Shown: piece by piece, positions 1 to 64,000 of the stretch
Position numbering within the stretch: the stretch's first letter is position 1
Layout of the letters: each line of letters opens with the position of its first letter
Assembly (NCBI GenBank): GCA_048617235.1
Contig: JBMCHT010000002.1
Location: forward strand, 63,899 to 127,898
Direction: 5' to 3'
Length of the DNA: 64,000 nucleotides
Source of the DNA: Patescibacteria group bacterium
GTDB lineage: Bacteria > Patescibacteriota > Minisyncoccia > Phycocordibacterales > XYD1-FULL-46-19
The notes under the pieces: generated by a model
The model's input: the letters and a program-made list of their open reading frames with translations, nothing else
What the model was told of the DNA's origin: nothing
Database searches by the model: none
Made by a program: the position numbers and the translations under genes

Positions 1-2466
1 TACCCGTGATGTCTGTTGATATGACGCAGTTGCTACATTTGTTATAAGTTCATCGGCCAGAGCGTTGAGATGTTCACTATTAGTATCTGCCAGAATCTCA
101 TCTATATCACCCTTAAAGAATTCTGGGACTCGATCCCAAGCCTCACGTCTGAGAGAAAGAAACTTCTGTTGAGCAACAGAAACCCATTGTCGCAAAAACA
201 TCGCGGGTGGATAATGATGTTTTTCTTCTTCGGGCAGAATAGATTCTAACAAGGAAATGATTGAATCAGTATCCTCGTGTGAGTTATCAAGTGATGTAGC
301 GAGTGAAATAAAATCTTCTCCACTTCTATCCCAGCGATTCGACATAACTGTATCCACAAACCATCTCCACCTCTCATCCTGCGGCGCTGTTGCTTCTAGG
401 GAAGTGAAATCTTCAATGTAGTACTCGTGCGCCGCAATAGATCTGTAAGCAAGATAATCTGGAGTTCTGTTTATTAAATGTAGTAAATCTCTACTCGCCT
501 CTGTTCCTTGTGTCATGCGTGCCCAACAAAGAATGAGTAGGTTCTCAATCTTGCTGAGTTCATGAATTGATAGATTGTCTTGTTCGTTTTCGAGAAGGTT
601 CCTTATAACCTCTTTTGCCTGCCTCCTTTCTTCTGGAAAATTATTAGCAAGTGGTACAGCAGAAGCATCAATCTGTCCACGGTGAGTAGAACCTATTGAT
701 TCAATAACAGGTATTGCTAAACAAATCCGGCCAGAAACAATAAGTTCTTTCAACGCCTCCATAGCGGCACTTCTCATTTCTTGAACCTCATTAATGTTAC
801 GTAGTGCCCGTTCCCCAAAAGTCATTTTGTTGCCGTACGAGTATCCTGTTTTGTGGGAAGCTCTTAAAACTTCCGAGAGACCATCCGAAATAAGTTTAAG
901 CTCAACTGAATCAGCAGATGCAATCCTATTTCTTAACAGTTGAATACGGGAAGTGATCTTTCTTGGCCCAGAAATTAGTGGGGACATGTAATCTTGCATT
1001 AACTCAAGCGACTTATAGTTATCGTACATACCCACCTTTACTGATACGCTTATACGCAGAATTGCGCTAAAGAGAGACCCTTCTTCATTTTCAAAAGAAA
1101 TTAGACTCTTTAGAAGTGGTCCGAATGAGTCTGTAGACAAATCAAGTTCTTCTCTCTCAACGCGAGAGAGAACTGAAAAGAGAAAATCAAAACAAGTATT
1201 TGCGGCAAAGTGAGAGACTCTCGACAACCAATCAATTCGGTTTTTAATTTCCTGTATCGAAAGTCTGTCAATTTCAGTAATCCATTGTGTAACAATTGCG
1301 TTCATTGCGCCTACAACTTGGGTAGCATCGTTGTCACGATAAGCACTTCCTAGATTCCCGAAAATACGCTCGGGATTGATATTTGTCCACTCTGTAATTA
1401 GACTAGTCACTTGATCTTGAGTGAAGTTGGTCATCCGAAAGGATAGGAAAATGTCACCTATAATATCTGCGTTAAAACGGATTGTTCTACCAACTTGTTT
1501 TAACACACCTGCTCGTATAAGCCGCTTCAAGGAGTCTTCAACTACAGCAACTGAAGAGTTTGTTCTGCTGGCTAATTCCTCAAGAATCCGCGCATCCTGC
1601 TCGTTAAAACCCGAAATCATAGCCAACTGAGTCAAAAGATTTTCAATATCAAGATTGACCCCTCTCATTACTGAACGAGTATCGGACAGCACATCCTGAG
1701 TTATTCGTTCTCTAAAAGCTTGTATGTTTTCAATGGGTTCGTTTTTGAGTTTTTTACCCATTAACACAATGAGGTAAGGATTGGGGTATTCTCCCAAAAT
1801 TACCTCTTCTGCATCAATTGTCTCCAATCCAGATACTCTGTGTAAGAGAGTGCTTAATTCATCCGCTGTCCAAGAAGTAATCTCTATCTTTTCTCCCGCC
1901 GATCTCAATCTTTGTCGTGTAATTGTCTCTTCAACAAAACTCAACCCGGCCGATCTGAAAGCAAAAATGATTTTTACGTTATTTCTGCTTCTATCCCTAT
2001 TCAAAAACTTTAGAAAAGGTAGGAGCTCTTCCTCATTTTTATCAGCAGCATCATCTAAGATAATTAGATATTTTCCTCCTCTACCAATTGCTGACAATAA
2101 ATCCTCTCGCAATGGACTTCCAGGTTTTACGATGAGTATTCTTTGATCTTCCTTAAACCTAAACGACGCTTCTCTTAGTAGGTGAGACTTTCCATGACCA
2201 GCGGGACCGTATATTAAAAGAAAATCTTTATCATCTGAATCTAAAAAACTTTCGATATCAGAAAGATATCCATTGAATCTATCAATTATGGTTACTGACA
2301 AATTAGTTAATTCAGGTTCTGATTCTTTAAAGTATTGTTCTGGTGTGGCAAAAGAAGGATGATGTTTGAAAATGTAGTTAAAAAATTTACCTGTGACCCA
2401 TCCAGGAAAATACGACAACAGGTTAGATACTAGGAAGAAAAGAATTTTTGCTAGCAAGGCTTCCAT
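1..2466 (-). CDS. STAND-like P-loop NTPase, partial; the C-terminus runs off the window and at least 822 aa are visible
   Basis: I translated the reverse strand by hand from the ATG at 2466 down to position 1 and found no stop. The ORF track omits it because it is edge-truncated. It has a Walker A FLLIYGPAGHGKSHLL and a Walker B KYLIILDDAAD (hhhhDD, STAND-type), an N-terminal hydrophobic helix (LLAKILFFLVSNLLSYFPGWV), an HTH-like segment (EQDARILEELASRTNSSVAVVEDSLKRLIRAGVL) and then several hundred aa of helical repeat-like sequence. It starts 5 nt after the res stop on the same strand. Confidence 0.6.
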   Translation of the reverse strand, partial: MEALLAKILFFLVSNLLSYFPGWVTGKFFNYIFKHHPSFATPEQYFKESEPELTNLSVTIIDRFNGYLSDIESFLDSDDKDFLLIYGPAGHGKSHLLREASFRFKEDQRILIVKPGSPLREDLLSAIGRGGKYLIILDDAADKNEEELLPFLKFLNRDRSRNNVKIIFAFRSAGLSFVEETITRQRLRSAGEKIEITSWTADELSTLLHRVSGLETIDAEEVILGEYPNPYLIVLMGKKLKNEPIENIQAFRERITQDVLSDTRSVMRGVNLDIENLLTQLAMISGFNEQDARILEELASRTNSSVAVVEDSLKRLIRAGVLKQVGRTIRFNADIIGDIFLSFRMTNFTQDQVTSLITEWTNINPERIFGNLGSAYRDNDATQVVGAMNAIVTQWITEIDRLSIQEIKNRIDWLSRVSHFAANTCFDFLFSVLSRVEREELDLSTDSFGPLLKSLISFENEEGSLFSAILRISVSVKVGMYDNYKSLELMQDYMSPLISGPRKITSRIQLLRNRIASADSVELKLISDGLSEVLRASHKTGYSYGNKMTFGERALRNINEVQEMRSAAMEALKELIVSGRICLAIPVIESIGSTHRGQIDASAVPLANNFPEERRQAKEVIRNLLENEQDNLSIHELSKIENLLILCWARMTQGTEASRDLLHLINRTPDYLAYRSIAAHEYYIEDFTSLEATAPQDERWRWFVDTVMSNRWDRSGEDFISLATSLDNSHEDTDSIISLLESILPEEEKHHYPPAMFLRQWVSVAQQKFLSLRREAWDRVPEFFKGDIDEILADTNSEHLNALADELITNVATASYQQTSRV

Positions 2467-2471
2467 GGCAT

Positions 2472-4751
2472 CTAGAGTGTTAGTTTCTTACCATCTACCT
2501 TCCAACCATTTGGACCATCTTGCACCACGATACCGCCATCAAAATTCTTTTTGCCTTTTAACCAATCCTTTAGAGCTTGTTTCTTATACTGCATGTCATT
2601 ACTTTCTGCAGTAAAGCCAGCTTTAGTATCGAGAATCCAAATCTTATTTTTTGTCTTTACAATCCAGTCAGGATAAAAGAGTCGCTCACGATTTTCTGTC
2701 TCGTGATAATACGGAATGGAGAAGTATTCACTTCCAGAGTCACCGTTTTTGTACCACCACTCGACCTTGCTTGATGATTCAAGATACTTAATAAACTCTT
2801 TTTCATTTTGGACAGGTTCTTTCTGAATATAGAAAGGTTGCATTGCAGACTTTTTGACTTTCATTTCTTCATAGAGATCGGTGAAAAATAGGTATTCTCT
2901 CGGTATTTCAAGTACTTCGGTTCGACGTGTTCGTTTAGCTTTCTCTTTGACTTCCTTTTCACGAATCGGGCGATACTTTTCTAGTGTCTCACCAAGAATA
3001 GGTCGTAGTACACTATCTGGGCGGAGTAGATCATTTACAATAACTTTGTAATAATCTTCACGAGCGAGATCAAGAAGGTTAGAAAAATATACGTTCAGTG
3101 CGGTTTTCAACTTTCCCCATGAACGTTCTGGTGCAAATTTCTTATTCTCATCTTCTTGCTTGGAAATGATATTGAAACAGAGAAGATTATAGAGACGCTC
3201 CAGATCATTACGTGATATTTCATTTGAAAGCTCTGCTGTACTTTCTCTTAGCTCCTCAACGAAGTTGTCGTAGTTTTCTATCTCAGCATCAACAATAAGA
3301 CTACTTTCTACTTTCACATCAGTGACATCGAGACTTTGTTCTTTAAATTTCTTTTTTATCTGAGCTTTCGTGTCTCCATCTTTAATGCCAAGTTCTTTGT
3401 TAGCAACTTGCCTGAACGTCTTCTGGAATGAATCACCCAGGTCATTGTAGTCAGCACGACTCATGAAAACAGACTCAAGCTCTATCGGCTTAATGTCTTT
3501 CTTGCGTCGACTGATTTGTGTGGCAGGACGATTTTCTCCTTTCTGCTTATCGTACTCAGCAAGGATCTGATTCCGTTCGTAGTTTGTATATAAGTATCCA
3601 ATGTTAAGCTCGGGCATTGGATAATGAATGGCTTCTGGCATACGAAGAATTCTACCGACAGTTTGAATATGAAAGACTGGGCTTTTAATTTCTCGATACA
3701 TCACCAAAATAGCTGCACGAGGACAATCCCATCCAGTCGCGGCTGCCTGTTTGAAAACTAAAAAGTTTATCTCTGAATCACTTTTTTCAATTTCGTCTAA
3801 ATTCTCTTTGTCGTTTGAAAGCCAAACAGCAACATTATGATCTTCTTCTCCTTTATCTTTAAGGAAATCTAAAACAACATCCTTCTTTGATTTATCTAAG
3901 GTTTCCTTACGAGCCTTGTCATCATTAGGGAGCTGAACAAGTACCAGAGGATTAATATCAACACCAAGTTTTTTATAACTCTTCTTAAGCTCTAAACGCT
4001 TTGAGTATGCAAGATCAAGCAAAAGAAGATCTTGATCAATCTCTTTCTTGGCTTCTTTCTCAATATCCTCCTTAGTCTGAGTTATAACTTTTTCCTTAAT
4101 TAGACCTTCCTCTATAACCGCATCACGTTCCACCTCCACAAAACCAACCTTTTTGTTCTTCACATCAGAATATGATGGTTCTTTCTTTGGAGTGGCTGTA
4201 ATTTTAAGGATGATACGAGGATCAATCAGGTTAATAAGCTCTTGAGCCAGATCGGTACTTGCATCACGATGAGCTTCGTCAATAATCAAAACGATTTCCC
4301 GACCATCTGCTTGCGATTTCTGAATAAAAGAGTCAAAAGTAATATCGTTCTCGTTTTCTTTACGTAACTTGCGACCATCTTTTGTTGAAGTTTTAATTTT
4401 TTGCCAATTAATAAAGAAAACGCTGTTCTTTTCTAGTTTTGCGTTTCGAGTAAGGTCATTTAAATCAAGTAGTTCGATTTCTCCGGCTCCGCCATAATAT
4501 TTAAAAAGTTTTTTCTTGCTCTGCTCGTATGATTCTTCGTTGAAAGTGAACCACACAAATGCCTTATCAGCATTAAATTGTGGATCGCCTGTTAAGTCAC
4601 GCAAAAACTGAGCGGTCATTACTGTCTTTCCTGAACCAGTTGGTGATTTAAAAATAAGCTCGAGCCTACGATTTCCAGTACCCCAAAGTTCGAGAAAACT
4701 TTTTCGTAGTTCAGCTATCGCTTTTTCTTGAAAGGTTTTAAGTGTAAACAT
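2472..4751 (-). CDS. res: Type III restriction endonuclease, Res subunit (SF2 helicase plus C-terminal nuclease)
   Basis: 759 aa with helicase motif I SPTGSGKT and motif II IIDEAH, and a C-terminal PD-(D/E)xK-like WILDTK. It sits directly downstream of the mod gene. Confidence 0.85.
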   Translation of the reverse strand: MFTLKTFQEKAIAELRKSFLELWGTGNRRLELIFKSPTGSGKTVMTAQFLRDLTGDPQFNADKAFVWFTFNEESYEQSKKKLFKYYGGAGEIELLDLNDLTRNAKLEKNSVFFINWQKIKTSTKDGRKLRKENENDITFDSFIQKSQADGREIVLIIDEAHRDASTDLAQELINLIDPRIILKITATPKKEPSYSDVKNKKVGFVEVERDAVIEEGLIKEKVITQTKEDIEKEAKKEIDQDLLLLDLAYSKRLELKKSYKKLGVDINPLVLVQLPNDDKARKETLDKSKKDVVLDFLKDKGEEDHNVAVWLSNDKENLDEIEKSDSEINFLVFKQAAATGWDCPRAAILVMYREIKSPVFHIQTVGRILRMPEAIHYPMPELNIGYLYTNYERNQILAEYDKQKGENRPATQISRRKKDIKPIELESVFMSRADYNDLGDSFQKTFRQVANKELGIKDGDTKAQIKKKFKEQSLDVTDVKVESSLIVDAEIENYDNFVEELRESTAELSNEISRNDLERLYNLLCFNIISKQEDENKKFAPERSWGKLKTALNVYFSNLLDLAREDYYKVIVNDLLRPDSVLRPILGETLEKYRPIREKEVKEKAKRTRRTEVLEIPREYLFFTDLYEEMKVKKSAMQPFYIQKEPVQNEKEFIKYLESSSKVEWWYKNGDSGSEYFSIPYYHETENRERLFYPDWIVKTKNKIWILDTKAGFTAESNDMQYKKQALKDWLKGKKNFDGGIVVQDGPNGWKVDGKKLTL

Positions 4752-4753
4752 AA

Positions 4754-6394
4754 TTATTTCTTGTTAATTTCCTTGTATACTTCAAGGATCGGTTCTGGAA
4801 TATCTTCAACTCGAATATTCTTATATTCAGAAAACTCGTTTTTATACTCATTCTTGCCCCAACTAAAGATATATAGAGCTGCACTGTCAGATTTGCTGAT
4901 TTTACCAACAAGCTCGTCAAGCTTTTCTTTATCTTCTTTAAAGTAAATAGCGGTAGTTCTACCTTTCTTGTCGATAAATATCTGCCACCAGTCATTTTTT
5001 TCTCTCTCTGTGAGTGTGTCCTCTCGCAATGCAATCATACGACCTGCCTGATAGGTAAGTTCGATTTTCTTGTGGTCCGAAACATTGTGTACTGACTCAA
5101 CATCTACAAACTCTGTCTTGTAATATCGAAGGTTTGATGGGATGCCTTCTGTATTACCATATCCCTCAATTACATTCTTTATGCGTGGATATGTAATTTC
5201 TCGAGCAATACCGCCTTCATTATTTGTACACAAAATAAATTTGTGGTTCTGATTATATTTTTGATTGATTAAAGCAACAGCATGTCCTGTGGTTTCTGAG
5301 CCAGCAAAAAAATCCAACACTGTAGCGTTTTCTTTATCATAAATCACCGTTTCTAAACATTTAGCTGTTGCAAAAAGTGACTTTGGATAAGGAAACTCTG
5401 ATCCTACAATATTTTTAACCAGCATTGTTCCATACTTACCTGCATCTAATTCACCTCCAGTCCAAACTGTTTTATATCTAGCCGAAACAGCAGTAACATA
5501 CAGCTGGTAATCTCCTTTTCTTTCCTTAACTTCTATTCTCTTTACATGGTTTTCTATAGAATCTATACCAAAGTGCCATCTTCTCTCATCTCCCTTATCA
5601 TCTATTGGCCACACTTCGATCTCTCCATTATCTAAACTTTTACTTCTTTGAGATGGATGAAAATTTACATCTGGAACCTGACCTATACGAACAACTTTTC
5701 CATCTTTAACATAAATAGGAAAGAACATTGTTGGTCGATCAGTTCTATATGAGGCACGTCCAGCACGCCTTAGATTTCTTGTATCAATTTTATCCTCAGG
5801 ATTTTTGCCGATAACAGATTTACCCTTTGGAATCACAAAATGAGCATATTCATGTGATTCTGAAAAATTTCTACTTGGTAAACCTTTAGGGTTATGCTCA
5901 ATTACAATAGTAATTATTTCATGTGTTGGGAATAATTCAGCAAGAAGTATTAGCAGTGTGCCGTTTTCATATTTATCAATTGTGGCAATTAATACACCAT
6001 CATCTTTTAGAAGATTTTTGGCAATCCTAAGACGATTATTCATCATGGATATCCATTTGCTGTGGCGGAATGAGTCATTCTCATCCACGTAGTCATTATT
6101 GTATTTCCAATCCTTAGCACCTGTATTGTAAGGTGGGTCTATATAGATTAAATCTATACTCTTACGATGAGTATAATTTAAAACAGTAAGTGCGTGATAA
6201 TTATCACCCTCGATAAGCAAGTTTGTAGGTTTTTCTAGACTCTTTTCTACAATCTTTTTTTCATCCTCACTAAAAATTGGAATCTTTGTTTTACATTGTT
6301 CAACAACATCTTCTGGTTTATCTTCCCAAACCAAACCGTAAGATTTTCGAGACTCAAGTTTCTTGATCTCCTCAAGCAATTCCTCCTTATTCAT
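4754..6394 (-). CDS. mod: Type III R-M N6-adenine DNA methyltransferase, Mod subunit
   Basis: 546 aa with the DPPY catalytic motif (LIYIDPPYNTG) and a later FFAGSETTGHA SAM-binding-like motif. Its stop is adjacent to the res start. Confidence 0.85.
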   Translation of the reverse strand: MNKEELLEEIKKLESRKSYGLVWEDKPEDVVEQCKTKIPIFSEDEKKIVEKSLEKPTNLLIEGDNYHALTVLNYTHRKSIDLIYIDPPYNTGAKDWKYNNDYVDENDSFRHSKWISMMNNRLRIAKNLLKDDGVLIATIDKYENGTLLILLAELFPTHEIITIVIEHNPKGLPSRNFSESHEYAHFVIPKGKSVIGKNPEDKIDTRNLRRAGRASYRTDRPTMFFPIYVKDGKVVRIGQVPDVNFHPSQRSKSLDNGEIEVWPIDDKGDERRWHFGIDSIENHVKRIEVKERKGDYQLYVTAVSARYKTVWTGGELDAGKYGTMLVKNIVGSEFPYPKSLFATAKCLETVIYDKENATVLDFFAGSETTGHAVALINQKYNQNHKFILCTNNEGGIAREITYPRIKNVIEGYGNTEGIPSNLRYYKTEFVDVESVHNVSDHKKIELTYQAGRMIALREDTLTEREKNDWWQIFIDKKGRTTAIYFKEDKEKLDELVGKISKSDSAALYIFSWGKNEYKNEFSEYKNIRVEDIPEPILEVYKEINKK

Positions 6395-6573
6395 TTTTGA
6401 GTAATCTTTTGATATGTTATTTTAACATTAAATCACATTTAGACTTATTTTTCCATCTTAAATTTATCTCTCCAACCCTAACATTTATTGAGAAATATAA
6501 GTAATAAGTTACCAACTCTATCCTCTCCGGACGCTCTAGACTCCCCCAACCTATTCTGTCATTCCTTAGAGAT

Positions 6574-7611
6574 ATGGAAGAAATAGAGATCAAATATGTC
6601 CTCTGTGCTCGAAAGAGCTCAGAAAGTGATGAAAAACAAGCTCTCTCAATAGAGGCGCAAGTTAAAGAAATGATCCAGATGGCTGAAAGAGAGGATTTGG
6701 AGATAGTAGAGATACGTCGAGAATCTCATTCAGCTAAAGACTCAGGTAAAAGACCAATATTTAATGAACTTCTGAAAGATATTAGAGATGACAGATTCAA
6801 TGGAATAATTGTTTGGCATCCAGATAGATTAAGTAGAAATGCTGGAGATCTTGGTAGTTTAGTAGATTTAATGGATCAGAAGAAACTAGTGGAGATAAAA
6901 ACTTATGGGCAGAAATTTACCAATACTCCTAGTGAAAAGTTTCTCCTCATGATTTTATGTAGCCAAGCAAAACTGGAAAATGACAATAAAAGCGTCAACG
7001 TTAAGAGAGGCTTAAGAATGAGATGTGAGATGGGCTTGTGGCCAGCGCCGACCCCCACAGGATATTTAAATGAAAAGAGGATAGATAGAAAAGGTTATGT
7101 CTATATTGATAAAGAAAGAGGTCCGGTAATAAAAAAGATGTTTGAGAAAGTTGCTTATGAAAAATGGTCAGGTAGGAAGGTATATCATTGGCTTAAGTTT
7201 GATTTGAATTTCAAAAGTTCAACCAGTGGTAAAAACTTAACTTTAAGTAATATATACAGATTACTACAAACCCCTTTCTACTATAGTCGGTTTGAATACC
7301 CCGCTGGTAGTGGTAATTGGTACCAAGGAAGACATGAACCATTAATAACTGAGGAATTGTACCAAAAAGCTCAAGAACACCTTAAAAGAGATAGAATTAC
7401 CCGAGGAGAATCTAAAGAATTTGCTTTCACTAGATTAATACACTGTGGGTTATGCAAATCCGGAGTCTGTGCTGAAGAGAAGTTCAAAAAATTGAAATCC
7501 GGAAAAACCTTAAGGTATGTCTACTATGGGTGTAATAGATCAAAAGACAGATTCTGTAAATGTGGCTACATTCGAGAAGAAAACCTAATCAAAGACTTAT
7601 GGATCAAATAG
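6574..7611 (+). CDS. Large serine recombinase (resolvase/invertase catalytic domain, recombinase domain and zinc ribbon); the C-terminus is truncated by a frameshift
   Basis: The N-terminus YVLCARKSSESDEKQALSIEAQ carries the catalytic Ser context, followed by the recombinase domain and a Cys ribbon (CGLCKSGVC...YYGCNRSKDRFCKCG). The ORF ends at a TAG at 7609. Confidence 0.8.
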   Translation: MEEIEIKYVLCARKSSESDEKQALSIEAQVKEMIQMAEREDLEIVEIRRESHSAKDSGKRPIFNELLKDIRDDRFNGIIVWHPDRLSRNAGDLGSLVDLMDQKKLVEIKTYGQKFTNTPSEKFLLMILCSQAKLENDNKSVNVKRGLRMRCEMGLWPAPTPTGYLNEKRIDRKGYVYIDKERGPVIKKMFEKVAYEKWSGRKVYHWLKFDLNFKSSTSGKNLTLSNIYRLLQTPFYYSRFEYPAGSGNWYQGRHEPLITEELYQKAQEHLKRDRITRGESKEFAFTRLIHCGLCKSGVCAEEKFKKLKSGKTLRYVYYGCNRSKDRFCKCGYIREENLIKDLWIK

Positions 7612-7877
7612 ATGAACTAGATGTTAATGATGTGGCTGTACAGAAGAAGTTCCAAGCTGAATATACTAGAGCCAGTAGATTTCAAAAGAAGTTTTTAGGA
7701 AAAGAAAACAGTAAAGTGAAAGTGGATAATTTAGATATTAAAAGTTATATAAAACATGTGTTGATCGAAGGAACCGTTGAAGAAAAAAGAGAACTATTGG
7801 GAGAGATACAAAATAAATTAATTTTAAAAGAAAGAAAAATTATTTTGGAAAACATAAGTAACGACAGCGGCAATTAA
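7560..7877 (+). pseudogene. C-terminal coiled-coil segment of the same serine recombinase, in the -1 frame
   Basis: The 105-aa K/E-rich helical ORF overlaps the 3' end of the previous ORF in another frame. Together the two pieces are about 435 aa, typical of a large serine recombinase. Confidence 0.55.
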
Positions 7878-8768
7878 AATAATTAATACACCTATAAAAA
7901 TTTTACCGAAAGGTTTTTCATGCCACTCTTTAGATATGTTTAAAGTTTTTTTAAGAGACGTTTTTTTAAAATTATCTCCAACACCAAAATGAATTTGTGA
8001 ATTATTAATAACAGGATCTTGGTCTTTTTCATTTACAATAGCACTATTTTCAATATCATAATTATTATTGGAAACAATAGAAACATTTTTACCTCTAATT
8101 AGTAATCTCATATCCTCACAAAATAAGACATCATTCATCGAATTAACAGCCTTTATCCATTCATTTTTATCACCTTTATATATTTTTATATCCACAAGCC
8201 TCAGAACAACCTTATTTAAGTCATAATCTGAAAGCTCTTTCAAAACACCCAGAACCCAATTCTTTCTTGTAGAACCATCATGTTTTACATTTATCCCAAT
8301 CTCTTGAAAAAATTTAGTTAAATAAAAAGAAGATCTATAGATTGGAAATTTTTCTGCGTTATCTCCACATATAAAATCTGCAATATTTTCCAAAGTCACA
8401 TCATCAATATCACTTAATACGACATCGCTTTTAATAACAGAAAAATAATTATTTAACTTTTCTTTTATAAAATTAAAATCTTTTATAATTTTTACCTCTT
8501 CTTCTTGTTTATGAGAAGTTATATTTTCAATAAGATCAACAAAATCCTGGATTTTATAAACTATATTTTTAATACTTTCTAAATTTAAATTATTTAGATC
8601 AAGACCCTCAAAAGATTCAAGTGCAACATTTAATTTAAATTGCCATTCTCCATTATCACCCACATCAACAGTATCAGATAAATTTTGAAGATTCCTTTGC
8701 ATATCTTCTATTGTGGATATACAAAGTTCGTTTAAAAATATATTTTTAAATACTATGTCATTATTCAT
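7824..8768 (-). CDS. Hypothetical protein with a C-terminal TM helix
   Basis: A 314-aa ORF at about 22% GC against about 40% for the core. I recognise no motif in it. Confidence 0.5.
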   Translation of the reverse strand: MNNDIVFKNIFLNELCISTIEDMQRNLQNLSDTVDVGDNGEWQFKLNVALESFEGLDLNNLNLESIKNIVYKIQDFVDLIENITSHKQEEEVKIIKDFNFIKEKLNNYFSVIKSDVVLSDIDDVTLENIADFICGDNAEKFPIYRSSFYLTKFFQEIGINVKHDGSTRKNWVLGVLKELSDYDLNKVVLRLVDIKIYKGDKNEWIKAVNSMNDVLFCEDMRLLIRGKNVSIVSNNNYDIENSAIVNEKDQDPVINNSQIHFGVGDNFKKTSLKKTLNISKEWHEKPFGKIFIGVLIILIAAVVTYVFQNNFSFF

Positions 8769-8814
8769 AATAATTAGGCATCTCGGTCTTGCGCGATACC
8801 TCTACTTGCTCGTG

Positions 8815-8885
8815 CTGCCCGGCAGGGACTCGAACCCCGATTTCTTGGACCAAAACCAAGCGTCCTGCCATTAGACGACCGGGCA
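8815..8885 (-). tRNA. tRNA-Gln (anticodon TTG)
   Basis: Hand-folded: acceptor TGCCCGG/CCGGGCA, anticodon arm CTTGG-TTTTGGT-CCAAG, T-arm CGGGG-TTCGAGT-CCCTG. No CCA is encoded. Confidence 0.8.
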
Positions 8886-9065
8886 ATATAACTTAAACTA
8901 TACTATACCACAAACGGGTTCGAGTCAGGGACTCGGTCACAACTCTCGCTTCGCTCGGTCGCGACCCCGCCTCACAGTTGTTGTGTCGCTTCGCTCCTTA
9001 CAACATGTTCCGGCTCTGACTCTGGCACGGAAGCCAAGCAGTTGGCTTCCTACTCCGTTTCACTA

Positions 9066-9131
9066 CGTGCCCGGGTCAGCCCCTCTTCTTGGACCAAAAC
9101 CAAGCGTCCTGCCATTAGACGACCGGGCAAT
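9066..9131 (-). repeat. Degenerate partial second copy of tRNA-Gln (pseudo-tRNA or att remnant); 9086..9131 is a 46-bp perfect direct repeat of 8842..8887
   Basis: The 46 nt 'ttcttggaccaaaaccaagcgtcctgccattagacgaccgggcaat' occur identically at both sites. The second copy keeps the acceptor 3' strand 'tgcccgg' but replaces the T-arm with 'gtcagcccctc'. Confidence 0.7.
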
Positions 9132-9161
9132 CTTTCCTATTCTGCCTCAAACCGCTTCATT

Positions 9162-9803
9162 TTACAAGTTTTCCAAACTTAATTCTTCAAATTCATCATC
9201 AAAGTAATAAAGAAAAGGACCTCGAAATTCCTGTAATAAACCTTGGGAATTATAAGGGGAAATAAAGCCAAAACCGTCTTGGTAATCAGACCATTTTAAA
9301 AGTAGAATATCTTCTAAATCTGAAGGTTTAATATTATCCCGATCCAAATCGGTTACAATGTTGGTGGCTATCGGTAATACCGCTTCAGCTTCGGCTTGAG
9401 GTAAATATGTTCTAACAGTTTCATCGGCTAAATCTTCCAAAGAGACAAAATCCGAATACTGATAAGCCAATAGATAATTATCTTGTAATAATTTTTCCTT
9501 CATCTTCGAAGAGACTTCTCTGGCTAAAGCCGGACGACTGGACAAAATAACATCCACGGCACCGGTTTTTAGTAATTGAAATGAATCCATTGAAGAGGCA
9601 GTCCTCACTTCTTCTAATCCATACTGAGATACTAATTGTCCACCGTATTTATCTATATTGGGGCAAAAAGCCAAAGACGGCTTGGAAGCTGTCAATACAG
9701 CTGCCGGAGAATATTTGGTTAAATTATTAAAATTAACAACCAAAAGTAAAACAATAATCAAAAGTATTCCGCCACTTAGCCATAAAATTTTATTTTTTAA
9801 CAT
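9162..9803 (-). CDS. Hypothetical membrane-anchored protein
   Basis: 213 aa with an N-terminal TM (ILWLSGGILLIIVLLLVV). I recognise no catalytic motif. Confidence 0.5.
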   Translation of the reverse strand: MLKNKILWLSGGILLIIVLLLVVNFNNLTKYSPAAVLTASKPSLAFCPNIDKYGGQLVSQYGLEEVRTASSMDSFQLLKTGAVDVILSSRPALAREVSSKMKEKLLQDNYLLAYQYSDFVSLEDLADETVRTYLPQAEAEAVLPIATNIVTDLDRDNIKPSDLEDILLLKWSDYQDGFGFISPYNSQGLLQEFRGPFLYYFDDEFEELSLENL

Positions 9804-9808
9804 AATTA

Positions 9809-10831
9809 TTACTTATTGTCTTGTTCGGCTATTTCCAAAACAACCAATTCCAAAGGTAAACCGGGATCAAATAACCAAGCCTGGTTATCCCAAGCTCGAA
9901 CTAACATTTTTAAGATAGCCGGTAAATATTTTTGACGGGGGTTATTAGCCAAGTTTTTGACCGTCTCCGGCGAAAACCAACGATCATCCGGAATAGTATT
10001 TTTAGTTAAAGAATAAAGGGTGGCTTGTCTTATTAACTGAGTTAATAATTTGGTTAAAAGCCGAATATCTACTTGAGATTGTCTGGCTTGGTTAATTAAA
10101 TCTATAGCTGTGGAAGAATCGTTATCCAATAAAGCTTGAGCCAATTTATTTAAAAGTTCAATCCCCGGAGCTCCGGTTAACTCTTGAATCTCAGCCAGGG
10201 TTATTTTTTTATCCGCCGCTACTTGTTGCAATAAACCCAGAGCATCCCGAAAAGAGCCATTAGCCAACTCAGCGATTAAATCATCAGCTCCGGTGGGTAA
10301 TTTTAATTTCTCGGCTTTGGCTGTTTGGCTGATAACCGTTTTTAATTCCAAAGCAGTTGGCTGGCGAAAGATGTGGGTTTCACAACGGGATTTAACCGTC
10401 TCCGGCATCTTTTCGGCTTCAGTGGTAGCTAAAATAAAAATAACATGAGATGGCGGTTCTTCCAGAGTCTTCAAAAGTGCATTAAAAGCAGACTTAGACA
10501 ACATATGAGCTTCATCTATAATATAAACCTTATAAGAGGAAGCAAAGGGTAAACTATAAATATCTTCTTGAAGGGCTCGGATATCGTCAACACCGGTATT
10601 GGAGGCGGCGTCTATTTCAATTATGTCTTTATCGGCTACTTGTAAGGTTTTGGCTAAAATTCTGGCAATACTGGTTTTACCGGTACCCCGAGAGCCAATA
10701 AATAAATAAGCTTGTCGTGGAGTGCCGGCGGTTACCGCTTGTTTTAAAACCGAAACAATATGGGTTTGCCCCACTACTTGATCAAAAGTTTGCGGTCTAT
10801 ATTTTCGGTACCAAGCTAAATATTCAGTCAT
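9809..10831 (-). CDS. dnaX: DNA polymerase III subunit gamma/tau (short form)
   Basis: The N-terminus WYRKYRPQTFDQVVGQ, a Walker A GSRGTGKTS, a DEAH-like IIDEAHML and the SRC motif are all present. Confidence 0.85.
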   Translation of the reverse strand: MTEYLAWYRKYRPQTFDQVVGQTHIVSVLKQAVTAGTPRQAYLFIGSRGTGKTSIARILAKTLQVADKDIIEIDAASNTGVDDIRALQEDIYSLPFASSYKVYIIDEAHMLSKSAFNALLKTLEEPPSHVIFILATTEAEKMPETVKSRCETHIFRQPTALELKTVISQTAKAEKLKLPTGADDLIAELANGSFRDALGLLQQVAADKKITLAEIQELTGAPGIELLNKLAQALLDNDSSTAIDLINQARQSQVDIRLLTKLLTQLIRQATLYSLTKNTIPDDRWFSPETVKNLANNPRQKYLPAILKMLVRAWDNQAWLFDPGLPLELVVLEIAEQDNK

Positions 10832-10838
10832 AGGCAGA

Positions 10839-11855
10839 TTATAACAAATTATTCTTTATAAATCTTTTTAATAAATCTATGGCTGCTGTGGCCTCAGTCG
10901 TTTCCATTAAAAGATTTCTTAATTCCACCGCTTTGGTAAAATCCGTCACATAAGCCTTAAAATGTTTTTTCATTACGGCATAATTTTTTTGATGACCTTG
11001 AAATTGTTGCTGATTAAATTCGCTTTGACCATAATAACGATCAAATAATTCCAAATGTTCAATCAAGATGGATAATCTGGTTTTTAAATCCGGATCCGGG
11101 CCAGTAAACAACCAAGGGCGACCATAAATTCCTCGGCCAATCATAATTCCATCTAAACCATAGGTTTGAGCTTTTGTTTTGGCCTCTGCCGGAGTTTTAA
11201 CATCTCCGTTACCTAAAAGAAGAATATCGGTACCGGAAAAAATATCTGCCAAAATTTGGGCTTCTTCCCACCGAGCCGGCACTTTGGACATTTCTTTTCT
11301 GGTCCGCAAATGAAAAGTAACTGCCGCCGGACAAGCAGCTATTAAGGCCTCCGGCCAGGCCGGCAATTCTAATTGATTGTAGCCCAAACGAGTTTTAACC
11401 GATATTGGAATACTATAACCGGCTTCAAGCACTCCTTCTTTAGCGGCTATAATTATTTCTTGAGCCAAAGTTGGATTTTTAATTAAAGCAGAACCGGCTT
11501 TTTGTTTTTCTACGGTTTTATCCGGACATCCCATATTAATATCTATCCCGGCCAAACCCCAACCGGCCACCAAAGAAGCAGCTTGTTTCATTTTAGTCGG
11601 ATTACTGCTAAATAATTGAGCCACTATCGGTTGTTCAATTTTCGTATAAAATAATTCTCTTTTTAATTTAGCTTGAGCCTCCGGATGAACCAAACCGTCA
11701 GCGGAAACAAATTCCGTAAAAAAAACGTCCGGCCCGGCCGGTTTGGAATATTTGGCAATTAATTGGCGAAAGACAGCATCCGTGACATCGGCCATGGGCG
11801 CCAAAGCAATTATCGGTCGCGGTAAATTTATCCAAAAATTAGCTTGATTCGACAT
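10839..11855 (-). CDS. dus: tRNA-dihydrouridine synthase
   Basis: ALAPMADVTD ... GIDINMGCP, the FMN-binding TIM-barrel Dus signature. Confidence 0.85.
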   Translation of the reverse strand: MSNQANFWINLPRPIIALAPMADVTDAVFRQLIAKYSKPAGPDVFFTEFVSADGLVHPEAQAKLKRELFYTKIEQPIVAQLFSSNPTKMKQAASLVAGWGLAGIDINMGCPDKTVEKQKAGSALIKNPTLAQEIIIAAKEGVLEAGYSIPISVKTRLGYNQLELPAWPEALIAACPAAVTFHLRTRKEMSKVPARWEEAQILADIFSGTDILLLGNGDVKTPAEAKTKAQTYGLDGIMIGRGIYGRPWLFTGPDPDLKTRLSILIEHLELFDRYYGQSEFNQQQFQGHQKNYAVMKKHFKAYVTDFTKAVELRNLLMETTEATAAIDLLKRFIKNNLL

Positions 11856-11868
11856 ACAATCTCATTCA

Positions 11869-13104
11869 CTAATTAGCCAAAACTCTGCGCGTTCTTTCAC
11901 CTACAACCCCGGTACCTTGAGTTAAGCCAAAAGGCTCTAAAACAAAACTGCGATGTCTTTCTTGAAAAGCAATCACTGCCGCCTGAGTACAAGGACCAAA
12001 ATTACCATTAACCGGACACTCGGCCAAACTCCGACCAGCCGGCGGATAAAAACCCCTAATTTGCAATCTCCTTTGCAATAAATAAACCGCTTGATCATCT
12101 CTTAAACCATATTTAAGATCCCGGCCGATGGAATAATCTGCCAAAGCAGTGGGAGATAAGGCCAGTGATTTAACCGGATCTTCTCCGGCTAAAGAAGCCT
12201 TGGTGGATAAATAGGTATACCAAGCCATTTCTCGACCGGCTAATTCTCGAACCTCCGGTTTTCTAAAAACAGATTCGTAAATATAACCATATTCCAGTAA
12301 AACCGAAGGAATATTAATAGAACCAATAGCTCCGGTGGCAATTAAATCGTCCGACTCTATAATTCCTCGTTTTTCACCCGGAGCAATACTAACCATTAAA
12401 AATTGTTGCAAACCGGCAAAAAGAGATTTAGCCAATTGGCGGCTAATTTTATGATGGTGGTAATCGGCTGCCGGAATAAAAATAGAGAAACCCCGAAAAG
12501 TGCCCGGTATCCTTAAATTATTTCTGGCCTGATCATTAATATGAATGTGTAAAACTAAATCAAAATTTTTTTCCATCGCCCAGTAATTGGTGGCATATAA
12601 TCGATAAGCAATCTCTGAAGTTTTACTATTGCTCCCTAAAGGTTCAAAGCTAATCTTGCCCCGATTAAATAAACTTTGAGTTAATATATGCCCCTTTTGT
12701 CTAAAAGACATTACATCCTCTCGTTTATTTTTTAAAAAATATTCAAAATCTTCTTGGTATTCACCAGTAGTTAAATCTCTGATAATTTCTACTTCAAAAT
12801 TTTCATCTTGATTAAAAAAATCAAATAAAGGTTCGGCGATAGCCAAAACCGCATCAGCTTCTTTTAAATCACCAAAAACGGCTCCGCTGTATTGGTTATC
12901 GTGACCGGGGACTAATAAAACTTTTACCTTTTGCTCCGGATCAGCATAAACATCAGTAATATCCGACCACACCACCGCCGGCGCCCAAGCCGAGCTCAAA
13001 AGATTCCACCACTTTTGACCCAAAGGGTGGAATAAGATAATCAATCCAAAAATGATGGCTAAAATTAAAATCAATAAAGGCCAATTAAAGTATTTTTTAA
13101 GCAT
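11869..13104 (-). CDS. N-acetylmuramoyl-L-alanine amidase (Amidase_3) with a C-terminal peptidoglycan-binding domain
   Basis: An N-terminal TM, then LVPGHDNQYSGA and LHIHIND (Amidase_3 metal ligands), and a C-terminal PG_binding_1-like RDDQAVYLLQRRLQ...TQAAVIAFQ. Confidence 0.7.
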   Translation of the reverse strand: MLKKYFNWPLLILILAIIFGLIILFHPLGQKWWNLLSSAWAPAVVWSDITDVYADPEQKVKVLLVPGHDNQYSGAVFGDLKEADAVLAIAEPLFDFFNQDENFEVEIIRDLTTGEYQEDFEYFLKNKREDVMSFRQKGHILTQSLFNRGKISFEPLGSNSKTSEIAYRLYATNYWAMEKNFDLVLHIHINDQARNNLRIPGTFRGFSIFIPAADYHHHKISRQLAKSLFAGLQQFLMVSIAPGEKRGIIESDDLIATGAIGSINIPSVLLEYGYIYESVFRKPEVRELAGREMAWYTYLSTKASLAGEDPVKSLALSPTALADYSIGRDLKYGLRDDQAVYLLQRRLQIRGFYPPAGRSLAECPVNGNFGPCTQAAVIAFQERHRSFVLEPFGLTQGTGVVGERTRRVLAN

Positions 13105-13125
13105 TAGCAGTTAGTATAACAGAAA

Positions 13126-14175
13126 TTAATCAGTCGCCAAATCCAAAAACGGTGGCTGATAATCTTTGGTTTGAGTAGATAAATGTCCGGTGATACCCTT
13201 AATCGTTTTAGTAGCCGAATCCAAAACTACCTTTAAAACCAAACCTTCCATGGTTTCAGCTGAAAAATATTGATCAAAGATAAAATTACCCAAACTGTAA
13301 ATAATAAAACCATCCTGATACCATTCCGCTTCTTGAATTACATGAGGATGGTGACCAATAACCAAGTCGGCTCCGGCTTCAATCGCTTCCCGAGATAAAG
13401 CTCGTTGTCGCCAAGTGGATCTTTCTTGATACTCCTGACCAAAATGGAAAGATACGATTAAAATATCCGTCTCCGTCGCTCCGTTTTTTATTATATTATT
13501 TCTATCCGGATGATTAGCCCACAACATACCGGCTTCAGTCTCAGTCGGTTGCAACCACCAAGGACCGATATCCGTAAAAGCCAAAAAACCAATCTTGACC
13601 CCTTCAATTTCTAAAATTTTAACTGCTTGAACATCTTCACTTCTACCACCACCAACAGCTAAAATATTTAAAGCTTCTAAGCGATCTAGAGTATCTTCAA
13701 AAGCCTCTCGACCCCAATCTCCCATATGGTTATTAGCCACCGACAAGACATTAAAACCCACTCGAGCTAAAGCTTCAAGAGCCACCGGCTCCATTCGAAA
13801 AGAATAAAGATTACCCAAATTTTGACCTTGATCGGAAACCGGTCCTTCCAAATTACCAAAAACAATATCGGCTGAATTTAAATAACTCAAATTTTGTAAA
13901 AAAAGATCATAATCTCCATCATAATTATTCATAACCGATTGTCGCACCCCTCGATCTAACATAACATCTCCAACAAAATACATTATTATCTCTTGTCCCG
14001 ACGGTTCATCAATTGTCAATTTATCTTTTAGTAAATGCCAATTACCAACTGTTGCTTGGCTAAAATCTGTTTTTAAAAAAGATTGAGTATTATACCAATA
14101 AACTCCTCCAATTACTCCCGCTAACAATAATATTAAAACACTAACTGATAACCACTTGGGTAGAAAAAAATTCAT
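13126..14175 (-). CDS. CapA/PGA_cap family metallophosphatase-like protein
   Basis: MYFVGDVMLDRG, NLEGP and SVANNHMGDWG motifs. Confidence 0.75.
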   Translation of the reverse strand: MNFFLPKWLSVSVLILLLAGVIGGVYWYNTQSFLKTDFSQATVGNWHLLKDKLTIDEPSGQEIIMYFVGDVMLDRGVRQSVMNNYDGDYDLFLQNLSYLNSADIVFGNLEGPVSDQGQNLGNLYSFRMEPVALEALARVGFNVLSVANNHMGDWGREAFEDTLDRLEALNILAVGGGRSEDVQAVKILEIEGVKIGFLAFTDIGPWWLQPTETEAGMLWANHPDRNNIIKNGATETDILIVSFHFGQEYQERSTWRQRALSREAIEAGADLVIGHHPHVIQEAEWYQDGFIIYSLGNFIFDQYFSAETMEGLVLKVVLDSATKTIKGITGHLSTQTKDYQPPFLDLATD

Positions 14176-14178
14176 ATT

Positions 14179-15042
14179 TTATTCTTGATCCAAAAATTTA
14201 TAAAATACTCGATTACCAAAACGAAAATCCAAATACTCCAGGCCACCGGCTTCCTTTAAACCGGTCTGGAATTCCGGCACTTGCATCACCGTTTTAATAT
14301 CGGCGGCTAAATTAGTTAAAGAACGATCAATATTTAAATATAATTTCCATTCCGACCAATTAACTGTTTGTTGGGGTGCTAATATGAAAGCAAAATCTTT
14401 TTCGGATAAATATTCCGCTCCCAGAAGCCAAAAATCTCCCAAACCAGCCTCGGTTAAAACAACCGGTAATTTCTGAGCCATAATTTGCAAATCGGCAAAA
14501 ACAGCCGGTTCCGGTTCAGTCCCCGATCCGGCTAAAAAATGAAATACTACTCCCGAAGAATAAATCGGGGCTGATTTTAAATTGTAACCACTTTTATTTA
14601 TAAAATAACAGTTTTGTCTGTTTTCCCAATTACCGGCACATTTGACCATTGTTGGGTTATCTTCTTTTACTTCTATTACCAACTCTCGCCGCCAAGGTCT
14701 TACACCAATTTTAATATCATTTAAATTGAAATATTTATTTGATAATTCTTTTTTTAATTCTCGTTTTGGTGGCCACCACCAGATATTGTTAGGCCATTTA
14801 GTTATTGACCGTTCACCTTCTAAAACCGTTTGAATTAAATCCGCCATGACCGGCAAAGAACTCTGCCGATTACCACTGATGGCTACCATTTTAATTTCAG
14901 ATAACCGGTGATTGGCAAATTGATGAAGTAAAAAAACAAAACCGCCACCAAAAAGCAAAAGAATCAAAAAAAATATTAATAATTTCTTTTTGTTAAATAA
15001 TCGTCTTAAACCGGAAGAAAAAAACAAACGGCGACGGCGCAT
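14179..15042 (-). CDS. FtsQ/DivIB-like cell-division protein (POTRA)
   Basis: An N-terminal basic segment and TM, then IKMVAISGNRQSSLP ... IGVRPWRRELVIEVKEDNP, matching the FtsQ POTRA pattern. Confidence 0.45.
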   Translation of the reverse strand: MRRRRLFFSSGLRRLFNKKKLLIFFLILLLFGGGFVFLLHQFANHRLSEIKMVAISGNRQSSLPVMADLIQTVLEGERSITKWPNNIWWWPPKRELKKELSNKYFNLNDIKIGVRPWRRELVIEVKEDNPTMVKCAGNWENRQNCYFINKSGYNLKSAPIYSSGVVFHFLAGSGTEPEPAVFADLQIMAQKLPVVLTEAGLGDFWLLGAEYLSEKDFAFILAPQQTVNWSEWKLYLNIDRSLTNLAADIKTVMQVPEFQTGLKEAGGLEYLDFRFGNRVFYKFLDQE

Positions 15043-15054
15043 AACATCTTTGAA

Positions 15055-16314
15055 TTAATTAATAAGGGTTTTCCCTATATAAGGCCTTAAAACTTCAGGT
15101 ACTGTTATTTGACCGGATTCATCTTGATTGTTCTCCAAAATAGCAGCCAATAACCGAGGAGTAGCTGCCATGGTACCATTTAAAGAGTGAGCCAGATGAA
15201 GTTGACCTTTTTCATCACGGTATTTAATATTCAATCGTCTGGTTTGCCAATCATGGAAATAAGAAATGGAATGAGTCTCTCGGTATTTACTCTCAGACGG
15301 CATCCAAGCTTCGATATCATATTTCTTGACCTGCCCCAAACCCAAATCTCCGGCGCAATTAACCACCACTCGATAAGGTAATTGCAAAGCTTGCATTAAT
15401 TTTTCAGCTCTGGCCAACAAAGCTTCATGTTCGGCTACCGAAGCTTCATGGCTGGCCGGACATAAAATCACTTGTTCCACTTTATAAAACTCATGAACGC
15501 GAATAAGACCTTTGGTGTCTTTACCGTAACTACCGGCCTCCCGACGAAAACAAGGCGACCAAGCTCCCACCCTTAAAGGCAATTGATCTTTAGTTAAAAC
15601 TTCATCCATGTGACCGGCCATAACCGCCACTTCCGAAGTGCCGGCCAAAAAATCTCCGTCCTGAGTTTGATACAAATCTTCTTCCCCTTGAGGTAAATAA
15701 CCGGTGCCAAAAAAACCCGGTCGCCTAACTAAAGATGGAGCTAACATTAATTGGAAATTATCTTGACGCAACATATCCAAAGCATATTGCCAAAGAGCCA
15801 TAGATAAAGATAAGCCATCGTTTTTCAAAAAATAACCTCGAAAACCATGAACTTTAACTCCTCGCTCAAAATCTGCTAAATTCAATTTTTCCATTAATTC
15901 TTTATGATCTGCCGGCTTAAAAGACATATCCGGTTTTTGGCCCCAAGTTTTAATCTCTAAATTATCCTCATCACTATCTCCATCGGGTACCGCCACATCT
16001 ATTAGGTTAGGCACTTCCAACATCATTTTTTGCCATTTAGTGGTAATGGTTTTTAGCTCTTCTTCTTTTTCTTTCAATTCAGCTTTTAATGTTTTCATCT
16101 CTCGAATAATGTCCTCTCTGGTTTCAGCCGAAGCGGTGGCCATATTTTTAGTAGCTTCATTTTGTTGGGCTCGCAAAGATTCCACTTCAGCCAAAACCGC
16201 CAATCTTTTATCATCTAAAGAAATTAGAGTTTCTACCGTAATCGGTGCTTTTTTGCGTTCAATAGCTTTGGCAATAATATCGGCATTATCCCGTATAAAT
16301 TTTATATCCAGCAT
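15055..16314 (-). CDS. serS: Seryl-tRNA synthetase
   Basis: An N-terminal coiled-coil arm and class II motifs (FRRE..., GTMAATPRLL). Confidence 0.9.
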   Translation of the reverse strand: MLDIKFIRDNADIIAKAIERKKAPITVETLISLDDKRLAVLAEVESLRAQQNEATKNMATASAETREDIIREMKTLKAELKEKEEELKTITTKWQKMMLEVPNLIDVAVPDGDSDEDNLEIKTWGQKPDMSFKPADHKELMEKLNLADFERGVKVHGFRGYFLKNDGLSLSMALWQYALDMLRQDNFQLMLAPSLVRRPGFFGTGYLPQGEEDLYQTQDGDFLAGTSEVAVMAGHMDEVLTKDQLPLRVGAWSPCFRREAGSYGKDTKGLIRVHEFYKVEQVILCPASHEASVAEHEALLARAEKLMQALQLPYRVVVNCAGDLGLGQVKKYDIEAWMPSESKYRETHSISYFHDWQTRRLNIKYRDEKGQLHLAHSLNGTMAATPRLLAAILENNQDESGQITVPEVLRPYIGKTLIN

Positions 16315-16413
16315 GCTTATTTAATTTTTAATTATTACTAAAATCCTTTATGATATTAATAATAGCAAAAATAAGATATTTACCCAAACAATAAACTTAA
16401 GCTCTTTTATTTT

Positions 16414-17289
16414 ATGTCCACCGTTTTAACCCCCAGTCGTTTATGGCTATCAAAAAACTGGCCGGAGCAATTACAAGAAATGTCTGATCCGCCGACCCAA
16501 TTACATTTAGTCGGTTCTCAACCACCGACAGATTTGGTTTATTTAACAGTTATTGGCAGTCGTCGTCCCAGTTCTTACGGTTTGGACATCTGCCAGCATT
16601 TAATTTCCGGTTTGGCCGGCTATCCTATTGGCATAGTCTCCGGACTGGCTTTAGGAATTGATGCCGCCGCTCATCGAGCGGCTTTAGTGTCTGGTCTTTA
16701 TACGATAGCTTTTCCCGGTTCCGGTTTGGCTAAAAATAAAATAGCTCCCCGAACCAATTATAATCTGGCTGAAAATATTGTTAAAAAAGGTGGTAGTTTA
16801 ATATCCGAATGGCCGGATCAAACTCCGGCCGGTCGTCATACTTTTCCGGCTCGTAATCGCCTAATGGCCGGTTTGGCTCAAGCGATTTTGGTAATAGAAG
16901 CCGGTGACAGATCCGGCACCCTAATAACGGTTCGTTTGGCTTTGGATTATAACCGAGATATTTTGGCTGTTCCCGGCAGTTTATATAATCCTTATTCTGT
17001 CGGTACTAATCGTTTAATTAAAGAAGGAGCCGGGGTGATAACCGCCCCGACAGATATCTTGGAACATTTCAACTTCCAAACCCCGTCAACTTTAAACGAA
17101 AAACCCGAGCCCTCAACTGAAAATCAAAGACAATTATGGCAATTATTAAAAACCGAAAATATTAATTCCAAAACCGCTCTAGCCGAATATTTAAAATGGC
17201 CTCCAGCTAAAATAATTGCCACCTTAACCGCTTTGGAATTGGAAGATTTTATCAAATGTGCCGGTGATCATATTTCTTTTTTGAAATAA
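16414..17289 (+). CDS. dprA: DNA processing protein DprA (Smf)
   Basis: VIGSRRPSSYG...GIVSGLALGIDAAAHRAAL, the DprA Rossmann signature. Confidence 0.85.
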   Translation: MSTVLTPSRLWLSKNWPEQLQEMSDPPTQLHLVGSQPPTDLVYLTVIGSRRPSSYGLDICQHLISGLAGYPIGIVSGLALGIDAAAHRAALVSGLYTIAFPGSGLAKNKIAPRTNYNLAENIVKKGGSLISEWPDQTPAGRHTFPARNRLMAGLAQAILVIEAGDRSGTLITVRLALDYNRDILAVPGSLYNPYSVGTNRLIKEGAGVITAPTDILEHFNFQTPSTLNEKPEPSTENQRQLWQLLKTENINSKTALAEYLKWPPAKIIATLTALELEDFIKCAGDHISFLK

Positions 17290-17330
17290 TTTCTTGCACA
17301 GTTTAAATTTTTATAGTACTACTTAAAAAC

Positions 17331-19511
17331 ATGAAATTAGTTATTGTAGAATCTCCGGCCAAAGCCAAAACCATTAATCGGTATTTGGGTTCGGATTATA
17401 AAGTGACCGCCAGCGTCGGTCATGTTCGAGACTTACCCAAATCCAATAAAAACGCCATAGACATCGCCGGCGGCTTTATTCCACATTACGAATTGTCTAC
17501 CGGTAAAGATAAAGTGGTTAAAGATTTGGTTCAACAATCAAAAAAAGCCGAGACTATTATTTTAGCCACTGACCCCGATCGTGAAGGCGAAGCCATTGCT
17601 TGGCACTTGGCGGAAATTATTAAAGACAAAAATAAAAAAACTCCACCCATTCAACGAGTGGCTTTTAACGAGATAACCGAGACAGCAGTTCAAGCCGCCA
17701 TTGAAAACCCCCGAGCTATAGATCTAGATTTAAAAGAAGCTCAAGAAGCCCGACGAGTACTGGATAGATTGTTTGGTTATGATCTATCCGGTTTAATCTG
17801 GAAAAAATTACGCTATGGTTTATCCGCCGGTCGAGTCCAATCACCGGCTCTGCGTTTATTAGTAGAAAAGGAAAAAGAAATTCAAGCTTTTAAACCGGAG
17901 GCCTATTGGGTCTTGGAGGCCAAAATGGCCGACCCTCATAAAGAAATCATTACTTTCACAGCCGATCATCAACCCACCACCGCCACTGAGGCTGAGAAAA
18001 TTGTTAAAAAAGGTCAAAAAGCCAAGTGGCAAATAACAGACATATCCCAAAGCCAAATGAGCCGAAATCCGAAAGCTCCTTTTACCACCAGTACTCTCCA
18101 ACAAGTCGCCTCCAATCGTTTAGGTTTATCTCCCAGTCAAACTATGGGTTTGGCTCAAAAACTATATGAAGCCGGCCATATCACTTATATGAGAACCGAC
18201 AGTCCTAATCTTTCTCATAAAGCTACTGTCGCTATAGAAAAAGCCGTCATTGCCAATTACGGTCAGGAAAATCTGGAAAAAAGAACCTTTAAAACCAAAA
18301 GTAAAAATGCTCAAGAAGCGCATGAAGCTATCAGGCCGACAAATATTTCTCAATCCACTGCCGGCACCTCTCCGATTATGAAAAAACTTTATGACTTAAT
18401 TTACCGCCGCACCCTGGCCAGTCAAATGAAACCGGCTCAAATGCTTAAAACCAAAATTACCGCTGAAGCTGACAATAAAGAAGTTCCGCCTTTCTTTGCT
18501 CGAGGAGCAGTAATAGTAAATCGCGGTTGGTTATTGGCCGATCCGGCCTCAGCCGGAGATGACAACCCGTTACCAAACTTAAAAATAAAAGATAATCTTG
18601 ATTTGAAAGAATTAGAAGCTATCGGTAAAGAAACTAAACCACCCAATCGTTACACTGAAGCCGGTTTGGTTAAAGAATTGGAAAAAAGAGGTATTGGTCG
18701 CCCCAGCACCTATGCTCCGATTATTAAAACCTTGCAAGATCGCGGTTACACCGAAAAAGAAGGCAAAACTCTCTTTCCTACCGATACCGGTATGGTAGTG
18801 AGTGATTTTTTAGTAGAACATTTTAATAAATATATCAGTGATGATTTCACCGCCAATTTAGAAAATCAGTTGGATGAGATCGCTAATGGCCAAAAAACCT
18901 ACAAAGAAATCTTAACGGATTTTTACGAACCTTTTTCAAAAGAAGTAGACTCCAAAAAAAATCTACCTAAAATATCCGACTTAGGTCAAGCACCGACTGA
19001 TCTCAAATGCCCGGAATGTGGCTCCTCCATGATAATCAAACTGGCTAAAACCGGTCGCTTCTTCAGTTGTAGTCGTTTCCCAGATTGTTTAGGAGCTTTA
19101 GATAAAGACGGTCAACCCCTACCGCCACCTAAAAAATTAGATCGCCAATGCCCGGAATGTAAAAAAGGGCAACTTATGGAAAAATCGGGCCGTTTCGGTC
19201 AATTTATCGCTTGCGATCGTTATCCTCAATGTCGTTATATAGAAGAAAGCCCGGAACAAGCTAATAAAAACAAAACCGGGGTTACTTGTCCTGTCTGTCA
19301 CAAAGGAGAAATGACGGAAAAAAGAGGTCGTTTCGGAGTTTTTTATGGTTGTAGTAATTATCCGGACTGTAAACATATTATAAAAAGTAAACCTACCGGT
19401 AAAAAATGCCCGGACTGTGGCGCTTTAATGATGGAAGGTACCAAAACTATCCCGGAGCGATGTTCAAATAAAAATTGCCCCAACAACAGACCGGATAAAA
19501 AAACAAAATAA
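17331..19511 (+). CDS. topA: DNA topoisomerase I with four C-terminal C4 zinc ribbons
   Basis: A TOPRIM N-terminus (KLVIVESPAKAKTI, DPDREGEAIAWH), the active-site region, and repeated CPECG.../CPVCHKG... ribbons. Confidence 0.95.
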   Translation: MKLVIVESPAKAKTINRYLGSDYKVTASVGHVRDLPKSNKNAIDIAGGFIPHYELSTGKDKVVKDLVQQSKKAETIILATDPDREGEAIAWHLAEIIKDKNKKTPPIQRVAFNEITETAVQAAIENPRAIDLDLKEAQEARRVLDRLFGYDLSGLIWKKLRYGLSAGRVQSPALRLLVEKEKEIQAFKPEAYWVLEAKMADPHKEIITFTADHQPTTATEAEKIVKKGQKAKWQITDISQSQMSRNPKAPFTTSTLQQVASNRLGLSPSQTMGLAQKLYEAGHITYMRTDSPNLSHKATVAIEKAVIANYGQENLEKRTFKTKSKNAQEAHEAIRPTNISQSTAGTSPIMKKLYDLIYRRTLASQMKPAQMLKTKITAEADNKEVPPFFARGAVIVNRGWLLADPASAGDDNPLPNLKIKDNLDLKELEAIGKETKPPNRYTEAGLVKELEKRGIGRPSTYAPIIKTLQDRGYTEKEGKTLFPTDTGMVVSDFLVEHFNKYISDDFTANLENQLDEIANGQKTYKEILTDFYEPFSKEVDSKKNLPKISDLGQAPTDLKCPECGSSMIIKLAKTGRFFSCSRFPDCLGALDKDGQPLPPPKKLDRQCPECKKGQLMEKSGRFGQFIACDRYPQCRYIEESPEQANKNKTGVTCPVCHKGEMTEKRGRFGVFYGCSNYPDCKHIIKSKPTGKKCPDCGALMMEGTKTIPERCSNKNCPNNRPDKKTK

Positions 19512-19553
19512 AAACTATTTGCTTTTTCCGCCATTTGGCTCTAAAGTAAAAAA

Positions 19554-21038
19554 ATGATAAATGCTTTTATTAGAAAAACTCCTCCGGTAACAGACATTTT
19601 AAAAGAGGCCAACGACTTAAATTCTGAAGCCAAAACTCTAATAACCAAGGCTTATGATTATGCCGAAAAAGCTCACCGAAATCAGAAACGAATGTCCGGC
19701 GAACCCTATTTTAATCATGTAGTGGAAACAGCCAAAACTTTGGCCGAATTAAAAGCTGATGCCGATACCATTGCCGCCGGCCTTTTACATGATGTGGTGG
19801 AAGATACTCCGATTACTGAAGAAGAACTAAGTCAAGAATTTAATTCCACTATCTGTAAATTGGTCGCCGGAGTAACTAAATTGGGTACTTTAAAATATCA
19901 AGGCCAAAAACGCCATGTTGAAAGCTTGCGTAAGTTATTTATAGCCATGGCCTCGGATATTCGAGTGATAATGATTAAACTGGCCGACAGACTTCATAAT
20001 GTTAAAACTTTGGAATATGTCAAACCGGAAAAAAGAAAAAGAATTGCTCTGGAAACCATAGAAATATATGCTCCTTTAGCTAATCGTTTAGGTATTGGCC
20101 GACTACGCGGACCATTGGAAGATTATAGTTTTCCTTTTGTTTACCCCGAAGAGTATAAGAAAGTAATGCGTTTGCGTAAAACCAAATCCAAAAATACACT
20201 CAAGCAATTAAAAAAAGTGGCTCGATCTATTCAGGAAAGCATAATTAAAGAAGGAATAACCGATTTTGATATTGATTACCGAGTTAAACATATTTACAGT
20301 CTATATAATAAATTAAAAAGAAAGAATATGGATATAGATCAAATATATGACCTAACCGCTCTTCGAATTATTCTACCCAATCAAACAGACTGTTATCGAG
20401 TTTTAGGTTTAATTCATTCTCTTTGGCGACCGGTACCCGGAAAATTAAAAGACTATATTTCCAATCCTAAACATAACAATTACCGCTCTATTCATACCAC
20501 CGTTTTTACCGGTGACGGCAACATCTCTGAAATTCAAATCCGAGATCGACAAATGCACACTGAAGCCGAATATGGAGTGGCTTCTCATTTATTTTATGAT
20601 GAGACCGGTAAACCCAAAACCGGTGGCCAAGCACCAACCGGTAAATTGAGTTGGATAACTGAATTAGCCAAATGGCAAGAAGTCGCTTCCGAATCCGAAG
20701 AATTTATTAATACTTTGAAATCGGACTTTTTTCAAAATAGAATTTTTACTTTTACTCCCCGTGGCGAAGTAATAGAATTGCCAACCGATGCTATCGCTTT
20801 GGATTTTGCTTATGCCATCCATTCAGATGTTGGTCATCAAGCAGTGGGAGCTACTATTAACGGTAAATATAGTTCCCTGACCACCGTTTTACAAAATAAC
20901 GATATTATTCAAATAGAAACCAAAAAAGATACCCACCCTACCAGAAAATGGCTGGAACAAGTAAAAACCTCTACCGCCAGACGACATATCAAACAATATT
21001 TAACTAAAACCGATCCGGAATTTCAGACTACAAACTAA
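19554..21038 (+). CDS. (p)ppGpp synthetase/hydrolase RelA/SpoT family (short form with HD and synthetase domains, no TGS/ACT)
   Basis: An HD motif (AHRNQKRMSGEPYFNHV...LLHDVVEDT) and the synthetase region (RVKHIYSLYNKL...DLTALRII). Confidence 0.85.
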   Translation: MINAFIRKTPPVTDILKEANDLNSEAKTLITKAYDYAEKAHRNQKRMSGEPYFNHVVETAKTLAELKADADTIAAGLLHDVVEDTPITEEELSQEFNSTICKLVAGVTKLGTLKYQGQKRHVESLRKLFIAMASDIRVIMIKLADRLHNVKTLEYVKPEKRKRIALETIEIYAPLANRLGIGRLRGPLEDYSFPFVYPEEYKKVMRLRKTKSKNTLKQLKKVARSIQESIIKEGITDFDIDYRVKHIYSLYNKLKRKNMDIDQIYDLTALRIILPNQTDCYRVLGLIHSLWRPVPGKLKDYISNPKHNNYRSIHTTVFTGDGNISEIQIRDRQMHTEAEYGVASHLFYDETGKPKTGGQAPTGKLSWITELAKWQEVASESEEFINTLKSDFFQNRIFTFTPRGEVIELPTDAIALDFAYAIHSDVGHQAVGATINGKYSSLTTVLQNNDIIQIETKKDTHPTRKWLEQVKTSTARRHIKQYLTKTDPEFQTTN

Positions 21039-22002
21039 ACCGACTAATAGCATAAAGATCATCATCAGTTTGAGCCGGTGGCTCAAATAATTCTTTTGGT
21101 AATTGACTGGTAAATAATTCTCCGGGCAAAATTGTTACTTTTTTTTCTTCCATTTGCTCCCCTTTGGCTTTTATTTTACCGGCCGCCATCAAAGTTAAAA
21201 TTTTTTCCAAATCCTCTTCAGAAAAGAAATCAATTGTTACTTTTCCTCCGGCCTCTTTCTTCTCCACTCGAACTCGGGTGCCAAATTTATCAGATAATTT
21301 TTCTTCCATTTCCAAAATTTCCGGTGGAATCATAATTTCTTTTTTTCTAACTCTTTCAGTGGCTATCCGCTTGGAAATATTTTCCGCTTCTCGAACAGTC
21401 ATTTTTTTTATCATTATCTCCTTAAATAAAGTCATTTGTTCTTCCGGTCTTTCACTTAACATTAATATTGGTCGCCCATGACCTTCAGTTATTTTACCGG
21501 TCATTATGGCATCCAATATCTCCTGGGGTAAAACCAGTAGACGAATAGTATTGGAAACATATTCTCGACTACGACCAACCTTTTTGGCTATTTCTCCATG
21601 CTTTAAATTAAATTCTTTCGCCAACTGCTGAAAAGCTTTAGCTCTATCTATGGGATTTAAATCTTCTCTTTGAAGGTTTTCAATAATAGCCATCTCCAAC
21701 TTCATCTTATCCGTTTGTTCTCCGGTTCTAATAATAGCCGGCACATGAGATAAACCGGCTATTCTAGAAGCCCGCCATCTCCTTTCTCCGGCTATTATTT
21801 CATATTCTACCATTAAGCCATCATCTCTTTCTATTTCTTGACGAGTAACTACCAAAGGTTGCAATACTCCATACTGTCTAATAGAATCTGCTAAACTATT
21901 TAAAGCTTCTTGGTTGAATTCTTTTCTAGGTTGGAAAGGATTTGGTTTTATTTTCTCCACCTCTATCCAAAAAACCGAATTATTATAAGCAGGATCATTC
22001 AT
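21028..22002 (-). CDS. parB: ParB/Spo0J chromosome-partitioning protein
   Basis: The ParB box IKPNPFQPRKEF...GVLQPLVV and an HTH (GEIAKKVGRSREYVSNTIRLL). It overlaps the relA/spoT stop convergently. Confidence 0.85.
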   Translation of the reverse strand: MNDPAYNNSVFWIEVEKIKPNPFQPRKEFNQEALNSLADSIRQYGVLQPLVVTRQEIERDDGLMVEYEIIAGERRWRASRIAGLSHVPAIIRTGEQTDKMKLEMAIIENLQREDLNPIDRAKAFQQLAKEFNLKHGEIAKKVGRSREYVSNTIRLLVLPQEILDAIMTGKITEGHGRPILMLSERPEEQMTLFKEIMIKKMTVREAENISKRIATERVRKKEIMIPPEILEMEEKLSDKFGTRVRVEKKEAGGKVTIDFFSEEDLEKILTLMAAGKIKAKGEQMEEKKVTILPGELFTSQLPKELFEPPAQTDDDLYAISRFSL

Positions 22003-22121
22003 AATATTTATTATTATGAATCTATTTTAACATATTTTAATTAAGAACAAAAAACAATCGGCTAAAAACCAAATTTTGGTTCGCGTAATTTTTAATATTA
22101 ATTTCTTTTAGATTTAAATTG

Positions 22122-22203
22122 TGCCGGAGGAGGGACTTGAACCCTCACCTCTTGCGAGACACGATTTTGAGTCGTGCGCGTCTACCAATTCCGCCACTCC
22201 GGC
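22122..22203 (-). tRNA. tRNA-Leu (anticodon CAA), long variable arm
   Basis: Hand-folded: acceptor GCCGGAG/CTCCGGC, anticodon arm CACGA-CTCAAAA-TCGTG. Confidence 0.8.
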
Positions 22204-22284
22204 TATAAAAACTTATAATTAAGTATTTTTCAGTATAGAATCTTTAATAGTAAAAGTAAATAGTTTAAAATTGGTACCTATCCC

Positions 22285-22314
22285 TTGACAACAAGTAGTG
22301 TATTTTGGTAGTAT
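22285..22314 (+). promoter_or_regulatory. Sigma70-like promoter candidate upstream of the transposase (TTGACA, 18 nt, TAGTAT)
   Basis: A perfect -35 hexamer at 22285..22290 and a 4/6 -10 at 22309..22314, 29 nt upstream of the ATG. Confidence 0.25.
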
Positions 22315-22342
22315 GTATGTATAACAAGTTAATTATACCACT

Positions 22343-23146
22343 ATGAAATACACTATTAAAGATTTTAGAAAAGAGTTTCCCAATGATGATGTTTGTTTGG
22401 ACTACATCTTAAATAAGAAATATCCTGACTTAAAGGGCTATTACCGAGTAAAGGAGCGTAAATGTTATGCTAACTCTAAAGGTGGGCAAATTCACCCTGT
22501 TAAAGGCACTATTTTTGAGAAGTCTAGCACCCCTCTAACACTATGGTTTTACGCTATTTTCCTATTCTCTGTCTCTAAAAACGGAGTATCAGCTAAAGAG
22601 TTAGAGCGACAATTAGGTGTAACTTATAAATGTGCTTGGCGTATGGCTCACCAGATTAGAAAGCTAATGGATCAAGACGGTGATTTACTTATTGGTACAG
22701 TAGAAGTAGATGAGACTTATTTTGGTAAAAAAGGAAACCACGAGCAAAAGTTTAAAAACAAAACCGCTTTAATGGGTATGGTAGAGCGACAAGGTAAAGT
22801 TAGGGCTAATACTATTACCGCTCGTGAAGCTCATATCATCCTAAACCAGATTAAAGAAAATATCGGTCTAAACGCCAATATTATGTCTGATGAGTTTTCA
22901 ATTTATAAAAAGCTAAGTAAGTTAGGATATTCAAGTCAAAGAGTAAAACACGGAAAGAAAACCTATGTCCGAGGGAATGTTCACACCAATACTATTGAGG
23001 GCTTTTGGGGACAGTTAAAGCGAGGAATACGAGGGACTTATACTTTCGTATCAGCTACTCATTTACAGGCTTATGTGGACGGGTTTGCTTTTCGGTATAA
23101 TTATCGTCACGCTCCTGTTTTTGCGGAGTTGATTTCTCGTGTTTAA
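22343..23146 (+). mobile_element. IS1595-family (ISXO2-like) DDE transposase
   Basis: The C-terminal signature HTNTIEGFWGQLKRGIRGTYTFVSATHLQAYVDGFAFRYNYRH, the DDE region EVDETYFGKKG...MGMVERQGKV and an N-terminal Cys/His-poor zinc-ribbon-like segment. I could not resolve the terminal inverted repeats by eye. Confidence 0.8.
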
Positions 23147-23203
23147 TTGCTTTGTCTAAAAGTTTTTTAAACTTTGATTTTTGGTTGTTAGACTTATTAT
23201 TCA

Positions 23204-23422
23204 TTATATTTTTTCTAAGCCATCCTGAGAATAGGATTCTATATTACCATCAACATCACGAACGATTACAGCTATAGACTTAAAATCTTCACCGACATAT
23301 TGTGTTTCTCCTATATCCTCAACTATTTTTATCTCTGTTCTACTAATAAGAGAAAAAAGTAGTTTTTTCAAAAGCCCTCTTTTAGGACGTACTATTTCTC
23401 CTTTTTTAAATTTTTTTTCCAT
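23204..23422 (-). CDS. Hypothetical small soluble protein
   Basis: A 72-aa ORF that is the last gene of the minus-strand cassette. Confidence 0.4.
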   Translation of the reverse strand: MEKKFKKGEIVRPKRGLLKKLLFSLISRTEIKIVEDIGETQYVGEDFKSIAVIVRDVDGNIESYSQDGLEKI

Positions 23423-23442
23423 AATATTTAAATATAAACTAA

Positions 23443-23643
23443 TTACTTATTTTCAATTGCTCCAGTTATTAGACCCGCAATTACAGAAATTATAATTACA
23501 AAAACCCAACTAAAGGTTACGGCATCAATTACAAAAGTAATTGCCCATAAAATAAGAGCAATTAAGGGTATCCAAAATATAAGAGAAAATAAAGCGGATA
23601 TAAACATAATTATATATTTATTTTCTACTATTCCTCCAGCCAA
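23443..23643 (-). CDS. Hypothetical 2-TM small membrane protein
   Basis: 66 aa, strongly hydrophobic. It overlaps the upstream ORF by 26 nt. Confidence 0.4.
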   Translation of the reverse strand: MAGGIVENKYIIMFISALFSLIFWIPLIALILWAITFVIDAVTFSWVFVIIISVIAGLITGAIENK

Positions 23644-23815
23644 TAGTATAGAAAATTAGTAAAAACGGAAAAAATAACACAGCAAGAATGGACAGTAAAG
23701 CTAAGCCCGATGATTCTTGTTCAAGTGCCATAAAAAACGGAATTGTAGATACCAAGGTAGCCAAAACACCAAATACCCATAAAACTATAAGTTGTCCTTT
23801 TGAAATTTTATACAT
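23618..23815 (-). CDS. Hypothetical 2-TM small membrane protein
   Basis: 65 aa and hydrophobic. Confidence 0.4.
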   Translation of the reverse strand: MYKISKGQLIVLWVFGVLATLVSTIPFFMALEQESSGLALLSILAVLFFPFLLIFYTIGWRNSRK

Positions 23816-23837
23816 TATTTAAATCTTAACACTTTTA

Positions 23838-24353
23838 TTAACCAATTTCTATTCCTACTACTTTTAGTAAAAATAACCAAATAGCACCACTAGTTAATAC
23901 TGCAGTAATTATTGTAACGACCATATGGGTAAGTGAGGGAAAAACACCTGCTATATACTTCCACCAAAAGTATACAGGACTTAAGATTTCCTCACCTTTG
24001 TCGTAAGATACTTGTATTTTTCTTTGACTAGTATTTATATGATCTATATTTGATTCACAAAAATCTTCATTTTTATCAGCTAAAATAAAGTTATCTTCTA
24101 TGCAAGACTGAAGTACTCTTTTATAATCAGTTATAAAATCAATATCATCTTGATTTCTTTTATATCTTTGAAGTAAATAATTTAATAACTCATTTTCAAA
24201 TATGTAATGATCCCCTTCATTTATCATTATATAAACTTCTTTAAAAGTAGAATTACTGCTTTGTCTCATATGTTCGCTACTATTTTTCATTGACTCCTTA
24301 GAGACGCAATCTAAATCTTTTACAAGTTTTCTTTGTTTAAATAAGTTGGCCAT
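23838..24353 (-). CDS. Hypothetical protein with a C-terminal TM anchor
   Basis: 171 aa with a soluble N-terminal domain and a C-terminal TM (VTIITAVLTSGAIWLFLL). Confidence 0.5.
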   Translation of the reverse strand: MANLFKQRKLVKDLDCVSKESMKNSSEHMRQSSNSTFKEVYIMINEGDHYIFENELLNYLLQRYKRNQDDIDFITDYKRVLQSCIEDNFILADKNEDFCESNIDHINTSQRKIQVSYDKGEEILSPVYFWWKYIAGVFPSLTHMVVTIITAVLTSGAIWLFLLKVVGIEIG

Positions 24354-24404
24354 TCTCTTTATCCTACCAAATATCCCCTTACTTGTCGAGAGGGTATAAG
24401 TACC

Positions 24405-25190
24405 TTAAAATTGGTCTCTTTTTTCCTCACCAACATTTTTTACAAAATTTTCATTATACCAAGATAAAACATCATCTGAAGCTTGATTTAAAAAAGACCT
24501 AACTTCAGTTTGAACTGAAACATCAATTAAATTTTTATGAGAAAACAAATCTTGTGGTTTTTTTTCAAGACCTAAAACCTTACGAATTCGACTATTATAA
24601 ATATCCGGATCGCCTCCTAATCCATAAAAAATGTTTCCCCCAAAAACATTCTCTAATAATTTATCATCTGAAGAGGTAATTAAACTAACAGCAACAATAT
24701 CAAAAGAAATGCCTAAGGACTGCAAAGCTTGAGTTAAAGGCAATAAAGAACTACCCGTAGCTATTGTATCTGTAATTATTAATACCCGCCCATCATCACC
24801 TAAAACATAATCATCTTTTTTCTGCCTTAAAAAATCTTCAATTTCAATTTTCTTTATTTCTCCCCTTCTTTGTTTTTTAATATTTGTTATACCTAAACCA
24901 TCAGGCATTATTAAACCTCCTGAACCAGCTATAAAATGAGTTACCGGATCTTGATAACCTTGACGATTATAAATATCTTTTATAATTCGACGCAAAAACA
25001 TAGTTGGCAACCTACCGGAGATATCATCTCCTATCAACATTTTATATTGTCCTTTTTCTAGCCGTTCTCTAAATTTAGGCTTCTGTAGAATATTTTTAAA
25101 AGAGATGACCATTTCTTTGGCCACGCATTTCAAGGTTTCTTTTTTATTAGCAGATAAAGGTTTATTATCTAAATAAGAAAATTCTTTCAT
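24405..25190 (-). CDS. Phosphoribosyltransferase (type I PRTase)-fold protein of unknown specificity
   Basis: The PRPP-binding loop GRVLIITDTIATGSSLLPLTQALQSLGISFDIVAVSL matches the hhhhD[DT]xxxTG[GS][ST] pattern. It has no ComF-type N-terminal Cys ribbon and sits at about 25% GC. Confidence 0.6.
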   Translation of the reverse strand: MKEFSYLDNKPLSANKKETLKCVAKEMVISFKNILQKPKFRERLEKGQYKMLIGDDISGRLPTMFLRRIIKDIYNRQGYQDPVTHFIAGSGGLIMPDGLGITNIKKQRRGEIKKIEIEDFLRQKKDDYVLGDDGRVLIITDTIATGSSLLPLTQALQSLGISFDIVAVSLITSSDDKLLENVFGGNIFYGLGGDPDIYNSRIRKVLGLEKKPQDLFSHKNLIDVSVQTEVRSFLNQASDDVLSWYNENFVKNVGEEKRDQF

Positions 25191-25251
25191 ATATGGTTAA
25201 TAATTTTATAATCTTATTTACTCTTTGTAAACCTTAAGTTAAAATTAAAAA

Positions 25252-26160
25252 ATGAAAGAAGAGATAAACAACAAAAAACCAATCTTGGTTATAGTCGGAT
25301 CCACATCTACCGGTAAAAGCCAATTGGCAGTAGATTTGGCTTTAAAATTAAATGGGGAAGTAATTTCCGCCGATTCTCGACAAGTTTATAAAGGATTAGA
25401 TTTAGGAACCGGCAAGATTACTCCAACCGAACAACAAGGCATACCCCATCATTTGTTGAATGTAGTCAAACCGGCAGAAACTTTCAGTGCTCACCACTTT
25501 CGTCAATTAGCCGAAATAATACTTATGGATATCTGGCACAGAGAACGCCAACCTTTGGTAGCCGGAGGCACCGGTTGGTACATTAAGAATTTAATAGATA
25601 GACCGAATCTACCAACCGTCCCCCCTAATCCTCAACTAAGATCCGAATTGGAACTTTTATCTACCATTGATCTTTATTCCAAATTGGTCAGTTTAGATAA
25701 AACCAGAGCCGATAATATAGATAAAAATAACAAACCTCGTTTAATCAGGGCTATAGAAATAGCTATGGCTTTAGGCCAATCTCCTACTCTCAAAGATTTA
25801 TCAGGGGCACCTTATCCGGCTATTTATCTGGGCTTGGATTTACCTGATAAAATTCTAAAAGAAAAAATTAACAAACGCCTAGCAGACCGCTTAGACGCCG
25901 GCTTAATTGAAGAAGTACGCTCCTTAAAAAAACAAGGCTTACCGGAGAAAAGACTTTATGATTTAGGTTTGGAATATCGTTATATTAACTGGCATTTAAC
26001 CGGCGAAATGGATTTATTAAATATGATTAAAAAACTCCAAATGGCTATTTGGCACTATGCCAAAAGACAAAGAACTTGGTTCAAAAAACAACCAAATATT
26101 CACTGGTTAGATTCCAATAAAGATTACACGGAACAAAGTTTGGAAATTATTGAAAATTAA
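25252..26160 (+). CDS. miaA: tRNA dimethylallyltransferase
   Basis: A P-loop GSTSTGKS and the SADSRQVYKGLDLGTGK motif. Confidence 0.9.
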   Translation: MKEEINNKKPILVIVGSTSTGKSQLAVDLALKLNGEVISADSRQVYKGLDLGTGKITPTEQQGIPHHLLNVVKPAETFSAHHFRQLAEIILMDIWHRERQPLVAGGTGWYIKNLIDRPNLPTVPPNPQLRSELELLSTIDLYSKLVSLDKTRADNIDKNNKPRLIRAIEIAMALGQSPTLKDLSGAPYPAIYLGLDLPDKILKEKINKRLADRLDAGLIEEVRSLKKQGLPEKRLYDLGLEYRYINWHLTGEMDLLNMIKKLQMAIWHYAKRQRTWFKKQPNIHWLDSNKDYTEQSLEIIEN

Positions 26161-26492
26161 TTATCAATCTCTTTTATTTGTTTTTTTATTTCCTCCACCT
26201 TCTCATCATCTATTTTTTCTAGTTTCTCTTTAATTAATTTTTCTGCCACTTCTTGTTGTTGAACTGCCAACTTTTCCCAATCTTTTTCTTGTTCTGCCTC
26301 AAATTCATCAAAATCTTTCATCATATCATTTAACATCATCCTTTCATTTTCTAAAGACGAAATAATTTGATCTATCGCCACCTCAGACATTTCTTCTAGT
26401 TTTTCCAAAATTAAATTTTTAATGTCGTCTTTAATAGGAGAAAAAGCTAACAATTCACCTAAATAAATTGCCTTGGATTTTGTTAATGCCAT
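26157..26492 (-). CDS. Hypothetical acidic coiled-coil protein
   Basis: 111 aa and E/K-rich. Confidence 0.45.
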   Translation of the reverse strand: MALTKSKAIYLGELLAFSPIKDDIKNLILEKLEEMSEVAIDQIISSLENERMMLNDMMKDFDEFEAEQEKDWEKLAVQQQEVAEKLIKEKLEKIDDEKVEEIKKQIKEIDN

Positions 26493-26512
26493 AATGTTTT
26501 ATTTTTAATTAC

Positions 26513-28009
26513 TTATTTTGACCACCAAGAATTTACACCGGAATCTCGACCGGTTATCTTTGCTGTAACCGAAGCCAAGGAATCTCCAATTCCACCGGCC
26601 ACATATCTTTTATACCACTGTGGATCCAAATTTTTTCTAATTAGAGAATTGAATTTTAATAAACTAATATCCATCTTGGTTGCTCGCATAACTCTCAAAT
26701 AGATTTTTATATCCTGTCTCAATTGATCTAATTTACCTTCCGCTAAAATATTTTCTCCTTGATAATTCTTAGCCGACAAATCTTTATATTCACGAGTTAA
26801 TCTTGCTTTTAATTTACCAATCACGGCTTCAGTTATTTGATCTTCTATTTCACTATTTTGCTTTTCTCTCTCTTTAAATATTTCGGTTTTAATATTTTCT
26901 TTAAAAGAATCAATTTCTTCCTCGGTTAAATCGTCCGGGGTTTTTTCTCTTTCTACACCCTTATCTTCATCATAAATTTTTTCTTTTTCTTCTTCGGGTT
27001 TTTCTTCAGAAAATAATTCTTTAATCATTTCATTTAGCTTGGCATCTACTTCATCGTCTGTTATTTCCCTTTGCTCATCTATAAATAAACTAACTCTTTC
27101 TTTTATTAATTTATCAGCTTCATTGGTTACTTGACGAAATCTTTCAGCTTGGCGAATATTTATTTTATTTAAAGAAAAATAACTTTTAATTTGATTAAAA
27201 CGCCTTTTTAAAGCTTTAGGTTGCAAATTCTCCATTTTTTCTTTTGTCTTTTTAACTAAATCAGCAAAAACGGACTTTTCCATAACCTCATTATCTTCAG
27301 CCGATTCTGATGATTCTTTCTTATCTGCCATTTCTTCTTCTGTATCAGCTACTATTTCTTTTTCCGCCACAAATAATTCCCAAACCTTATTTCTAATACC
27401 ATAGGTTCTGGTGATGGTGTTATTTTGAAAAAGTCCATCCCTTATTTTTTCAGCCGATCTTACATTCTCTATTAAAGTAATAAGATTTGTTGCTGAATAG
27501 ACCCCTGTTGTTCCTTTAATTTTTCCTATTTCTCTTAAAACATCATATAATTCTTCAAAACTTTTAGTTTGGTTTATTTTTTCTGCATTCTCAACCTCAA
27601 TTTGATTTTCTTTTTCTAAATCTTCGGTTGTTTTTGGTTCTGCCGGTTTAAACTCTTCTTCTTTAGATTTAAAATAGGAGATACCTTTTCCTTCTAAAAG
27701 ATCTTTTTTTCTTTCCCACTCCCTGATTTCTTCTTCCAACCGAAGTACATTTTGTTCCTGAAGTGAAGAGCCGGTCTCCCCCATTAATTTATAAGGCGGA
27801 TTATGTTTACCGGATTCCCAATCTTGTAATTCTTGCCTTAAATTATTTATTTTACCTTTTATTTCATCTAAAGATTCAGAAGGGAAATTCTCCGGTGCCA
27901 TTTCTTTTATAACCTCGCCCGCTTTATTGGGATCATAACCATGATTTATTTCTTCTTGATCTTCATCTTCTTGATTATATAAAAAAGAATTTTCAGTATT
28001 AATTTTCAT
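26513..28009 (-). CDS. Hypothetical highly charged (E/K-rich) protein
   Basis: 498 aa at about 30% GC, with a conserved-looking C-terminus YKRYVAGGIGDSLASVTAKITGRDSGVNSWWSK. Confidence 0.5.
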   Translation of the reverse strand: MKINTENSFLYNQEDEDQEEINHGYDPNKAGEVIKEMAPENFPSESLDEIKGKINNLRQELQDWESGKHNPPYKLMGETGSSLQEQNVLRLEEEIREWERKKDLLEGKGISYFKSKEEEFKPAEPKTTEDLEKENQIEVENAEKINQTKSFEELYDVLREIGKIKGTTGVYSATNLITLIENVRSAEKIRDGLFQNNTITRTYGIRNKVWELFVAEKEIVADTEEEMADKKESSESAEDNEVMEKSVFADLVKKTKEKMENLQPKALKRRFNQIKSYFSLNKINIRQAERFRQVTNEADKLIKERVSLFIDEQREITDDEVDAKLNEMIKELFSEEKPEEEKEKIYDEDKGVEREKTPDDLTEEEIDSFKENIKTEIFKEREKQNSEIEDQITEAVIGKLKARLTREYKDLSAKNYQGENILAEGKLDQLRQDIKIYLRVMRATKMDISLLKFNSLIRKNLDPQWYKRYVAGGIGDSLASVTAKITGRDSGVNSWWSK

Positions 28010-28056
28010 AAATATTAGTAATTATACTATATCACATAATAAAGAATCGAAACAGG

Positions 28057-28128
28057 CGGGTCCACGAGGATTCGAACCTCGATCGTCGGTTTTGGAGACC
28101 GAAATTCTAGCCATTGAACTATGGACCC
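28057..28128 (-). tRNA. tRNA-Trp (anticodon CCA)
   Basis: Hand-folded: acceptor GGGTCCA/TGGACCC, anticodon arm TCGGT-CTCCAAA-ACCGA. Confidence 0.8.
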
Positions 28129-28149
28129 AAAGACTTCTGTATTCTATCA

Positions 28150-28193
28150 CGGTTAAAAAATAAAAAGCAAACCCGCCTTTGGTGAAGGCGGGT
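28150..28193 (-). terminator. Rho-independent terminator for the RRM gene
   Basis: On the minus strand, a GC stem cccgcc/ggcggg is followed by a T-run (tttgctttttatttttt). Confidence 0.55.
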
Positions 28194-28217
28194 AGCTTAA
28201 TAAAATAAGGATTAAAC

Positions 28218-28475
28218 TTATCGATTTTCTCGAGGACGAGCTTCGTTGACTACCAAGGTTCTACCACCGAAATCTTTATCATTCCACATTTCGATAGCTT
28301 TGTTGGCTTCATCGGAATTTTCAAATTCCACAAAACCAAAACCTTTAGATCGTCCCGTTTCCCTATCCTTGATGATAATAGCAGAAGCTACAGTACCGGC
28401 TTTAGCAAAAGCCTCTTCTAATTCTCCTTCAGAAGTACTGTAAGGCAATCCGCCTACAAATAATTTAGTCATCAA
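28218..28475 (-). CDS. RRM-type RNA-binding protein
   Basis: RNP2 KLFVGGL and RNP1 KGFGFVEF motifs. Confidence 0.85.
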   Translation of the reverse strand: MMTKLFVGGLPYSTSEGELEEAFAKAGTVASAIIIKDRETGRSKGFGFVEFENSDEANKAIEMWNDKDFGGRTLVVNEARPRENR

Positions 28476-28636
28476 TAGATATTGTTTACTTTGTTAAAAC
28501 ACGTCAAGCGACCAGGTTTCCGGCCTTAGTCATCTGAAGCATCATAAACAAAAAAGAAAACGAGCTTTGGAAACTAAGCACAAAAACACTTTTAACGTGT
28601 CAATACTATAGCAGTAAATAAAAATAAAAGCAATGT

Positions 28637-28795
28637 TTATTTCTTCATCTCTTTATGAGGCTCAGACTGACGACACCATTTGCAGTATTTTTTCAATTCA
28701 ATCTTTCTTTCCACTTTTTTGCGGTTTTTACGAGTCCAATAATTTATACGCTTACATTTCTGACAAGCTAGTTTTATTAGATGATCTTGCGACAT
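28637..28795 (-). CDS. rpmG: 50S ribosomal protein L33
   Basis: I translated it by hand: MSQDHLIKLACQKCKRINYWTRKNRKKVERKIELKKYCKWCRQSEPHKEMKK. It is below the ORF-track size cutoff. Confidence 0.8.
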   Translation of the reverse strand: MSQDHLIKLACQKCKRINYWTRKNRKKVERKIELKKYCKWCRQSEPHKEMKK

Positions 28796-28891
28796 AATAT
28801 ATTATAATTTAATCTTCAATAACCTTGTTACTATAACAGATTTTATAAAAAAAGCCAGGGCTTCTTTAAACCTATCTTCACCTCGTTTGGG

Positions 28892-28973
28892 TGGGCGAGA
28901 GAGGACTCGAACCTCCACGGATTACTCCACTAGTTCCTAAAACTAGCGCGTCTACCAATTCCGCCACTCGCCC
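28892..28973 (-). tRNA. tRNA-Leu (anticodon TAG)
   Basis: Hand-folded: acceptor GGGCGAG/CTCGCCC, anticodon arm CTAGT-TTTAGGA-ACTAG, and a long variable arm. Confidence 0.8.
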
Positions 28974-29112
28974 ATTTTTAGAATTTTATTCTAATACGAT
29001 TTAAATAATAAAACAACAAAAAAATCTCACTAAACCTCAGCCAGCTATTTTGGGTAAGTAGCTCCGACCACCAAAGCACAATTATTCTTTTGTCTGACTG
29101 AGATAAAATAGG

Positions 29113-29196
29113 TGCGCCGGGCAGGATTTGAACCTGCGTAGCCCTAAGGGCGATGGATTTACAGTCCATTGCAATTGACCACTCTGCCACCGACGC
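29113..29196 (-). tRNA. tRNA-Tyr (anticodon GTA)
   Basis: Hand-folded: acceptor GCGTCGG/CCGGCGC, anticodon arm ATGGA-CTGTAAA-TCCAT, and a long variable arm. Confidence 0.75.
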
Positions 29197-29236
29197 TACG
29201 GCTGAATTGTGCCACAAAACAAAACTGATTGCAAAA

Positions 29237-31963
29237 TTAAACAGCTGTTTTTTGAATCTCTCGACCGGCTTGTTTGGTTTTATAACTTTTTTTCAATTCT
29301 ATTTTAGGCTGATTATCTTTAAGAGAAATCTTGACTATACCACCATTTTCCACTTGCCTGGCTATTATAAATTCTGCCACTTTGTTTAAAATTTTACTTT
29401 GCAATAATCTTTTTATCGGTCGCGCTCCGTATTCGGGATTATAACCGGCCTGAGCCAAATGCTCTGTTAATTCTTTGGTTACTTCCAATTTTATACCTTT
29501 AAGAGCCAATCGTTTTTTAATAATATCCATTTGTAGTTCCACAATTTCTGTAATAATAGATTGAGGTAAGGGTTTAAAGACAACTGTCTCATCCAAACGA
29601 TTCAAAAACTCCGGTCGAAAATGGTTTTTGAGAGAATCATTTATTTTTTCTTTAGCCGTTTCAAAATCCGATTCATCCGTCTTTTCCGAAAAACCAACTT
29701 GTTTAAATTGTTTTAAATATTGGCTACCAATATTGGAGGTCATAATAATAATGGTATTTTTAAAATTAACCACTCGTCCTTTATTATCTGTTAGGCGACC
29801 ATTATCTAAAACTTGAAGCAGAATATTAAAAACTTCCGGATGAGCTTTTTCTATTTCATCTAATAATAAAACTGAATATGGTCGGTGACGAATAGTTTCA
29901 GTTAACTTTCCACCTTCATCATAACCGACATAACCTGGAGCCGAGCCGATTAATTTGGAAATTGAATATTTTTCCATATATTCGGACATATCCAAACGAA
30001 CCAAGGCTTTTTCATCATCAAATAAAAATTCAGCCAAAGTTCGAGCTAATTCAGTCTTACCAACCCCAGTCGGACCTAAAAAGATAAAAGAACCAATTGG
30101 CCGATCAGGATCAGCTACTCCGGCTCGAGATCGCCGAACAGCTTCGGTTACTTTTTGAATCGCTTCTTCTTGACCTCTAACCCTTTTACTCAAATGATCT
30201 TCCATTTGAGATAATTTTTCCGATTCGGATTTTAGCATCCGAGTAACCGGCACCCCTGTCCAGCGAGCTACCACTTTGGCTATCTCTTCTTCCCCTACTT
30301 CTTCTTTTAATATTTGTCTGGCACTCTGCAAGCGCTTTAATCTGGCTTCTTTATTTTTTAAATCTTTTTCAGCTTCCGGAATTAAACCATAACGAATTTC
30401 AGCCGCTCTGGTTAAATCCGAACGAACTTCCGCTTGACCGGCTTCTGCTCTCCAAGCTTCCGCTTTTTCTTTTATTTTTCTAATTTCTCCAATTAAAGAT
30501 TTTTCATTTTGCCATTTCAATTCCAACTCTCTGGTTTTTTCATGTAAATTACCAATTTCTCTTTCCACTTCTTTTAATCTACTGCGATTACCGGCATTGC
30601 CTCTTTTGGCTTCTATTTCTTTCTTTAGAGCCGCTTTTTCTACCTCTAATTTCATTATCTCGCGACCGGAATTTTCTAATTCAACCGGCTTGTTTTCCAA
30701 TTCCAATCTTAAAGCCGAAGAGGCTTCATCTACTAAATCTATAGCTTTATCCGGCAAAAATCTATCTGTAATATACCGACGAGACAAATCTACCGCCATG
30801 ATTAAAGCATCATCGGTAATTTTTACCCCATGATGAAGCTCATACCTTTCTTTCAAACCTCGCAAAATAGCCAAAGTATCATCCGGAGAAGGTTCTTCCA
30901 CAAAAATTGGCTGAAAACGACGAGTAAGGGCTTGGTCTTTTTCTATATGTTTTTGATATTCTTTCAAAGTGGTAGCACCAATCACACGCAATCCTCCTCG
31001 AGCCAAAGCCGGTTTTAACATATTAGAGGCATCAATAGCTCCTTCGGCTGAACCGGCTCCCACTACTGTATGCAACTCATCAATAAACATAATAATTCTA
31101 CCCTCAGCTCTTTCTATTTCTTTTAAAATATTTTTTAACCTATCTTCAAATTCACCTCGATACTTAGTCCCGGCCAACAATAAACCCATATCTAAACAAA
31201 CTATATCTTTATCTGCTAATGACTCCGGAGCATCACCTAAAACAATTCTATTAGCTAAACCTTCAGCAATAGCCGTTTTACCGGTACCGGCTTCACCAAT
31301 TAAAATAGGATTATTTTTTGTGCGTCGAGCTAAAATTTCCATAATCCTTCTAATTTCCTTATCCCGACCAATTACCGGATCTAATTTATCTTGCCGAGCC
31401 AAGTCTGTCAGATTTTTAGTGTATCGTTCTATAGCTTTAAATTTTTTGGGCTGATCTTCCATCGAAACATCACCTGATCGTAATTCTTCCACTACCTGCC
31501 AAACCGCTTCTTTGGTTAAACGAAAACGATTCAAAACCTCACGAGCCGGACCGGGTATATCTAATAAAGCCAATAATAAATGTTCAGTAGAGATAAACTC
31601 ATCATTTAAGTGATTAGCGGTTTTACCGGCGGAATCGAATACTCGAACCAATTCCGGTGTTATATATATCTGATAAGAAGGGGCCGACACTGTTCCGGTT
31701 TCTGTAGACTCCATGGTATCTAAAAGATAATCTGTCATCATAATAGAATCCACTTCCAGACGATCTATAATAGACACTACCGTACTTTCTTCAATCAAAA
31801 GTAAAGCCGCCAACAAATGTATGGGATTAACATGGTTTTGACCGCGTTCTATAGCCAGCTCATGAGCTTTACGAATAGCCTCTCTGGCTTTAGCGGTATA
31901 ATTGTGAAAAGGGGGCATTGACATAATACTTTTATTATAAAACAAAAACCTAGTTAGAGTCAA
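29237..31963 (-). CDS. clpB: ATP-dependent chaperone ClpB
   Basis: Two AAA+ modules (GEAGTGKTAI, GPTGVGKTEL), the middle coiled-coil and a Clp N-domain. Confidence 0.95.
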   Translation of the reverse strand: MTLTRFLFYNKSIMSMPPFHNYTAKAREAIRKAHELAIERGQNHVNPIHLLAALLLIEESTVVSIIDRLEVDSIMMTDYLLDTMESTETGTVSAPSYQIYITPELVRVFDSAGKTANHLNDEFISTEHLLLALLDIPGPAREVLNRFRLTKEAVWQVVEELRSGDVSMEDQPKKFKAIERYTKNLTDLARQDKLDPVIGRDKEIRRIMEILARRTKNNPILIGEAGTGKTAIAEGLANRIVLGDAPESLADKDIVCLDMGLLLAGTKYRGEFEDRLKNILKEIERAEGRIIMFIDELHTVVGAGSAEGAIDASNMLKPALARGGLRVIGATTLKEYQKHIEKDQALTRRFQPIFVEEPSPDDTLAILRGLKERYELHHGVKITDDALIMAVDLSRRYITDRFLPDKAIDLVDEASSALRLELENKPVELENSGREIMKLEVEKAALKKEIEAKRGNAGNRSRLKEVEREIGNLHEKTRELELKWQNEKSLIGEIRKIKEKAEAWRAEAGQAEVRSDLTRAAEIRYGLIPEAEKDLKNKEARLKRLQSARQILKEEVGEEEIAKVVARWTGVPVTRMLKSESEKLSQMEDHLSKRVRGQEEAIQKVTEAVRRSRAGVADPDRPIGSFIFLGPTGVGKTELARTLAEFLFDDEKALVRLDMSEYMEKYSISKLIGSAPGYVGYDEGGKLTETIRHRPYSVLLLDEIEKAHPEVFNILLQVLDNGRLTDNKGRVVNFKNTIIIMTSNIGSQYLKQFKQVGFSEKTDESDFETAKEKINDSLKNHFRPEFLNRLDETVVFKPLPQSIITEIVELQMDIIKKRLALKGIKLEVTKELTEHLAQAGYNPEYGARPIKRLLQSKILNKVAEFIIARQVENGGIVKISLKDNQPKIELKKSYKTKQAGREIQKTAV

Positions 31964-32792
31964 CTAAAGTAGTTAAGGCTTCTTGATTAATAGTTAATTG
32001 TTGACCCCAAATCAAACCCAAAATGTCACCTTGAATATTTACAATCGAGCCACCTATATTATTTTCAGTAGCGGCATTGGTTCTGAATCCGCCTCCGGCT
32101 GAAGCCGGACCGGAAGACATTAAAGCGGAAACAATACTGACTGATACTTGATGGCCACTACTGCCGGAACCGATACCAATTACCGTCTGACCAATAACCG
32201 GACTATCATCACTCCACTCCAAAGTAGGTATATCTTCCCACATACTAATTAATTCGTCATCAGATGAATCTAAAAATAAAACAACTATTCCGTTGTCTTT
32301 TTCTGTTTTTACAGGAAAGCGTTGACCGGTTTCCGTCACCGCTTCCAATTTAATTATTTCCTTTTCCAAATCAAAATGCTTACTCACTACCAAATTTTGA
32401 TTATCAATCTTAACTTTAAAAGCAGTATTTGTCCAAATCTCTTTTATCTCTGTTTCTGTCTTATCTGTTTCTTCTTCCTCTTCATCAGGTTCTACTTCAA
32501 TCTCAACTGTAGCCACTAAAGCCATGATTGATGGTGAAACTTTATTAATAGCTTTAACAATTAATTCTTCTTCAGTTACCACCATTGGTACTTCTTGAAC
32601 AACTGTCGTTACTTCTGGCTCCTCAGGCACCACTTTTTCCACTGTCCTTTCTACCACTCGATTAACTGTTTGAGAAACTCCGGTTGGTGCCTGATCCATT
32701 AAAGATACGGTTACAATTCCGGTAGCGATTGAAGTAACAAAACTAATCAATAAGGTTAAAAGAATTATTTGGTTTTTGTTTAGCTCTTCCAT
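31950..32792 (-). CDS. Hypothetical membrane-anchored protein with a degenerate trypsin-like C-terminal region
   Basis: An N-terminal TM; the C-terminal IGIGSGSSGH...NNIGGSIVNIQGDILGLIWG resembles the GDSGGP region of S1 peptidases but lacks the Ser. It overlaps the clpB start by 14 nt. Confidence 0.4.
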   Translation of the reverse strand: MEELNKNQIILLTLLISFVTSIATGIVTVSLMDQAPTGVSQTVNRVVERTVEKVVPEEPEVTTVVQEVPMVVTEEELIVKAINKVSPSIMALVATVEIEVEPDEEEEETDKTETEIKEIWTNTAFKVKIDNQNLVVSKHFDLEKEIIKLEAVTETGQRFPVKTEKDNGIVVLFLDSSDDELISMWEDIPTLEWSDDSPVIGQTVIGIGSGSSGHQVSVSIVSALMSSGPASAGGGFRTNAATENNIGGSIVNIQGDILGLIWGQQLTINQEALTTLVDSN

Positions 32793-32831
32793 AAGCTAAT
32801 AATATGGTTATTTCGTATTGAATGCAAATTT

Positions 32832-33446
32832 TTAATTTAAATGAATTAAATATATTTCATTAACTTTTTCCCAGTTGACTATCGGCCAAAAAGCATCTAT
32901 ATAATCCGACCGCCGATTACGATATTTAAGATAATAGGCATGTTCCCAAACATCCAAATTAAAAAGCGGTTGCCGACCAACCGTTAAAGGGCAGAATTGA
33001 TTGGCTCCGGTTTCTATCTGTAATTGCCCATCAACTTTTAAAGTAAGCCAAGCCCAGCCGGAACCAAACTGCCCCATAGCCGCTTGACTGAATTTATTTT
33101 TAAATTCTTCAAAAGAACCAAAAGTGGCCTCAATCGCCTGACCTATTTCCCCTGTCGGTTGCTTATTATCTTGACCGGCCGGAGCTAAAATCTGCCAAAA
33201 AAGACTGTGATTATAATGACCGCCCCCGTGATTACCAACAGCTGTTTTAATTGGTTCCGGCCAATCGGCTTTAATTAGTAAATCTTTTATAGACAATTGT
33301 GCCAATTCCGGATAATTTTCCAAAGCTTGGTTTAATTTATCTATATAACTTTGATGATGCTTACCATGATGTAGTCTCATAGTTTCTTCATCAAAATAGG
33401 GTTCTAAATCGGCATAGCCGTAATCTAATGAAGGTAAAGTGTGCAT
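32832..33446 (-). CDS. Fe/Mn superoxide dismutase
   Basis: LPYAYDALEP-like N-terminus (LPSLDYGYADLEPY), HHGKHHQSYI and the C-terminal DVWEHAYY motif. Confidence 0.9.
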   Translation of the reverse strand: MHTLPSLDYGYADLEPYFDEETMRLHHGKHHQSYIDKLNQALENYPELAQLSIKDLLIKADWPEPIKTAVGNHGGGHYNHSLFWQILAPAGQDNKQPTGEIGQAIEATFGSFEEFKNKFSQAAMGQFGSGWAWLTLKVDGQLQIETGANQFCPLTVGRQPLFNLDVWEHAYYLKYRNRRSDYIDAFWPIVNWEKVNEIYLIHLN

Positions 33447-33495
33447 AAAAAATTTTTATTAATTTTATTAAAGAAATTATTATTTTAACATATAA

Positions 33496-34683
33496 TTAAA
33501 ACCAAGTTGAAGCTTTTCTGATCAGATCAACTTGATGTTTTATTTTCTCCGCTCCACAATCTATATCTTCCTTGGAAGTATCTTCACCTAAACTGATTCG
33601 AATAGCCGAACCGGCTCTTTCAGCTCCGGCCACCGCCGTTACAACATAAGAATCTTCTAAACGACCACCGCCGGCCAAACAAGCCGAACCGGCCGAAACC
33701 GCCAACCCTAAAGCATCCAAACCCACCACCAAATCTTCCGACTTAACTTCTTTGAAGGAAATGTTTAAATTATTAGGTAAACGATTTTTTAAATCGCTAT
33801 TAAGATAACAATCAGAAATTTGAGTTTTTAATTTATGCCATAATTGATCACGAAGAGAAGATAAAAAAGTAGCACTTTCCACTCGCTTAGACCAAACCGC
33901 TTCCAAAGCCAAAGCCAAACCAAAAGCTCTAACCGGATCTTCCGTTCCGGCTCTTAAACCAAATTCTTGCTGACCACCACTTATAACAGATTTTAAAGGC
34001 AAACCCTCTTTGATTGTTAATAAACCAGTTCCATGAGGACCGTATATTTTTGAACCGTTTAAACTAACCATATCCACTCCCAATCTTTCGGGTCTAATAT
34101 CTAAAAAACGAGCCCCCTGACAAGCATCAGTATGCAATACTGGATAATAACTACTCGGACGACGACTAGCCACAACCACCCGACTGATAGCTGCCATGTC
34201 TTGAATTGTTCCGATCTCATTATTAGCCAAAGCAATGGAAACCAAAGCAGTTTCTGTTTTAAGTTCTGTTTCTAATTGTTCAATTTTAATACGGCCGGAT
34301 TTATCTACCGGTAAATAAACCACTTGCCAGCCTGCTTCAGCTAAACGAGAAATTGGTTCCAAAACAGACTTATGTTCTATTTCAGTAGTAATAATTTTAC
34401 CTTTATCCTTTGGCCAAGCGGTTGCCATTCCTAAAACAGCCAAATTATTAGCCTCCGTCCCTCCGGAAGTAAAAATAATATCTTTATTTTTTACCTCTAA
34501 TAAGCCGGCTATTTTGTTTCTGGCTTTCTCTAATAATTCTTTGGCTATACGTCCCTCTTGATGTAATGCTGAAGGATTAGCCCAAGCAGAAGAAGAATAT
34601 TGGAGCATAATCTCCAATATTTCCGGCCGGCAAAAAGTGGCCGCTGCCGTATCCCAATAAATTCTTTTATTTTTATTTGTCAT
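33496..34683 (-). CDS. Cysteine desulfurase (class V aminotransferase, IscS/NifS-like)
   Basis: FTSGGTEANN, a PLP-Lys region SLNGSKIYGPHGTGLL and an active-site Cys loop SAGSAC. Confidence 0.85.
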   Translation of the reverse strand: MTNKNKRIYWDTAAATFCRPEILEIMLQYSSSAWANPSALHQEGRIAKELLEKARNKIAGLLEVKNKDIIFTSGGTEANNLAVLGMATAWPKDKGKIITTEIEHKSVLEPISRLAEAGWQVVYLPVDKSGRIKIEQLETELKTETALVSIALANNEIGTIQDMAAISRVVVASRRPSSYYPVLHTDACQGARFLDIRPERLGVDMVSLNGSKIYGPHGTGLLTIKEGLPLKSVISGGQQEFGLRAGTEDPVRAFGLALALEAVWSKRVESATFLSSLRDQLWHKLKTQISDCYLNSDLKNRLPNNLNISFKEVKSEDLVVGLDALGLAVSAGSACLAGGGRLEDSYVVTAVAGAERAGSAIRISLGEDTSKEDIDCGAEKIKHQVDLIRKASTWF

Positions 34684-34790
34684 CTAAATAGTTTAACAGG
34701 GTAAAAAAGCTTTGCAAATATTGAATAAATTCGCTATGATAGAAAAACAACAATTGACAAAGACAATTCTTAATTGTTCATTTTTAAATT

Positions 34791-36329
34791 ATGTCCAAAA
34801 CTTCAGCTAAAAATAAAAACAATCTCCAACCCCGACCACCAATAGTAGTGGTAGCCGGGCATATTGATCATGGCAAGTCCACTTTATTGGATTATATTCG
34901 TCAAAGCAGTATAGTGGCTAAAGAAGCCGGAGGAATTACTCAACATTTGGGCGCTTATGAAGTAAAACATAAAACTCAAGAAGGAAAAGACAGAATGATT
35001 ACTTTTTTAGATACCCCAGGGCACGAAGACTTTGGAACTATTAGAATTAGGGGAGCTAATCTTTCAGATATAGCCATTTTAATTATCTCGGCTGAAGAAG
35101 GAGTTAAGCCTCAAACCATAGAAACAATCAAGGTTTTAAAAGAAACCGAAACTCCTTTCTTGGTAGCTTTTAATAAAATAGACAGACCAACTGCCAATCC
35201 TGAAAAAATAAAACAAGAATTGGCCGAACAAGAGGTTTTAGTGGAAAGCTGGGGTGGCGATATACCCACAGTAGAAATTTCCGCCAAAACCGGTCAAGGA
35301 ATAGATAATCTTTTAGAAGTATTATGCTTAATGGCAGACATGGCCGAGTTAACCACCAACCCCCTTGATGATCTCCAAGCTACAGTTATAGAAACCCATA
35401 TGGATCCACAAACCGGACCAACAATAACAGCTATTATAACAGACGGGACTTTACAGCTGGGGCAATTTATCGGGGCTAATGGTCAAATCGCCAAGATTAA
35501 AAAAATAGAAAACGATAAACAAGAAAGTTTAACCAAAGCTGAAGCCAGTACTCCGGTTAAAATTTTCGGCTTTTCCTGTTTACCGATAGTTGGTTCAAAT
35601 ATTATAGCTCTAAAAGATAAAAAAACAGCCGGAAAATATGCCAAAGACTTTAAAACCGATGAAGATTCTACAACAAGCTGTATGGAAAAAACAGAAAAGA
35701 ATCTAGACATCCCGATTATTATTAAAGCCGATACCGCCGGTTGTTTGGAAGCTATAATTGCTAAAATAAATAAAATCAATCAAGAAACAGACACTCAAGT
35801 TAAGCTAAAAATGGTTTGTTCCGCTTGTGGAAATATCACCGATAACGATATTAAACTACTTTTGGGTTCTAAAGATACCGGATTAGCTACCGGTTTTAAT
35901 GTTAAAATAGAAAAATCAGCTCAAGATATAGCAGATAGATATAATATTAGATTGGCTACTTTTGATATTATCTACGAACTGACCGATTGGCTAAAAGAAC
36001 AAATGAAAAATTTAGACGATACCGCCGGCCAAGAAAAAGTTATGGGTCAGGCTACCATTTTAAAATGTTTTAACTCTAAAGTCGGAAAACAAGTAGCCGG
36101 AGGACAAGTGACAGAAGGAATTATTAGCCGTCGCCTACCTTTAAAAATTAAAAGAGGTGAAGAAATAATCGGGGTTGGGAAAATTTCCAATTTGGAAATA
36201 AACAAAAGCTCAGCCGAAGAAGTATCCGATAAAGATCAATTTGGAATTCAAATAGATACCAAAACAGAGATTCAACCTCAAGATATTATTATATCTTTTA
36301 AACCACCGGTAACCGATGGTCAAAAATAA
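34791..36329 (+). CDS. infB: Translation initiation factor IF-2 (N-terminally short form)
   Basis: G-domain motifs AGHIDHGKST, DTPGHEDF and NKID, followed by beta-barrel domains. Confidence 0.9.
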   Translation: MSKTSAKNKNNLQPRPPIVVVAGHIDHGKSTLLDYIRQSSIVAKEAGGITQHLGAYEVKHKTQEGKDRMITFLDTPGHEDFGTIRIRGANLSDIAILIISAEEGVKPQTIETIKVLKETETPFLVAFNKIDRPTANPEKIKQELAEQEVLVESWGGDIPTVEISAKTGQGIDNLLEVLCLMADMAELTTNPLDDLQATVIETHMDPQTGPTITAIITDGTLQLGQFIGANGQIAKIKKIENDKQESLTKAEASTPVKIFGFSCLPIVGSNIIALKDKKTAGKYAKDFKTDEDSTTSCMEKTEKNLDIPIIIKADTAGCLEAIIAKINKINQETDTQVKLKMVCSACGNITDNDIKLLLGSKDTGLATGFNVKIEKSAQDIADRYNIRLATFDIIYELTDWLKEQMKNLDDTAGQEKVMGQATILKCFNSKVGKQVAGGQVTEGIISRRLPLKIKRGEEIIGVGKISNLEINKSSAEEVSDKDQFGIQIDTKTEIQPQDIIISFKPPVTDGQK

Positions 36330-36355
36330 TCTTCTGTGTAATAATAAAACGGTTT

Positions 36356-36664
36356 ATGAATAATGATGCTTTTTCAAAAAGAAAAAAAAGACTGGAACAT
36401 ATTATTATTCATCGAACAGCTGAGTTCTTAAACAAAGAAGCCGGTCGTCGCAGTTTAATTACCGTAACCGCTTGTCATTTAAATGAAAATATAACTAAAG
36501 CAGTTATCTTCTTATCTGTTTACCCGGTTGAAGATTTGGGATCGGCTCTGGCTTTTGCCAGGCGTAAAGCCAGAGTTATAAACAATTATATCAAAGAAAC
36601 CGGAAATTTAGACAGGGTGCCAAAATTAGAAATTTTACCGACCGAAGATTCTTTAACAAAATAA
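36356..36664 (+). CDS. rbfA: Ribosome-binding factor A
   Basis: A KH-like RbfA pattern (RLEHIIIHRTAEFL...ITVTACHLNENITKAVIFLSV) immediately downstream of infB, as in the canonical operon. Confidence 0.7.
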   Translation: MNNDAFSKRKKRLEHIIIHRTAEFLNKEAGRRSLITVTACHLNENITKAVIFLSVYPVEDLGSALAFARRKARVINNYIKETGNLDRVPKLEILPTEDSLTK

Positions 36665-36669
36665 AAACC

Positions 36670-36744
36670 GGCACGGTGGTGAAGTGGTAACACAGCGGTC
36701 TGCAAAACCGCGATGCGCGGGTTCGATTCCCGCCCGTGCCTCCA
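36670..36744 (+). tRNA. tRNA-Cys (anticodon GCA), CCA encoded
   Basis: Hand-folded: acceptor GGCACGG/CCGTGCC, anticodon arm GCGGT-CTGCAAA-ACCGC. Confidence 0.85.
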
Positions 36745-36789
36745 AACACTTTCCGAATTTATTTTTTTTTGCTAAAGTATATATACCCT

Positions 36790-36871
36790 GCTCGGGTGGC
36801 GGAACTGGTATACGCGCACGACTTAAAATCGTGTGCCGCAAGGCGTGCGGGTTCGATTCCCGCCCCGAGCA
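36790..36871 (+). tRNA. tRNA-Leu (anticodon TAA)
   Basis: Hand-folded: acceptor GCTCGGG/CCCGAGC, anticodon arm CACGA-CTTAAAA-TCGTG, and a long variable arm. Confidence 0.8.
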
Positions 36872-36879
36872 CAAAAAAA

Positions 36880-36905
36880 TCGGCGCTTATTTAAGCGCCG
36901 AGGCA
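36880..36905 (-). terminator. Rho-independent terminator of the 90-aa ORF
   Basis: The minus strand reads cctcGGCGCTTaaatAAGCGCCgattttttt. Confidence 0.55.
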
Positions 36906-37159
36906 AACAGTCGGAAAACGAGGTAACCAAGCATCCCCGCCATCACGACCGTTATGAGTGATTCCAGCAACTCCGGTGCAAACCGGAGTAAGAACCAAAG
37001 AATTCCTAGTCCAACCAACCACGGAGTGGCCCATTGGATAAGAGTCCTCAGCCCCCGGCCAATTCCCGTCGCCACTTCCCGAATCAGGTCGGCTATCAAA
37101 CCGACCCAAAACAAACAAAAACCTCTTAAGATATTCATAGCTTTCTCCTTTCCCTGCAC
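36887..37159 (-). CDS. Small 2-TM membrane protein
   Basis: 90 aa at about 55% GC, followed by its own terminator. An alternative start MNILRG lies at 37138. Confidence 0.45.
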   Translation of the reverse strand: MQGKEKAMNILRGFCLFWVGLIADLIREVATGIGRGLRTLIQWATPWLVGLGILWFLLRFAPELLESLITVVMAGMLGYLVFRLFASALK

Positions 37160-37292
37160 TTTAAGTGCTTTGAATTCTTTTTACAGAAAAACATAGTTAT
37201 ATAAAATTGTCAAATAGTCTGGAATTGATCTTTCTTATCGGTTATAATTAACTAAAGGTCATTTATTTTATTAAATTTAAAATAATTATTTT

Positions 37293-37520
37293 ATGCCGAC
37301 ACTTTTTGCTATTGTTTTTTATCTTTTATTAATAGACAGTTTAGGAGCGGTTTTAGTAGCTTGGTTTGGTTGGGGAGATAATTGGTATTATAAAAATCTA
37401 CCTAGTTTTTCTCGCTTTTTTCCTTTATCCAAAGGTTGGGTTAGTTACTACTTAATCTGGTCCTTGTGGTTGGGAATTGTTTTGTGGTATTTTGAAGTCT
37501 TGCCGTGGCCGGGAATGTAA
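37293..37520 (+). CDS. Small Trp-rich membrane protein
   Basis: 75 aa with two hydrophobic segments, AT-rich. Confidence 0.35.
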   Translation: MPTLFAIVFYLLLIDSLGAVLVAWFGWGDNWYYKNLPSFSRFFPLSKGWVSYYLIWSLWLGIVLWYFEVLPWPGM

Positions 37521-37543
37521 TTTTAATTTAATAATAATTTTAA

Positions 37544-37616
37544 GCCCCGTTAGCTCAGTTGGTAGAGCAGTTGCCTCTTAAGCAAACGGTCGGGGGTTCA
37601 AATCCCTCACGGGGCA
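37544..37616 (+). tRNA. tRNA-Lys (anticodon CTT)
   Basis: Hand-folded: acceptor GCCCCGT/ACGGGGC, anticodon loop CTCTTAA, T-arm GGGGG-TTCAAAT-CCCTC. Confidence 0.75.
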
Positions 37617-37712
37617 CTTTTTTGTTTGACTTTTACCCAAAAAGTTGTATAATTATAAACAGAAACTGGTTGTCGAGCAATAACTGCTCGGCTTTGACAA
37701 AGGAGAAAAAAG

Positions 37713-38744
37713 ATGTGGGAAATTTTTGTGGGAATAATCTTGGCTATCATTCTGACTTCCCCTTTGGAGGTCTGGATTCTGGCTTCTTTCAATCTGGGCT
37801 TTACTTTCATTCGTGAGGGTGAGGCTCGGGCTGTCTTAGTTGGTGACTCATTCCATCGAATCATCATGGCCTACACTGGCCGGGTGATCCTTGAAACCCC
37901 GGTCATGGTGGCTCATTACAAACAAGCCACCGGCCACCAGGAAGCGGATTTGTGGGATATCGTCGAGGCAACAGACGATTTCCCAGAACCGGCTAAAAGC
38001 CGACTGGAGAAATGGTTCGGAATCCGGTGGTACGGCCTGCCACCGTTCCGAAAGATTTTGTCCTACTCCTTCAAGTGGACCGCTCCGGTCCATAATGAGG
38101 GTGAATCCAAAATGCGACCGAGCACAGAAACCCTGTCGCATATCTTCGTCAAAGAGACGTTGTATGCCGACAAGGTTCGGCAGGCGGAGACTTCGGAGGC
38201 ACTCCCAATGGATGTTGAGTACCGGGTTTTGCTTCGGGTCAAAAACCCTTACAAAGCCCTCTTCCAAGTCCATCGCTGGTTGGATGCCACCTTGGATGTG
38301 GTGGGATCAGCCATTAGGGAGTATATTAGTGGAAAAAAATATGAGGATCTCCTGGAGACCTCAGACAAAATTTTTTCAGAGGAAGTACTTAAAAATATCC
38401 CCGAAATCACCAACACCCGCTACGGGGTGGAGGTGCTGAATCTTCGTCTGACAGACATATCGCCGGCCTCAGCCCAAGCCGAAGAATACCGCTTGGCCTC
38501 GACCAAGAAATATGTCGAGGAGCGAGCCGGAGAGGCGGCAGAGGCTCGCGCTAAGGGTGAGTCCGAAGCCATCAAGTTGATGGGTGACGGTGAGGCCAAA
38601 GCCATCAAAGCTAAGGGCCAAGCTCAGGCTGAGGCCTGGCAGGCTCAAGTCAGCCAAGCCGGACCACCTTTGGCCGGTGCCCTCAACCAACTGGTTGAGG
38701 GAATCACCAAGGCAATAATCTCCGTCAGAAAGGGAGGAGAATAG
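37713..38744 (+). CDS. SPFH/band-7 (stomatin/HflK/C-like) membrane protein
   Basis: An N-terminal TM, an SPFH core (EYRVLLRVKNPYKALFQV...) and an Ala/Glu-rich C-terminal coiled coil (EAAEARAKGESEAIKLMGDGEAKAIKAKGQAQAEAW). GC is about 50–60%. Confidence 0.75.
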   Translation: MWEIFVGIILAIILTSPLEVWILASFNLGFTFIREGEARAVLVGDSFHRIIMAYTGRVILETPVMVAHYKQATGHQEADLWDIVEATDDFPEPAKSRLEKWFGIRWYGLPPFRKILSYSFKWTAPVHNEGESKMRPSTETLSHIFVKETLYADKVRQAETSEALPMDVEYRVLLRVKNPYKALFQVHRWLDATLDVVGSAIREYISGKKYEDLLETSDKIFSEEVLKNIPEITNTRYGVEVLNLRLTDISPASAQAEEYRLASTKKYVEERAGEAAEARAKGESEAIKLMGDGEAKAIKAKGQAQAEAWQAQVSQAGPPLAGALNQLVEGITKAIISVRKGGE

Positions 38745-38746
38745 TA

Positions 38747-39577
38747 ATGACTACGCTATTTCTTGTCTTGGGGTGGACAGCCATACTGCTCACTCTGGTT
38801 GGGGTGATTGCCATCAAAAATCGCCCTTCCACCTCCTCCAACCAAACGGAGGAGGTAGCAACCGAAACAACGAACAGTGGTAACTGGCTCGGGAGAGTCT
38901 ATCGCCACCCCGCAACTCCCTTCGTGGTAGCCGGGCTAGTCGGACTGGGGTTGTTTATCGGCTTCTGGCCCAGCGCCACTTGGCCGATAATCAAAACCGG
39001 TGCCTGGTGGCTAGCTTTGGCCACGGTTGGGTTTGTGGTCTTCGGCTATATCAACATCCCCACGGAAGCCGAGACCACCGCTTCTCGGAGGCGAGTGGCC
39101 GGGTGGTTCAGACGCTATGCAGTCTTAGCTGTTATCTTCGGCTTGTTATTCGGCTTGTGGTCCAACCACAGCCCGGTAACAGTTGAAGAGGCAGTGGAGG
39201 CTGTCGGCAACTGGTCACCGCCGACAATTTCTCTTTTTTCTTCCTCTCCTGAGAGAGGAAGAACAAGAGAAAACCGCCCCCCGGCACCTCCTCCACCACC
39301 ACCGGAGCCATTCCGAGTTGATCGGATAACGGCTCCAACCGTCGGCTGGTCCGAGAAAATCGAGTTCAACACTCGACCTTGGACCAGGAGGTTCCAACTG
39401 AAGGCCGAGGTGGCGGCGAAAGATGTACCAGTCTTGATTAAAGCCGGCGGGCGACTGATCAAGACAACCCTTAACAAGCGATCGGAGCAAAAAGAAGATA
39501 TTGGGAATGTTCCCCATCTTCAAATTCGCTCCGAGAGCGGCAGACCGTTAACGATATTGGTCAAACGATATCGTTAA
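38747..39577 (+). CDS. Polytopic membrane protein (4 TM), poly-Pro linker and C-terminal beta-rich domain; possibly an NfeD-like partner of the SPFH protein
   Basis: 276 aa starting 3 nt after the SPFH stop. Four hydrophobic helices, then PPAPPPPPPEP, then a roughly 90-aa soluble tail. Confidence 0.5.
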   Translation: MTTLFLVLGWTAILLTLVGVIAIKNRPSTSSNQTEEVATETTNSGNWLGRVYRHPATPFVVAGLVGLGLFIGFWPSATWPIIKTGAWWLALATVGFVVFGYINIPTEAETTASRRRVAGWFRRYAVLAVIFGLLFGLWSNHSPVTVEEAVEAVGNWSPPTISLFSSSPERGRTRENRPPAPPPPPPEPFRVDRITAPTVGWSEKIEFNTRPWTRRFQLKAEVAAKDVPVLIKAGGRLIKTTLNKRSEQKEDIGNVPHLQIRSESGRPLTILVKRYR

Positions 39578-39602
39578 CATAACATTTTCTCCTTTTTAAC
39601 CC

Positions 39603-39638
39603 AAAACCGCCACCTCCAGATTGGAGAGTGGCGGTTTT
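39603..39638. terminator. Bidirectional rho-independent terminator between the convergent SPFH operon and the pilin array
   Basis: The stem aaaaccgccac(ctcc...ggag)gtggcggtttt carries a T-run on the plus strand and an A-run upstream that serves the minus strand. Confidence 0.6.
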
Positions 39639-39656
39639 ATTTTTTATTTTCTCAAT

Positions 39657-39899
39657 TTAGGAACAACTAAATCCGAAAGTAGCACAAATAGACCACATAA
39701 TTCCAAAAGCACTCAAAGCTATAAACAAACCAATCAAGCCGTAAATTATATGTTGAGAACCGGTTTGTCTTTTTTCAGCATTATCTGACCCCCAGATAAA
39801 CAAAACCACTCCAAACACAAAATAAACCACTCCTACCGCTATCGCCAACATCATTAAGGGATTAATTATATTGGCAATTATGTTATCTATTATTTCCAT
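39657..39899 (-). CDS. VirB2/TrbC-like pilin-family small membrane protein (paralogue 7, shortest)
   Basis: The family core INPLMMLAIAVGVVYFVFGVVLFIWGSDNAEKRQTGSQHIIYGLIGLFIALSAFGIMW. Confidence 0.6.
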   Translation of the reverse strand: MEIIDNIIANIINPLMMLAIAVGVVYFVFGVVLFIWGSDNAEKRQTGSQHIIYGLIGLFIALSAFGIMWSICATFGFSCS

Positions 39900-39931
39900 T
39901 AATTAATCAGTTTTTGATTGAAATTAATTAA

Positions 39932-40309
39932 CTAGCTAGTCTCTTCACCAAAAGAAGGAAGCTCATCTGGGACTCCGGTCTCACCCCCTAGAGTTTCACT
40001 TAAAATGCCAACCAAACCCCAAGCGGCCACCATTACAAACAATACTACAATACCCATTATAATTATATTGATACCCGTACTTCTTTTTTCCGGATCTCCG
40101 GCAGCAGTTAAATAAGTAATTAACCCCCACAAGAAGACCAAGAAACCAAGACCAATTAAAATTGGAACCAAACTATTGACCCAACCCAAGATAGCGCTGA
40201 ACAAACTATCTACATCCGTTATATCACTACCGCCACCATCTTGAGCTAAAGCCACATTGCCTACCAATAAAGCAACTGAAAATAAAGCAACTTTTATTTT
40301 ATTCTTCAT
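39932..40309 (-). CDS. VirB2/TrbC-like pilin-family protein (paralogue 6)
   Basis: A signal peptide ending ...ALAQD, a Gly-rich segment, then the core LVPILIGLGFLVFLWGLITYLTAAGDPEKRSTG...IMGIVVLFVMVAAWGLV. Confidence 0.6.
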   Translation of the reverse strand: MKNKIKVALFSVALLVGNVALAQDGGGSDITDVDSLFSAILGWVNSLVPILIGLGFLVFLWGLITYLTAAGDPEKRSTGINIIIMGIVVLFVMVAAWGLVGILSETLGGETGVPDELPSFGEETS

Positions 40310-40434
40310 ATAATTTTTATTAATTATAAACTTATAATTTTATTAAAGGTTTTTAATAATTAAAACCTATTATTTGGTAATTATAACAATTACCAAATAA
40401 TAAAACAATAATTAATCTTCATACTGTTAATAAC

Positions 40435-40839
40435 TTACATAACCTCACCACCTGACTGGGGAATGGGAACATCGCCCCCACTTAAATTAAAAGTGGTTAT
40501 TAAAACATTAACCAACCCCCAAACAGATAACATCACAAATAAACCAACCAAACCGTAGATTATCATCTGAGAGCCCTTAGACATTTCTTCAGCGTTGCCT
40601 CCGGCTTTAACATACTTGACTACTCCAAACATAAAAACCACTACTGCTATTGCTATAGCTAAAGAAACTAAAGGATTTAAAATATCCGGAATAATCACCC
40701 CTTCTATAAGTTCTTTTAACGACTGACCACCTCCACCTGCAGGATCCTGAGCTTTAGCCGAAGTAGCCAATACCCCAAACACCAAAACCACTGGGATTAT
40801 TGCCATTAATCTAACCGTTATATTTCTTAAAACTATCAT
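40435..40839 (-). CDS. VirB2/TrbC-like pilin-family protein (paralogue 5)
   Basis: A signal peptide ending ...AKAQD, a GGGG segment, then the core NPLVSLAIAIAVVVFMFGVVKYVKAGGNAEEMSKGSQMIIYGLVGLFVMLSVWGLV. Confidence 0.6.
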   Translation of the reverse strand: MIVLRNITVRLMAIIPVVLVFGVLATSAKAQDPAGGGGQSLKELIEGVIIPDILNPLVSLAIAIAVVVFMFGVVKYVKAGGNAEEMSKGSQMIIYGLVGLFVMLSVWGLVNVLITTFNLSGGDVPIPQSGGEVM

Positions 40840-40862
40840 AAATATTGATGTTTACTTTTTAA

Positions 40863-41321
40863 TCATTGTTGTGAACCACCGCTGACATCAGGGGGAGAAA
40901 TAGCAGGGCTACCAAGATTAAAAGTGGTTTCTAAAACTTTCACAAATCCCCAAACAGATAACATTACAAACAAAACCACAATACCATAGACCATCAACCT
41001 GCCACCTTCGCTTACTTTTTCATCATTCCCGCCGGCGGAGACATATTTAACCAAACCCCACAAAAAGATCACGAACCCAACCGCTACCAAAAGAATTACT
41101 AAAGGATTTAAAATTCCATCAATTAAAGTATCCACTAAGTCGGAAAAGCCTGTACCACCACCGGTATCCCAATCAGTTGGATAAGCTCCACCCCCAGCTT
41201 CACCTTCACCTTCACCCTGAGCCAAAACTGAAACCGGATTCCAAATTAAAAAAGATAAAGAAACAATAAACAAAAATACCTTAGTCCAAGTTGGGGATTT
41301 TTTTATATTTTGCATATTCAA
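40863..41321 (-). CDS. VirB2/TrbC-like pilin-family protein (paralogue 4)
   Basis: A signal peptide, a Gly/Glu-rich segment, then the core NPLVILLVAVGFVIFLWGLVKYVSAGGNDEKVSEGGRLMVYGIVVLFVMLSVWGFV. Confidence 0.6.
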   Translation of the reverse strand: MNMQNIKKSPTWTKVFLFIVSLSFLIWNPVSVLAQGEGEGEAGGGAYPTDWDTGGGTGFSDLVDTLIDGILNPLVILLVAVGFVIFLWGLVKYVSAGGNDEKVSEGGRLMVYGIVVLFVMLSVWGFVKVLETTFNLGSPAISPPDVSGGSQQ

Positions 41322-41347
41322 GATATTTATTATTAATATTTATTTCT

Positions 41348-41644
41348 TTAGTATAGAGTTTGTGTTCCCCCGGTTGAACGAGGAATATCAACTTCCTCTG
41401 GAGTGAATCCAAAAGTGGTTTCCAATATCTTCACAAATCCCCAAGCAGATACCATCACAAACAAAACCACAATCCCATAAACCATTAATTTCCCTCCCTC
41501 GGCCAGTTTTTCATCATTCCCGCCGGCGGAGACATATTTAAGCAAACCCCACAAAAAAACTACAAAAGCTAAAGCGACCAATAAAATAATTAAAGGATTT
41601 AAAACACGCTCAATTAAAAACAAAATAAGACCATAAATATCCAT
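41348..41644 (-). CDS. VirB2/TrbC-like pilin-family protein (paralogue 3, lacks an N-terminal signal region)
   Basis: Its core is nearly identical to paralogue 4 (NPLIILLVALAFVVFLWGLLKYVSAGGNDEKLAEGGKLMVYGIVVLFVMVSAWGFV). Confidence 0.55.
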   Translation of the reverse strand: MDIYGLILFLIERVLNPLIILLVALAFVVFLWGLLKYVSAGGNDEKLAEGGKLMVYGIVVLFVMVSAWGFVKILETTFGFTPEEVDIPRSTGGTQTLY

Positions 41645-41688
41645 AAAAATATAATAATTAACTTAATAATGAATAATCATACCACTTT

Positions 41689-42072
41689 TTATAATGTATC
41701 AACAGTGGCTTGAATTAAATTAATAATAGCAAAAGCACCCAAAACCACCCCTGCTCCGGCTAAAGTCCAGATTATAGCGGTCTTGGCTTTGGTTATTTTT
41801 TCTTGATTACCTTGAGCCATTACTAACATCACTCCGGATATTATAATAAACAAAGCCACTACCGGAGCACCTAAGGTTACCACTCCTTCTAAAACCGCTT
41901 CTATTAATTCTACCAAACTCTCCGCAGTTAAAGGATTATTTATCCGGACACTACTGCCACCTTCCACCGCTCTCACTTTAAAAACAGGAATCAGGATTAA
42001 TAATATTGATAAACAGTAACCTTTAAGTATATTTTTTATAGTTGTTTTCTTCATATAATTATTATATACCAA
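41689..42072 (-). CDS. Divergent member of the same small 2-helix membrane protein family (paralogue 2)
   Basis: A signal/TM, then VVALFIIISGVMLVMAQGNQEKITKAKTAIIWTLAGAGVVLGAFAII, the same helix-loop-helix layout. Confidence 0.45.
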   Translation of the reverse strand: MVYNNYMKKTTIKNILKGYCLSILLILIPVFKVRAVEGGSSVRINNPLTAESLVELIEAVLEGVVTLGAPVVALFIIISGVMLVMAQGNQEKITKAKTAIIWTLAGAGVVLGAFAIINLIQATVDTL

Positions 42073-42081
42073 AAAAATAAA

Positions 42082-42471
42082 TTAACCGAATATATCTAAA
42101 ACAGAATTACCCTCTTCCACTAAAAGAGTAACTATAAATTTAACAATCAACCAAGCGGCTAAAGAAATAAACAAACCGGTCAAAGCGGTTTTAATTATAT
42201 TCTTACCCTTATCAATATAAGCAGGATTGGCAGCATTAATAGCCCACATAATTCCACCTATAACTATAGCCAAAGTAGCTACCGGGATAGCAATATAAGT
42301 AGTTAAAAAAGAAACAATATTATCTGCTAAAGTAAATAAATCATTAAAAGTGCAATTTACCCCCTCACAAGGAATTAATTCTCCACTCTCTTGACCTTTG
42401 GTAACAGAAGGCCAAAAAAGAAGAAGTCCAACCGGAATAGTATAAAAAGATTCTTTAATTTTATTAAACAT
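42082..42471 (-). CDS. Divergent member of the same family (paralogue 1), Cys-containing
   Basis: The ORF track runs to 42531, but an internal Met start at 42471 (MFNKIKESF...) removes the 56-nt overlap with the upstream gene. The core reads IAIPVATLAIVIGGIMWAINAANPAYIDKGKNIIKTALTGLFISLAAWLIV. Confidence 0.45.
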   Translation of the reverse strand: MFNKIKESFYTIPVGLLLFWPSVTKGQESGELIPCEGVNCTFNDLFTLADNIVSFLTTYIAIPVATLAIVIGGIMWAINAANPAYIDKGKNIIKTALTGLFISLAAWLIVKFIVTLLVEEGNSVLDIFG

Positions 42472-42475
42472 AATT

Positions 42476-43774
42476 TTAATCAAAAAGATTACTAATTTGA
42501 CGCCTGGCTGTTTCCAAGGCTGCTTCCGCACTCTGACCTCCAGCTGCCACTGTTTCTATCATATTCTGGAAAACACCATTTGTGGTATGAGGATCGGGAT
42601 CTAACCAAGTTCTGGCCAGTAAAGCCGACCGATAAAAAACAGACATAAAAGGATTAGAATGGCCTTGACCTAATCTGGATCGACCGGCACTCGGTAGTCC
42701 TATAGCTTCTTCCCATAAATTACTATAACGATCAGAGGCTAAAATACCAGCAGCCTTAAAAGCGGCTTGCGGATTAACCGAATTAAGATTAACCGCCACT
42801 GCATAAAAACGACCGGCAGTGGCCTTGATCGTAGCCGAACTGTTTTGAGGGAAAAAGTGTACATCCATATTTAAATTGGGATTACCACGACGCAGAGAAT
42901 CCAATTCTGAAGCAAAACCAAAATAATTAGCTAAATTACCGGACAAAAACATCTGTTTATCGTTAGGTAAAGTCCTATTCCAAGAATATTCAAATCTGTT
43001 AGTGTTGGCAAAACGAGAATAAAACTCTAAAGCGGCTCGACCTCGACTATCGGCTTCTCTATTAGTTGACCCGGTAACCAATCTATCTCCCACTTGTAAT
43101 AAAAGAGAAACTACTACATCTTTAGCGTTGGTAATATTACTATATTGCCCCATAGCCACAGCGCTTTGCTTTACCGTTAATCTATCCTCTATTATATTTA
43201 ATCTTTTTAAAACAGACTCAGCTCCGGCCGGACCGTCTATCAATTCCACCCAAGTGGCCGGCGGACCGGCCACTCCCGACTGATTATATATATCTCGATT
43301 ATAAAACATAACCAAAGGATCAACTAGTAAAGGTCGAGCTAGGGATCCTTCCTCGGTTAAAAAAATATCAAAACCATCTGCATAAGTGGTTCTAAAATCT
43401 CGTTCAGAAAAACTGGAATAAGGCAGAATCCAAAAAGTATCTCGGTACCGCCCCAACCAAGTGTCATTAATAATAATTAGATCCGGCCCTCGGCCTTGAA
43501 TTCTCTCTCTGACATAATCTTGTTCTAACTTAGACCCGGTTTTACCAACATAATTAATTTTAACCAGATTATCATTTTGGCTATTAATTACGTGAATCAA
43601 TTCGCTAACTTGAGAAGAAGGCCATGGTCCCCAAACAGTTACACTACCCATAAATTCTGTATCGGCACTTCTACCAATAGGAATCCAACCGGCGAAAACA
43701 GCCACTGCAAAAAGTAGAACACAAGCAAAAAAAACCAAAACTCCAATTTGAAAAGAATTATATTGATCTCCCAT
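42476..43774 (-). CDS. Membrane-anchored extracellular solute-binding-protein-like protein (SBP_bac_1-like)
   Basis: 432 aa with an N-terminal TM anchor, then VTVWGPWPSS...KINYVGKTG...GRGPDLIIINDTW resembling family-1 SBPs. No ABC permease or ATPase genes are adjacent. Confidence 0.4.
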   Translation of the reverse strand: MGDQYNSFQIGVLVFFACVLLFAVAVFAGWIPIGRSADTEFMGSVTVWGPWPSSQVSELIHVINSQNDNLVKINYVGKTGSKLEQDYVRERIQGRGPDLIIINDTWLGRYRDTFWILPYSSFSERDFRTTYADGFDIFLTEEGSLARPLLVDPLVMFYNRDIYNQSGVAGPPATWVELIDGPAGAESVLKRLNIIEDRLTVKQSAVAMGQYSNITNAKDVVVSLLLQVGDRLVTGSTNREADSRGRAALEFYSRFANTNRFEYSWNRTLPNDKQMFLSGNLANYFGFASELDSLRRGNPNLNMDVHFFPQNSSATIKATAGRFYAVAVNLNSVNPQAAFKAAGILASDRYSNLWEEAIGLPSAGRSRLGQGHSNPFMSVFYRSALLARTWLDPDPHTTNGVFQNMIETVAAGGQSAEAALETARRQISNLFD

Positions 43775-43779
43775 AACAA

Positions 43780-44313
43780 TTATTCCGGCTTAGTGCCTAA
43801 TAACCCATAATGATGAGCCCCGGCCATAAAATCTCGATCCAATTCAAACCCGGCTTCAGTCATAATCTCTTCAGCTTTTATTTTATTAACCACTTGTTGT
43901 GATACAGGACCTAGGCCACCAAAAGAATCTTGCCAATCTATTATTAAAATTTTACCGCCGGGTGCTAAAACTCGAAAAGCCTCTCTCATTAAAATATATT
44001 TAGATTCACTTTGAAATAAAACATTAGCCAAAACCACTGCCGTCACCGAAGCCTCAGCCAAACCGGAACCATTGGGTTTATCTAAATTTCCTCTAATTAC
44101 CTCAATATTGGTTAAACCCGACTCCCTAGACTCAGCTTTTAATTTATCTAAAATATCTTTTTGAACATCTACGGCATAAACTCTACCCTCCGACCCAACA
44201 GCCTCAGCTAAAGCCAAAGAATAAGCCCCAACACCACAACCAAAATCCGCCACTTTTTGACCGGAGGTCAAATGTAATTCAGATACATTATTCTGGGGTT
44301 GAGCAAAATCCAT
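43780..44313 (-). CDS. Class I SAM-dependent methyltransferase
   Basis: Motif I VADFGCGVGAYSL and the post-I acidic residue. Confidence 0.7.
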   Translation of the reverse strand: MDFAQPQNNVSELHLTSGQKVADFGCGVGAYSLALAEAVGSEGRVYAVDVQKDILDKLKAESRESGLTNIEVIRGNLDKPNGSGLAEASVTAVVLANVLFQSESKYILMREAFRVLAPGGKILIIDWQDSFGGLGPVSQQVVNKIKAEEIMTEAGFELDRDFMAGAHHYGLLGTKPE

Positions 44314-44373
44314 TACTTTTATTATACCAAAGTAATAACTACAAGGGCAAACTTTAAAGAGGGATAAAAAATA

Positions 44374-46851
44374 TTAGAGAAAAGTTACCGAAGCTAGCTG
44401 ATCTTTGATTTTTAATTTCATTAAGCGCACTCCTTGAGTTTGTCGTCCTTGAACCGGAACTTGATCCAAGCCGACTCTTATTACTTGACCCAAACGAGAA
44501 ATGGCGATTAACTCACTATAGTCTTCCGTTAAAGCTCTAACGGCGATTAAATGGCCGGTTTTATCGGTGGTTTTAAAAGTCTTAATTCCGCCTCCGCCAC
44601 GTTTTTGTATTTTATATTCAACTACTTCGGTCATTTTACCATAACCGGATTGACTGACGGTTATAAAACGAACCGATTCATTTTTTTCCACTCGATCAGC
44701 TCCAACCACATAATCATCTTTACTTAATTTAATACCTCGAACACCGGCAGCCGTTCTACCCATTGATCGTAAATCGGATTCTTTAAACCTTATAGATTGA
44801 CCGGCGATGGTGGCTAAAATAATAGAATCACCTTTTCCAACCAAACGAACCGATAATAATTCATCTTTATCTCCCAAATGAATGGCAATTAAACCACTAC
44901 GACGAACATCTTTAAAATTATCCGCCTGAACCTTTTTAACCACTCCGAATTTGGTCACCATTACCAAAGCCAACTGATTCCATTTGGTATCTTTATCCAA
45001 ACTTAAAACCGAAGTCACTTTTTCATCAGCCTCCAAAGCTAAATAATTAACTATCGACTTACCTCGAGTGGCTCTTTTGCATTCCGGTAAATCATACATT
45101 TTCATTTGATAAACCTTACCTTTATCGGTAAAGAATAATAAATCACTATGTGTATTGGCAGTTAAAAATATTCTAACAAAATCTTCTTCTTTAACATTAA
45201 GATCTATTACTCCGGTGCCTCCCCTTTTTTGTTGTCGAAATTCACTCGGATCAGTTCTTTTTATATAACCACCTTCTGTTAGAACCAAGACATTATCTTT
45301 TTCCGGAACCAAATCTTCGGGATTAATGGTTTTAACTCCACCGGGAATAACTTTGGTTCGGCGGTCATCACCATATTTATCTATCGCCTCTTGTAATTCA
45401 TCTTTAATAATGGTGGTTATTTTTTGAGGACTGGCTAAAATAGCTTTTAATTCTTTAATTAATTGTTGTTTTTCTTTCAATTCTTCTTCTATTTTTTTTC
45501 TTTCCAAACCGGCCAATTTTTGTAATCTCATTTCCAAAATGGCAGTGGCTTGTAAATCGGATAACTTAAATTCTTGCTGTAATCGCTTATGTGCCTCAGC
45601 CGTATCTTTGGATTTTTTAATGGTTTTTATAATGGCATCTATATGATCTAAAGCTTTCTTTAAACCAAGTAAAATATGTTCCCGAGCTTCAGCTTTTTTT
45701 AAATCAAATCGTGTCCGATTAACCACCACTTCCCGACGATGTAGTAAAAATTCTTCCAAAATAACCTTTAGAGGCATTAATTTCGGCACTCCACCTGACA
45801 AAGCCAACATATTATAATGAAAAGTGGTTTCCAAATCCGTATGCTTATAGATGACATTGAGCATTTTTTGCGGTTGAGCTCCATTTTTTAAATCTATAAC
45901 CACTCGAATATCTTTAGTTGATTCATCTCTAATATCTCTAATTCCGTCTATTTTTTTATTTCTAACCAAATCAGCCATTTTTATAATCATATCCGCCTTA
46001 TTAACCTGATAAGGTATAGAGGAAATAATTATCTGATGTCCGCCGGTTTTGGTTTCTATTATCTCGGCCTCTCCCCGAACAGTCACTCCACCTCGACCGG
46101 TAGAATACGCGTGAACTAAATCTTTTTTATTAAACACCAAACCTCCGGTCGGAAAATCCGGACCGGTTATATATTTAGTTAAATCCTCAGCCGCTAAATC
46201 CGGATTATCTGCTAAAACTTTTAAAGCTTCAGCTACTTCTGTTAAATTATGAGGGGGGATTTTAGTAGCCATGCCAACCGCTATACCAAAAGTACCATTT
46301 AATAATAAATTGGGAATAGCTGCCGGTAAAACCGTCGGTTCTTTTAATTCTCCGGAATAATTATCTGCATATTCTACCGTTTCTTTTTCTATATCTTTTA
46401 ACATTTCCGAAGCTAAGCGAGACATTTTAGCTTCAGTATAACGAAAAGCAGCCGCTGAATCTCCATCTATGGAACCAAAGTTACCTTGACCGGCAACCAA
46501 GGGATATCGAGCTGAAAAATCTTGTGCCATTTTTACCATAGCATCATAAACCGAGGAATCACCATGAGGATGGTATTTACCCAAAACATCACCAACCACT
46601 ACTGCCGATTTTTTAAATTTAGACCCGCCATGCAAACCTAAACCGTGCATAGTATATAAAATTCGCCGATGTACCGGCTTTAAACCATCCCTTACATCAG
46701 GCAAAGCTCGAGAGACAATAACAGACATGGAGTAATCCAAGTAAGCATCTTGCATCTCCTTAACAATACCGGCCGGTATCACTTGCCAGCCAACCGGTTT
46801 TTCGGGAATATTTGATTTATTTTTATCCGATTTGTTATTTTTACCAGACAT
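44374..46851 (-). CDS. gyrA: DNA gyrase subunit A
   Basis: The active-site Tyr region ([11 protein letters not shown]), a QRDR-like segment ([10 protein letters not shown]) and C-terminal beta-pinwheel repeats. Confidence 0.95.
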
Positions 46852-46858
46852 AATTATT

Positions 46859-47113
46859 TTATTTATTATCTATTTGACCCCATAAAATCTGCCAACCATT
46901 TTTAACCCTGTTTACAGTTTGAGAAACAATTCCGACAGAAGATTGATGTTCAGCCAAACGATCCTCGTCTGTATAAATCGAAATAAGCCAAGAGTTCGTC
47001 AACCAAATCACTATAATAATAAAAGTAAAAATAGTTGCCAAAAACAAAGATATAACCTGTCGGTTTTTTTTAGGCTGTAAACGCCAACTTTCTAAATGAT
47101 TCCATAAAAACAT
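46859..47113 (-). CDS. Small membrane protein
   Basis: 84 aa with a single TM. Confidence 0.35.
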
Positions 47114-47146
47114 ATATTAAACAAGAAAAATTTTATAATTCTTCCT

Positions 47147-47779
47147 TTATTGAGCAGCTAATATTAACGGTTCAGCTGTTTTATTCTCTATATCTTTCCT
47201 CTTTAAAGATATCTTTTCCAACGGTTTTACTTTATCTCCCCCCAATTCCTTAGCCACTATTTCAAAAGAGTCTTTAGCCTTTTTCTCATCAACCGGAAAA
47301 ACGGGGATTACCAATTTAGCCCCCAAGGAAGCCGCTAACTTGGCTGCCACTTGAGGTTGAACTGAACCCAAACCTCCAGCCGGAACAAATAAAATATCTA
47401 TACTGCCCAAACCTTCCACCACCTCATCCGGTAAAGACTGTTCGGTTAATAAACCTAAATGAACAATATTCATCCCCTCCAATTCTACGGTATAAACCGT
47501 ATTTATAATTCTATCCGGCCCAACTGTTTCAAAACCCTCTATAAATTCTCCTCCTATTTCATACTCTCCCGGCCCATCTATAATCATAGAACCATCAGTA
47601 GACGACCTCAATCCTTCGACTCCATTACAAGCCGGTACATTAGCAGACACCAAAGCAGTATCCGCTCCGAATCTGACCGGTTTTACTTGATTAAAATCTT
47701 TACTAATAGGATTAAAAGCAACCACTTTGTCTCCAAATTGAACCCGAAGACAACCGGCTCCGTAATAATTTATTATCAT
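47147..47779 (-). CDS. UPF0173-like MBL-fold protein lacking the HxHxDH metal motif
   Basis: The N-terminal MIINYYGAGCLRVQFGDKVVAFNP and C-terminal SIDILFVPAGG match the family layout, but no His cluster is present. Confidence 0.4.
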   Translation of the reverse strand: MIINYYGAGCLRVQFGDKVVAFNPISKDFNQVKPVRFGADTALVSANVPACNGVEGLRSSTDGSMIIDGPGEYEIGGEFIEGFETVGPDRIINTVYTVELEGMNIVHLGLLTEQSLPDEVVEGLGSIDILFVPAGGLGSVQPQVAAKLAASLGAKLVIPVFPVDEKKAKDSFEIVAKELGGDKVKPLEKISLKRKDIENKTAEPLILAAQ

Positions 47780-47828
47780 AATAAGTATATATTAACATAT
47801 AAAAATTATTTTATCTAGATTGAAAAAC

Positions 47829-47856
47829 TTGCCAAAATCTAATATTCATCTATACT
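47829..47856 (+). promoter_or_regulatory. Sigma70-like promoter candidate (TTGCCA, 16 nt, TATACT) upstream of the S1-domain gene
   Basis: A near-consensus hexamer pair about 155 nt upstream of the ATG at 48014. Confidence 0.3.
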
Positions 47857-48013
47857 AAAACCTGATTCCCTGCCTGGTATTATAGGCGGAATTTTTATTA
47901 TAAGTCTCGGTCATGAACTCGAACCCCGACATATTTTTAAAACAATAAATCGGGATAATCGTAGCTCAACCGAGGTTCGCTTGAAAAAGCGAGCTAAATT
48001 ACCAATTAAATAA

Positions 48014-49147
48014 ATGATTACAGACACCTCTACACAAAAAGATTCAACCATTGTAGACTCTGAACCGGAATTAATGGACAAACTGGTTCGTCAATCACCC
48101 ATTCCTAAAATAGACAGTGAAGAATTAATAGAAGGCCCGGTTTTAGCTAAAGATAAACAAGCTATATACATTGACTTATCCCCTTTCGGTACCGGTTTAA
48201 TTTTCGGTCGAGAATATCTAAATGCCAGAGATATAATTAAAAAAGTAAAAGTTGGAGATATAGTTACAGCTAAAATAATAAAATGGGAAGGCGAAGATGG
48301 CTATATAGAATTGTCCTTGAAGGAAGCTAAACAAGCCTTGGTTTGGAATGAAGCTGAAAAGTCTACCAAAAATAAAGAAACTTTTGAACTAATGATCAAA
48401 GATGCCAACAAAGGAGGCTTATTAGTTAACTGGAAAGGTATGGATGGTTTTGTGCCGGCTTCTCAATTAAAACCTGAACATTATCCCCGAGTACCAGATG
48501 GTGATAAAGATGAAATTTTAGAAGAATTACAAAAATTGGTTGGTCATCGTTTACGCTTATCCATTATAGGAGCCAATCAAAAAGAAAACAAATTAATCTT
48601 TTCCGAAAAAACTCTCAATCAAGGAGCTAAAAAAGAAATTGTCGGTAAATATGAATTAGGGGACATTATTACCGGGAAAATTACCGGGGCTGTAGATTTT
48701 GGTATTTTTGTGGAAATTGAGGAAGGTTTGGAAGGATTAATCCATATATCCGAAATTAGTTGGAACTTAGTTGAAGATCCTAAAAAAATGTTTGAGGTTG
48801 GAAATGAAATTAAAGCCAAAATTATAGAAATCAAAGATGATAAAATATCTTTATCTATAAAAGCTCTAACTAACAACCCTTGGGAAGAAGCCAAGAAAAA
48901 ATATAAAAAAGGCGACCGAGTTAGCGGAGTAGTTATTAAACACAATAAACACGGTGCTCTAATCAGTATAGAAGAAGGAGTGGCTGGTTTGGTTCATATC
49001 TCCGAATTTAAAGATGAAATGGATTTAAGACAAAAACTGGAATTAGGTAAAACTTATAATGACTTTGTTATAAATCTATTCGAACCCCAAGACCAAAAAA
49101 TGACTTTAATCTATAATCCGGATAAAAAAATAGACGAAAACTCTTAA
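48014..49147 (+). CDS. rpsA: Ribosomal protein S1-like protein (four S1 domains, short form)
   Basis: Repeated S1 OB-fold motifs (GDIVTAKII..., GGLLVNWKGMDGFVPASQL, GDIITGKITGAVDFGIFVEI, GDRVSGVVIKHNKHGALISI). Confidence 0.75.
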   Translation: MITDTSTQKDSTIVDSEPELMDKLVRQSPIPKIDSEELIEGPVLAKDKQAIYIDLSPFGTGLIFGREYLNARDIIKKVKVGDIVTAKIIKWEGEDGYIELSLKEAKQALVWNEAEKSTKNKETFELMIKDANKGGLLVNWKGMDGFVPASQLKPEHYPRVPDGDKDEILEELQKLVGHRLRLSIIGANQKENKLIFSEKTLNQGAKKEIVGKYELGDIITGKITGAVDFGIFVEIEEGLEGLIHISEISWNLVEDPKKMFEVGNEIKAKIIEIKDDKISLSIKALTNNPWEEAKKKYKKGDRVSGVVIKHNKHGALISIEEGVAGLVHISEFKDEMDLRQKLELGKTYNDFVINLFEPQDQKMTLIYNPDKKIDENS

Positions 49148-49734
49148 CAATTACCGGTTATAATTTCTTTTAGTTTTGAATCCGCTTCCGACCAAATTCG
49201 TCCTGGTTCTTGTAATTCAACAGTCGCCGGTCTTAAAACATAATCAGACACGGATTGACCGGCAGGCGGACGCCCAACTCCCAAACGTAAACGAAAAAAA
49301 GAACTACTACCTAAATGTTTAAATATATTCGAAACTCCTTTATGACCACCGGCTCCTCGATCAAAACCACTTCGAACCATTCCCCAATCTAAATCCACAT
49401 CATCATGAACCACTATTAGATTAGCCGGATTTAAGCCATACCGTTTTTTAAAATTAATTACCGCCTTCCCGGAGTTATTCATAAAAACCTCCGGTAATAA
49501 AATATAAATAGACTGACCCCACAATTCCCCTTGAGCCAACAAGCCTTCCAAACGATTATCTAAAGACAACTCCTGCCCTTGCCACTTATCCGATTTATTT
49601 AAATCTTCCAACCATAGCCGACCGGCATTATGTTTAGTCAAAGAATAACGCTTTCCGGGATTACCCAAACCAACCAACAACCAAAAAGAAGAGTCGTCTG
49701 TCTTTTTATTTTTAATAAAAGGCCACCACTTCAT
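49144..49734 (-). CDS. pth: Peptidyl-tRNA hydrolase
   Basis: LLVGLGNPGKRY, HNAG and the IVVHDDVDLDWG motif. Confidence 0.9.
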   Translation of the reverse strand: MKWWPFIKNKKTDDSSFWLLVGLGNPGKRYSLTKHNAGRLWLEDLNKSDKWQGQELSLDNRLEGLLAQGELWGQSIYILLPEVFMNNSGKAVINFKKRYGLNPANLIVVHDDVDLDWGMVRSGFDRGAGGHKGVSNIFKHLGSSSFFRLRLGVGRPPAGQSVSDYVLRPATVELQEPGRIWSEADSKLKEIITGNC

Positions 49735-49831
49735 AATCTTATTATGCTATAATTTTTTTGAAAATGCACTTGCTTATTTTTTCTTGCATTTGTTTATAAG
49801 TTTATAATAAGATAAACTATCTTTTGTTTAT

Positions 49832-50398
49832 ATGAATCAAGAATTAAAACAATCGGTTTTTGAAATAGTTCGTTTTATTTTATTAACCCTGATCATTGTC
49901 ATCCCCATTAGAGCTTATGTGGCTCAACCTTTTATTGTTAGCGGGGTTTCTATGATTCCCACATTTGATAATAATGAATATTTAATTATAGATGAACTGT
50001 CCTATCATTTTAGAGACCCTCAACGTGGCGAAGTAATAGTTTTTCGTTTTCCCAACGATCAAAATAAATTTTTTATAAAAAGAATAATAGGATTACCCAA
50101 AGAAACAATCAATATTCAAAACGGGAAAATATCTGTTACTTCTCCCTCGGGCGACACTTGGGAAATGAATGAACCTTACATCGAAGAAACAGAAATAAAT
50201 AGTCAAAAACAATCTTTTACTTTATCAGAAGATGAATATTTAGTCTTAGGAGACAACCGTCAACATAGTTCAGATTCTCGAGTATGGGGTCCGGTTGTAA
50301 AAAATTTAATTGAAGGTCGAGCTCTTGTTAGATTATTCCCTTTAAGTCATATCAGTTGGCGACCGGGAGATTTCAGTCAACATTACCTTAATAATTAA
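49832..50398 (+). CDS. lepB: Signal peptidase I
   Basis: The catalytic Ser box SGVSMIPTF, the Lys box FIKRIIGLPKE and LVLGDNRQHSSDSR. Confidence 0.9.
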   Translation: MNQELKQSVFEIVRFILLTLIIVIPIRAYVAQPFIVSGVSMIPTFDNNEYLIIDELSYHFRDPQRGEVIVFRFPNDQNKFFIKRIIGLPKETINIQNGKISVTSPSGDTWEMNEPYIEETEINSQKQSFTLSEDEYLVLGDNRQHSSDSRVWGPVVKNLIEGRALVRLFPLSHISWRPGDFSQHYLNN

Positions 50399-50411
50399 TC
50401 AAATCAATAAT

Positions 50412-51716
50412 ATGCCCAGTAAAAAAAATCGTTCTCAATTTGAATTAAAAACTCCTAAAGGTACCCGAGACTTAATTGGAGAAGAAGTTTTTCAACTTTC
50501 CGGATTTGCCGAAAAAGCCTCGGAGATTGCCCGTTATTACGGCTTCCAAGCAATTGAAACTCCGATGATAGAAAAAGAAGAATTATTTAATCGTGGCATT
50601 GGTACCGGTACCGATATTATAGATAAAGAAATTTATAATCTGAAAACCAAAGGAGGTGATCATTTAGCTCTCCGACCGGAAGGTACCGCTCCAATTATTA
50701 GAGCCTATTTTGAACATGGCCTCCAATCTAAACCACAACCGGTAATGTTTTATTATTTTGGGCCTTTCTTTCGCCACGATAAACCTCAAAAAGGTCGCTG
50801 GCGTCAATTTTGGCAATTTGGTTTGGAAATACTAGGATCCAAACACAGTATTTCCGATGCCACTATTATTAGACTTAATTATCTAATTCTAGAAACAATT
50901 GGTTTAAAAAATCCAGTTGTTAATATCAATAGTTTAGGAGATACTGAATGTCGTTTGGCTTTTCAAAAAGATCTAAATGCTTATTACCGCAAAAATGCCA
51001 AAAATATATGTGCCGACTGCCGTCAAAGATTAAAAACAAACCCTTTAAGAGTTTTAGATTGTAAAAGCGATAAATGCCAACCCATTAAAGCTGAAGCTCC
51101 GCAAATACTTAATTACCTCAATCCGGAAAGCAAAAAACACTTTCAAGAAGTTTTAGAATATTTAGATAAAATGAAAATAGATTATGAAATAGATCCTTTA
51201 ATGGTTCGTGGTTTGGATTATTATAATCGAACAGTTTTTGAAATAAAATTACCAATAACCGATGAAGAAGGTAAGACCACAGATTTAGCCGTTAGTGCCG
51301 GTGGACGCTATGATAGTCTTAGTAAAATATTAGGAGAAAAAAAAGAATTACCGGCTGTTGGTTCTTCTATTGGAGTTGATAGATTATTAATGCTTGATGA
51401 AACCAATCACTTAAAACCCAAAGCGATTAAAAATCCTAAAATCTATTTTATACAATTGAGCCAAGAAGCTAAAATGAAAAGCTTTGAAATCATAGAGATT
51501 TTGAGAGCGGCTAAAATTCCCATTACCCACTCTATAGCCAAAAATTCATTATCTGCCCAATTGGGAATAGCCGAGAAATCCAAAGCTTCTTATGTTATTA
51601 TCTTAGGTCAAAAAGAAGCCTTAGATAATACAGTTATTGTCCGCAATCTTAAAAATAGATCTCAGGATACCATAGCTATAGATAAATTATCTCAATACCT
51701 TAAAAAACTTAAGTAA
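50412..51716 (+). CDS. hisS: Histidyl-tRNA synthetase
   Basis: Class II motifs (PKGTRD, LRPEGTAP, FRHDKPQKGRWRQF) and a C-terminal anticodon-binding domain. Confidence 0.9.
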   Translation: MPSKKNRSQFELKTPKGTRDLIGEEVFQLSGFAEKASEIARYYGFQAIETPMIEKEELFNRGIGTGTDIIDKEIYNLKTKGGDHLALRPEGTAPIIRAYFEHGLQSKPQPVMFYYFGPFFRHDKPQKGRWRQFWQFGLEILGSKHSISDATIIRLNYLILETIGLKNPVVNINSLGDTECRLAFQKDLNAYYRKNAKNICADCRQRLKTNPLRVLDCKSDKCQPIKAEAPQILNYLNPESKKHFQEVLEYLDKMKIDYEIDPLMVRGLDYYNRTVFEIKLPITDEEGKTTDLAVSAGGRYDSLSKILGEKKELPAVGSSIGVDRLLMLDETNHLKPKAIKNPKIYFIQLSQEAKMKSFEIIEILRAAKIPITHSIAKNSLSAQLGIAEKSKASYVIILGQKEALDNTVIVRNLKNRSQDTIAIDKLSQYLKKLK

Positions 51717-51743
51717 GAAAAAGCTTGATTTTCTTAAGGAAAA

Positions 51744-51986
51744 ATGGTAAATTCTCAAAGTATGGTAAAAAGTATAGAAGTAACAAAAAACTCAAACGAA
51801 TCTAACGCTAATCTGCTACGGCGTTTTAGTCGTCGAGCCAGAAATTCCGGTTTATTACGCAAAGTCCGTTCTTTACGCTATTACCAAAGAAATCAATCAG
51901 AAGCTAAAAAGAAAGAAAGCGCCCTGAATCGTCTTCACAAATTAGAAGAGATAGAAAGAGATAAAAAACTAGGTAAAATAAAATAA
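51744..51986 (+). CDS. rpsU: 30S ribosomal protein S21
   Basis: LLRRFSRRARNSGLLRKVRSLRYYQ matches the S21 pattern. Confidence 0.75.
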   Translation: MVNSQSMVKSIEVTKNSNESNANLLRRFSRRARNSGLLRKVRSLRYYQRNQSEAKKKESALNRLHKLEEIERDKKLGKIK

Positions 51987-51996
51987 CAAACCGGCA

Positions 51997-52377
51997 ATGT
52001 TAACTATCACCAATTGCACTCAAACCAAAACTCCGAAAAAGTTGCCGCTTACCAAAGCGGCTTCTTTAATTTTGGGAGAAAATTACGATTTAAGTTTAGT
52101 GATTGTCGGTTCAACCAAGATGAAAAGTTTAAATAAACAATATAGACAAAAAGAAACCGCCGCCAATATCTTAAGCTTTCCTTTATCTAAAACCGTCGGA
52201 GAAATTTTTATTAATAAAGATAAAATTAAATCGGAAAGTAAAAAATTTAAACTAACTCCTAATAAATATTTTATCTATTTATTTATCCACGGTTGCTTAC
52301 ATTTGAAAGGAATGACACATAGTAGTAAAATGGAGGAAAAGGAACAGACCATAATGTCTGTGCTTGGATTATTATAA
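51997..52377 (+). CDS. ybeY: rRNA maturation endoribonuclease YbeY
   Basis: The metal motif HGCLHLKGMTH (HxxxHxxxxxH). Confidence 0.85.
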   Translation: MLTITNCTQTKTPKKLPLTKAASLILGENYDLSLVIVGSTKMKSLNKQYRQKETAANILSFPLSKTVGEIFINKDKIKSESKKFKLTPNKYFIYLFIHGCLHLKGMTHSSKMEEKEQTIMSVLGLL

Positions 52378-53537
52378 TGTCTTCCTACATTGCCACCGGT
52401 TTAGATATCGGCACCGCCTCCATCAGAGTGGCGGTGTGCGAAATCAAACCCAATCATAAACCAAAAGTTTTAGCTTTAGCCAGTCGCCCTTCGCGAGGTC
52501 TTCGTCGTGGTTATATCCTCCAATTTGATGAAGCAGTGGAATCTATCAAAGAAACCATTAAAGAAGCCGAGAGACAGTCCGGTTTAAAAATAAAAAAAGT
52601 ATATGCCGGTATTGGTGGTATTAATTTGGAATCAAAAGCAGTGGATGGAAGTATAATTTTACCTCAAGCCGATCAAGAAATTAAAGAAGTAGATATCCGC
52701 AAAGCCATAGAAGCCAGCACTGCCAACCTGCCGGATGCTATTAACAAAACGGTTATTCACCACATCCCCATCGGTTTTAAAGTTGACAGCAAAAAAATTA
52801 TGGGACGACCTGAAGGAATATATGGTAGCAAATTGGAAGCCAAAACCGTTTTAGTTTATTCTTCCAGTCATCATCTAAAAGATTTAATTACCGCCATAGA
52901 AACCGCCGGTTTACAAATAGAAGATATAATAGCTTCTCCTTTGGCCGCCGGTTATGCCGTTTTAAATAAAATTCAAAAAAATGCCGGTTGTGTTTTGGTT
53001 AATATTGGTTCGCAAACAACCTCAATAGTGGTTTTTGAGGAAGGAATCCCCGTTTCTCTTCAAGTATTTCCAATCGGATCAACTGACATTACCAATGATA
53101 TTGCTCTCGGATTTAAGATTCCTTTAGAAGATGCTGAAAGAATAAAATTAGGGGAATCGGATTCAAATTCACCTAAAAAAAAGTTAGAGGAGATTATAGA
53201 AGCCCGTTTATCAGATATTTTTGAATTTATAGAAAATCATTTAAAAAAAATGGGGCGTAACGGTTTATTACCGGCCGGAGTCATAATGACCGGCGGCGGT
53301 TCCGGTATAGACAATATGGAAAAATTGGCTATGCAATATTTCGACCTGCCGGCACAAATCGCTCTACCCACCGTTTCCGCCAATTCTCGGAATCAAATAA
53401 CGGATCCGGCTTGGTCGGTTGCTTATGGTTTATGTCTTTTCAGTCAAGAAGCCGACGGTGAAGAATCTATGGGAATTAAAATAGCCAAAAATACCGGCCT
53501 AAACATTGTTAAATGGTTAAAAGAATTAATGCCTTAA
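52377..53537 (+). CDS. ftsA: Cell division protein FtsA
   Basis: An actin-fold N-terminus (GLDIGTASIRVAV), a later GGGS region, and a TAATG overlap with ybeY. Confidence 0.9.
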   Translation: MSSYIATGLDIGTASIRVAVCEIKPNHKPKVLALASRPSRGLRRGYILQFDEAVESIKETIKEAERQSGLKIKKVYAGIGGINLESKAVDGSIILPQADQEIKEVDIRKAIEASTANLPDAINKTVIHHIPIGFKVDSKKIMGRPEGIYGSKLEAKTVLVYSSSHHLKDLITAIETAGLQIEDIIASPLAAGYAVLNKIQKNAGCVLVNIGSQTTSIVVFEEGIPVSLQVFPIGSTDITNDIALGFKIPLEDAERIKLGESDSNSPKKKLEEIIEARLSDIFEFIENHLKKMGRNGLLPAGVIMTGGGSGIDNMEKLAMQYFDLPAQIALPTVSANSRNQITDPAWSVAYGLCLFSQEADGEESMGIKIAKNTGLNIVKWLKELMP

Positions 53538-53642
53538 AATAACCATTTTTTAATACAGAATAATCAATTTCCACTCCCCTTTATTTTTTTCTCTTAATTT
53601 GCTAGAATTGAGAGCAATAATAATATTAACAGATTCCATTTT

Positions 53643-54830
53643 ATGCCTAAAATACAACCGGAAGTAGAAGCCTTCGCCCGCATTAAAGTTATAGGAGTGG
53701 GTGGTTCAGGCACCAATGCAATTAACCATATGGTTAATTCCAAAGTTAAAGGAGTGGAGTTTATAACTCTCAATACCGATGCTCAACATTTACATAAATC
53801 AATTGCTCAAAAAAAAGTTCACATCGGTAAAAACTTAACCAGAGGCCTAGGTACCGGCATGGATCCGGAGGTCGGTCGCAAAGCGGCTGAAGAATCCCTG
53901 GAAGATATTCAAAATGTAATCAAAGGAGCAGATATGGTTTTCATTTCCGGCGGTATGGGTGGCGGTACCGGTACCGGAGCCGCTCCAGTAATTGCCAGAA
54001 CCGCTAAAGAACAAGGAGCTCTAACTATTGGTGTAATTACCAGACCATTCTTTTTTGAAGGCCCCCGCCGTATGGCTTTGGCCGAACAGGGTATAGCCGA
54101 ACTCCAAAAAGAAGTAGATGCTATCATAATCATCCCTAATGACAGACTATTTGGTATCATTTCTAAAGACACTACCGCCGATTCCGCTTTCGCTATGTGT
54201 GATGAAGTCCTTCGTCAGGCGGTTGAAGGCATTTCCAATATTATTACCATCCCAGGTATTATTAATGTAGACTTTGCAGACATCAGAGCCATTATGCAAA
54301 ATGCCGGCTCAGCTTTGATGGGTATCGGTTCAGCCGCTGGAGAAAACAGGGCGGTAGAATCAGCTCAAATGGCTATTAACTCCCCACTATTGGATTTATC
54401 CGTTGAAGGAGCCAAAGGGGTTCTCTTCACTATTGCCGGTGGACCAGACTTAACCATGTTTGAAATTCAAGAAGCAGCTAAGGCTATAACCGAATCCATA
54501 GATAAAGACGCTAAGGTTATTTTCGGAGCAATCCATGACGATAAATTAAAGAAAAACGAAATTCAAATTACGGTTATTGCTTGTGGTTTTCCTGAAAATT
54601 CCACCAAAAACAATTCTTCAGTAAATGAAGTAACCGAAGATAAAAAAGAGACCACACAACCTCAACAAACTAATTTTGAAGACAATCAAGCAGCTATCAG
54701 AAAAGCCCTGGGGAAAAACAATGACAGATTTCCATCTTCAGCTAATGATCAAAAAACAAATAATCAAGCCGAAACTGACGATGATGACTGGTCATCTATT
54801 CCGGCTTTTCTGCGTCGAGGTAAAAAATAA
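53643..54830 (+). CDS. ftsZ: Cell division GTPase FtsZ
   Basis: GVGGSGTNAINHM and the tubulin signature GGGTGTGAAPVIA. Confidence 0.95.
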   Translation: MPKIQPEVEAFARIKVIGVGGSGTNAINHMVNSKVKGVEFITLNTDAQHLHKSIAQKKVHIGKNLTRGLGTGMDPEVGRKAAEESLEDIQNVIKGADMVFISGGMGGGTGTGAAPVIARTAKEQGALTIGVITRPFFFEGPRRMALAEQGIAELQKEVDAIIIIPNDRLFGIISKDTTADSAFAMCDEVLRQAVEGISNIITIPGIINVDFADIRAIMQNAGSALMGIGSAAGENRAVESAQMAINSPLLDLSVEGAKGVLFTIAGGPDLTMFEIQEAAKAITESIDKDAKVIFGAIHDDKLKKNEIQITVIACGFPENSTKNNSSVNEVTEDKKETTQPQQTNFEDNQAAIRKALGKNNDRFPSSANDQKTNNQAETDDDDWSSIPAFLRRGKK

Positions 54831-54850
54831 AAATTTTTAAAAAATTTATT

Positions 54851-55777
54851 ATGATTTATGATCTTGCCATTATTGGAGGTGGTCCGGCCGGAGTAGCTGC
54901 CGGGGTTTATGCTGCCAGAAAAAAATTAAACACTTTATTTATTACTAAAGATTTTGGGGGTCAATCAATAGTCTCTCCGGCTATTCATAATTGGATTGGA
55001 GAACCAACCATTGCTGGCTCTGAACTGGCTAAAAAATTGGAAAATCATTTAAGGCAATATGAAAATAATTCTTTAAAAATAATTACCGGAGAAACAGCAA
55101 CTTCTGTCACCGGCCAAGCGGGTAATTTTAAAATTGAAACCGAACAAAAAACTTATCAAACTAAAACCGTACTAGTAACTACCGGCAGCAATCGTCGTCG
55201 CCTCCCAGCTACCGGAGCTGATCAATTTGAACATAAAGGTTTAACTTATTGTGCCTCCTGTGATGGCCCCATGTTTGCCGATCAAGATGTAGCGGTTATT
55301 GGCGGTGGCAATGCCGGCTTTGAAACCGCTACCCAATTACTGGCTTATTGTAAAAGTGTTACCTTAATACACCGAAGGTCAGAATTTAAAGCTGACGCTA
55401 TTACTATCGAAAAAGTAAAAGCTAATCCTAAAATGACCATAATTACCGAGGCCGACATCCTCTCGGTGGAAGGCGATAATTTCGTTACCGGTTTAACTTA
55501 TAAAGACAAAAAAACCGGCCAAGAAAAACAACTGGCAGTTACCGGTATTTTTGTAGAAATCGGCTTATTACCGAATACTGAAATGGTTGAAGATTTAATA
55601 GCCCTTAATCAAAATAAAGCTATAATCACCAATCCTAAAAATCAAAAAACTGAAACAGACGGTATTTGGGCCGCTGGTGATTGCACAGACGGTTTATATC
55701 AACAAAACAATATTGCCGCCGGTGATGCTATTAAGGCCTTGGAAGATATTTATACCTATATTAAAATTAATCTCTAG
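54851..55777 (+). CDS. trxB: Thioredoxin-disulfide reductase
   Basis: An FAD motif GGGPAGVAAG, the redox CASCDG and an NADPH motif GGGNAG. Confidence 0.85.
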   Translation: MIYDLAIIGGGPAGVAAGVYAARKKLNTLFITKDFGGQSIVSPAIHNWIGEPTIAGSELAKKLENHLRQYENNSLKIITGETATSVTGQAGNFKIETEQKTYQTKTVLVTTGSNRRRLPATGADQFEHKGLTYCASCDGPMFADQDVAVIGGGNAGFETATQLLAYCKSVTLIHRRSEFKADAITIEKVKANPKMTIITEADILSVEGDNFVTGLTYKDKKTGQEKQLAVTGIFVEIGLLPNTEMVEDLIALNQNKAIITNPKNQKTETDGIWAAGDCTDGLYQQNNIAAGDAIKALEDIYTYIKINL

Positions 55778-55785
55778 AAGATTCA

Positions 55786-55856
55786 GCGAGTATAGTTTAG
55801 TGGTAGAATGTAACCTTCCCAAGGTTGAGACGGGGGTTCGATTCCCCCTACTCGCA
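55786..55856 (+). tRNA. tRNA-Gly (anticodon CCC)
   Basis: Hand-folded: acceptor GCGAGTA/TACTCGC, anticodon arm TAACC-TTCCCAA-GGTTG. Confidence 0.8.
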
Positions 55857-55867
55857 CTTTAAATTTT

Positions 55868-56059
55868 ATGTCTCAACAACTATTTTCAATCTTAAGAAAA
55901 ACCATTGGGATTATTCTTATTGTTCTTGGTATAATCGGCTCACTTATGCCGATCCCTCTTATCCCTTTCTTTTTATTGACAATTGCCGGTCTTGGACTAA
56001 TTGGGATAAAACCGGAAACCATAGATAGAATAAAACAAAAGTTTTTAAATAAAAAATAA
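55868..56059 (+). CDS. Small 2-TM membrane protein
   Basis: 63 aa and hydrophobic, directly after tRNA-Gly. Confidence 0.4.
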   Translation: MSQQLFSILRKTIGIILIVLGIIGSLMPIPLIPFFLLTIAGLGLIGIKPETIDRIKQKFLNKK

Positions 56060-56103
56060 AAAATTATTGCGAAAACATTTTTTTTCGGATATTCTTTGTT
56101 TAC

Positions 56104-57417
56104 ATGAAAAAAACATTAAAAAAAATATTACCAACCAAATTACTGATTGTCTACCATTATTTTTTAGCCAAGATTGCTACCATAATTTACGGCTTCCCGG
56201 CTAAAAAAATGATTATCATTGGAGTTACTGGTACCAAAGGTAAAACCTCCACTATTAATTTCATTCATGCTTGCCTACAAGCCGGAGGTTTAAAAACCGG
56301 CCTCATCAGCACCGCCAATATTCGTATCGGCCAAAAAGAACAATTAAATAAATTTCATATGACCATGCCCGGTCGGTTTACTATTCAAAAATTAATGAAA
56401 CAAATGGTTGATCAAGATTGTCGTTATTGTTTAGTGGAAACTACTTCCGAGGGTTTAAAACAATATCGACATATTGGAGTTTATTATGATATCGCTGTTT
56501 TTACCAACCTAACTCCGGAACACCTCCCCTCTCATAACAATAGTTTTGAAAAATACCGCCAAGCCAAATTAAAGATGTTCAAAACTTTATCAACTCATAA
56601 AAAAATTATAAACAATCAGCCGGTAGAAAAAATAATCATTGCCAATTCCGATAGTGATCAAGTTAATCATTTTCTTAAACCGCAGGCCGACAAAAAAATA
56701 ACTTTCGGTTTAAATAAACCAGCCGACTATACCGCTTTAAATATTCAAACAACTGAAACTGATATTAATTTTTCTGTTAAAAATTCACTCTTTTCTCTTA
56801 GTCTTCCCGGCAGATTTAATATCTACAATGCCCTTCCGGCTATAATAATCGGACACTTAGCCAATTTAAGTGATCAAACAATTAATCAAGGTTTGAAAAA
56901 TTTAACCTTAATTCCCGGCCGTATGGAAATTATTAAACATAATCAAAATTTTAAAGTTTTTGTTGATTACGCTCATGAAAAAGAAAGTTTAACCGGTGTC
57001 TTAACTACCGCCGGTAACCTTAAAAAAGACAATGGTAAAATTATAGTTTTATTGGGAGCCGAAGGTGGTGGTCGAGATAAAGCCAAAAGACCGGCTATGG
57101 GTGAAGTAGCTGCTAAATTAGCTGATTATATTATAGTCAGCAATGTTGACCCTTATGATGATGATCCTCAGGTTATTTTAGAAGATATCGCCAAAGCAAC
57201 CGAAAAATTTGGTAAAACCAGAAATCAAAATTTATTTGTCATAGAAGACAGACGACAAGGAATAAACAAAGCCTTAACTTTAGCTCAGGATGAAGATGTA
57301 GTAATAATCACCGGCAAAGGAGCCGAGCAATCAATGATTATTGGCTCCGAAACAATTCCTTGGGATGATCGAAAAGTGGTTAGAGAAGAGTTAGAGAAAA
57401 TTGAAAAAAATAAATAA
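56104..57417 (+). CDS. Mur ligase family protein (MurE/MurF-like)
   Basis: The ATP-binding motif IIGVTGTKGKTST and a Mur ligase middle/C-terminal domain pattern (VDYAHEKESL). Confidence 0.75.
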   Translation: MKKTLKKILPTKLLIVYHYFLAKIATIIYGFPAKKMIIIGVTGTKGKTSTINFIHACLQAGGLKTGLISTANIRIGQKEQLNKFHMTMPGRFTIQKLMKQMVDQDCRYCLVETTSEGLKQYRHIGVYYDIAVFTNLTPEHLPSHNNSFEKYRQAKLKMFKTLSTHKKIINNQPVEKIIIANSDSDQVNHFLKPQADKKITFGLNKPADYTALNIQTTETDINFSVKNSLFSLSLPGRFNIYNALPAIIIGHLANLSDQTINQGLKNLTLIPGRMEIIKHNQNFKVFVDYAHEKESLTGVLTTAGNLKKDNGKIIVLLGAEGGGRDKAKRPAMGEVAAKLADYIIVSNVDPYDDDPQVILEDIAKATEKFGKTRNQNLFVIEDRRQGINKALTLAQDEDVVIITGKGAEQSMIIGSETIPWDDRKVVREELEKIEKNK

Positions 57418-57423
57418 TTAGAT

Positions 57424-58032
57424 TTAAATATTAAATCTTTTTTTAAAATAACCGGGAGTATAAGAAGAATAATCAAAAACCTCATTGGATTCCTTATTTA
57501 ATTTTTTAATATAATCAAAAAATTGTTGCTGATTAAATATATCTAATTCTAAATCCAAACAAACTTTTTCTATTTCTTTTAACACAGAAACGCTATTAAA
57601 AGAATTAGTCATTTTTTCTGCTTCATAATAATAACTGTGTCCAGGCACTTCAACTAAAGCAAACTCAATTTCTTTATACTTATAAATTTTACTTTTTCTA
57701 ACACACAACATTCCTTTTATGTAACCCAATTCTGCAAACATTTGAACCAAAATATCAAATTCACCCATAGTAAAAACAGAAAGTTCTTTTCGGATATCAG
57801 ATCCTCCCCAATTACCTAATTTAATTATTATTTCCGGTTTACCGTTAGTAACTCTTAATCTTATATCTTTATTTCTATTTTCAATTCCTCCAGTCAAAAA
57901 AGTAGAATAATCTATTAAAATTCTTTCTTTTTCCCCAGAAACCTCAGCTTGGTCTTTAAAAAAATTATTTAATTTTTCAAATTCAGTCTGAGAGAGAGGT
58001 CCTCGTAACTCAACTTCAATATTTTTATCCAT
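57424..58032 (-). CDS. Hypothetical protein, possibly CYTH-like
   Basis: The N-terminal IEVELRG resembles the CYTH ExExK motif. This is a weak call. Confidence 0.3.
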   Translation of the reverse strand: MDKNIEVELRGPLSQTEFEKLNNFFKDQAEVSGEKERILIDYSTFLTGGIENRNKDIRLRVTNGKPEIIIKLGNWGGSDIRKELSVFTMGEFDILVQMFAELGYIKGMLCVRKSKIYKYKEIEFALVEVPGHSYYYEAEKMTNSFNSVSVLKEIEKVCLDLELDIFNQQQFFDYIKKLNKESNEVFDYSSYTPGYFKKRFNI

Positions 58033-58064
58033 AATAAAATTATAAAATCAATTTAAATATATAA

Positions 58065-58532
58065 TTAAACAATCCGCCCACCATGATAACGACCATAATA
58101 AACTAATTTATTATTTAAATAAATATTTTCTTCACCAAAAAAACGATTAATTTCACCGCTAATTTTATTAAGATACAGACTATCCTTTAACATAAATTCT
58201 TTTGGCCCTCTAACCGGTAAAATATCTTCGCAATCTGCCATCAAAGCCGGGCGTAATATTTTATAAGCTTCTCGAGTAGATATTTGAGACTCAATTATAT
58301 AACCACAATAATTCATCCCCCAAATTGGTTGATTATCTTTATAAACAATTTCTTCACCAATAAAATCTCTACTGCCAAAATAAGTATCATGGTAAATTAA
58401 ACCATCTTGTTCATAATGGTAATCCTCTGAAGCCGGCCTTAAAGATTTTGCCTTGGGAGCCAATTGATTAGCATAAGTTGCCTTTTTGGCAATTCCAAGA
58501 AAAATCATCAATTCTTTATCTGAAATTAACAT
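58065..58532 (-). CDS. Hypothetical protein
   Basis: A 155-aa ORF with no recognisable motif. Confidence 0.45.
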   Translation of the reverse strand: MLISDKELMIFLGIAKKATYANQLAPKAKSLRPASEDYHYEQDGLIYHDTYFGSRDFIGEEIVYKDNQPIWGMNYCGYIIESQISTREAYKILRPALMADCEDILPVRGPKEFMLKDSLYLNKISGEINRFFGEENIYLNNKLVYYGRYHGGRIV

Positions 58533-58536
58533 AATT

Positions 58537-58920
58537 TTATTTTATTATATGAACTGAAAAATCTACTTGGTAATCCGGAATACCGATTGAAATGCCATAT
58601 TGCTTCGCTTGGTCGTACTGTTTTTTATCGGAACGATCCGTAATATGAAAGACCTTATTACGGTAAATAATAAAATGATCGGTATCTGTTTTATAATCTG
58701 CATACCAATCATGCTTATCATCCAAAGCCTGACTAAGTTTTTCAGCTATTATTGCACTTTTTTGAGCCGGAATTTCCACATCATGCAATGTCCATTGTTT
58801 AATCCATGGTGTTTTATGCTCTGCCGTAACCAGTTCAACTTTAGTAGAAATTATTTTTACCTCATCGAGAATAGACTTATCCATTAAGCTTTCTTCAATA
58901 ATAACTCCTTTATAATCCAT
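58537..58920 (-). CDS. Hypothetical protein
   Basis: A 127-aa ORF with no recognisable motif. Confidence 0.45.
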   Translation of the reverse strand: MDYKGVIIEESLMDKSILDEVKIISTKVELVTAEHKTPWIKQWTLHDVEIPAQKSAIIAEKLSQALDDKHDWYADYKTDTDHFIIYRNKVFHITDRSDKKQYDQAKQYGISIGIPDYQVDFSVHIIK

Positions 58921-58927
58921 AATGTAT

Positions 58928-59004
58928 TGGTGGGCGATACAGGACTCGAACCTGTGACCTCATCCACGTCAAGGATGCGCTCTAGCCAACTGAGCTAATC
59001 GCCC
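58928..59004 (-). tRNA. tRNA-Val (anticodon GAC), CCA encoded
   Basis: Hand-folded: acceptor GGGCGAT/ATCGCCC, anticodon arm CATCC-TTGACGT-GGATG. Confidence 0.85.
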
Positions 59005-59053
59005 GGTAACTAAACGATACCAAAAATTTAAAAGACAATCAATTTCAAATTAA

Positions 59054-59782
59054 TCACTTTTGTCTTATTTCTTTTTTAACCGAAACCGGCACTTTTTCTA
59101 AAGCATAAGCTAAAACTTGAGAATGCATTTTATCTTTATTTTTCAATATAAAATCCAAAGTTTTCTGGTAATCCCCAACTGTTGCTGCTTTTAGAAGCCA
59201 ACCACAACCTTTACGAACCATTTCTGCTTGATCTTGCCATAATTGCCGAGAGATAACAAAAATAACCGGTAAGTCTTCTTTGTTAATCTTGTATCCCCCA
59301 CTTCCTGATCTAATAAAAGCCACTGTTGCCCCTCGTCTAACCCATCTATTGCTTGATTGTGTCCATTTATTTTTCAATCCGGATTTTAAAATTGGATATT
59401 TATCTATCATTAAAGCTATCACATGAAGACAATAATCATCTATTTTACTCCAATTATCTAAATATTGATCCAACCATTTTTCAAAAATTAAAAAATCTCT
59501 TTGAGTATAAATATCTTTTCTAAAAACAAGCCAAGCGGTAGCTAATGTTGCTTCTTCATTTTTTCCACTTTGAAATAGTTTTTCCACCAAAATAAACAAA
59601 TCTTTTTTGTTTAAATTATCAATCTCTTTTTTATATTGCCGAGACAATTTTCTTACTATCGGTGTCCGGACACCATAACAAACAACCGATTCTTTATAAG
59701 ATCTAGCAACTCCAGCTTTATACTCCTTATCTATATTTTGTCTTAAATCTCGCCGAATATTCTTTAATATCTGAACCGGCAT
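59054..59782 (-). CDS. DNA alkylation repair enzyme (AlkC/AlkD HEAT-like repeat family)
   Basis: A length of 242 aa and helical repeat motifs (WVRRGATVAFI, GCGWLLK) typical of the family. Confidence 0.65.
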   Translation of the reverse strand: MPVQILKNIRRDLRQNIDKEYKAGVARSYKESVVCYGVRTPIVRKLSRQYKKEIDNLNKKDLFILVEKLFQSGKNEEATLATAWLVFRKDIYTQRDFLIFEKWLDQYLDNWSKIDDYCLHVIALMIDKYPILKSGLKNKWTQSSNRWVRRGATVAFIRSGSGGYKINKEDLPVIFVISRQLWQDQAEMVRKGCGWLLKAATVGDYQKTLDFILKNKDKMHSQVLAYALEKVPVSVKKEIRQK

Positions 59783-59792
59783 ATATTAAAAA

Positions 59793-60047
59793 TTATTCTG
59801 TATCCTCCAATTCTTGCGGAGATTGATATCTATCTCCTTTATCTATAGTAATAACAACAGTGGTACCATCCGGCCTCTCTCCTTCAAAAGTAACCGAGTC
59901 CCCGGTAACAGTATCCGGAGTACCTCTTTTAAACCTAAAACCCATTTTGGCCATCAAATCCATAATCTCCGGCAATTTATCTGCATTAAATTCAGCTAAA
60001 AAAGATTGGGGTAATTCTCTTTCTTCTTTTTTGAATTCTTCGGACAT
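59793..60047 (-). CDS. Hypothetical small acidic protein
   Basis: An 84-aa ORF. Confidence 0.4.
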   Translation of the reverse strand: MSEEFKKEERELPQSFLAEFNADKLPEIMDLMAKMGFRFKRGTPDTVTGDSVTFEGERPDGTTVVITIDKGDRYQSPQELEDTE

Positions 60048-60107
60048 AATTTTATTATTTAATTATTAATATCTAAAATTGTAACAAATACCATTTTTTT
60101 TACAATT

Positions 60108-60719
60108 CTAATCCGCTATAACAATTTTAATGGTTTTAGTCCGACTATCTATAGATTTTAAGATAGATAAACCACTTTGATCTAACAAAGGTTGGAGACC
60201 TTTATTCTTATTGTAATCCAAAAAACCCCGAAAATGCTCCCGACCGGCTAAAAATTCGGCCGATCTGTTTCTTAAACCATAAAGACTAAAAGGTTGAGGT
60301 ATGGAATAATCCGCCAGAATAACTTTTTTAGCTAAACGCTTGGCTTCTGTTAAAACCGGCACTCTCAAAACAGGTGGCATTTCGTGAATTACCATGGAAA
60401 TAATGGCATAATCAAAATATTTATCTGTAAATTGCGGTAACTTAGTGGCATCAGTATGGATAAAATCAACATTAGTAATTTCTTTTTCTTTTTGTCGTTT
60501 TTGAGCCAGGGTAATCATTTTTTCAGATAACTCCACTCCGGTTACTTGAGAACATTTAAAAGCTAAAGCTAAAACTAAAGCTCCGGTACCACAGCCAATA
60601 TCCAAGACTTTGGTATTATCTTCTATTTGCTCAATAATTATTTCTCTAATCTCTGAAAAAGCCGGATCAATAAGCATTTCATAAAGCCAACCATCATAAT
60701 AATGTCTTTTATTTTTCAT
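60108..60719 (-). CDS. Class I SAM-dependent methyltransferase
   Basis: Motif I VLDIGCGTGALVLALA. Confidence 0.75.
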   Translation of the reverse strand: MKNKRHYYDGWLYEMLIDPAFSEIREIIIEQIEDNTKVLDIGCGTGALVLALAFKCSQVTGVELSEKMITLAQKRQKEKEITNVDFIHTDATKLPQFTDKYFDYAIISMVIHEMPPVLRVPVLTEAKRLAKKVILADYSIPQPFSLYGLRNRSAEFLAGREHFRGFLDYNKNKGLQPLLDQSGLSILKSIDSRTKTIKIVIAD

Positions 60720-60990
60720 ATTTTATTCCACTCTCTAAATGCCAACCTCCGTCGGGACATTTATCTAAAAATTTTATTTTCACTTCAAAGGGGTTTAAAT
60801 CTGAATCAGTGGCATGGCCAATAGCTATTTCAGTATCAATTCGATGTAAACCACACTGACAATGTTCTATAGAATAATTTAACTTTTTATTTATTTTTAC
60901 ATGTTCTCCGCCACAATGATGAACTTTATGTTCACCTGATGCTTCATGATGAATATGATGAAAAAGGGATAAAATCTCGTTATTTTCCAT
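60709..60990 (-). CDS. His/Cys-rich small protein (putative metal-binding)
   Basis: 93 aa with HHIHHEASGEHKVHHCGGEH and CQCG. It overlaps the methyltransferase start by 11 nt. Confidence 0.4.
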   Translation of the reverse strand: MENNEILSLFHHIHHEASGEHKVHHCGGEHVKINKKLNYSIEHCQCGLHRIDTEIAIGHATDSDLNPFEVKIKFLDKCPDGGWHLESGIKYEK

Positions 60991-61023
60991 AATTTATTTT
61001 TTATAAATAATAATTTTTTAGGG

Positions 61024-61112
61024 CGGAAGAGGAGGGATTCGAACCCTCGGCCCGGTTTAACCCGGACGCCCGATTTCGAATCGGGTGCCTTCGACCTCTC
61101 AGCCACTCTTCC
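61024..61112 (-). tRNA. tRNA-Ser (anticodon CGA)
   Basis: Hand-folded: acceptor GGAAGAG/CTCTTCC, anticodon arm CCCGA-TTCGAAA-TCGGG, and a long variable arm. Confidence 0.75.
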
Positions 61113-61194
61113 TTTGGTTAGATAAACTCAGCCTTAATCCTAGCAATTTTTTGCCTTTTTGACAAAAATCTGTTATATTGTCGCGGTAGATGTA

Positions 61195-61269
61195 GGCCCT
61201 ATCGTCTAGCGGCTAGGACGCCACCCTTTCACGGTGGAAACCGGGGTTCAATTCCCCGTAGGGTCACCA
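61195..61269 (+). tRNA. tRNA-Glu (anticodon TTC), CCA encoded
   Basis: Hand-folded: acceptor GGCCCTA/TAGGGTC, anticodon arm CCACC-CTTTCAC-GGTGG. Confidence 0.8.
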
Positions 61270-61345
61270 ATTAGAGCGTAGTTCGAACGCTCGAGAAGGA
61301 TTAGAGTTTTTAATAACTTCAGGGTTATGTATAATTTTAGTAAAT

Positions 61346-62539
61346 GTGATTAATACTATGATTAAACAGTTCAACAACAATGAATCATTTAAAGAAAAGT
61401 CACCTGAAGATCATGGTGGTGATATAGAAAGTATAAACAGTATTGAAAAAACATCAGGGGGTACAGAGATCCTTCCTCCGCTATCCAATAAATATCAAGA
61501 TAAGTTGAGAAAAATCTTGGAACAGATACCTAAAGAAGAAAAAGACAATGAATTTATTTATCACGGTACTATTATTGGTACCGAAGAAATATGTTACTTG
61601 AAGGAAGTTTTGGAGAAATACTCAGATGTTATAGACAGACCTGAAGCAAACAAAGAAGAAATCTATCAAAATTTTGACGAAAAGGAATATCATCGAGTAT
61701 CATCAGTTAGACGCTGGAAACATTTGAGAGATATTCTTTCTAGGGGTGACTACCCAGGAGATAATACACCGGACAATGGTTTTATAAGTGATAACATAGA
61801 ACCTTATTTCAGTAATGAGTATTTTGACGCCTTGTTCGATTTGATTAATCAAAGACCAGACGGGGTTTTTGCTGTACCCACAGGCGCTATTCAAGCAGAA
61901 ATCATATTAAAAGGGATGATAACTGGTCTAAAATTTGAACTAGAGAAGCAGGGTTGGGACGGGATTAAAGTGCCTTATTTTACTGCCCCTCACTCGACCC
62001 TCCTTACTCGACATGAAAGTCCTCGGACTACATACGATGAGCTAGTCACTGCAACTGAGCCTACAATCATTAATATTTTTAATAAAAGAGAAGATCCAAA
62101 TATAGTGACAATTTCTGTTTTTGACGAATGTAGAAATACCGGAGGAAGTCAAAAGAGGGTCGAGGAACTAATAAGGAAGACGTATTCGGAATTGCAGAAC
62201 AAAGGTCAAATTCCTCAACCTTGTGAATTGCAAATAAATTCTGTTCATGCTGTATACCCCGGCTTGTCCGAAGCATATAGATTTCTCAAAAAAGATGAGA
62301 GATCTCTTGATCGAAGACGAGTTAGTATAAAAGATGGATCAGTTGAATTTCGACGAGAGCGTTTAGCTATTGAATTAACAAAAATATTCGGCTTCTTTAC
62401 GGGTCGACTATACGGAAACATAGTTGCAAATCTAGAAGATGAAAACATAAAAAATAATGTCGGAGGCTACAAGTATAAATACAGATTAGGTTCTAAATAT
62501 TATCATGCAATTAAAAAAGGTTTGAAGAAGAAGTCCTGA
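61346..62539 (+). CDS. Hypothetical protein with a PRTase-like fold (PRPP-loop-like VTISVFDECRNTGGS)
   Basis: 397 aa. VFAVPTGAIQAEII resembles the PRTase hood/loop and VTISVFDECRNTGGSQKRVEEL resembles a PRPP-binding loop carrying DE rather than DD. Confidence 0.45.
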   Translation: MINTMIKQFNNNESFKEKSPEDHGGDIESINSIEKTSGGTEILPPLSNKYQDKLRKILEQIPKEEKDNEFIYHGTIIGTEEICYLKEVLEKYSDVIDRPEANKEEIYQNFDEKEYHRVSSVRRWKHLRDILSRGDYPGDNTPDNGFISDNIEPYFSNEYFDALFDLINQRPDGVFAVPTGAIQAEIILKGMITGLKFELEKQGWDGIKVPYFTAPHSTLLTRHESPRTTYDELVTATEPTIINIFNKREDPNIVTISVFDECRNTGGSQKRVEELIRKTYSELQNKGQIPQPCELQINSVHAVYPGLSEAYRFLKKDERSLDRRRVSIKDGSVEFRRERLAIELTKIFGFFTGRLYGNIVANLEDENIKNNVGGYKYKYRLGSKYYHAIKKGLKKKS

Positions 62540-62756
62540 ATTATATAATCGTTAAAATTATCTACTATTTTTAGGTAAGAAGAAAAATCTATCACTTTCG
62601 TCACATTTTAGCGCTCGAGAAGGGTCAAAACGCAAAAATAAAAAATTATTAAAATAAGCTTTGGGAAACAATAAATCCTTAGACTTCATTACCAAAATAA
62701 AAAACATTCAATCTTTAAAGTTCGCTGAGGGAAGAACTATAAATATTGTATAAAAT

Positions 62757-63281
62757 ATGAAAATTAAAATAAAAACAGCTACCCCGAAAGATGCTTTAGA
62801 TATAATAAGGGTTTTACATAAAACTTGGCTTAATACTTATCCTAATGAAAAATTGAAAATAACCAAAGAGGTTATTAATGAAACTTACAAAAATTCTTAT
62901 AAAGTGGAAAATATAAAAAAATTTCAAGAAAAAATAAGAAACATTCCTGATAATCAAAAAAGATTGGTTGTTCAATCTGACAATAAAATAATTGGCATTG
63001 CTACTGGCATTATTTAAAATGATTTCAATGAACTTACAACAATTTATGTTTTGCCTCAATTTCAAAATAACGGCATAGGTAAAAAATTATATAATGAAAT
63101 ATCAAAATTTTTTAATCCATCCCAAAAAACTATAGTTAAAGTTGCCACATATAACAAAAAAGCGATTGAATTTTATAAAAAATTAGGTTTTATTGATACT
63201 GGAAAAAGATTTACAAATGATAAGATTATAACTAAAAAAGGGGTAAATATTCCAAAAATGGAGATGGTTCTAGAAAAGTAA
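62757..63281 (+). pseudogene. GNAT N-acetyltransferase interrupted by an in-frame TAA at 63015..63017
   Basis: The ORF-track pieces 62757..63017 and 63051..63281 are in the same frame. The sequence reads straight through the stop as ...IGIATGII*NDFNELTTIYVLPQFQNNGIGKKLY, and the segment after the stop is GNAT motif A (Q/RxxGxG). Confidence 0.6.
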
Positions 63282-63366
63282 TTTTAATTTTTTAAAATAT
63301 ATTACATTTAACTCATTTTATATAAAAAACTTTTTAGTATTAAATAAAATATCATAAAATTATCAA

Positions 63367-63846
63367 ATGAAATTAGTTTTTACTTATCTTAAAAATCTTA
63401 ATATAGATTATACTCTTTACGAACACCCGGCGGTTTTTACCGTAGCCGAAGCTGAACAACATCGGCCGAATATTGTTTTTGGGGAAAATAAAAACTTATT
63501 TTTAAGAAATAAAAAAGGTAATAAAAATTATTTAATCACCATCAAAGCCAATAAAAGATTAGATTTAAAAAATCTAACTAAAATTTTAAATGAAGACAGA
63601 TTGAGCTTTGCTACAGAAAACAGATTACAAGAATATTTAAATTTAAGTCCGGGTTCAGTCTCCCCTTTTGGTTTAATCAATGATAAACAATCTCTGGTTG
63701 AATATATTTTGGATGAAGATCTATTACAATATTCTAAATTAGGCTTTCATCCCAATATCAATACTCAGACTGTAATTTTAAACACCATGGATTTTAAAAA
63801 ATTTTTAGAGTCCTTAAATAACAAAATATCTTTTCTGAAATTATAA
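63367..63846 (+). CDS. YbaK/ProX-like aminoacyl-tRNA deacylase domain protein
   Basis: YTLYEHPAVFTVAEAEQ...GSVSPFGL matches the YbaK family. Confidence 0.7.
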   Translation: MKLVFTYLKNLNIDYTLYEHPAVFTVAEAEQHRPNIVFGENKNLFLRNKKGNKNYLITIKANKRLDLKNLTKILNEDRLSFATENRLQEYLNLSPGSVSPFGLINDKQSLVEYILDEDLLQYSKLGFHPNINTQTVILNTMDFKKFLESLNNKISFLKL

Positions 63847-63852
63847 AAATCA

Positions 63853-63925
63853 CCCCCGGCTCAAGGGCCGGGGGTTGCAATTAGAAACGACGGGAAGCCA
63901 GTTTCCTGGCTTCTTTTTTACCGCC
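63853..63925 (+). terminator. Two tandem hairpins after the last gene, the second a canonical rho-independent terminator
   Basis: The first is cccccggc-tcaag-ggccggggg. The second is gaagccag-tttc-ctggcttc followed by tttttta. Confidence 0.55.
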
Positions 63926-64000
63926 CAAGCAGTGGGGCGTAAAACACCCGCAACTTGGACAGTAACTGCGGCCATTAGTTAGCCGCCCATTGTGATGAGT

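Follow-up and report, generated by a model that had tools for sequence, protein, structure and literature searches.

An nSTAND5-family STAND NTPase lacking the effector module of most relatives, located in a cargo slot behind a Type III restriction-modification operon

The gene that follows the mod-res operon in a stretch of 64,000 nt from a Patescibacteria genome (the whole stretch that was analysed, referred to below as the window) encodes a STAND protein whose NTPase and presumed sensor region are intact and as conserved as those of other members of its family. This protein does not carry the effector module that is found in most of its relatives; the nuclease is missing. The adjacent Type III restriction-modification (R-M) system does not include this gene, which is cargo in a slot behind mod-res. 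The protein belongs to the nSTAND5 family and, judging from architecture and context, is probably an Avs-like antiviral STAND; a rough probability of 0.6 applies jointly to the whole of the explanation that is preferred here.

Avs-type STAND sensors form a major branch of prokaryotic immunity, and a fused effector was needed in every tested case. A full-length, conserved copy in which no effector is recognisable offers a natural way to test for other modes of action, among them a minimal hydrophobic helix, a partner acting in trans, or a role as a non-killing sensor or decoy. If the protein is not functional, it shows a decay route of toxic genes. In a second relative, a stop codon placed exactly at the catalytic glutamate has disarmed the protein. 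The family, with its nSTAND5 core, Mrr-like nuclease and solenoid of about 800 aa, spans archaea and bacteria and was missed by PADLOC 2023. To our knowledge, the defence repertoires of Patescibacteria (CPR) are poorly characterised.

Reading frame and domains of the STAND gene

The features of the STAND gene and of its surroundings are compiled in Table 1. The STAND frame consists of 822 stop-free codons and is open past the left edge of the window. On the longer public contig of this Patescibacteria MAG, the full gene (L001 6377-9817) encodes 1146 aa (MFW5853273.1, here P0001). The uninterrupted frame of at least 822 aa that the preliminary description had placed 5 nt past the res stop, on the same strand, was thus recovered, and internal stops, which would have marked a pseudogene, were looked for and not found.

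Table 1. Features of the STAND gene and of the surrounding island, in window coordinates
Feature	Position	Strand	Basis
STAND NTPase gene, codons 1-822 of 1146	1..2466	-	Open frame; remainder left of window
All-helical HEAT/ARM-like C-terminal region, presumed sensor, aa ~340-822 in window (to 1146)	1..1449	-	AlphaFold
Winged helix of STAND module, aa ~274-331	1474..1647	-	AlphaFold secondary structure
STAND P-loop NTPase core, aa 70-172	1951..2259	-	Pfam PF25199; Avs4 profile match; conserved motif residues
Orphan hydrophobic stub, aa 1-32	2371..2466	-	In place of the ~140-aa nuclease domain of most relatives
Left boundary of variable cargo slot	2472..2474	-	Blastn match with the two closest mod-res loci stops within the res stop codon
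Res, Type III restriction subunit, 759 aa	2472..4751	-	ResIII/REase_III; helicase motifs GSGKT, DEAH
Mod, Type III methyltransferase, 546 aa	4754..6394	-	PADLOC MTase_III 1e-67; Pfam N6_N4_Mtase
Serine recombinase, 345 aa, presumed island mobility gene	6574..7611	+	Pfam Resolvase, Recombinase, Zn_ribbon_recom; NCBIfam CcrB-like
tRNA-Gln at the island's far edge, possible integration site	8814..8885	-	ARAGORN, Rfam

The res stop codon TAG (2472-2474) is followed by the five nucleotides ATGCC and then by the STAND ATG at position 2466. An in-frame stop lies eight codons upstream of this ATG, with no alternative start in between, and therefore it is the earliest possible start of the gene. Later starts are possible at the TTG codons 4 and 17; if translation began at TTG codon 17, the N-terminal hydrophobic helix would be absent. 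The intergenic distances are 2 nt for mod-res, 5 nt for res-STAND and 12 nt from the STAND gene to the next ORF. This spacing suggests that mod, res and the STAND gene may be co-transcribed. Transcription of mod-res probably continues into the STAND gene. A scan for promoters and terminators returned fewer matches than were obtained with shuffled sequence and was uninformative.

All motifs that had been read from the sequence at the outset were found again. The Walker A motif GPAGHGKS occupies aa 87-94 (window 2185-2208) and the Walker B motif LIILDD aa 134-139 (window 2050-2067); a winged helix and an all-helical C-terminus are also present. The residues G90, G92, K93, D138, D139 and R171 are conserved family-wide; of these, G90, G92, K93, D138 and D139 are retained by 80% or more of the 64 family cores compared. 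Over 43 highly conserved columns, P0001 retains 88.4%, compared with a family mean of 88.6%. The Pfam family PF25199 (nSTAND_NTPase5) matched aa 70-172 with 36.3 bits (cut-off 34) and the full protein with 35.6 bits; two relatives reached 42.7 bits (P0059) and 51.2 bits (P0062). In the AlphaFold model, the winged helix is composed of helices 274-284, 292-301 and 306-319 and strands 322-325 and 328-331 (pLDDT 82-91), and this region also gave a weak match to HTH_24 (E 0.08). The following ~800 aa, from about residue 340 to 1146, are all-alpha.

Avs4 (8dgf_A) was the best match among solved structures to the NTPase and winged-helix profile of the family (E 1.4e-6 over 189 positions). Foldseek returned SAMD9 as the top match for the model, the C-terminal region resembled generic HEAT/ARM proteins and SAMD9, and NLRP9 was also among the matches. 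Together with the Pfam score and the defence genes around the relatives, these matches bear out the original assignment of the protein to STAND NTPases of the Avs/AVAST-like kind. For SAMD9 and Avs5 (SIR2-STAND), the TM-scores were low (0.16-0.18), a match at the sequence level was not obtained, and the effectors are different, that of Avs5 being SIR2.

The family and its N-terminal effector position

The family comprises at least 248 sequence clusters at E<=1e-3, and 101 at E<=1e-30, with a patchy spread over bacteria and archaea. Hence the initial view that the protein could not be matched to a named system has to be corrected, as it belongs to a Pfam family and to this set of clusters. PF25199 defines the NTPase core of about 145 aa alone, and not the effector, the sensor or the function. 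P0001 and six relatives gave no significant match to the Avs1-5 models of PADLOC 2023, and in the literature that was searched, nSTAND5 was not described under that name, all matches being to unrelated papers. The nearest relative of P0001 shares 32% identity. The collinearity with P0002 runs end to end, from aa 33-1142 of P0001 to aa 141-1281 of P0002 (30% identity, E 5e-168).

An N-terminal Mrr/MspJI-like PD-(D/E)xK nuclease-like domain was found in 55 of the 72 assessable full-length representatives. Its residues E25, D42, D46 and K67 are invariant and Q65 is nearly so (numbering of P0019, a gene for a stand-alone N-domain), and its model (pLDDT 86) matched AspBHI, MspJI, EcoT38I, Can2 and the N-domain of Avs4. 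Other family members carry TIR/TIR_2, DUF4062, HNH-like or strongly hydrophobic two-helix transmembrane (TM) modules at the same place. The N-terminus is a swappable effector position in this family. The proposal of a STAND protein with an N-terminal effector is therefore correct as to the position, but not for P0001 itself. Its N-terminus gave no Pfam, PADLOC or HMM match, and with BLASTP and tblastn no remnant of the nuclease domain was found in any frame of the window or the contig.

Most family members resemble Avs4 (SeAvs4, PDB 8dgf) in combining an Mrr-like PD-(D/E)xK nuclease, a STAND NTPase and a long helical sensor, and the N-domain model of the relatives had its highest TM-score with Avs4 (TMq 0.48). 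However, the likeness is limited to the NTPase and, in the relatives, the nuclease fold. Neither P0001 nor the six relatives matched the PADLOC Avs4 model, the C-terminal region of P0001 matches HEAT/ARM proteins and SAMD9 and not Avs4, the sensor of which is of the portal-binding type, and P0001 is devoid of any nuclease domain. The defence-related genes that were observed around family members include AbiE, RadC, Type I R-M, reverse transcriptase, SIR2, Fic, PDC-S05, Vsr and integrases.

The restriction-modification operon, the island and the cargo slot

The Res protein has a C-terminal PD...DxK nuclease motif (FYPDWIV...ILDTKAG, aa 692-712, window 2616-2678) and over 4,800 homologues of comparable length, among them some at 96% identity. 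The central region of Mod diverges from close relatives; the blastn similarity to the loci L026 and L027 is broken from window ~6009 to ~5338. Relatives of this Mod or Res were found in none of the 21 other STAND family loci that were examined, although R-M systems of other types recur near family members, as expected in defence islands. Conversely, mod-res pairs with a 96%-identical Res have a helicase at this position, or else an unknown gene and DUF2779. The check for a conserved linkage of the STAND gene with the R-M system, which the preliminary description had called for, thus turned out negative in both directions, and therefore a role of the STAND protein as a regulator or component of the adjacent system, also raised there, is without support.

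The island is small and probably mobile, and runs from tRNA-Gln through the serine recombinase, mod, res and the cargo to a small ORF and a conserved end block of 163 nt. The recombinase gene is divergent from mod, and a distantly related recombinase occurs in L027. Att-type direct repeats longer than 11 bp were not found to flank the island. The slot was delimited by a comparison of three loci. Blastn similarity covers L001 3505-6370 for L027 (86.3%) and L001 3523-6370 for L026 (85.6%), and the common end at L001 6370 is window position 2473. In L026, the slot is occupied by a helicase, with the mod-res backbone on its left and the small ORF and the 163-nt block on its right. Past the slot, the similarity resumes in this block with 92% identity. 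In L027, other genes follow res, and no more than a piece of 25 nt is shared with the block. A search of the block against Rfam gave no match.

The small closing ORF is common to the loci (E 3e-7). Behind the STAND gene, this place is taken by an ORF of 217 aa with a zinc ribbon, and since its N-terminal module also occurs behind the helicase cargo of L026, the ORF belongs to the island backbone and not to the STAND gene. It had been considered as a conserved downstream partner, but is unrelated to the DUF4062 partners in L005 and L012 and shares its module with the small ORF of L026. A recognisable effector domain was not found in it. The slot after res is precise and is closed by the 163-nt block, which suggests that defence cargo is exchanged in the form of cassettes. 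Cargo hotspots of defence islands are a general concept of the field, and the likeness consists in a conserved backbone with differing genes at one position. The variable slot with its 163-nt block could be mined for new defence systems.

Possible outputs of a copy without the nuclease

The standard order in the family is an N-terminal effector, usually the Mrr/MspJI-like PD-(D/E)xK nuclease, followed by the P-loop STAND NTPase, the winged helix and the HEAT/ARM-like sensor of about 800 aa. By analogy to Avs1-5 and Avs7-21, for which these steps are established, the sensor would bind a conserved phage protein, the NTPase would drive oligomerisation, and the clustered N-terminal effectors would kill or arrest the cell. 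In the present copy, the nuclease has been lost and a hydrophobic stub of about 30 aa is left. We tentatively propose, at clearly less than even odds, that oligomerisation on the ligand brings the hydrophobic N-terminal helices together in an assembly that perturbs the membrane; the two-helix TM modules at the same position in some relatives presumably act in this way.

The hydrophobic, possibly membrane-spanning N-terminal helix of about 30 aa that had been described does exist as a segment (aa 3-21), but as a membrane helix it is marginal. It is a single helix with a Kyte-Doolittle (KD) mean over 19 aa of 1.66 and a crude Hessa-scale sum of +4.4 kcal/mol, compared with KD values of 2.1-3.1 for the clearest of the true two-helix TM variants in the family, the Hessa-scale sums of which are mostly negative or lower. 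Buried helices of soluble homologues reach the same hydrophobicity scores as the stub. The features taken to define a two-helix TM module (KD of at least 2, at least two segments, and sequence similarity) are all absent from it. In the AlphaFold model the stub is unstructured, with a pLDDT of about 30 for aa 1-40. All this, together with its orphan status, argues against a membrane output.

Two apparent similarities of the stub did not withstand testing. MAFFT paired LFFLVSN with LFALECN of the nuclease domain, but a profile and shuffle test failed (score -1.7, matched or surpassed by 74 of 300 shuffles). Phmmer alignments with the TM modules of relatives extend into the stub, and a W-x-x-G-x4-[YF] pattern was noticed by eye, but 114 of 200 and 139 of 200 shuffles equalled or exceeded the real score. 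The alternative cargo genes showed no significant similarity to the stub, and the first 96 nt of the STAND gene have no unusual composition. In plant CC-NLRs of the ZAR1 type, a short N-terminal helix that is not predicted to be a classical TM helix probably forms a membrane funnel once the protein has oligomerised. This is a possible precedent for a marginally hydrophobic N-terminal helix as effector, an analogy for the proposed output only and not a claim of homology; the ZAR1 helix is situated within a four-helix coiled-coil domain, whereas P0001 has a stub without confident structure.

It is unlikely, but deserves to be taken seriously, that the gene is instead an inert or decaying remnant that lost its nuclease by deletion when cassettes were exchanged at the res stop, or through selection against a toxic nuclease, so that defence is gone and the stub is a chance supply of a start codon. 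All five nearest relatives in the tree are of the nuclease type, and thus the loss in P0001 is derived. The orphan stub, modelled with low confidence, is rich in FLIYNK (0.59 vs 0.35), which is in line with such an origin. Moreover, the L023/L024 loci show an independent loss, their catalytic Glu codon having become TAG while the STAND ORF persists, P0056 has no N-terminal module at all, and two other family genes (L013, L018) are split by frameshifts. In tested Avs systems, deletion of the effector abolished cell death (PMC13581612), and therefore a copy without effector may be inert. However, a stop-free ORF of 3.4 kb with a core retention so close to the family mean is not what drift predicts, and the terminal branch of P0001 shows no obvious lengthening relative to its sister. 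The small size of Patescibacteria genomes also counts against a remnant. The loss of the nuclease could be very recent.

An improbable alternative to the membrane output is a sensor that works with an effector in trans, for which the presumably co-transcribed Res or the 217-aa zinc-ribbon ORF are candidates. The tight same-strand spacing to res and to the downstream ORF and the nuclease motif in Res would fit, and some relatives have defence genes immediately next to the STAND gene: upstream and on the same strand, Type I R-M and YgjP overlapping the STAND start in L017 and a SIR2 gene 32 nt away in L014; downstream, DUF4062 proteins in L005 and L012. In addition, the stand-alone N-domain gene P0019 adjoins a TIR gene. 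Nevertheless, the 96%-identical Res with unrelated genes in the slot, the 21 family loci devoid of relatives of this Mod or Res, and the backbone nature of the 217-aa ORF all speak against it. That the STAND protein recruits or unleashes Res upon sensing a phage protein, so that pattern recognition is coupled to restriction and methylated or otherwise R-M-resistant phage DNA is cleaved, is very improbable. A nuclease is present in Res and absent from the STAND protein, and the relatives in L017 and L005 have R-M operons directly upstream. However, this mod-res is also found with unrelated cargo, and none of the other family loci examined has a Type III system. Least credible is that the protein is a housekeeping or mobile-element AAA+ helper (Cdc6/Orc1-like or DnaC/IstB-like), or that it regulates transcription of the R-M operon, and is not an immune sensor. 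A winged helix is indeed present, and the P-loop region gave weak matches to DnaI/DnaC loaders and Hda/DnaA. However, these matches are confined to the P-loop (about 60-100 residues, with E no better than 6e-4) and are far shorter and weaker than that to Avs4, the Pfam nSTAND5 score is above threshold, and the R-M system occurs without the STAND gene. The TIR, nuclease, DUF4062 and TM effectors of the relatives and the 800-aa solenoid are foreign to loaders and initiators.

Identity and family of the gene behind res

The minus-strand frame that begins with an ATG 5 nt past the res stop codon TAG is open for 822 codons and continues past the edge of the window. Its complete product, P0001 (1146 aa, accession MFW5853273.1), turned up when 5.8 billion proteins were searched through a word index, and L001, a longer public contig spanning the left edge, provided the 3' end and the genes downstream. 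An in-frame stop lies 8 codons 5' of the ATG without a start codon in between, and therefore a longer N-terminus is impossible; TTG codons 4 and 17 are later start candidates. Walker A (GPAGHGKS, aa 87–94) and Walker B (LIILDD, aa 134–139) are both present, and the genes for the Type III methyltransferase Mod and the Res subunit adjoin upstream on the same strand, all as stated in the preliminary description.

The identity proposed there, an Avs-like STAND NTPase, was likewise supported. Residues 70–172 match nSTAND_NTPase5 (PF25199) with 36.3 bits (cut-off, 34 bits), and there are weaker Pfam matches to ATPase_2, AAA_16, and NB-ARC. A profile of the NTPase and winged helix from 16 family members found its best solved-structure match in Avs4 (8dgf, E 1.4e-6, 189 positions); DnaI/DnaC-type loaders matched in the P-loop only (E 6e-4 or worse). 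In the AlphaFold model (six input sequences, mean pLDDT 74.7), a P-loop domain of moderate confidence is accompanied by a confident winged helix (aa 274–331) and a confident all-helical region from about residue 340 to the C-terminal end. The top Foldseek match of this model in the PDB is human SAMD9 (E 6.7e-6), followed by importins, condensin HEAT subunits, CAND1, and NLRP9. The fold by itself does not distinguish a STAND protein from an ORC/Cdc6-type AAA+ ATPase; sequence profiles and architecture point to a STAND protein.

When 1.84 billion cluster representatives were scanned exhaustively with phmmer, the yield was 248 relatives at E<=1e-3, 101 of them at E<=1e-30, compared with just five from the word-indexed search. 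Most are 1260–1300 aa long, and residues 33–1142 of P0001 are collinear with residues 141–1281 of the family member P0002 (30% identity, E 5e-168). Avs-like STAND proteins as a kind are already well known: a 2026 census distinguished 589 STAND clades, linked 198 of these to defence, and counted at least 90 defence-associated families that are distinct in structure (PMC13581612). The family shares its module order with Avs4 but differs in the sensor, which resembles generic HEAT/ARM proteins and SAMD9, and PADLOC returned neither an Avs4 match nor any other significant match for P0001 and six relatives. The family is Avs4-like in its modules but not Avs4, and P0001 represents an effector-less variant of an Avs-like STAND in a CPR genome.

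Features of the window and of related loci
Feature	Sequence	Position	Strand	Remarks
STAND gene	window	2466–1	minus
Res gene	window	2472–4751	minus	helicase motifs, C-terminal PD...DxK (FYPDWIV...ILDTKAG)
Mod gene	window	4754–6394	minus	PADLOC MTase_III, 1e-67
Centre of mod	window	~5338–6009		dissimilar to L026/L027
Serine recombinase	window	6574–7611		divergent from STAND and mod-res
314-aa ORF	window	7824–8768	minus	no Pfam match
tRNA-Gln	window	8814–8885		borders the island on one side
213-aa ORF	window	9162–9803	minus	no Pfam match
Three tRNA genes	window	36670–37616		adjoin the high-GC segment
High-GC segment	window	37713–39577		~53% GC
217-aa ORF	L001	9830–10483		12 nt past the STAND stop, beyond the window
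163-nt block	L001	10490–10652		~1.65–1.81 kb past the left window edge
163-nt block	L026	10954–11116
25-nt piece of block	L027	10584–10608
T-box leader match	L001	10816–10993		outside the window
DUF4062 genes	L005; L012	13810–14589; 4174–5016
Interrupted nuclease domain	L023	1710–2213		stop at 1779–1781
Identical domain	L024	1014–1517
Stand-alone N-domain region	L010	7103–8600		P0019, 199 aa
Split family gene	L013	9572–13407		overlapping ORFs, 982 + 306 aa
Split family gene	L018	9542–13346		overlapping ORFs, 1041 + 238 aa

A variable slot behind mod-res

More than 4,800 Res homologues of the same length exist, among them proteins of 96, 96, 94, and 89% identity; relatives of P0001 top out at 32%. 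At both loci with a 96%-identical Res (L026 and L027), mod-res is followed within 4–11 nt by other genes, namely an 811-aa DEAD/Helicase_C_2 helicase and an 81-aa ORF (L026), or a 333-aa unknown protein, a DUF2779 protein, and a serine recombinase (L027). The nucleotide similarity of L001 to these loci (85.6 and 86.3% over ~2.85 kb) stops sharply within the stop codon of res, at L001 position 6370 (window 2473). For L026, it returns just after the 217-aa ORF as a non-coding block of 163 nt with 92% identity, a 25-nt piece of which also occurs in L027. The block contains no ORF or Rfam family, and its flanking genes differ between the two islands. It closes the variable slot and may be an att site, an island end, or a small RNA. 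The 217-aa ORF has a zinc ribbon (CxxC...CxxC; C72, C75, C93, C96), a possible helix-turn-helix, and neither a Pfam nor a PDB match. Over its first 37 residues, it matches the 81-aa ORF that ends the slot in L026 (E 3e-7); therefore, the small ORF is backbone and the large gene exchangeable cargo.

Relatives of Mod, Res, and the recombinase were absent by tblastn from 21 other loci retrieved with the family (from Omnitrophota, Bathyarchaeia, Methanobacterium, Theionarchaea, Halobacteria, a deltaproteobacterium, and others), so that the linkage with Type III R-M is not conserved. Because mod-res pairs with a 96%-identical Res carry other cargo and these 21 loci lack relatives of Mod and Res, the STAND gene is cargo in a variable slot of the R-M island, not an R-M component or, as had been considered, a regulator of it.

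The island is bordered on one side by tRNA-Gln and on the other by an aminoacyl-tRNA synthetase gene, upstream of which a T-box leader was matched below gathering (48 vs 93 bits, E 2.4e-9). The island is probably mobile; an att repeat was looked for at its borders and not found. The centre of mod is dissimilar to L026 and L027, and the rest of mod-res (2472–6394) is 70–86% identical, consistent with target-recognition domain swapping in Type III Mod.

Defence genes are common next to family members. At L005, one island groups AbiE, RadC, and Type I R-M together with a reverse transcriptase and a D12 methylase with ParB. The family gene of L017 is immediately preceded, on its own strand, by HsdM-HsdS-Fic-HsdR-YgjP, and that of L014 has a SIR2 gene 32 nt upstream. 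L012 has Vsr upstream and a DUF4062 gene downstream; integrases occur at L002, L003, and L005. The homologous DUF4062 proteins of the unrelated loci L005 and L012 (33% identity, E 2e-35) are encoded 4–12 nt downstream of members with a nuclease-like N-domain. In P0180, DUF4062 is fused N-terminally. DUF4062 may represent a partner that recurs, or else a split effector.

The N-terminal effector position

All close relatives of P0001 have ~140 additional N-terminal residues with the pattern E...D...QxK; a 20-sequence alignment shows no variation at E25, D42, D46, and K67 and almost none at Q65 (numbered as in P0019). Pfam and PDB sequence searches did not recognise this domain. Its AlphaFold model (pLDDT 86.2, alpha-beta3-alpha-beta-alpha-beta) gave modest Foldseek matches (E 1.5e-3 to 0.1), largely to restriction-endonuclease-fold proteins, including AspBHI, MspJI, EcoT38I, Can2, and the Rpb5 N-domain; the highest TM-score, 0.48, was to the Avs4 N-terminal nuclease. 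Of the 72 representatives that measure 1000 aa or more and have a locatable Walker A, 55 possess the nuclease-like domain. Elsewhere, the position is occupied by TIR_2 (P0159, 35.8 bits), DUF4062 (P0180, 54.3 bits), an HNH-like module (P0176), helical domains with a hydrophobic helix first (P0114, P0124, P0126, and P0136), or hydrophobic modules (P0059, P0080, P0084, P0093, P0104, P0107, and P0110). Five of these seven have a Kyte-Doolittle mean of 2.1–3.1 and at least two segments; P0093 and P0104 are weaker (1.8–2.0). Effectors that vary while NTPase and sensor stay constant are the hallmark of immune proteins of the Avs/NLR-like type (PMC13581612). The N-terminal position is the effector slot of the family, and it is empty in P0001, which has the shortest N-terminus, with Walker A already at residue 87. 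In a Bacteroidota MAG (L010), a genuinely stand-alone copy of the nuclease-like domain lies immediately behind a CAP12-PCTIR_TIR gene.

The first ~32 residues, a stub unique to P0001, contain the helix previously called possibly transmembrane. The hydrophobic segment (aa 3–21) is indeed there, and its transmembrane character is marginal: the Kyte-Doolittle mean is 1.66 (classical threshold, ~1.6), a crude Hessa-scale sum is +4.4 kcal/mol, buried helices in soluble relatives score equally, and the clearest transmembrane modules of the family score far higher. Residues 1–40 have a pLDDT of ~30. Three origins of the stub failed: a vestige of nuclease helix 1 (74 of 300 shuffles as good or better), a relative of the last helix of transmembrane-type members (114 and 139 of 200), and a fragment of one of the alternative cargo genes (similarity absent). 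Residues 28–39 match the nuclease-type linker marginally (21 of 200 shuffles), in agreement with a crude neighbour-joining tree in which the five nearest relatives are all nuclease-type. For these reasons, the stub is an orphan, and the nuclease loss a derived state.

Nuclease loss has also occurred elsewhere in the family. In L023 and L024, whose DNA is identical between an ENA and a JGI assembly, a TAG replaces exactly the invariant catalytic Glu codon (LFAL*CNSP) of a nuclease domain that is otherwise complete and in frame with the STAND gene, and the STAND ORF restarts downstream (P0061, 1168 aa as called). The impression is of a toxic nuclease disarmed in a targeted way, although chance is possible. 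P0056 lacks the N-module, and no nuclease remnant was found upstream of it. The genes at L013 and L018 are split by frameshifts, which reflect either a pseudogene or an error of assembly; L009 and L011 contain runs of small ORFs resembling heavily frameshifted copies.

Possible output of P0001

On the model of characterised Avs proteins, binding of a conserved phage protein to the solenoid of P0001 would be followed by NTPase-driven oligomerisation, and the clustered N-termini would act. The likeliest single output, with a probability of about one third, is that the hydrophobic N-terminal helices bundle and perturb the membrane, since relatives carry transmembrane modules at the same position and the gene is otherwise intact. 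P0001 could instead be an inert, recently disarmed copy. No tested Avs system killed once its effector had been deleted (PMC13581612, section 11). Outside the stub, P0001 is not in decay: of the 43 core columns with the highest conservation, it retains 88.4% (family mean, 88.6%). We regard such inertness as rather unlikely, and action through a trans effector, be it Res or another protein, as quite improbable.

Between the recombinase and holB, the 314- and 213-aa ORFs flank the tRNA-Gln gene. Farther away in this ~36% GC genome, the high-GC segment carries a gene for an SPFH/Band-7 protein (343 aa) as well as a 276-aa ORF without a Pfam match, and was probably acquired horizontally.

Follow-up and report, generated by a model that had tools for sequence, protein, structure and literature searches.

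A probable defence island at the 3' end of a Patescibacteria tRNA-Gln gene, linked to a widespread family of large serine recombinases

Genomic islands at tRNA genes are textbook knowledge and are credited to tyrosine integrases. The mobilome and defence-gene traffic of Patescibacteria are barely described, and genetic tools are lacking for these CPR bacteria. In the Islander (2014) and TIGER (2020) studies, serine integrases were not known, or not proven, at tRNA genes (PMC4383910, PMC7192596). Of 297 serine-integrase elements in TIGER, 14 lay at t(m)RNA genes, and its authors called for experimental proof (PMC7192596); a large serine recombinase is present in 27 of 937 tycheposons of Prochlorococcus (bioRxiv 10.1101/2020.12.28.424599). 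Enzymes of this class also serve the ssrA-specific islands of Dehalococcoides, through the CcrB-type recombinase DsiB (McMurdie et al. 2011, PMC3146451), and the SCC elements (SCCmec), whose CcrAB or CcrC integrate them at the 3' end of rlmH with defence cargo on board (PMC11470126). What is new at the locus described here is a tRNA-flank island that would be driven by a serine instead of a tyrosine integrase.

The window, by which we mean the whole 64,000-nucleotide stretch of DNA analysed, opens with a block of defence genes at positions 1-8813. The block ends at a tRNA-Gln(UUG) gene, whose 3' end faces it. An initial sequence-only reading had listed an NTPase, Type III mod and res genes, a serine recombinase, an AT-rich gene and the tRNA-Gln, and all were found where it had placed them. 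The features of the block are as follows.

1..2466, minus strand: STAND NTPase gene, first 822 of 1146 codons, the remainder lying past the left end of the window
2472..4751, minus strand: Type III Res, 759 aa (Pfam ResIII, PADLOC REase_III)
4754..6394, minus strand: Type III Mod, 546 aa (PADLOC MTase_III, Pfam N6_N4_Mtase)
6574..7611, plus strand: large serine recombinase, 5' reading frame, 345 aa (catalytic, recombinase and zinc-ribbon regions)
7560..7877, plus strand: large serine recombinase, 3' reading frame (coiled-coil region from 'MDQIDEL', ~7599 onward)
7824..8768, minus strand: AT-rich cargo gene, 314 aa, 25.1% GC
8772..8813, minus strand: conserved motif at the island end, immediately after the tRNA; tRNA-sense sequence ACGAGCAAGTAGAGGTATCGCGCAAGACCGAGATGCCTAATT
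8814..8885, minus strand: intact tRNA-Gln(UUG) (ARAGORN; Rfam tRNA, 58.6 bits)

The left boundary had been expected outside the window, and this was borne out by the source contig (L001; CAYOAU010000001.1, GCA_964402165.1), which we used for the sequence left of the window and which extends the block up to the T-box leader and AspRS. Beyond the window, L001 carries the rest of the STAND gene, a gene for a 217-aa protein (hyp217), the T-box leader of AspRS (L001 16725-16902, E=4e-9) and AspRS, in that order. The block totals ~10.5 kb, of which ~1.7 kb lies past the left end of the window, and we consider it likely that the whole is an integrated, cassette-type defence island.

Most of the block is occupied by an operon with the gene order mod-res-STAND-hyp217; mod and the recombinase gene are transcribed away from each other and are 179 nt apart. 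Mod matched PADLOC MTase_III (E=9.8e-68) and Pfam N6_N4_Mtase (E=3.7e-21), and the motifs 'DPPYNTG' and 'FFAGSETTG' could be read from its translation. The res gene, 2 nt from mod, encodes a protein matching Pfam ResIII (E=2.7e-19) and PADLOC REase_III (E=7.7e-15), with a DEAH box ('IIDEAHR') and a PD-(D/E)xK-like C-terminal motif ('YPDW...LDTK') in its translation. Judged by these matches and motifs, adjacent mod and res in one operon form a complete predicted Type III restriction-modification (R-M) system. Third in the operon is the STAND gene, which starts 5 nt past the res stop codon and at full length encodes 1146 aa (L001 12286-15726). Its product scored 36 bits against Pfam nSTAND_NTPase5 (cut-off 34) and has the Walker A motif GPAGHGKS, and PADLOC gave weak matches only (Avs2, E=4e-4; mad8, E=7e-5). 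With just ~70 residues ahead of the P-loop, the protein shows no evident effector domain; it may act in defence. The last gene product, hyp217, is a zinc-ribbon protein with homologues several kb beyond the recombinase gene in related islands: 6-8 kb 5' of it in L093, L110 and L154, and as a remnant near the contig ends in L173-L176. The observation that mod, res and the NTPase gene are close to core GC held on measurement (Mod 35.1%, Res 37.8%, STAND 39.5%). Given this core-like composition, the three genes may be old or separately acquired.

The AT-rich gene on the other side of the recombinase gene had been described as an orphan of about 22% GC, but we measured 25.1% GC (GC3 15.6%) and found 20 homologues. 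Its GC content lies ~2.5 SD under the mean of the window (36.6%, SD 4.6%, for segments of 945 nt). As another 945-nt stretch of the window goes down to 23.3% GC, this composition is not unique. From its N to its C terminus, the protein comprises a helical bundle, a conserved domain of ~100 aa (residues ~120-220), a linker that is disordered and a transmembrane helix. Homologues have the conserved domain in one of two fusions, with a transmembrane helix or with a C-terminal part containing 'RDFRNYIHP', and one of them has DUF4145 in that position. One homologue sits between hsdM and hsdS in a Type I R-M operon. An AlphaFold model of the protein (pLDDT 78) had no significant match in the PDB. 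The gene encodes a predicted membrane protein with a defence-associated domain, and its function may be defensive.

Between the operon and the AT-rich gene lies the sole recombinase of the block. It is of the serine type, and none of the island proteins scanned matched Phage_integrase, the tyrosine recombinase family. Pfam identified the Resolvase (E=3e-20, residues 9-154) and Recombinase (E=4e-9) domains, together with a weak Zn_ribbon_recom match (E=9e-4, 20 bits, under the cut-off of 25). The Cys pattern of the zinc ribbon, C-x2-C...C-x(8-11)-C, is kept in all aligned homologues, and most of the listed homologues have a precomputed PF13408 annotation. The serine motif 'ARKSSE' belongs to a signature, ARKS(S/T)E, that is invariant in an alignment with 14 homologues. 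The best match in a phage library was the PHROG integrase phrog_95 (E=1e-57).

This recombinase gene is split into two open reading frames (6574-7611 and 7560-7877) that differ by -1 in frame. Joining '...IKDL' to 'MDQIDEL...' yields a 434-aa protein that is collinear with intact homologues of 420-450 aa, which points to a 1-nt deletion near 7600. Among the listed homologues, 118 of 119 are 415-482 aa long and the remaining one has 363 aa. The same frameshift is present in a 100% identical Logan contig (L002). The coiled-coil region is still alignable, yet out of frame. In serine integrases, the C-terminal coiled-coil is needed for synapsis and directionality control. The copy in the window can be assigned to the large serine recombinase family and is probably non-functional. 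With the coiled-coil region lost through a 1-nt frameshift, the island is probably no longer mobile and would be fixed in place. Neither an excised form nor a junction of the attB or attP type was observed.

Homology searches and gene neighbourhoods assign the recombinase to a very large, undescribed, Patescibacteria-wide family found next to tRNA genes. At least 7,870 database clusters matched it at E<=1e-80, and every named one was from Patescibacteria. In a sample of 80 metagenomic loci with recombinase homologues, a tRNA gene was located 3' of the recombinase gene in 36, and the two genes were convergent in all 36. The 5' side contained a single tRNA in 366 kb, compared with 36 loci in 372 kb on the 3' side. 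Where the full 10 kb downstream was available, 19 of 22 loci had a tRNA. This pattern of convergent tRNA genes on the 3' side argues that the arrangement is not chance co-location. The family and its end motif occur at seven tRNA isotypes. The three closest metagenome relatives with a tRNA in the locus (L153, L161, L118) all have tRNA-Gln(UUG) and the same flank type, as do both DNA-bearing relatives of the 84-85% clade.

The flank itself carries a conserved motif. Directly after the tRNA, the closest relatives (L153, L161, L118, L172, L173) share the pattern AC(G/C)AG...TATCG.G...GACC... The motif is ~40 nt long, also occurs at Ser, Asp, Arg and Lys tRNA loci, and is absent from controls. Across isotypes, recombinase-linked tRNA flanks resemble each other far above control tRNA flanks (Mann-Whitney p=3e-12). 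We propose that positions 8772-8813 are the element arm (P') of attL. A sister island is 100% identical over 11,950 nt in two contexts (L173 versus L176), and this identity stops at the base after the tRNA discriminator. Crossover appears to take place at or just past the tRNA terminus, rather than in the anticodon or T loop.

A repeat of the tRNA-Gln 3' segment, which the sequence-only reading had proposed to seek as attL, was absent from the window and from 16 kb of the source contig. The sole tRNA-Gln repeat was a 5' half-copy on the opposite side of the tRNA. As the integrase is a serine rather than a tyrosine recombinase, long tRNA repeats are not required. The only candidate for the far end was a 15/17 match, GACCGAGA..CCTAATT (L001 16472-16488; p ~0.002 within the 308-nt gap under a mononucleotide-shuffle null). 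A second, faint similarity, to the sister island's far end, is found just past the hyp217 stop codon. In relatives, displaced direct repeats of the tRNA 3' end or junction were found beyond the 5' end of the recombinase gene: 19 nt at 2.9 kb in L094, 19 nt spanning the junction at 8.2 kb in L100, and 21 nt at 5.0 kb in L156. These positions put the recombinase within the island, flanked by cargo on either side. In L129, the end motif occurs as an inverted copy.

The cargo of other islands consisted mostly of Type I, II, IIG or III R-M genes, with metal ATPases and DsbA among the other neighbours. Islands whose ends could both be placed measured 5-16 kb. Recombinases that are 85% identical carry quite different gene sets on either side, so cargo turnover is faster than that of the recombinase. 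This exchange bears on a possible, though rather unlikely, history in which the block is an accreted defence island: the recombinase and the AT-rich gene (~2.4 kb) would be one unit, and mod-res-STAND-hyp217 would be a separate arrival, brought by an earlier element of this type or through an exchange of cargo, and would now merely lie beside that unit. At 25% GC against 35-40% in the R-M/STAND operon, the AT-rich gene contrasts sharply in composition, which fits such accretion, as does the tandem arrangement in L094, where the displaced tRNA 3' fragment at the far end is followed by another copy of the end motif. Against it, the far-end repeats in L094, L100 and L156 put the genes beyond the 5' end of the recombinase gene inside the element. 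Furthermore, a divergent R-M operon recurs in L172, L173 and L159, probably also in L135, and hyp217 homologues recur beyond those operons. Accretion is compatible with the single island that we favour and would not exclude it.

The cargo also speaks to the highly improbable case of a decayed prophage or satellite whose integrase and some moron genes are all that remains. In its favour, an integrase of the serine type is a typical temperate-phage trait, a phage integrase family ranked first among the PHROG matches, and the integrase is frameshifted like those of many prophage remnants. Yet no capsid, tail, terminase, replication or lysis genes were found in the block, where the integrase was the sole real match to the phage library. 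Nor did phage genes appear among the 25 commonest Pfam families of 98 cargo proteins from 36 related islands, which are small and carry mostly R-M and other host-benefit genes. We give equally little credence to the recombinase as a local DNA invertase or regulator, for example in phase variation of mod, with an incidental position at the tRNA. The short divergent spacing from mod would suit an invertase, some data sources label homologues as 'DNA invertase Pin-like', and the PHROG DNA invertase phrog_125 was a secondary match. However, Resolvase, Recombinase, zinc ribbon and C-terminal coiled-coil are the domain set of a serine integrase, and the top match in the phage library was an integrase. 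Inverted repeats bracketing mod or its promoter were not found, and the association with tRNA genes is constant amid neighbouring cargo that ranges over R-M of Type I, II or III, metal ATPases and DsbA.

We compared the same locus in other hosts. Synteny of Dus, DnaX and tRNA-Gln is kept across Paceibacteria-like genomes and ends at the tRNA, and DnaX followed by tRNA-Gln is kept in 13 Patescibacteria loci. In eight GTDB loci whose sequence ran on for 5 kb or more past tRNA-Gln, there was no such recombinase, and no gene of the block was present in the sequence fetched. Related islands occupy the locus in eight others (L012, L094, L117, L123, L153, L161, L172, L173), whose DnaX is 35-52% and whose recombinase is 60-85% identical to that in the window. 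In L172 and L173, the recombinase at the same Dus-DnaX-tRNA-Gln place is 84-85% identical and the cargo is different, whereas DnaX is only 44-46% identical. A recombinase better conserved than its host, patchy occupancy and a tRNA-adjacent family support the initial proposal of an island at tRNA-Gln, and the finding that would have spoken against it, the same genes at an uninterrupted tRNA-Gln in relatives, did not turn up. The evidence supports the reading of the block as horizontally acquired DNA inserted at the tRNA-Gln 3' end. The nearest species-representative genomes have ~47% DnaX identity, and relatives with 76-80% AspRS identity showed no synteny around AspRS. Since these searches gave no empty site from a close relative, we infer the insertion rather than see it. 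Least credible of all is a vertically inherited core genome in which defence genes just pile up near tRNA genes, which would agree with the core-like GC and GC3 of mod, res and STAND and with the missing close-relative empty site, but not with the disparity between recombinase and DnaX identity, the patchy occurrence at a conserved locus or the same family and end motif at seven isotypes.

A large serine recombinase most likely placed the block after tRNA-Gln. The island would be a member of a Patescibacteria-wide element family built around a large serine recombinase of ~440 aa, which would join a site on the element with a chromosomal site spanning the extreme 3' end of the tRNA and its downstream flank. 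The tRNA would be left intact, with the element directly after it and the recombinase gene pointing towards it. Variable cargo slots would lie on either side of the recombinase gene. In this block, the slot on the tRNA side would hold the AT-rich membrane-anchored protein with its defence-associated domain, and the slot upstream of the recombinase would hold mod, res, the STAND NTPase and the zinc-ribbon protein in a tight operon. We infer catalysis by the recombinase, the exact crossover point and the far boundary to the nucleotide. A broader proposal, which we advance tentatively and hold at somewhat short of an even chance, is that these compact (~440 aa) Patescibacteria recombinases are dedicated tRNA-end integrases, with one isotype (Gln, Ser, Trp, Arg, Asp, Asn or Lys) per subclade and a conserved ~40-nt element arm, and that they serve as the main carriers by which R-M cassettes, and others with defence or adaptive functions, pass from one reduced genome to another.

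Starting from one window, the analysis led to a family-wide and statistically clean association of serine recombinases with tRNA 3' flanks, together with an end motif and R-M cargo. If they are dedicated tRNA-end integrases, the working rule that only tyrosine integrases target tRNA genes would be overturned, and tRNA ends, both universal and conserved, would be the natural attB sites of a set of serine integrases. If active, the recombinases would account for the traffic of defence systems between these tiny genomes, and unidirectional integrases with naturally conserved landing sites would be helpful for CPR genetics. More modestly, the window likely holds a real island, probably now immobile, whose cargo includes a complete Type III R-M system alongside the STAND NTPase and the membrane protein with its defence-associated domain.

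Among described systems, the Dehalococcoides islands resemble this one in their serine recombinase, the 3' terminus of a small stable-RNA gene as insertion site, direct repeats of this terminus, tandem accretion and variable adaptive cargo. They belong to another host phylum and target a single tmRNA gene instead of tRNA genes. Their integration module comprises six genes, one of them for a further, small serine recombinase (DsiA), whereas the family described here has a single ~440-aa recombinase with no conserved adjoining partner gene; DsiB is likened to it by description, not by sequence. SCC elements, a comparison likewise drawn from literature descriptions rather than sequence, are also small, cassette-type islands, neither conjugative nor phage. 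A large serine recombinase inserts them at the 3' end of a housekeeping gene that is conserved and stays active, their cargo includes R-M and further defence systems, and they occur in tandem arrays. Their target is protein-coding, in contrast to the tRNA genes of at least seven isotypes here, and their recombinases are often paired. Tyrosine-integrase islands of the Islander/TIGER class (PMC4383910, PMC7192596) similarly target the 3' part of a tRNA gene, preserve the gene, and have their integrase and adaptive or defensive cargo on board, but the integrase here is a serine recombinase. The signature of that class, an intact tRNA gene plus a displaced 3' fragment of it, is absent here, and only 3 of ~30 related loci examined have it. 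Tycheposons, likened by description and not by relatedness, are small, cargo-carrying integrative elements at tRNA genes of streamlined genomes as well. Unlike the islands described here, in which no replication or packaging genes were seen, they overwhelmingly use tyrosine recombinases and often carry replication genes.

The block that follows tRNA-Gln in the window was characterised by ORF listing, a tRNA scan and profile searches (window 1-8814). The defence genes, recombinase, AT-rich gene and tRNA-Gln described by the sequence-only reading are all present, and are arranged as follows.

2466 to beyond the left window end, minus strand: STAND NTPase gene, with Walker A motif GPAGHGKS and a Pfam nSTAND_NTPase5 match just over the cut-off
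2472-4751, minus strand: Res, with ResIII and PADLOC REase_III matches, a DEAH box and a C-terminal PD...DTK motif
4754-6394, minus strand: Mod, with a PADLOC MTase_III match (E = 1e-67) and a DPPY motif
Starting at 6574, plus strand: large serine recombinase
7824-8768, minus strand: AT-rich gene of 314 aa
8814-8885, minus strand: tRNA-Gln(UUG), on which ARAGORN and Rfam concur

Spacings of only 2 nt between mod and res and 5 nt between res and the NTPase gene indicate that these three genes form a single operon. Their GC content of 35-40% is core-like, as that reading had stated, against a window mean of 36.6% (SD 4.6% in windows sized like the AT-rich gene). The GC content of the AT-rich gene itself had been put at about 22% and was measured at 25.1% (GC3 15.6%).

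The interpretation of this block as an integrated island is supported by where synteny ends, by the conservation of the recombinase relative to its host, and by the habitual position of the recombinase family beside tRNAs. The order Dus-DnaX-(0-4 kb)-tRNA-Gln is kept in 13 Patescibacteria loci, none of which contains any gene of this block in the sequence fetched; eight loci with at least 5 kb of downstream sequence lack the recombinase. Conserved synteny ends at tRNA-Gln. Close relatives were not found in a DnaX scan of species-representative genomes, where the nearest DnaX was about 47% identical. On the AspRS side synteny is absent, as AspRS homologues at 76-80% identity (loci L163-L167) have unrelated neighbourhoods. 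Recombinases 84-85% identical to that of the window (loci L172 and L173) occupy the same spot: they follow tRNA-Gln(UUG), have DnaX and Dus as neighbours and point towards the tRNA convergently. The DnaX proteins of their hosts reach just 44-46% identity, and the islands carry different cargo, namely a Type I R-M system and an OLD-family nuclease in L172 and a Type II AlwI-type R-M system, a ParB-methylase and a nuclease in L173. The recombinase is thus conserved better than its host. A DnaX-tRNA-Gln flank is common to six further loci, with DnaX identities of 35-52%.

Association with tRNA genes extends across the recombinase family. A metagenome scan with the intact recombinase of locus L012 as query yielded 80 loci, which were all oriented so that the recombinase is read from the plus strand. 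In 36 of these a tRNA is found 0.1-9 kb past the 3' end of the recombinase gene, and every one of these tRNAs is encoded on the other strand, its 3' end towards the recombinase. Where the full 10 kb downstream was available, a tRNA was present in 19 of 22 loci. The 5'-side DNA (366 kb, compared to 372 kb examined on the 3' side) contained a single tRNA. The isotypes next to the recombinase family are Gln, Ser, Trp, Arg, Asp, Asn and Lys. Among the 80 loci, the tRNA-bearing ones with recombinases closest to that of the window (L153, L161 and L118; 68-69% identity) all have tRNA-Gln(UUG), as do both DNA-bearing members of the 84-85% clade, and all five share the flank type of the window. Recombinase clade and target are therefore associated. 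Our search of the full-text literature, whose coverage was incomplete and leaves absence unproven, found no description of serine-recombinase islands at tRNA ends in Patescibacteria.

The approximately 40 nt directly 3' of the recombinase-linked tRNAs are alike between loci and even between isotypes. This end motif, a putative arm of the element, comes in two groups: TATCGAG-N(1-4)-GACCGAGA, and a short palindrome of the GAGCTAGC(A/T)C type followed by CGAG. In the window it reads ACGAGCAAGTAGAGGTATCGCGCAAGACCGAGATGCCTAATT (8813 down to 8772). Flank similarity across isotypes was far above that of 85 control tRNA flanks (Mann-Whitney p = 3e-12), and 23 of 37 recombinase-linked flanks exceeded the 95th percentile of the controls.

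Four control flanks also exceeded that percentile, including that of tRNA-Glu at the other end of the window (61195-61269, plus strand), which is immediately followed by ATTAGAGCGTAGTTCGAACGCTCGAGAAGG, a palindrome-type end motif (region to 61300). A second recombinase island at this tRNA was rejected: the end motif is present, but the window has no recombinase homologue there (61270-64000). The site may be an empty landing site or what is left of an island that has decayed. Downstream of it lies a 397-aa ORF of unknown function, and at 62757-63281 two short neighbouring ORFs (86 and 76 aa) resemble a single GNAT-type acetyltransferase broken in two by a frameshift or stop codon, as judged by eye from the translations.

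Repeats at the far ends of related islands were found on the 5' side of the recombinase gene. In L094, an exact 19-nt repeat of the tRNA 3' end lies 2.9 kb past the 5' end of the gene; in L100, a 19-nt repeat made up of the last 7 nt of the tRNA and 12 nt of flank lies 8.2 kb past it; in L156, a 21-nt repeat lies 5.0 kb past it; and in L129, an inverted copy of the end motif lies 2.3 kb past it. These four far ends imply that the element encloses the recombinase gene and has cargo to either side of it. The stretch shared by the three direct tRNA-end repeats (L094, L100 and L156) puts the crossover in the final few bases of the tRNA or the base immediately beyond. At the far end of L094 (7049-7207), the displaced 18-nt 3' fragment of tRNA-Gln is followed by a second end motif (ACAAGAGCGACGCTCGAGTCGCGTC), an arrangement suggestive of insertions made in tandem or one after another at a single tRNA.

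The tRNA-proximal end can be located in the sister island of L173, which three further samples yielded again as contigs of some 12 kb (L174-L176). The island adjoins tRNA-Gln in L173, L174 and L175. L176 is 100% identical to L173 over 11,950 nt, including a recombinase 85% identical to that of the window, and identity breaks at the base following the tRNA discriminator (L176 11951-12191 versus L173 11968 onward). Beyond the break, L176 runs into an IS3-family transposase gene, which it enters at the terminal inverted repeat. The tRNA-proximal end of this island therefore coincides with the tRNA terminus, whatever made the second context. The far ends of all four contigs lie within 172 nt of one another.

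The left boundary had been placed outside the window, and the source-contig locus L001 bears this out. A look-up of the Res protein traced L001 to a 336-kb contig of a Patescibacteria MAG (GCA_964402165.1). L001 is the reverse complement of the window (L001 position = 14752 minus window position) and extends past its left end. There the NTPase gene runs on to a full length of 1146 aa and is followed after 13 nt by hyp217, a Cys-rich 217-aa gene with no match among Pfam and PHROG families. In L093, L110 and L154, homologues of hyp217 were found at 6-8 kb from the recombinase in the 5' direction, and in L173-L176 a remnant of its C-terminal part, 69% identical, is situated 70-240 nt from where the contigs end. 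This recurrence in related islands supports counting the whole operon as part of the island. A gap of about 330 nt separates hyp217 from a T-box leader (L001 16725-16902; 48 bits, E = 4e-9, under the Rfam gathering score of 93 and located as expected), downstream of which a nondiscriminating Asp/Asn-type tRNA synthetase flanks the island.

The block thus measures about 10.5 kb, from the first base past the tRNA to somewhere within L001 16393-16725 (window approximately -1640 to -1970), and we place the far boundary as this interval rather than as a base. A second copy of the tRNA-Gln 3' segment, proposed as attL, was not found in the window or L001 (up to 3 mismatches; 10-nt seeds), and in L172 and L173, the closest relatives, no att-like repeat at the far end exceeded what shuffled sequence gives. 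At L001 16472-16488, a direct match at 15 of 17 positions to the distal part of the end motif (GACCGAGA..CCTAATT; p ~0.002 within a 308-nt gap) is the best candidate for the far end. A second, weaker resemblance, to the far end of L173, lies immediately past the hyp217 stop codon. The boundary is probably within L001 16393-16490 (window -1640 to -1740).

We next consider the cargo, using 98 ORFs located between recombinase and tRNA in the 36 loci. The commonest Pfam families include ResIII, N6_Mtase, Eco57I, DNA_methylase, parts of HsdM, HsdS and HsdR, and PLD nucleases, and PADLOC identified components of Type I and Type II R-M systems. Heavy-metal ATPases and Thioredoxin/DsbA/DsbB genes are also among the cargo. 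Genes for phage structure or replication were found neither in the window island nor among the commonest cargo families of the 98 ORFs, and a prophage reading was rejected for want of any such gene.

The AT-rich gene had been regarded as an orphan, yet it has 20 homologues. Searches of Pfam, PADLOC and PHROGs returned nothing for it. In other proteins its conserved domain (residues ~120-220) is joined either with a transmembrane helix or with a C-terminal part bearing 'RDFRNYIHP', a putatively HEPN-like motif; in one homologue the C-terminal part is DUF4145. One homologue is encoded within a Type I system, where hsdM and hsdS are its neighbours on either side. An AlphaFold model (pLDDT 78) consists of a helical bundle at the N-terminus, the conserved domain, which is also helical, then a disordered linker and lastly a membrane helix at the C-terminus, and had no PDB match at E<0.1. 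The gene context is consistent with an abortive-infection-type defence role.

In the window, the recombinase gene is split. Its 5' ORF encodes 345 aa and ends at a stop codon just past the zinc ribbon, while the remaining part is encoded by an overlapping ORF in the -1 frame (7560-7877). Fusion at ...IKDL|MDQIDEL... gives a 434-aa product that aligns end to end with 14 intact homologues, covering the catalytic 'ARKS' serine motif and the zinc-ribbon Cys pattern. Among the 119 matches listed, all but one (363 aa) are 415-482 aa long. This alignment and these lengths indicate a 1-nt deletion near 7600, with loss of the coiled-coil region. The frameshift is also present in L002, a Logan contig 100% identical to the window region that possibly originates from the same sample. 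The window copy of the island is probably immobilised at present.

Further sequence features were observed around tRNA-Gln. An exact 46-nt direct repeat (window 8842-8887 and 9086-9131) comprises 2 upstream nt and nt 1-44 of the tRNA, so that the intact gene is preceded, at a distance of 244 nt, by a 5' half-copy of tRNA-Gln. The spacer between the copies (8888-9085; 198 nt, 57% GC) carries two GACCGAG heptamers and the GAGTCCCTG of the tRNA. Its folding was modest (z = -2.4 on both strands), Rfam gave no match even at E<=10, and no homologue was found in any fetched locus. Readings as a group I intron or as a split tRNA were both rejected, since tRNA nt 1-44 would then have to be duplicated inside the 'insert'. 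The repeat and spacer may be the remnant of an element targeting the 5' side. L002 ends precisely where the 46-nt repeat ends. Among relatives, the region just upstream of tRNA-Gln is variable too: L017 (11165-11519) has a small GIY-YIG nuclease ORF flanked by exact 33-nt direct repeats, which take in the tRNA's first 12 nt, L012 (15170-15424) has a GIY-YIG ORF (Pfam E = 8e-14) overlapping the tRNA 5' end, and L003 (11106-11492) and L004 (11045-11419) have paired palindromes 345-359 nt apart. In L007 (~11855-11872) and L008, both without a recombinase, an inverted copy of the tRNA-Gln 3' end (…CAGGGACTCGAA) lies about 60 nt downstream of the tRNA.

We propose that the serine integrase of this clade would join a site on the element to a chromosomal site formed by the tRNA-Gln 3' end and its downstream flank. 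The tRNA would stay intact after insertion, with the element arm of about 40 nt remaining beside it, and cargo would be swapped in two slots flanking the recombinase gene. The link to tRNAs, the conserved end motif, the repeats in relatives and the stronger conservation of the recombinase than of its host are shown by the data; we infer the catalysis by the window recombinase, the exact crossover point and the present immobility of the window copy. The window copy belongs to a large recombinase family, which is of more interest than the copy itself.

Of 297 serine-integrase elements, TIGER assigned 14 to t(m)RNA genes, a usage that its authors termed unreported and for which they requested experimental proof (PMC7192596). 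The tmRNA gene of Dehalococcoides, with a CcrB-like recombinase, offers a precedent (PMC3146451). A few tycheposons carry large serine recombinases (bioRxiv 10.1101/2020.12.28.424599). Judging from their description in the literature, SCC elements are a functional analogue of the islands described here, although their target is a protein-coding gene.

Follow-up and report, generated by a model that had tools for sequence, protein, structure and literature searches.

A T-loop-less tRNA-Gln copy and a diverged tRNA-tail element beside an intact tRNA-Gln gene in a Patescibacteria genome

How does a genome come to carry, next to an intact tRNA-Gln gene, a second copy of the same gene that has lost its T arm, with tRNA-derived pieces in both orientations between the two? 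This arrangement lies at positions 8815-9131 of the 64-kb stretch of Patescibacteria DNA analyzed here (the window). A sequence-only reading of the locus saw scrambled tRNA fragments between the copies, and took the whole for a scar of repeated integration and excision at the tRNA or for a duplicated att site. By its own account, the same tandem arrangement would count against that view if it were conserved in distant relatives with no mobile genes adjacent.

Results

The intact gene and its upstream copy

ARAGORN, one of the checks proposed with the sequence-only reading, makes a single tRNA-Gln(UUG) call at the locus in its bacterial mode, at 8814/8815..8885 on the minus strand, and the Rfam tRNA model matches this gene over its full length (58.6 bits). 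The T arm and acceptor of this gene, copy A (8814..8885), match those of 22 other Patescibacteria, and copy A is the working gene of the locus. Its GC-rich 3' trailer (8769..8813, minus strand; ..GCAAGTAGAGGTATCGCGCAAG..) is homologous to the start of the trailer in L134, and a mobile island starts beyond it. Upstream of copy A we read an AT-rich, promoter-like stretch (8888..8915, minus strand; TTGTGG-17 nt-TATATT, or TATAGT), which resembles the AT-rich regions upstream of tRNA-Gln in the relatives L001 and L127; a consensus promoter scanner did not call it.

Self-alignment, the second proposed check, recovered the direct repeat R, of 46 nt and 100% identity, at 8842..8887 inside the intact gene and again at 9086..9131 (both on the minus strand). 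It spans tRNA-Gln positions 1-44 and the 2 nt upstream of them (-2 to 44). Apart from R itself, no match of at least 14 nt to the repeat region was found anywhere in the window, so the repeat is far beyond chance. The second copy of R forms the 5' part of a tRNA-Gln copy without a T loop, copy B (9067..9129, minus strand). The sequence-only reading had placed the truncated copy after the intact gene; on the tRNA strand the order is reversed, with copy B (repeat part 9131..9086) lying 244 nt upstream of copy A. Its account of the truncation itself was correct. The repeat part of copy B is followed by GAGGGGCTGACCCGGGCACG, in which the acceptor 3' strand CCGGGCA is retained and the T loop is absent. 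Compared with copy A, copy B lacks TTCGAGTCC and shows small changes at positions 45-47 and in the acceptor 3' strand. ARAGORN calls no tRNA at copy B in bacterial mode; in metazoan-mitochondrial mode it reports 9129..9067 as a 63-nt "TV-loop tRNA-Gln(ttg)", for which a T-arm-less cloverleaf can be drawn. Copy B is most likely a pseudogene, and apart from the live tRNA the locus probably serves no function.

The differences between the two copies, five or more in number, all fall in positions 45-72 and none in positions 1-44, a distribution expected in about 0.8% of cases if they were placed at random. Plain neutral decay therefore fails as an explanation for the sharp boundary of identity at 44/45, and gene conversion or a recombination junction at this position has to be invoked.

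The locus in related genomes

From the stop of ORF 9162-9803 it is 32 nt to the start of the upstream copy of R; in L001, the distance from the homologous stop to the start of the tRNA-Gln is 37 nt. In L125 and L127, dnaX and one further gene are followed by a single tRNA-Gln(UUG). Judged from these flanks, copy B evidently occupies the ancestral tRNA-Gln position beside ORF 9162-9803. Relatives were searched for in the GTDB representative set, which excludes the source genome. All 22 species with identical tRNA positions 8-44 carry a single copy with a normal T arm; the T-arm-less form was found in none of them (0/22) and is absent from L125 and L127, which makes it unique to this genome. Two tRNA-Gln(UUG) genes at the locus were seen in none of the relatives examined. 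The closest relative by dnaX, L124, carries a different truncated piece of the tRNA-Gln 5' end (21 nt) in the same slot, a hint of a recurrent process.

The source genome is a metagenome-assembled genome (MAG) of 37% GC, and an independent k=31 assembly (Logan) of run SRR11308339 breaks at both ends of the repeat: contig L002 ends at 9086 and contig L003 starts at 8842. These breaks fit a real two-copy repeat, and may also reflect strain heterogeneity. Joined directly, the two contigs give one intact tRNA, as they would if the MAG assembler had threaded a 198-bp loop between copies that are single in any one genome, be it by artefact or from a mixture of strains. We consider this very improbable. 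The 46-nt repeat is shorter than the larger k-mers of MAG assemblers and than the reads, so the junctions must be supported by reads; and the spacer proves to be the type of element expected behind tRNA-Gln in this clade, in the right orientation, which a chimera is unlikely to carry.

A family of structured elements behind tRNA genes

The 198-bp spacer between the R copies has a GC content of 55-60%, compared with 36.6% for the window, and the locus as a whole forms a GC-rich stretch of 330 nt within an AT-rich genome. The spacer holds no credible ORF and no recombinase. Its parts correspond to those of a family of tRNA-tail elements, of which we found about 70 loci beyond the window; a search with the core pattern, independent of the tRNA, gave 52 metagenome loci. 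Each unit is structured, 130-170 nt long, and located directly 3' of a tRNA gene on the same strand, 57-88 nt behind the tRNA in 43 of 57 units; the tRNAs concerned represent 22 anticodon types. A canonical unit consists, in order, of a 5' arm, GAAAGACGGAG, hairpin P2, CGAGUCCGGGYAGGAG, hairpin P3, CUGACRCC and a 3' arm, with a conserved three-way junction as its core.

The arms follow the neighboring tRNA. In canonical units the 5' arm is complementary to the 3' end of the tRNA before it, with 8.4 Watson-Crick pairs out of 10 with the cognate tRNA versus 5.7 with non-cognate ones. The canonical 3' arm repeats that tRNA exactly, from C56 to the last nucleotide; 21 of 32 units are identical to the cognate tRNA from T55|C56 onward, and the mean identity is 13.7/15 to cognate compared with 8.0 to non-cognate tRNAs. 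A covariance model (CM) of the family finds 68 units; 92.4% of the cells are paired versus 74.5% in shuffles, and the covariation score is 0.464 versus 0.166 for shuffled alignments (the observed score was reached in 0 of 500 shuffles) and about 0.05 in slid controls. The family helices contain 62 G.U pairs and 33 A.C pairs.

The layout varies among carriers. Composite modules, in which a type-B unit is followed by a canonical one behind a single tRNA, occur in L168; L173 has a decayed tRNA upstream of a unit, L186 and L159 have tandem arrays with identical periods, and in L146 genes for CYTH and DUF5677 proteins lie as cargo between tRNA and unit. In L169 and L198 the units follow tRNAs that, judged from sequence, seem to contain introns. 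Clustering of the proteins encoded around 59 family loci returned only housekeeping clusters as recurrent, with no transposase, integrase or reverse transcriptase. Rfam searches of the locus and of canonical units at E<=10 gave only tRNA and spurious miRNA or hairpin matches, exact searches of IMG/VR gave 0 matches to the canonical core and 0 to the type-B core, and literature searches by motif string and by topic returned nothing on such a family. It is apparently undescribed, and it is found in many Paceibacteria-like Patescibacteria.

Several likenesses of the core were considered and set aside, as the order of elements does not fit and Rfam gives no match: RNase P CR-I/L15 (GUCCGGGC, CCGGGUAGG), the hammerhead (CUGA, GAAA) and hairpin ribozymes, group II intron domain V (GAGCCGGUAUAC), and box C/D K-turn, bridge RNA and T-box RNAs.

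The spacer holds a diverged, partly broken unit

Two HMMs built without the window sequence each give one significant match in the window, and both matches fall in the spacer, colinear and on the tRNA strand: the HMM of 10 metagenome units at 9055..9021 (minus strand, E 4.4e-4) and the type-B HMM of 8 sequences at 9007..8921 (minus strand, E 0.0015). A weak HMM match at 43279..43233, inside a 432-aa ORF, was dismissed as chance. The best window match of the broader covariance model R2 is at 9036..8916 (minus strand; 11.8 bits), with an E of 0.0011 locally and of only 0.17 for the whole window, a weak score; the canonical-only model R1 does not detect the unit in the spacer. The spacer is thus a diverged and partly broken type-B member of the family, U1 (about 9050..8926). 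It begins 16 nt past copy B on the minus strand, that is, downstream of a tRNA and on its strand, as in the family.

All parts of U1 and of its surroundings lie on the minus strand. Between copy B and the unit is a linker, GTAGTGAAACGGAGTA (9051..9066, by sequence reading), corresponding to the linker of class-2 units (L172 and L177; CACGAACGAAGTGAGTGAAAGGAGG in L172) and to the tRNA-Gln trailers of relatives (CACGTAGCGGTAG in L127). Hairpin H follows (9029..9050, by HMM match), GGAAGCC-AACTGCTT-GGCTTCC; read from 9050 to 9029 it is GGAAGCCAACTGCTTGGCTTCC, a class-2 5' hairpin with a CTGC-type loop. A reading of CTGACCCGG as the element's inverted acceptor arm was rejected. TGCCCGGGCA forms a perfect palindrome, and since the normal class-2 layout, seen in L172 and L177, runs tRNA 3' end, linker, hairpin H, we prefer to take CCCGGGCA for the acceptor 3' strand of copy B itself.

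The 5' arm (GTGCCAGAGTCAG, 9016..9028) is placed by MFE structures (z = -2.4) and the CM alignment. Together with flanking positions 9029 and 9015-9012, it pairs over 14 bp in the MFE structure with the decayed 3' end of copy B, GGGGCTGACCCGGGCACG, and this pairing reaches across the deletion junction of B. P1 itself is broken: its pairs are non-canonical in the CM alignment, and the 5' arm no longer matches the 3' arm. The type-B core (8936..9015) is supported by the type-B HMM, by R2 and by blocks of identity to L140 and L146. It runs AGCCGGAAC (J1/2), the P2 hairpin GTTGT..ACAAC, GAGGCGGGGTCGCGAC (J2/3), a minimal P3 of the form C-GAGCGAAGCGA-G, and TTGTGAC (J3/1), and it contains the junctions typical of type-B cores (..GCCGGAG.., GAGSCGGGGTCGNGA and TTGTGACC). 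Between U1 and L140, a C-G pair is swapped for G-C in a compensatory manner at GGUCGCGAC/GUUGUGACC, and G.U pairs are kept.

The 3' arm CGAGTCCCTG (8926..8935), assigned from sequence and the family rule, is a direct copy of tRNA C56-G65 only, whereas in other family members this arm runs from C56 to the 3' end. On the tRNA strand, CGAGTCCCTG (8935..8926) is immediately followed by ACTCGAACCC (8925..8916), the complement of tRNA positions 50-59. The longer stretch ACTCGAACCCGTTTGT (8910..8925), by sequence reading, repeats tRNA positions about 59 to 42 in inverted form and resembles the 5' arm of "b-type" units in L149, L142b and L140a. The sequence-only reading was hence right that tRNA-derived pieces occur in both orientations between the copies. 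They are not scrambled; they are the arms and hairpins of a conserved family that occurs at 22 anticodon types, mostly without mobile genes nearby. For the refuting condition of the sequence-only reading the outcome is mixed: the exact tandem is not conserved among the species with the same tRNA core (0/22), and the spacer element is found in distant relatives without mobile genes.

An intron or split gene, in which the spacer would be removed from the RNA to join the 5' half of copy B to a 3' half, is hardly credible. Group I introns are reported to be common in Patescibacteria tRNAs, with their insertion site at 35/36 in the anticodon loop (PMC13011429), and the tRNAs of L169 and L198 look intron-containing. 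Here, an intact tRNA is already present downstream, the locus shows no group I or group II signal in Rfam at E<=10, the break is at 44/45 and not at the published 35/36, and the "intron" would need to include a second copy of positions 1-44.

One could also regard copy B and U1 together as a working RNA gene, in which a T-arm-less tRNA-Gln-like domain is fused to a structured element and serves as a processing handle or a tRNA mimic, with selection on the acceptor, D arm and anticodon arm keeping 46 of 46 positions identical. The perfect conservation of the 5' 44 nt beside a changed 3' part is as expected, as are the 330 GC-rich nucleotides in an AT-rich genome and the fold that ARAGORN finds in its -mt mode. 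The 14-bp complementarity between the altered 3' end of B and the 5' arm of U1 looks as if the pairing had been maintained. With its acceptor, D arm, anticodon arm and 11-13-nt replacement loop, copy B is like the T-arm-less (TV-loop) mitochondrial tRNAs. Unlike them it is bacterial, confined to one genome, and has an intact paralogue 244 nt away; to our knowledge T-arm-less tRNAs occur only in metazoan mitochondria, and depend there on a dedicated EF-Tu. We judge a working gene improbable, as the form is absent from the 22 species and the other relatives examined, U1 has a broken P1 and a truncated 3' arm, the second unit at the locus (U2, below) is also broken with no intact unit behind the other 11 tRNAs of the window, and the folding z-scores at the locus are modest (-2.3 to -2.45).

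The adjoining island and a second unit

On the 3' side of the tRNA (minus strand), a low-GC island takes up window positions 1..8768, as annotated by Pfam and in the gene table of L003. It starts 45 nt past the 3' end of the tRNA, measures 10.6 kb, carries a type III restriction-modification system, and has its far end about 1.8 kb outside window position 1. Its genes include an ORF at 7824-8768, a large serine recombinase split by a frameshift (6574-7611, plus strand), an N6/N4 methylase (4754-6394), a Res III protein (2472-4751) and a STAND NTPase that extends beyond the window edge, the last four assigned by Pfam; the Pfam annotation of the window shows no reverse transcriptase near U1. Beyond the island are a terminator hairpin, AAGCTCCGATGCGGAGC, and a 5' arm, CTTTGTTCCGCCGGGGACGAG, followed by AAAGACGGAGGC, in the layout of L134. 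The latter two belong to a truncated, broken second unit of canonical type (class 1), U2. Neither R1 (no unit) nor the CM search with R2 (no intact unit) found one beside the other 11 tRNAs of the window. Since U1 and U2 are both broken and these tRNAs are without intact units, it looks, from the sequences, as if the lineage of the window is losing the family.

Does the locus then record an integration event? A small module with a promoter and tRNA-Gln positions 1-44, together with a decayed 3' end and a unit, could have existed as a circle or within a larger element. A Campbell-type crossover within the 46-nt block, catalyzed by RecA or by a trans-acting recombinase, would have merged it with the chromosomal tRNA-Gln; this would leave the 5' part of the chromosomal gene upstream, joined to element DNA, with the promoter of the element driving the intact gene. 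The sharp boundary at 44/45 agrees with this, as does the fact that B keeps the chromosomal upstream context while A keeps the chromosomal 3' trailer, terminator and U2. Moreover, the region upstream of A is more promoter-like than that of B, positions 8-44 are identical in 22 species and offer ready homology, in both L124 and L001 the contig stops or is broken within the 5' part of tRNA-Gln, and cargo can lie between tRNA and unit (CYTH and DUF5677 in L146).

The remaining observations make such an event unlikely. No free or otherwise integrated copy was found: exact IMG/VR searches gave 0 matches to the B junction and to R, and the window holds no second copy. Together with the likewise empty IMG/VR searches for both core types, this gives no sign of a phage-borne form. 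The 244-bp unit has no recombinase and would make a very small circle, and the only recombinase nearby is the split serine enzyme, outside the repeats; serine recombinases, as far as we know, neither need nor create long direct repeats. The duplicated block is the 5' part of the tRNA (-2 to 44), not the 3' part as is usual in integrase att duplications; tRNA-targeting integrases reportedly duplicate the 3' part and not the 5' part. Of the integration scar or duplicated att site proposed by the sequence-only reading, what holds is that a mobile island adjoins, 45 nt from the tRNA. It does so on the other side from a spacer that is free of recombinases, and the repeat covers the 5' 44 nt of the tRNA.

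Discussion

We think it probable, if by no wide measure, that the locus is a decaying pair of modules, each a tRNA-Gln plus a tRNA-tail element. Two such modules would once have stood in tandem. Copy B would be the disabled upstream tRNA of the module formed with U1, its T loop deleted. The disabled 3' part of B makes inverted repeats with the 5' arm of the unit, and may for that reason be prone to deletion and hairpin-templated conversion. The 46-nt block would be identical because it was recently homogenized by, or copied from, copy A. The trailer of A would formerly have continued directly to the terminator hairpin and U2, between which the 10.6-kb defence island now lies. The direct and inverted tRNA-derived repeats of the modules may drive such rearrangements, and recombination between the 46-nt copies would remove U1 and leave a single gene. 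Against a tandem-module ancestor stands the lack of two tRNA-Gln(UUG) genes in any relative examined, and the tandem ancestor is our inference. A recent tandem duplication is ruled out by how far U1, a class-2 unit of type B, differs from U2, a canonical class-1 unit. A simple tandem duplication of the whole 244 bp was rejected because the two copies show no significant resemblance in their flanks, the observed similarity being reached in 344 of 500 shuffles downstream and in 82 of 500 upstream.

A wider reading, which we hold only tentatively and rate a little short of an even chance, is that the spacer is the fossil of an undescribed class of structured RNA (or single-stranded DNA) that stands behind most tRNA genes in the lineages that carry it, with a core inserted exactly at T55|C56. 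Each unit would rebuild the acceptor/T-stem helix of its own tRNA, and could be an RNA that mimics tRNA, a processing element akin to a ribozyme or a mobile element with target-templated arms; B and U1 could be a chimeric tRNA-like RNA still in use. The family itself we would most readily take for a structured RNA of tRNA origin, or for a selfish repeat, that is co-transcribed with the tRNA that it mimics or processed like it.

Comparison with known systems shows where the family differs. Duplications of tRNA att sites by integrative elements (tyrosine-integrase islands, and CIME-type remnants without integrase) likewise leave a partial direct tRNA copy bounding foreign-looking DNA. The canonical repeat, from C56 in the T loop to the tRNA 3' end and a few nucleotides beyond, corresponds to the classic T-loop sublocation, and cargo between tRNA and distal repeat is seen here too (L146, and the island of the window). 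Unlike in such duplications, the window repeat is the 5' 44 nt, about 70 units are without integrase, and the element, besides carrying the tRNA end in inverted form, covaries in the manner of an RNA, G.U pairs included. Nor could a single attP account for the family, since the same core has arms matched to tRNAs of 22 anticodon types. MITE, REP and BIME repeats are similarly short and non-coding; they too have terminal inverted repeats, form tandem arrays, reach many copies in carrier genomes and lack a protein of their own. The arms of the family vary instead as copies of the neighboring tRNA's 3' end, its position is fixed (about 64 nt behind the tRNA, on the same strand), and the 100-130 nt inside the arms fold into a conserved three-way junction whose joining sequences are invariant.

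As in tmRNA, YrlA, viral TLS and mascRNA, the closing helix is an acceptor plus T stem, and part of the cloverleaf gives way to a large structured domain. In this model the unit could be handled by RNase P and the 3'-end enzymes, because its closing helix reproduces the acceptor and T stem. The domain replaces the T loop, whereas in tmRNA it replaces the anticodon arm; and in contrast to all four, each unit belongs to a single tRNA gene and mimics that neighbor, and the Rfam models give no match. In retron msr-msd RNA, too, 5' and 3' arms pair to close two inner hairpin domains, and in TnpB reRNA the sequence beside a conserved scaffold is set by the flanking target. Unlike retrons, TnpB reRNA and IscB omega-RNA, the family has no adjacent reverse transcriptase, TnpB or IscB and no similarity to them in sequence or Rfam, and unlike guide RNAs it has arms paired with each other and not free as guides.

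Taken by itself, the window is a case of ordinary genome decay, with one dead tRNA copy and one worn-out repeat. Its spacer led to a widespread, covarying family tied to tRNA genes, with arms that follow the neighbor's 3' end, and models R1 and R2 now allow a census of it. The family accounts for odd GC-rich tails and partial tRNA copies that are otherwise annotated as integration scars or pseudogenes. Should the family be RNA, organisms whose RNA-processing machinery is pared down would possess a new kind of tRNA mimic; should it be selfish DNA, it would represent a route to target or copy tRNA tails without an integrase.

The intact gene and its truncated copy

In the window (36.6% GC, from a Patescibacteria MAG), ARAGORN and Rfam place one tRNA-Gln(UUG) gene, copy A, at 8885..8814 on the minus strand. 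A repeat search of the window returns a perfect 46-nt direct repeat (8842-8887 = 9086-9131) that spans tRNA positions 1-44 and two upstream bases. These searches confirm the tRNA-Gln, its truncated T-arm-less copy and the perfect repeat described in the sequence-only reading. The content of that description was correct; its strand and order were not. As the gene is on the minus strand, the partial copy (B) precedes A by 244 nt when read along the tRNA strand. Past the repeat, B reads GAGGGGCTGACCCGGGCACG; it retains the acceptor 3' strand and is devoid of the T loop (TTCGAGTCC). ARAGORN draws B as a 63-nt TV-loop tRNA-Gln in mitochondrial mode and calls no tRNA there in bacterial mode. The 198-bp spacer that separates the two repeats forms, together with the tRNA trailer, an island of 55-60% GC. 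When the same sequencing run is independently assembled at k=31, one contig stops at 9086 and another begins at 8842, which is the pattern expected of a genuine repeat exceeding k.

The differences between B and A all fall within positions 45-72, with none in 1-44; the chance that five randomly placed changes would all spare 1-44 is roughly 0.8%. This leaves recent homogenisation or copying of the 5' block, or else a recombination junction at 44/45, as in a Campbell-type insertion. The latter accounts well for the sharp boundary, but there is no sign of a free element or of an enzyme. The integration scar proposed from the sequence is partly supported. A scan with tRNA positions 8-44 (one genome per species) found 22 Patescibacteria, each with a single copy and a normal T arm. 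The T-arm-less form is therefore not conserved, and the tandem arrangement, whose conservation in distant relatives without adjacent mobile genes had been put forward as the mark of a functional duplication, is not shared by any of the 22. B is very probably a pseudogene rather than a working T-arm-less tRNA.

Flanking genes and the neighbouring island

The core genes to the right (upstream on the tRNA strand) comprise a lineage-specific ORF, dnaX, dus and an amidase gene. An NCBI protein from 'Patescibacteria group bacterium' matches the ORF (9162-9803) at 100% identity; the nearest DnaX relatives reach only about 50%. The order amidase-dus-dnaX recurs in the relatives L124 and L125, and L127 and L128 share dus-dnaX alone; L125 and L127 have a single tRNA-Gln(UUG) one gene further on. 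In the relative L001 (ORF 45% identical), tRNA-Gln starts 37 nt past the ORF stop; that contig ends at tRNA position 23. B starts 32 nt past the stop of the window's ORF, and hence occupies the ancestral tRNA position. In L124, the closest DnaX relative, the same slot holds a different truncated tRNA-Gln 5' piece of 21 nt before the contig end, so the process may be recurrent. This piece (L124 6880-6927) reads ..AATGGTAG, followed by non-tRNA TCGCCTCTTCGGCGACCCGCCGA.

To the left (downstream), a low-GC island begins 45 nt past the tRNA. Its genes are an uncharacterised ORF, a frameshift-split large serine recombinase, an N6/N4 methylase, a type III Res subunit and a STAND NTPase. Both assemblies show the recombinase (6574-7877, plus strand) as two overlapping ORFs of 345 and 105 aa; it is either a frameshifted pseudogene or a case of programmed frameshifting. 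Window positions 1-8768 together with L003, the corresponding contig of the independent assembly, make up a defence island with a type III restriction-modification pair, a 1146-aa nSTAND NTPase and uncharacterised ORFs of 314 and 217 aa. In L127 and L128, tRNA-Gln is directly followed by another restriction-modification system (Bsp6I-like, with a LexA-fused methylase). Downstream of the island, at L003 10860-11019, the sequence ..AGGTGGCACCGCGATC.. resembles a T-box antiterminator motif and suggests a T-box leader. Elsewhere in the window, a 1.8-kb stretch (37713-39577, plus strand) has 57-63% GC in a 37% GC genome and holds two ORFs, an SPFH/Band 7 protein and one without a Pfam match; a small GC-rich ORF (36887-37159) lies between tRNA-Leu and tRNA-Lys.

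Structured elements behind tRNA genes

Two spacer hairpins (8996..8986 and 8956..8946, minus strand) are capped by the 11-mer GAGCGAAGCGA, a GCGAAGC mini-hairpin between G.A pairs that is absent elsewhere in the window. Pairs of this 11-mer 15-45 nt apart occur in at least 120 IMG/VR contigs, against fewer than one by chance, and a stem of at least 4 bp directly flanks 28% of 345 occurrences (2% expected). GCGAAGC hairpins are tied to phage origins and N4 promoters (review, PMC13037366); our literature search found no paper treating the 11-mer as a motif.

GC-rich tails similar to the one behind tRNA-Gln in L140 follow tRNA-Gln in L133, L134, L136, L142 and L149. From these we derived a tRNA-independent core pattern, AAAGACGGAR-N20-50-GAGYCCGGGYAGGAG, which matches 52 metagenome loci and nothing in IMG/VR. 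Of 57 units, 43 have a tRNA gene immediately upstream in the same orientation, with the motif starting 57-88 nt behind it; 22 anticodon types are represented. The architecture is, in order, the tRNA up to T55, X (C56 through the tRNA 3' end and a few nucleotides further), a class 1 or class 2 segment, X' (the complement of X), GAAAGACGGAG, hairpin P2, CGAGUCCGGGYAGGAG, hairpin P3, CUGACRCC, and X again. The class 1 segment is a terminator-like hairpin, and class 2 is a short linker with a hairpin H bearing a CTGC-type loop. Many P3 loops carry the same GAGCGAAGCGA cap. Two core subtypes, canonical and type B, are found across L151-L202, L133, L134, L136, L140, L142, L146 and L149. In carrier genomes a unit follows most tRNA genes per contig, with at least two units each in L201, L195, L196, L159 and L168; L186 and L159 have tandem arrays of identical period.

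The arms are matched to the tRNA. In 21 of 32 non-redundant units, all 15 nt of the 3' arm compared agree with the cognate tRNA (mean 13.7 of 15 nt, compared with 8.0 for non-cognate tRNAs), and the identity always begins at GTT|C. The 5' arm is complementary to this sequence, with 8.4 Watson-Crick pairs of 10, compared with 5.7 for non-cognate tRNAs. In L146 (593-2272), tRNA-Gln and a type B unit enclose CYTH and DUF5677 genes, and the 3' arm of this unit is a repeat of the tRNA end. Units can therefore delimit a small gene cargo at its distal side. Proteins near the units include no recurrent transposase, integrase or reverse transcriptase.

The covariance model R1, restricted to canonical units, recovers 68 units, including the non-seed L133, L134 and L140. 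Paired cells make up 92.4% of its alignment (74.5% in shuffles), and double changes occur at 23 of 27 pairs. The covariation score is 0.464, compared with 0.166 when shuffled (0/500 as high) and about 0.05 with slid partners. G.U pairs exceed A.C pairs (62 vs 33 overall; 26 vs 4 in Px and P3), and the fold is therefore that of the tRNA-sense strand, as RNA or single-stranded DNA.

Rfam holds no model for the family, and text searches of the literature found no description of it. Likenesses to RNase P, hammerhead and hairpin ribozymes, and to group II domain V, retron RNA and transposon guide RNAs, were dropped on inspection or by Rfam test. We know of no system that explains the exact T55|C56 junction, the invariant junction sequences and the tRNA-matched arms. 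In L169 and L198, tRNAs about 250 nt upstream of the units are not called by ARAGORN and contain GAGACTATCC..GATGATATAGTCC stretches that look group I intron-like. The literature searches yielded a single related paper, which deals with group I introns at position 35/36 (PMC13011429).

Membership of the spacer

Several spacer blocks match the GC-rich region behind tRNA-Gln of L140. R1 misses the spacer and likewise returns no unit for the window's other tRNAs. With the broader covariance model R2, the best match of the whole window is the spacer (9036..8916, minus strand), at a weak 11.8 bits (E 0.17 for the whole window, 0.0011 within the intergenic region) and with the closing helix P1 broken. 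Membership is better settled by two profile HMMs, both built without the window, of the type B core (eight units; junctions J2/3 GAGCCGGGGTCGCGA and J3/1 TTGTGACC) and of the class 2 hairpin region (ten units). Each gives a sole significant match, at 9007..8921(-) with E 0.0015 and at 9055..9021(-) with E 4.4e-4, respectively; the two adjoin and are colinear on the tRNA strand. In the spacer helix GGUCGCGAC/GUUGUGACC, two G.U pairs are kept and a C-G pair is swapped to G-C relative to L140. We are thus confident that the spacer unit, U1 (about 9050..8926), belongs to the family. Among the 12 tRNA genes in the 64 kb, tRNA-Gln alone has a detectable unit behind it.

A second unit of the same genome, U2, lies at the island's far end (L003 10655-10800), about 1.8 kb left of window position 1. 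It has a hairpin AAGCUCCGAUGCGGAGC, a 5' arm CUUUGUUCCGCCGGGGACGAG and AAAGACGGAGGC in an L134-like layout, and breaks off after AAAGACGGAGGCTGTGTAT; a 37-nt AT-rich stretch there is flanked by the 10-nt repeat GGCTGTGTAT, as if a further small insertion or deletion had occurred. We conclude that U1 is a diverged, damaged type B unit and U2 a truncated canonical one.

Reading of the locus

In L172 and L177, the class 2 order is tRNA 3' end, linker, hairpin H, 5' arm and core. The window repeats this order from CCCGGGCA of B onward; B is thus best read as a tRNA that headed a tRNA-unit module and has lost its T loop. Copy A with its AT-rich upstream region, trailer, terminator hairpin and U2 would form a second module, interrupted by the serine-recombinase island. 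The family includes composite modules (type B then canonical behind one tRNA, L168) as well as a unit preceded by a decayed tRNA (L173). At L173 1450-1706 the tRNA-Ala 3' end is decayed (..CTCCTATAGTCCAC) ahead of the unit and no tRNA is callable, a second case of a dead tRNA preceding a unit; in the related contig L183 the tRNA is intact.

The altered 3' end of B (GGGGCTGACCCGGGCACG) pairs over 14 bp with the 5' arm of U1 (CGTGCCAGAGTCAGAGCC), spanning B's deletion junction. Unlike this 5' arm, the 3' arm of U1 still agrees with the true tRNA. This pattern is compatible with inverted repeats changing in concert, or with a hairpin under selection. On balance we favour reading the locus as a decaying remnant, in which a pseudo-tRNA and a fossil element accompany a live tRNA beside a defence island. 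What makes it valuable is the route it opened to a widespread family of tRNA-linked structured elements that has apparently not been described before.
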